DNA of 64,000 nt, from contig NW_019217829.1 of assembly GCF_002571385.2 (NCBI RefSeq), positions 201,364-265,363 on the forward strand. Direction: 5' to 3'. The DNA comes from Stylophora pistillata. Its lineage: Eukaryota. A program made the position numbers and the translations under genes. A model generated the notes under the pieces. It ran no database searches. It worked only from the letters and a program-made list of their open reading frames with translations, and was not told the origin of the DNA. Positions 1 to 64,000 of the stretch are shown here, in pieces; the first letter of the stretch is position 1, and each line of letters opens with the position of its first letter.

Positions 1-11662: not shown

Positions 11663-14600
11663 ATGGCGTTTATTCCACTCTTATCTTGTTTTCTTCAACT
11701 TCTGGTCCTTCCTAGCGTCAAAGCAGGTTAGTTGAAGCTTCCTAAATCCTAAGAAAACGGTTAAGAGGAGGGAAACTTCTCAAAATATTTTTATCTTTTG
11801 CACTGAGCCGTGTCTAAGCTTTGTTAAACTGGTTTCTGGGGCTTGGAAGAATGTTTTATATGTATTGCATTTAAATTCATCTATTTCGAAGTTTTGAAAT
11901 CACTCGTCAATCGCGTGTTAAAAGAAGCGTTCAAGGTGTTATATTTGTGTTATTTCGTTGAGAAATCAAGTGCATTTGGAATTAAGATGTATCATGACAA
12001 GCTTAAAATCATTCTATTGTTGTCTGGTGTCGACGAACAGTTTTTTGCAACGAGTCATTTATCCTTGAAAAGTTCACAGCGACTGAAAAATTCCTTTAAG
12101 ACGCAATAGAAAAAGTCCTCGATCAGATATTGGCCGAAAGACCAATGAGAAACAAAAATTTTCAGGAGACAGGACAAAAAACACTCTGTGACTCCACAAC
12201 TGTGGTTGTCGATCAGTTATCCAAGTTTTTGGCAATAAATAAATACACCTTATCGATGGTTTAACATATAATACGCGCGAATATTAAACGAGTTGCTTGA
12301 TGTTTTTCCATACCCTCTAGAAGTAATGAGCAAAAGGTCGGTTTTCTTATAAAATACGAACCTTGCAAAAAAAAAAAAAAAAGGCCGGGAAAAGAAAACA
12401 AAGTCGGAATCGTTCAGTGCGGCCATTTTGTTGTGATCCGCTCAACGTGCATATATGTTTGCCTTGATCTACAGAGTAAGAGCACGGCATACTGTACTGC
12501 ATACTGCACCGGTCCGTTTGCCCTATAATACATATGGTAACATGGCGCAATCGTGGAATAATAAAAGGCTTTAACCAGTCGGAAAATGTTTCCACTGTTG
12601 ACTTGGAATTCTGTTTTAGTTGCATTTTGGTTGAGAACGGTATTAAATTTGTAGTGAATTCTTAAATTGTACAAATACATACAAAATCGGTATTCATGCA
12701 TCAAACCTTGTTTTATACGTCATCGCTTAAAAGGAAATGGAAAGATTCAAATCTTCTTTAAATCTTAAAAATAAGACATTTCACTTAATAATTTAATCAA
12801 GTAGCCGCGAACCTTGTGATTTGGAAATCCCGCTTTTCCGGCTCTTTCAACTCAAGTTCTTTCTCTGTCAAAATCATTCAATATTGCTAGGAAATATTCG
12901 GTTATTCCTCAGGAGTTGAAACTTAGGCCTGTTGCATTAATTGGACCCACGACCGACAATCCAACATAGTGCTTCGATACGAATGTTAGGCGTACGAACC
13001 GACAGTATATTGTAAGCACTGGTGAAAATCTCATTCAAAATGAATTAATTATTAAATCGATTTTAATCAAGAATATGTTTTTGTGGTCGAAAATGAAATG
13101 AATCATTCAACCAAATTTAATAAAGAAACTGAGCATTTTTTACGAGTTTAGGTTAGGTGTTTACACCTTTAGTTCATTCGACGGGCCGAGCCCGAAGTTT
13201 GCCATCTTCCTTATCCAATCATGAGACCTAAAGATAAACTTGGTTTTCGCCACTTTTACCACGAAATGGCTTAAAGTGAACCGACTGCGTGACGAAGTGA
13301 CTGGGAGTGTATAACTTTGTCGTTTGCCATCGCATAACGGGAACAGCATCCCTCATAATAGTTAAAGTCTTCTAGCCTTGGGTACTAAACAGTAGTTACA
13401 CTTTCAGGTACCGAAGACCAAGGACCCAGAGATATTTTTGTCTCGCTTTCCGGAAGAGACACAGAAAACTGCGGCCCTGTCGATGAACCTTGTCAGTCAA
13501 TATCGCAAGCACTGGATCTCATAGCCCCTGGCGGATGTATACATCTGAATGGGACTGGAACCATTCAAACACCCTTTAACTGTACCAATCGGATGGCACG
13601 TGATCATTATCAGGGTCTTTATATCAAGAAGAGTGTAACAATGAAAGGTTTTCAGTCGACTCCATATGTGTCATGCGTGGGAGGAATTCACTTTGAAGGT
13701 GACCCAACGGAAAATCGTTCGAAATTTCAAATGATGGTGACTTTATCGGGAATTGTATTCAAGGGAACTCCTATCGAGTTTCAAGACTGTAGTAATATTC
13801 ATCTTATGAACTGTTCACATCAAGAATCTAAAACCGCAGTGAGTGTTCGCGCGCTAAAGGCACCAAGCGTCAGTTTTGATATCCAGGGTCCTTCATTATT
13901 TAGAAACAATTATCACTGCGTGGAAATCTTGTTGCACGGTACCAGCCATCTCATTGCGAGTATCAGTCAAACAAAATTTATATCAAATGGCATTGATGGA
14001 CAACATTCAGCAAAGGGCTTAATTTCTATAATGGAGCGTGCAACAAAAAGTACAAAGCAGTCAGGACCTGTTCAAATTTCATGCTACAAAATCAGCTGCG
14101 TTGGAAACTGGGTCCCCTTTGTGGTTTTAGAACTTAAAGCAGCGGTGACCAAGGAGACATACAGCCACATTGAACTGGTGGACAACAACTTGCAAACGCC
14201 ATTCAGTTCGAAGAGTAGACGCTTTAAGGATAGCATGTATATATCTCGAACAAGGAAAGTCGACGTAACATTCACACACATGCATTGTGCTAACAACAAG
14301 AATGATCAAGCTCTAAGATGTATAAAGATTTATACAGATGAGGCCAAAGTTTCCATCGATCATTCCGCTTTTGTCGGGCAAAATGCTAGCAAGGGCAATG
14401 GTGGTGCTATCTTCCTTGAGTCAACAAAACATGCATCTTTAGTTGTGACAAATACCGTATTTGAAAGAAACGAAGCGAACGCCGGTGGAGCTGTCTACCT
14501 CAACATTGTTCACAATGCGACACTTCAAAACATGAGGCTAAGTTTTACCAATGTTAACTTTACAGAGTGTGTTGCTACCACGGACGGCTCTGCTATTCTG

Positions 14601-17600
14601 GTTGGAAAAACGCACAAGCCACAATCGAAGCCATTAAAATACGCTCTCTATGCATCACTTAAAAAAGTTAATGCGATAAACTGCGTCAGTCATAAATTGA
14701 AATATCGATTTGGCAGCTTTTGCCTCACACTCCATAGCGGACTGGTCATTTTCGACGAGTTCAATTGGACCAACACACGACCAAATGCAGAGAGTGCAGT
14801 CTACATCGGAACAACGGGAGGTAACACGAACGTAACGATTGTTCGATCTTCATTTATCGGTGGCAAATCAAATCAAAGTGCATTCGTTGGGGTCCAGATA
14901 TTTGGAAGACAGAGAGGAATTGTCACGGTCAAAGATACCTCCATGACTAACAACAGCGAAGGCGCTCTAGATATCACTCCTAAATGCAGGATCAGGCTTG
15001 AAAACGTGACGGTAGCCTCCTGTATGTACGGATTGCAGTTGTCCAAAAGATGGTTGAGCCAGGAGACAGGTCGATTCCTTGTCAGCATTCTCATAACCAG
15101 TTGCTCATTCAAGCGCAACGTTTATGACTTATCATTAAATGTTAGCAATCCGCGATCAATTTGGTTAAAAGTTAATGACTCGATCTTTACAGGTCGGCCA
15201 AATCGCCGAGCCAGAAAAGGCTACGCGATCGGCCTCTTTGTTCCGCCTATCAAGAAGAACATGAGTTGCAGCGCCGATATTGAACTAGACAGAGTAACTT
15301 TCCACTCTCGACCATCCAGTATCTTTGTGCTATATTTTAAAGGAAAGAAAACGACAACCATACGTCGAACAGTTTTTCGATACTGCACCGCTCTCAGTAG
15401 ACAACACTTGAACTTTGGCGAACACACGTACATCTATGAGACATCAACGGGAGCTGTCTCGATCCTCTCAATTCCTGATGAACCCTGGAAACTAGGTTGC
15501 GTGCAACGGGACGATATTAACAACACCCACCCTCTGTGGAGATACGAAAGTCACGTGACCATTGAAGACACGTTATTCCAAGAGAATGCTGGATTTTTCG
15601 CAGGCGCCGTGTACATCAGCAATGGAAACACCACATTCAAAAACTGTTCTTTTCAAAATAATCTGGCAATTTGGAAAAGAGGGCAGGTGTATTCTGCCTA
15701 TGGAACAGGCAGAGTGGAATTCAATGATTGTACTTTCTCGAGTAGACAGAACGATAAAGTCATCGACGGCAAAAACGTACATAATGCTGCTTTCTTTTAT
15801 TCCGAAAGTGAAGGACCTATTGTCTTTCGAAACACTACAATGATCTCGACCATCCCGGAAAGGAAGTCTCACTATGTGCTTGAAATCTTTAGCGGAGGCT
15901 ACGTGGACATGGACTACAACACGACAGTACAGTGCAGCAAGGGAAGTATGCTGATACTTGAAAATGCGTCTCACTTCGCTTATACAGAGAAGAGGAGAAG
16001 CTTCTGCAGGGTGAACGTTACAGCTTTTAGGTACGCCTGCAAACTGTGTTCCTCCGGCTACTACAGTCTTGAAACTGGAAAGGCAAACGGTTTTACTGTG
16101 AATACTTCGTTTGAGTGTCACCCTTGTCCGTTAGGAGCAACTTGCATGCGAAATGACATTAACATCGCAGCCAAACCAAACTTCTGGGGATACGAAATGA
16201 GAAATTCCCATCCTTCACCATCATTGAAGTTTATTCCATGTCCTAACAACTACTGCCAATCTCCTAGTAGAAAATCCATAGACTATAACAGTTGTCGTGG
16301 AAACAGGACTGGGTATCTCTGTGGCAAATGTGCTCCGGGATATACCGAGTCGCTATTTAGCACGAGCTGTCGTAAAATGAATCAATGCAGTGACTATCTT
16401 TTGTGGTTGGTGGTCATTCTGTTCACCGCTGGAATGGCAGCATATCTGGTGAAGAAGCCGCCACTCTTGCGATACCTAAGTTTTCGGCAGATCTTCTGGT
16501 TTTTGAAGAACAGAGAGCACAACGAGCTCGAGCCTAGGGAGGAAAGAGGTCAAGTGGACGATGAAGAAACAGACAATGGCTACTTAAAAATTGTTTTCTA
16601 TTACTACCAAGTTGCTGACTTGTTCGTGGATGAATCACTCGCGGAAAAGCTACGCGAACTCCGAATCCCATTCGTGAACATTGTCGTATCTGCGTACAAC
16701 TTTCAGGTTAACTCTATTTACAAAGGTATTGGCTGTCCTTTTGTGGGATTGACTGCAGTGACGAAACAGCTCTTTCTTTCGTTAGATGTTTTTATCACAA
16801 TGGGGAATGTTGTCTTCATTTACTGCGTCCATTTCGTGGTCAACATGGTGCGAAAAAAGAATGCTCCATCAGTACATCATTACATGGCAGTTATCTTGGA
16901 GATTTTGTTGCTAGGCTACGACAGGCTCGCCGAAACCTCGCTGAACTTAATGCATTGTGTTCCTGTAAGATCTGAGCAACGGTTGTTCATCGACGGAAAC
17001 ACCGTTTGCTGGCGACCATGGCAATATGTTCTCCTTGGCTACGGCGTCGTCTTCGTGGTGCCCTTCATCGCCGTTCTTTACTACGGCTCTAAAAAGCTTC
17101 ATAAATCGTCCATTTCTGCAACAATGTTTTTGACCGCCTGTGTCGTGCCTTTGCCATTCCTTGTTTACTGGTTATTCGTGCACGTTTGTAAGAAGAGAGG
17201 AGAGAATTCTGCAACGAGGCCAAACGATGGAGCAGAGGAAGTGAAAAAAGTTTTGCAAGGGCCATTTCGTCGTCCTAATGATCAAGATGGAGATAGAGGG
17301 ACACTCTACTGGGAGAGCGTTTTAATTGGTCGACGCCTCATCCTCCTTTCGGTACACTCTTTTATTCCAAACGCCATGTTACGTGCTCTATTATTGGCTG
17401 TAAGTTGCGAGCTTATGGCGATACATCATTTTGTGAAAAAACCTTTCCAACATATCACAGCCAACAGAGTGGAATCCGTGTCCTTGGTTGTCTTATCCAT
17501 CATGGCGATCATAAATCTCACAAAGGCCACCCTTTTGTCCTCCGGGATCGCTGCTGTGGGAGAAAACAAGCTCTATATCGAGTACATGCAATGGTTTCAA

Positions 17601-17819
17601 ATTGTTTCGTTGGCTTTTGTCCCAGCTCTTTTGATTCTACTTGCTGTCTTCGCAATTCTGTCGCTGATTGTACGTATGGCTGTTACACTCGTCAAAAAAG
17701 TCGCCCAATTCATTCCCTCTGGCCCTAATAAAGTTCTTGTAAGAGGACCACTTCTGGGCGACTGGAGAGGTAACATTCAAGAAGATTATCATAGCCTTGA
17801 TGAGGGAGACGATCATTGA
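11663..17819 (+). CDS. Large surface membrane protein, paralogue A (~1491 aa): signal peptide, beta-helix/PMP-like repeats, Cys-rich linker, polytopic TM domain; join(11663..11726,13408..17819)
   Basis: Exon 1 MAFIPLLSCFLQLLVLPSVKA ends in phase-1 G|GTTAGT. Acceptor tttcAG at 13407 is in frame with the 1408-aa ORF. GGAIF/GGAVY and FxxN motifs, CPLGATC, CRGNRTGYLCGKCAPGY and ~10 hydrophobic segments. Confidence 0.88.
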
Positions 17820-19916
17820 CGTAATTTATTAGGTAATGAGTTCTTTATTCAAATATTCGCACTCGGCAACTTGAGTCATTCGACAACTAATTTGTTTCGA
17901 CAACAAACGGAATCGGCAGCAATTAACTTTAGGTAAGGTTTTTCTGCACATTTGATGTAATAATAACTGACAGATCGTTTGACAGGCAAGAACGTCACTT
18001 TTAGGGCCCTCGTGGTTGTCCATGAGTGATCGCAGGTTAAGAGGAAGAAATGGTTATCCAAAAAATGATTCCACTCCCTCACTTCCTGTCGATGAAGCCA
18101 AATTGTAGAATGCGAATATTTTCGACAACCATCTCTGTAATGTGAAGCTACTAATAGTCGGCGAGCTCAAATGCTCCAAAGAAAAGAAAGTCCGGCTCAC
18201 GAGAAACATGTTTTTGAAAAACAGACTAGGTAAACTGTAAAAGTAAGATTGAGGAAGTGACCTTATTTAAAAATACTCTTTGGAACATTTTCTCACGGTG
18301 AACACTTCTTGTCGATTAATTTATGCGTTTGGGCAGGACATAATTTTTTAGGCAAACTAATCTTAAATGCCTCCTGAAATAAAACTTTACAGCACTTTTG
18401 CAAGTTTTCGAACCCGTGATAAAAAAACTGTAGGTAATGGTGAAATTTAAAGACAATATATGCTTATTAAAGTTTTAAAAGTTTAAGCAACTTGTTGCCC
18501 ACCGTTCTAAATTCTTAATTATTTCGGGATGCGTACTAAATCACAACAAAAATGATACTCAATTTGTGTATATTTGACTGAATACCCCACACGAACATCT
18601 AAATGGCTCAATGCTACTTAGCTCCGGTTGATAGGGATCTTTTAAAAGGAATAAGGACGGGAATGCCGAGGAAGAAGTTGATTAAAAAATGAATTTACAT
18701 TTTTGGTTAGAATCTTGCGAAAGGCTGGATGTGTTTGCCGTCCCGTGCGGCGTCATTCCTGAACATCAGTATAACATGTGTGAGCCCATAAGATCTTAAG
18801 CTTTGTCACGTCCTCGATCTGTCGCCATTGTGGTTTGCTTAAGGTCTACAGTGTTTTCTTTTTTGGATCTGTCTGTGAGTGTGTATATGGGTAGGAAAAT
18901 CAATAAAGTGGGACCGAAACTAAAGCCATAGTATTTTCTTGCCGACAATGACTTCAGCAGCCGTATCGCTCAGCACGAATTTTATAGTTTTCCTGTTCAA
19001 GATTTAACAAAGTCACGTGGCCTAATGTTGAAATAATAATTAATGTAAGGTGTGGTAGGAATCTGCTGAGTATGGAATTCAAAGGTGTTTATATAGCACG
19101 AGCTCATAGAAGAAGGTAAACCCATCCCAAAGAAAAATAATCAGGACTTTGAGTACGATAATGAGCTCTTACCAAATCGGTGGATCAGCGTGGTTTGCGG
19201 ACGCGGAAAACTTTTTTTATCACCTTTTATCACCTCATCTTTAATTTGTTCCCAAGAGTCATGCATGTGCGTAGGAAAAGTGAAATAGTTAAAGATTCCG
19301 CTACGGGGCCATCGCGAAGATCAAGGTTTGTGATGGAAAACTAATGGCATAAATCTGGTAAAAATTAAGCAGAATTCTGTAGAGCGAAGACAGAACAACG
19401 GAGGATGACTGAAATTATGTGAAGAAGGTTACCTTTCTCTGACTTACGTTATAAAAACAGTTTAACTTCCTACATGACCGCTGATCACAAAAATGACCGC
19501 TGTCAGCGAACTGGCGCCACAAAGTTAAGCGCTAAAAGTTTATGTTTGCCATACCGACCAATAAGGTGGCAGCATAAGGTGGTGTTGGGATGATTACATC
19601 TTACTTGTGAATCTAATTATATTATTGTAGGATAATTGTTTCGTGCACGTGATAATGTCATTCTGTCGAGAACGTTTACAAGGATTTACACGAGTCTCAT
19701 GCCACAGGTGAACCCTTAACTTCTGCATCTGCTTTTGTAATTTTCAACTTCTCTAAAAAGGCCTTTATTCAGGGTCACTTTTCCCTGTCTGATGGGTGTC
19801 CCTTGAATGAAGGTTCCTCGCTATTTCATTTTCTAATCGTTTTTAAATACTTTGACATTGCATCCGATGTAGTGAAAGGCTTTCCTTCTTAGTACTACTT
19901 AAGCAGGGCTTTCTCG

Positions 19917-22900
19917 ATGGCGGGCCTTTGGCCATGGCCGGTATCACACCGTCTTGTCTTAATCGTGATCTTCTTTTTTGCTGTAACAGGTAAGTTTTTA
20001 TTTGCTCTCATTTAACCTAAAAATGATCAAAGACAGAAATATTATGACGGTTTAAGTATGCGATGCGGAAGAGCGACGTGGTTGCAACGAAAATTCCATC
20101 TGAAATTTCGATGTAATATTTTGTGATATGTGGTAAGGTTTTTTATTGAAGCGGATCCTTTGCCTGATGACTCCGTGGATCGAACGTTATGTTAATTAAA
20201 TAAATTTACTACAAGTGCCTTACCTTGTTTTTATCCATCTTCCTTGGATTTCTAAAATTCACAATTAGTATATTGGCCACCGTAACGATTACAAAAGCTG
20301 ACGTTTCGAGCGTTAGCCCTTCGCTCCGACGAAGGGCTAACTCTCGAAACGTCAGCTTTTGTAATCGTTACGGTGGCAAATTTACCATTTCAACTTTGTT
20401 GATATATCCAAATTATTTCGTTACTCCCACCGACGCAGCCCCAAACAGTTTCTTTCGAAACTATCAGCCTTTACACATTTAGCACAGTTAATGAAACCAT
20501 CAGCTTGTCAAATCGTTGCAATTAAAAGATAAAACGGGAACATTGTCTAAGAGTGATCTCGGAACCTTTTTGTTGACATCCTCAGAGTTTATTACACGAA
20601 TTTAAAAGAAGTTCAATATATGTTGCGTACGGTTAAATTACACTTAATTTCAGTTTCGGTGGTTGGTATACGCTGACTGCAGAAGGTTTGAGCTTGTATA
20701 GAAAACGGAGATTTCGTCACACAGACTTTTAGTGCTTAAAAAATCAACTCATTCATTCAGTCTTAGACGAGCGGTAATGTACAGTTATGGTCGAATCCAG
20801 AGAGCTCGGTGAATTTTCATGTTTTCGCGGAACCAGGAGTACTCAGTAAATTGAAACTAGAGAGCTACACATGTTTAGTAAGCAAGAAAACTAAAGACAG
20901 CGATTTTCGCTCATACACAGGCATTTGGAGATACCCTTGTTTCCACTGTCACTAGCGGTAATATTAGGATTTTAAAGAAATTGAGTCATTGCGACAACAT
21001 CTTTTTGCGTTTTGGAGTTAGCCGTAAGGCATGCAGTGCGAATTAGTCAGCGAACCGAACACAGAAGCAACTACAGCAACTCTATTTTTACATAGGCTGT
21101 CTTTCTCGCAGTAGAAACTGAAAATCGAAAAGAAATTTTACTCAGCATCCTTCCCTGAGGCACTCTTGAAATTCTAAAGATCATGTTAATTTTTTTGTCG
21201 TGTTAGAACTCTCATAAAAGTCAGTCATTATATCCTAGAGTTTTAATAACTCTGTTTCTTGTTCTACAACTACCTTGCCATGGGTGTCTCGATAAACATA
21301 AAAGTTTGTTTGTTGCATGGAGGCACAGTACATACTTCATTCTTCTATAAGAATATACCTTTTCATGATAAGTTTCCCATGCCTTAGCAACAGTAAATCA
21401 GTCAGGTAACCAGATCAATTGAGATCGAGAACTAAAAGTTTTGGATACCCTCAGGTCACCCTACAGCTAGCTGGAATCCAAAATAATAATTAAGAAGAAT
21501 TAAACATTGAAATTAGTGTAATTTTTTTTTATTCTCACCCATTAAAACTCATTATGGGGATGGATATAAATAGACCGTTTAAAAGTCTTTTTTTTAGTGC
21601 TTACTTTTGGCGTGATGAGTTTGTAGAGTTTGTATGATAAATTTTACCCACCTGTGTTTGCAGATTGCCTTTTGTCAAAGCGACAACGAATAGTCCACGT
21701 TTCAGTATTTGGAAATGACGCTGATGACTGCGGGGCCATAGGGAAACCATGTCGAACAATAGCAGTGGCAGCTTCACGGGTTGCCTCGGGAGGGATCATT
21801 ATGCTGAATGGAACCGGAGCAGAACAGAGACCATTCGACTGTAAAAAGCCAATAACGTGGGGTCAGCGAGGTATCTGGATAAGAAGGAATGTAACAATAA
21901 CTAGTTTAGACCTTACCCGAGCCTGCATACGATGCCTGACGGGGTTTCATTTTTATCGGTCAAACCGAGATCTACGAGTCTCATTAGCTGGAATAACATT
22001 CCTTGAAACACCCCTGAGATTTAAAGACTGTTTTGAAATCACACTTATCAACTGCACTCATCAGAACGCTAAAGAAGCTGTCACTGTTCGCTCTACCAAT
22101 ACCTCAACAGCAAATCTCACCATTCGTGGTTCTCTGTTTCAGAATAACTCTCTTTGTGTGAAAATACAATTTTTTGAAGGCTCTGGGACAGACCTGAAGT
22201 TCTCTTTGGATATCAAGGACACTAAATTCCTGAAGAATGGGTTTTTAGATCATTTTAAAACTCTATTCAGGGGCGCTGTCGAATTTTCAAACGAAGGTAA
22301 TCTTTTCCGCAAGATTTATCCGTCTATCGCTGTTGAAAAGGTAAGGTCCGCTGACAGTGGCGGCCATTTTCTAAAGATCGACCTCCCCACAGCTATTACG
22401 TCAGAAAAGTACGATGACGTCGTCCTTGAGCGGAACAACTTCGATTTCTCTCAGAGAAAGTCTCGTAGTCTTTACTTTTCAAGAGTGTTGAGAGCCAGAG
22501 TAACGTTCGATCGTTTGCAATGCAAGGATAATTATCAGGTTATGTGTGTAAAAATCGACGGAAGGACAAATGCAACAGTTTTTGTCAGAGTCCACGATTC
22601 ATGTTTTCACAATAACAGCGCATACCAAGCGGATAAGTTGTGGTCTGCAATCTTTCGAGTGGTGGGAAGTGAAGGTCATTCTGGAAACGTTACAATTTCT
22701 AATACGCTTTTTGTCAAAAATAACCTAACGGCTATAGGCATAACTCCTAATTTTTATTTTACTTTAGTTAACGTAACGGTGTCTTCTTCACTGAACGGTT
22801 TGCGCATCATCTCCTGGGACCGGCGGAATGAAAACAACTTTAATCTAAGTGTTACTATCGAAGGCTGCAAATTCCAGAAAAACATTCACGACATATATGG

Positions 22901-25541
22901 GTTATTGAACAACACCATAAATATCTTCTTTCGGATGACCAACACGCTGTTTGACGGTAAAGAAATAAAAAGACATGAAAACTCCACTTTTGGAATTCGT
23001 CTCATTACTCCTCACTTGGAGAGGAAAAATTTTTCTGAAACTGCAATTGAATTAGAAGATGTGACCTTCAAAGGCAAGCCTAGCAATTCGTTTACGTTTA
23101 CCTCCGAGGGTAAAAAGACCATTGTTGTTCGCCGTTGTTTGTTTCGAGACGGGTTTGGTCTTGAAATAGACCAATGGAAGAGAGTACATCACAAACACAT
23201 TCCCACTTATACGACTAGTCAAGGAGCACTCTTACTGCTTTTCAATACGGATGCATTAGAGAACAGGGGATGTGTTGACAATGGCGTGACAAATAATACC
23301 CATCGCACGTGGAAATACTCCAGTCACGTCTTGTTCGAGGACACGTTGTTTCAAAACAACCTTGGACACATTGCAGGAGCTGTTCAAATCATTAATGGCT
23401 ATGTTAAATTTCAGAGATGCAAGTTTATTAATAACTTCTCCGAGAGAAACACAGGACAGATTTATGTTGGATACGGAAGTGCCAAAGTTGAGTTCAACAG
23501 CTGCGTGTTCAAACGAACAAAACTAAGCAAGAAATTCCGTGGGATTGCGTTTACTTTCAGCAGATTTTTTTATTCAGAAAGTGGAGGCCCGATAAAAGTA
23601 CTCAACACCTCTTTTTATTCCGGTATGGGCAACAGGCTTACGCCAGGATCTGTTCTACAAATTACATCTGGAGGCTACTTCGAGATGGACTCCAGCTCGA
23701 CAATCCAATGTGCAGTTGGCAGCGAACTCCAATTCTCCAATTTCTCTCATTTTATTTACGACGGAGGAGAAGACAGTCATTTTTGTCGAATCAATTTAAC
23801 AACTGAGATATTCTCTTGCAAAATGTGTCCCCCTAAAATGTACAGTCTTCAAAGTGGATTTTCTAGAGGACTTAAAGTCAGTAAAGGATTCAGATGTCAA
23901 GAGTGTCCTTTTGGTGCTCACTGCAATGGACCCAACAACATTCTGGCAAAGCTCAATTTCTGGGGTTACAAAATCCCCAACGCTAGTAACTTTTCGTCAC
24001 TGAAATTCGTGCCTTGTCCATGGGAGTATTGTCTTCCTCAATCGATATATAAATATCACGGTAATGATTACAACAAGTGCCGTGGCTTTAGGTCTGGTAT
24101 CATGTGCGGGAGATGTGCCACAGGATACTCAGAAACGCTTTTTTCGTCAGAATGTCGACAATCCCACAAATGTAAATGGAATTATCTCTGGGTTCTAATG
24201 GGACTTTACACCGTGTTGTTAACCATTTATCTTTTGAAGAAGCCCCCACTCGTTTTGTATTTGAAACGTCAAATTCTGTGGTTTAAAACAGAAGGGCAGG
24301 CCCCTTTGGAGATAGAGGAACGCTTATCTCTTCATAGAGCTGAAGATCCCGAGTATGGTTATTTAAGGATCGTATTTTATTTCTACCAAGTTGCACAGTT
24401 GCTTCTCACTGATTCATTGGAGGACATTTTGGCAAAAGTTCCTTATATTTCCACCTTAGTTGCGGCCTTTAACTTTAAGGTCCGTGTTTTGGACGAAAAC
24501 ATCGGCTGCCCATTTGCTGGCCTCACAGCAGTGACCAAAGAGCTGTTCTTATCTGCCCTTGTTTTCGCTGCCATTGCACATGTCTTCATAGTTTACTGTC
24601 TTCACAGGTCGCTGAATTTGGTAATAGACAAGGGAAGACCATCATTCACTCATTACGTCGCGGTTGCTGTGGAGATTTTGTTGCTAGGCTACGAGCGCCT
24701 CGCTGAAACATCTCTTAAGCTCTTGCAGTGTGTCCCCATTGGCTCCAAATGGCGCCTTACCATCGACGGCAACACCGTTTGCTGGCAATGGTGGCAGCAT
24801 GGCCTTTTGGCATATATTATTATATTTGTGGTCCCGTTTGTTGGCGTTCTTTATTGGGGTTCTGGCAAGCTTTACGCCAAAGCTATTACATGGAAAGAGT
24901 TTGTCGGCGCTTGCATTGTTCCCCTTCCATTTCTCGTTCGCTGGTTCCTACAAAGTGCCTGCAATAGACAGCCCGGTAGCCAAACTCAATTGCGTCACGA
25001 ATGCACCGACGAAATATCAAAGATATTGCATGGTCCCTTCCGCCCACCAAGTAAAAATGATCGCGGTGTTCTTTACTGGGAAAGTGTTTTGATAGGCAGC
25101 CGGCTCGTCCTTTTGACATTTCGTGCCTTCATTCTAAATTCCATGATTTGCTTCCTCTGCTTGTCCGTGGCCTGTATTCTGATGTTAGTCCATCATCTCG
25201 TCAAGAAACCCTTCCGTCACCCTTCGGCAGAAAAACTCGGAACGTTGTCTTTGATCACGTTGGCCTGCATAGCTGTAATGAACCTTACAACGGCCACTCT
25301 TTCTTCTTCAGCCACCAAACCCGAGGGGCCCAACAAACATATCATGGTGGTGTTTCGATGGATAGTGGTTATCTTACTCTGCTTATTTCCTGCGCTGGTT
25401 GTTCTCCTTGCACTTTTCGCACTAGTGTCACAACTGGCCCGTCTTGCTTTGTTCCTCAAGAGGAAGACATGCGCATTTTTTTGCGCGATAAAATTTCACT
25501 ACGAGTTTCTGGACGAAAGTACCGCTTTGCTGACTGATTGA
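19917..25541 (+). CDS. Large surface membrane protein, paralogue B (~1316 aa), same architecture; join(19917..19989,21664..25541)
   Basis: Exon 1 MAGLWPWPVSHRLVLIVIFFFAVT ends in phase-1 G|GTAAGT. Acceptor tttgcAG at 21663 is in frame with the 1303-aa ORF. Motifs are colinear with paralogue A (EDTLFQ.N, FFYSES.GPI, IGCPF.GLTAVTK, EILLLGY.RLAETSL, LYWESVLIG.RL). Confidence 0.88.
20272..20470. mobile_element. Penelope-like palindromic terminal fragment with variant minimal hammerhead motif, in the intron of paralogue B
   Basis: Inverted pair around cttcgctccgacgaagggctaactctcgaaacgtcagc; relatives at 34313, 42010, 48735 and 54815. Confidence 0.65.

Positions 25542-64000: not shown

What the first reader, a model, noticed from the sequence alone, without database searches (positions are those of the whole stretch)
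11663..25541. Tandem pair of orphan beta-helix / Cys-rich / polytopic-membrane surface proteins: candidate uncharacterised sensor-receptor or channel system
Seen: two 1.3-1.5k-aa paralogues with identical gene structure (signal-peptide mini-exon, phase-1 intron, one ~4-kb exon). Each has an ectodomain with GGA(I/V) and FxxN repeats, a dense Cys-rich segment and ~9-11 hydrophobic helices with conserved KKPPL, YQVA, GCPFxGLTAVTK, LYWESVLIGxRL and KKPF motifs. Known: GGA(I/L/V)+FxxN repeats typify pectin-lyase-like beta-helices such as Chlamydia Pmp adhesins. I recognise no characterised vertebrate family with this fusion, and the TM block lacks rhodopsin or adhesion-GPCR (GPS) motifs. Inference: a diversifying glycan- or microbe-binding receptor, or a ligand-gated transporter/channel, possibly relevant to symbiont or pathogen recognition.
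Basis: partly seen in the sequence, partly recalled or inferred. Interest (0 to 1): 0.8.

Follow-up and report, generated by a model that had tools for sequence, protein, structure and literature searches.

The report
Coral beta-helix multi-pass receptor-like gene pair
Two neighbouring, transcribed coral genes encode large surface proteins with a sugar-enzyme-like beta-helix outside the cell, a cysteine-rich stalk and a conserved nine-helix membrane domain of no known fold; they are not orphans but belong to a big, unstudied gene family whose function is still untested.

Summary
The window is Stylophora pistillata. Both genes have a signal-peptide mini-exon, a phase-1 GT..AG intron and one ~4-kb exon. 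Gene 1 equals RefSeq LOC111323175, an "uncharacterized protein". The gene-2 splice is seen in an RNA contig.

AlphaFold2 gives a confident right-handed beta-helix ectodomain (pLDDT 88). Its best PDB matches are all beta-helix proteins. After it come a 13-Cys stalk (weak DUF7630 match) and a ~440-aa helical membrane block. That block has no Pfam model and no convincing PDB fold match.

"Orphan pair" is wrong. This genome has about 30 further loci in tandem clusters, some with stop codons. A full-library HMMER search found 2,101 cluster representatives, in stony corals, an anemone, an octocoral and a hemichordate. All named ones are uncharacterized.

The ectodomain changes 2.5-3 times faster than the membrane block, but dN/dS is 0.18-0.42, so positive selection is not shown. 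GGA(I/V) occurs twice in gene 1 and never in gene 2.

Best reading (inferred): N-out, C-in modular sensors in which a variable binding beta-helix is coupled to a conserved, probably dimeric, channel- or transporter-like domain. A language-model lead to fungal Flc/Pkd2 TRP-like domains (PF06011) found no HMM support.

The parts
11664..11727 (+). Gene 1 exon 1, coding part: signal-like peptide MAFIPLLSCFLQLLVLPSVKA plus the first base of a Gly codon (phase 1)
   Evidence: Sequence read. Identical to the N-terminus of NCBI model P0001.
11728..13407 (+). Gene 1 intron (gttagt ... tttcag), 1680 nt
   Evidence: PolyA RNA runs hold 0.71-0.80 of the words of 11600-17900, close to the exonic share of 0.73, while DNA-like runs hold 0.93-0.96. 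P0001 length 1491 = 21 + 1 + 1469.
13408..17819 (+). Gene 1 exon 2 (1469 codons plus stop), 100% identical to LOC111323175 of Stylophora pistillata
13410..16004 (+). Gene 1 right-handed beta-helix ectodomain with an N-terminal cap motif (VSLSGxDxxxCG...PC) and 24 N-glycosylation sequons
   Evidence: AF2 model mfdc4b133f8ab: pLDDT 88, pTM 0.88, all short beta strands. Foldseek top hits are PL6 alginate lyases, rhamnogalacturonan lyase, chondroitinase B, tailspikes and autotransporters. Sequons counted.
16005..16388 (+). Gene 1 Cys-rich stalk (13 Cys, CxxC pairs, NFWGY motif)
   Evidence: Weak DUF7630 (18.3 bits) and laminin-EGF-like hits. DUF7630 hits 16 of 39 relatives, Ephrin_rec_like 2 and DUF7631 3. 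Beta-rich in model mc1f5bbb7ce57, residues 14-129. All 13 Cys are invariant or nearly so.
16389..17714 (+). Gene 1 conserved helical membrane block (~440 aa). Long helices at model residues 136-155, 198-236 (broken), 256-287, 295-321, 343-371, 377-401 (kinked at PLP), 441-458, 462-483, 489-517 and 525-574. Model residue i = window 15990+3(i-1).
   Evidence: AF2. No Pfam model. No PDB fold match. Conserved polar residues Q207 K259 Q345 E442 R448 R449 H479 H480 N492 E495 E537. Loop charge and Cys pattern. Predicted symmetric dimer through 461-482 and 500-529.
17820..18913 (+). Gene 1 3' UTR (approximate end)
   Evidence: RNA contigs of 5.4-6.1 kb run from the coding region to 18896-18916 in four runs.
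19917..19989 (+). Gene 2 exon 1, coding part: MAGLWPWPVSHRLVLIVIFFFAVT plus the first base of an Asp codon (phase 1)
   Evidence: Sequence. An RNA contig covers 19882-19986 and joins to 21661.
19990..21663 (+). Gene 2 intron (gtaagt ... ttgcag), 1674 nt; contains a MITE-like hairpin at 20263-20390
   Evidence: Joint 'skips 1674, GT..AG (cut +3)' in run X12, 72 nt on the shorter side. Inverted repeat found.
21664..25541 (+). Gene 2 exon 2 (1291 codons plus stop). Beta-helix ectodomain about 170 aa shorter than in gene 1. Cys-rich stalk 23784-24173. Membrane block about 24174-25490.
   Evidence: RNA contigs cover 21662-22999 in X1, X2 and X12.

Best explanation
Shown:
- These are two intact, spliced, transcribed members of a large, uncharacterised family of surface proteins. 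The family is greatly multiplied in anthozoans and also occurs in a hemichordate.
- Each protein has a cleavable-looking signal peptide and a heavily glycosylatable right-handed beta-helix ectodomain of about 700-860 aa.
- A 13-Cys stalk of the DUF7631/DUF7630/ephrin-receptor-like kind follows.
- Last comes a ~440-aa all-helical membrane domain. It is the best-conserved long part of the protein and has no Pfam model and no match among solved structures.

Inferred:
- Topology is N-out and C-in, with nine crossings plus a kinked or re-entrant helix at the invariant PLP.
- The fast-changing beta-helix is the ligand-binding part. Its likely ligand is a polysaccharide or glycan surface, by analogy with other beta-helix proteins.
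- The membrane domain is the constant output module. It carries invariant buried polar residues (Q, K, E, RR, HH, N, E). It most likely works as a dimeric channel- or transporter-like transducer rather than as a G-protein-coupled receptor or a mere anchor.
- The tandem arrays with pseudogenes fit a birth-and-death recognition-receptor family.
For: Gene models and expression.

Identity to LOC111323175.

Beta-helix: AF2 pLDDT 88, pTM 0.88. All Foldseek top hits are beta-helix proteins, best E 1e-4, probability up to 1.00. Beta_helix and Chlam_PMP are above cut-off in relatives, for example P0178 at 86 and 118 bits.

Membrane block:
- AF2 pLDDT 77 with 85-96 in most helices.
- No Pfam hit.
- Foldseek has nothing below E 0.04.
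- Conserved polar residues across 308 sequences.
- K+R-rich short loops alternate with Cys-bearing, K/R-poor loops.

Family size: 54 matches in the own genome, of which 14 are full-length without stops and 4 have a single stop. The library holds 2,101 representatives at E <= 1e-3 and 576 at E <= 1e-30.

Modularity: P0135 adds 7 LDLa repeats and P0056 adds collagen repeats.

Domain rates: dN is 0.25-0.35 in the helix against 0.10-0.12 in the membrane block.

Homodimer test: score 0.41, best of 3 controls 0.00. The mark was reached by 21 of 30 proteins solved as pairs of one chain and by 0 of 23 solved as single chains (on eukaryotes 17 of 29 and 0 of 30). The runs agree in at least 97% of contacts, and partner pLDDT is at least 66.
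Against: - There is no functional datum of any kind. Ligand, localisation and activity are all inferred.
- dN/dS is below 1 in all domains, so the data do not show positive selection on the ectodomain.
- The beta-helix fold is equally typical of enzymes.
- Topology rests on charge and Cys counts, not on a dedicated predictor.
- The dimer prediction is a model's own confidence. It was made without my alignment, and its calibration on eukaryotic proteins without older solved relatives is weak (1 of 7).
- No comparison with predicted-structure libraries (AlphaFold DB) was possible, so 'no known fold' means only 'none among solved structures'.
Confidence: 0.5

Rival explanations
1. Membrane-tethered carbohydrate-active enzyme. 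The beta-helix would be a polysaccharide lyase, hydrolase or epimerase acting on mucus, extracellular matrix or algal or bacterial glycans, as TMEM2/CEMIP-type PbH1 proteins do on hyaluronan (from general knowledge). The membrane block would anchor it or move the product.
For: The best structural matches are PL6 alginate lyases, rhamnogalacturonan lyase, GH87, GH55 and chondroitinase B.
Against: - Identity to these enzymes is 7-12% and TM-scores are 0.15-0.46.
- The nearly invariant ectodomain columns are C, G, F and N, which are fold-building residues, apart from one D, one R, one T and one S.
- The ectodomain is the least conserved part: 26% mean identity among 12 paralogues. Gene 2 has lost about 170 aa of it.
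- A mere anchor would not be the most conserved region, nor carry invariant charged residues.
Confidence: 0.15
2. Distant metazoan branch of the fungal Flc/Pkd2 'TRP-like' family (PF06011). The membrane block would be a Ca2+-permeable or flavin-related channel or carrier domain that has swapped the fungal ML-like ectodomain for a beta-helix. This is a special case of the best explanation, not an alternative to its architecture.
For: - The language-model feature search with the membrane block alone gave 10 of 30 best clusters with PF06011 (score 0.92, 211 of 256 features shared). It also gave ~385-aa hypothetical proteins of haptophytes and ciliates (0.92-0.95).
- The layout is the same: signal peptide, lumenal or extracellular domain, multi-helix domain. 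Flc1 consists of TRP_N plus TRP, per PMC9600462.
Against: - No PF06011 hit, even at E <= 1, in the two proteins or in 39 family members. None at E <= 0.001-0.05 in 58 more.
- The Atlas states that its figures were not measured for parts of proteins, and that such rows are only leads.
- PF06011 found nothing in this genome, but the control genomes were silent too, so that search says nothing.
Confidence: 0.2
3. Unusual G-protein-coupled receptor with extra helices, comparable to class C/F or adhesion GPCRs that carry large ectodomains and Cys-rich stalks.
For: Weak Foldseek rows for mGlu5, SMO, CaSR and several class A receptors (E 0.05-0.35, probability <= 0.28). The overall logic is ectodomain, then Cys-rich stalk, then helical bundle.
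Against: - TM-scores are 0.10-0.22 with rmsd 17-30 A.
- No GPCR appears among the 50 best of 48,161 chains aligned without Foldseek.
- There is no 7tm, GPS or GAIN Pfam hit.
Confidence: 0.05
4. Purely adhesive or structural surface protein (Pmp/autotransporter-like adhesin logic) in which the membrane block has no signalling role.
For: Beta-helix adhesins (Ag43, Vag8, PfbA) are among the structural matches. The ectodomain is heavily glycosylatable.
Against: The membrane block and stalk are conserved far better than the ectodomain. The same block sits under different ectodomain additions. A single helix would suffice as an anchor.
Confidence: 0.1

Closest known systems
Chlamydia polymorphic membrane proteins (Pmp; Pfam PF02415 repeats on a beta-helix passenger)
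   Same: Right-handed beta-helix built of short coils. The GGA(I/L/V)/FxxN repeat signature is clear in some family members (P0178 at 118 bits) and vestigial in gene 1, which has two GGA motifs.
   Different: Pmps are bacterial autotransporters with a C-terminal beta-barrel. Here the C-terminus is a eukaryotic multi-helix membrane domain preceded by a Cys-rich stalk, and the gene has a spliceosomal intron. Gene 1 and gene 2 themselves fail the PF02415 cut-off.
Pectin-lyase-like beta-helix enzymes (PL6 alginate lyases such as AlyGC 5gkq, chondroitinase B 1dbg, rhamnogalacturonan lyase 5olq)
   Same: Best structural matches of the ectodomain model.
   Different: Identity is 8-12%. No catalytic residues were identified. 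The coral proteins are membrane-bound, multiplied and fast-evolving in this domain.
Fungal Flc/Pkd2 TRP-like proteins (TRP_N PF14558 + TRP PF06011; PMC9600462, PMC8618638)
   Same: Signal peptide, extracytosolic N-terminal domain and a ~400-aa multi-helix domain. PF06011 clusters are among the nearest neighbours of the membrane block by language-model features.
   Different: No HMM match to PF06011. The ectodomain differs (beta-helix plus Cys stalk instead of ML-like).
Pfam DUF7630/DUF7631 and ephrin-receptor-like/laminin-EGF Cys-rich modules
   Same: The stalk gives sub-threshold to threshold hits. DUF7630 scores 18.3 bits in gene 1 and 27.0 bits in P0178, and hits 16 of 39 relatives. DUF7631 lies just N-terminal of it.
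   Different: These are small domains of unknown function. They say nothing about the membrane block.

Membership tests
Chlamydia Pmp / Chlam_PMP repeat proteins | Multiple GGA(I/L/V) and FxxN repeats; PF02415 above 20.6 bits | tested here: not met
   Gene 1 scores 10.8 bits (E 0.7) and gene 2 has no hit. GGA[ILV] occurs 2 and 0 times, and FxxN is not above shuffles. The feature is met in some relatives: 16 of 41, best 117.7 bits.
Chlamydia Pmp / type V autotransporters | C-terminal outer-membrane beta-barrel translocator | tested here: not met
   The C-terminal 440 aa are all-helical in AF2. There is no autotransporter Pfam hit.
Right-handed parallel beta-helix (pectin-lyase-like fold) | Stack of three-stranded coils forming a long right-handed beta-helix | tested here: met
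   AF2 model of 867 aa, pLDDT 88, pTM 0.88, with about 75 short strands. The 50 listed Foldseek matches are nearly all beta-helix proteins. PF13229 is above cut-off in many relatives.
TRP-like Flc/Pkd2 family (PF06011) | Match to the PF06011 profile at or above 28.5 bits | tested here: not met
   No hit at E <= 1 in the two window proteins or in 39 members. None at E <= 0.001-0.05 in 58 more.
TRP-like Flc/Pkd2 family (PF06011) | Shared fold of the ~9-helix domain | not testable with these tools
   No PF06011 member's sequence or structure could be obtained. The searches found no solved structure. The only pointer is an Atlas feature lead.
GPCRs (rhodopsin-like, adhesion, class C/F) | Seven-helix bundle; GPS/GAIN for the adhesion class | tested here: not met
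   Foldseek E >= 0.05 and TM-scores 0.10-0.22. No GPCR is among the VIA top 50. No 7tm or GPS Pfam hits.
Pentameric ligand-gated ion channels | Cys-loop beta-sandwich ectodomain plus a four-helix membrane bundle | tested here: not met
DUF7630-containing Cys-rich stalk proteins | PF24633 at or above 27 bits | tested here: inconclusive
   Gene 1 scores 18.3 bits. P0178 scores 27.0 bits. 16 of 39 relatives hit at E <= 1.

The most novel reading that the evidence does not exclude
The ~440-aa membrane block is a previously unrecognised, eukaryote-wide transducer or channel domain. It works as a dimer and is plugged under interchangeable ectodomains: a beta-helix, with LDLa or collagen repeats added to it in some members, and possibly LRR in sponges. 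In corals its tandem expansion would supply a repertoire of receptors for microbial, algal-symbiont or settlement-cue glycans.
Probability: 0.25. Interest if true: 0.85.

Novelty: new variant of a known kind. Interest (0 to 1): 0.55.

Why it matters
Corals depend on recognising symbionts, pathogens and settlement cues, yet few of their surface receptors are known. This family has about 30 loci in one coral genome and more than 2,000 sequence clusters in public data. It is transcribed in adult colonies. Its conserved membrane domain has no Pfam model and no solved-structure relative. If that domain is a channel or transducer gated by a glycan-binding beta-helix, it would define a new receptor class for marine invertebrates. 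It would also give concrete candidates for symbiosis and immunity studies. If it proves to be a branch of the fungal Flc/Pkd2 TRP-like family, it would extend that poorly understood family into animals.

Tried and rejected
- Word-indexed protein search with the hemichordate member P0128 returned only itself. It was uninformative because the candidate list was saturated.
- Profile search with the membrane-block alignment A2 returned only close coral relatives in the 120 rows shown. It gave no view of the distant tail.
- PF06011 in the own genome found nothing, but the 14 control genomes were silent as well, so the result carries no weight.
- Foldseek and VIA-align against 48,161 chains gave no convincing match for the stalk plus membrane model. 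The pLGIC, MscS-like and LRRC8 rows are generic four-helix bundles.
- A profile of A2 against PDB sequences gave one chance-level row, WRB at E 0.36.
- hhalign of the two halves of the membrane block found no internal repeat (probability 0.3).
- Cluster look-ups for 30 distant hits gave names for only five.
- One contig look-up gave no organism.
- Six literature searches found no paper on the family.
- dN/dS for gene 1 against gene 2 is saturated at synonymous sites, so only closer paralogue pairs were used.
- The reading 'broken or silent pseudogenes' was rejected: both reading frames are open and RNA contigs cover both genes.
- The spliced proteins were never joined. Each large exon was searched by reference. 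The 21- and 24-residue exon-1 peptides were only read, not searched.

Full report
WHAT IS THERE

The window is from the stony coral Stylophora pistillata. The translation of window:13410-17816:+ is 100% identical over its full length to NCBI 'uncharacterized protein LOC111323175 [Stylophora pistillata]'. That protein is P0001, 1491 aa, and UniRef names it 'Right handed beta helix domain-containing protein'.

Two long + strand open frames stand out: 13593-17819 and 21630-25541. Upstream of each lies a short exon.

- Gene 1. ATG at 11664, then 21 codons of a typical signal peptide (MAFIPLLSCFLQLLVLPSVKA) plus one base. The donor is gttagt at 11728. The acceptor ag is at 13406-13407.
- Gene 2. 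ATG at 19917, then 24 codons (MAGLWPWPVSHRLVLIVIFFFAVT) plus one base. The donor is gtaagt at 19990. The acceptor ag is at 21662-21663.

The N-terminus of P0001 is exactly the spliced gene-1 model.

Each large exon was searched by reference, and the short exon-1 peptides were only read.

EXPRESSION

PolyA RNA-seq runs of the same organism hold 0.71-0.80 of the sampled words of 11600-17900. The exonic share of that stretch is 0.73. DNA-like runs hold 0.93-0.96.

I laid RNA contigs on 17000-22999. Contigs of 5.4-6.1 kb run through the gene-1 stop codon to about 18896-18916, which gives a 3' UTR of about 1.1 kb. One contig of run X12 joins 19986 to 21661 (equivalently 19989 to 21664), skipping 1674 nt with GT..AG ends. 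That is precisely the predicted gene-2 splice. Further contigs cover gene-2 exon 2 in three runs.

These are assembled contigs, so they show presence and not expression level.

THE TWO PROTEINS

They are 44% identical over the C-terminal 940 residues and 28% identical over the N-terminal 330. Gene 2 lacks about 170 residues of the ectodomain.

The motifs KKPPL, YQVA, GCPFxGLTAVTK, LYWESVLIGxRL and KKPF occur once in each protein, at matching positions. Thirteen cysteines in the same pattern precede the first hydrophobic helix. In gene 1, 24 of 25 N-glycosylation sequons lie before that helix, and in gene 2, 22 of 23.

The repeat claim is weaker than stated. GGA[ILV] occurs twice in gene 1 and never in gene 2. 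FxxN occurs 6 and 7 times and is reached by 44 and 77 of 500 shuffles. Pfam gives nothing above its cut-offs for either protein. The rows are DUF7630 at 18.3 bits, Chlam_PMP at 10.8 bits, and Lig_chan at E 0.15 in gene 2. NCBIfam gives nothing.

STRUCTURE

Ectodomain. I folded window:13410-16010:+ with a 57-sequence alignment. The model has mean pLDDT 88 and pTM 0.88 and consists of about 75 short strands.

Foldseek against the PDB returned almost only right-handed beta-helix proteins:

- PL6 alginate lyases, best E 1e-4;
- rhamnogalacturonan lyase, probability 1.00;
- GH87 glucanase;
- chondroitinase B, probability 0.99 and TM-score 0.46 on the target;
- phage tailspikes and the autotransporters Ag43 and Vag8.

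Identity is 7-12% and TM-scores are low, as expected for long solenoids of different length. The fold class is therefore supported, and nothing more specific.

Stalk plus membrane block. I folded window:15990-17816:+ with a 45-sequence alignment. Mean pLDDT is 77, pTM is 0.71, and most long helices score 85-96. The model shows:

- a beta-rich Cys module (residues 14-129);
- a first membrane helix (136-155);
- a poorly predicted acidic loop;
- short helices (198-236);
- long helices at 256-287 and 295-321;
- a beta hairpin (323-332) flanked by two invariant Cys;
- helices at 343-371, 377-401 (kinked at an invariant PLP), 413-426, 441-458, 462-483, 489-517 and 525-574.

So the membrane block has no relative among solved structures. 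Predicted-structure libraries of cellular proteins were not available.

FAMILY

A full HMMER pass with the stalk plus membrane block over 1.84 billion cluster representatives found 2,101 proteins at E <= 1e-3, 1,369 at E <= 1e-10 and 576 at E <= 1e-30. Most are 1,000-1,700 aa and carry the block at the C-terminus.

Named members come from these taxa:

- Scleractinia: Stylophora, Pocillopora, Porites, Oculina, Desmophyllum;
- Actiniaria: Actinia tenebrosa;
- Octocorallia: Dendronephthya gigantea;
- Hemichordata: Ptychodera flava.

All are 'uncharacterized' or 'hypothetical'.

Pfam scans of 39 short and 41 distant members gave only Chlam_PMP (16 of 41, best 1.5e-35), Beta_helix (11 of 41), DUF7630, DUF7631, Ephrin_rec_like and, in one protein, seven LDLa repeats. 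Nothing ever fell on the membrane block. Another distant member carries collagen repeats.

In the coral's own genome the block matches 54 places, which group into about 30 loci. Most sit in tandem clusters on contigs C463, C943, C47, C77, C117 and C337. Fourteen matches are full-length without stops, four have a single stop, and several are fragmented.

Ten paralogues that I cut out have single open frames of 1,242-1,479 aa. Most of them begin just before the conserved N-terminal cap motif, so they share the one-big-exon structure.

The pair is therefore not orphan and not a two-gene system. It is one small tandem array of a birth-and-death family.

RATES OF CHANGE

Among 12 paralogues the mean pairwise identity is 26% in the beta-helix, 44% in the stalk and 39% in the membrane block.

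| Paralogue pair | dN, helix | dN, membrane block |
|---|---|---|
| L013/L014 | 0.25 | 0.10 |
| L015/L016 | 0.35 | 0.12 |

In these two closest pairs, dN/dS is 0.18-0.42 in every domain. The ectodomain is thus under weaker constraint. Gene-wide positive selection is not shown. Site-level tests would need orthologue sets that I did not have.

THE MEMBRANE BLOCK IN DETAIL

Across 308 non-identical family sequences the positions conserved at 85% or more include polar residues inside or at the ends of predicted helices. In model numbering these are Q207, K259, Q345, E442, R448, R449, H479, H480, N492, E495 and E537. Also conserved are the motifs GCPF, PLP and GPF, and three Cys (249, 323, 340).

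Loop composition points to sidedness:

- The short loops 288-294, 372-376 and 484-488 are rich in K and R.
- Loops 322-342 (two Cys), 459-461 and 518-524 are poor in them.

Together with the glycosylated N-terminus, this fits N-out and C-in with nine crossings. One crossing would lie within 198-236, and 377-401 would not cross fully. This topology is an inference.

A homodimer prediction for residues 134-575 scored 0.41, and the best of 3 controls scored 0.00. The mark was reached by 21 of 30 proteins solved as pairs of one chain and by 0 of 23 solved as single chains. On eukaryotes the counts were 17 of 29 and 0 of 30, but only 1 of the 7 with no older solved relative reached it. The runs agree in at least 97% of contacts, and partner pLDDT is at least 66. 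The symmetric interface uses helices 461-482 and 500-529, next to the invariant HH. This supports dimerisation but does not show it.

WHAT IT MOST LIKELY IS

Shown: a signal peptide, a glycosylatable beta-helix, a Cys stalk and a conserved multi-helix domain. The genes are transcribed, multiplied in tandem and present across anthozoans and in a hemichordate.

Inferred: the beta-helix is the variable ligand-binding part, and the membrane block is the constant output module. The reasons for preferring a transducer (channel- or transporter-like) over a mere anchor are these:

- the block is long;
- it is better conserved than the ectodomain;
- it holds invariant charged and histidine residues;
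- it recurs under ectodomains with different additions;
- it is predicted to pair.

THE FLC/PKD2 LEAD AND THE RIVALS

It reappears as a language-model lead: 10 of the 30 nearest clusters to the membrane block carry it (score 0.92). Alongside are ~385-aa hypothetical proteins of haptophytes and ciliates. The domain order resembles that of Flc1, which is TRP_N plus TRP (PMC9600462).

However, no HMM scan of any family member touched PF06011, and I could not bring a PF06011 protein into the session for a profile or fold comparison. I rate that link at about 0.2.

An enzyme reading of the beta-helix (0.15), a plain adhesin (0.10) and a GPCR (0.05) are less likely, for the reasons given under the rival explanations.

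NOVELTY

The gene models exist in RefSeq, but I found no paper and no named family. Pfam covers only the two small Cys modules, both as domains of unknown function.

I class the family as a new variant of a known kind, namely a modular surface receptor. The open possibility is that the membrane block is a new domain class.

CONSTRAINTS

No N runs were filled. The paralogue loci L010, L011, L019 and L021 contain masked stretches or gaps, which were left as they are and kept out of the rate analysis.

Noticed in passing
window 20263-20390 (inside the gene-2 intron): Hairpin with 61-nt arms, 92% complementary, 6-nt spacer. RNA contigs from all four runs pile up on 20200-20600 at summed depths around 2e5, with dozens of contigs and many different loose ends. 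It looks like a dispersed MITE-like repeat carried in many transcripts.
   Followed up: partly
window 26001-28100: GC falls to 0.285. Three overlapping ORFs of 224-235 aa lie on both strands at 27362-28100 and have no Pfam hit. Probably a low-complexity or repeat stretch, not a gene.
   Followed up: partly
window ~11130-11663 and 17820-18913: Gene-1 mRNA contigs of up to 6,088 nt imply about 0.5 kb of 5' UTR or an additional 5' exon upstream of the start codon, and a 3' UTR of about 1.1 kb. The 5' end was not resolved because only one read-laying run was available.
   Followed up: no
G000 contigs C463:201015-243836, C943:3507-75340, C47:431943-478763, C77:754244-775170, C117:462969-484350: Tandem clusters of 4-5 family copies each. 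They mix intact ~1,450-aa open frames with copies that carry stop codons or survive only as fragments. This is a birth-and-death pattern that deserves its own survey.
   Followed up: partly
P0135 and P0056 (distant family members, not in the window): P0135 carries seven LDL-receptor class A repeats in front of the beta-helix. P0056 combines collagen repeats with Chlam_PMP repeats. Together they show shuffling of ectodomain modules on the same membrane block.
   Followed up: no
window 633-1721, 8454-9236, 55888-56394, 61955-62608: Open frames of 168-362 aa with no Pfam match. They may be exons of unannotated genes or chance ORFs. I did not examine it.
   Followed up: no
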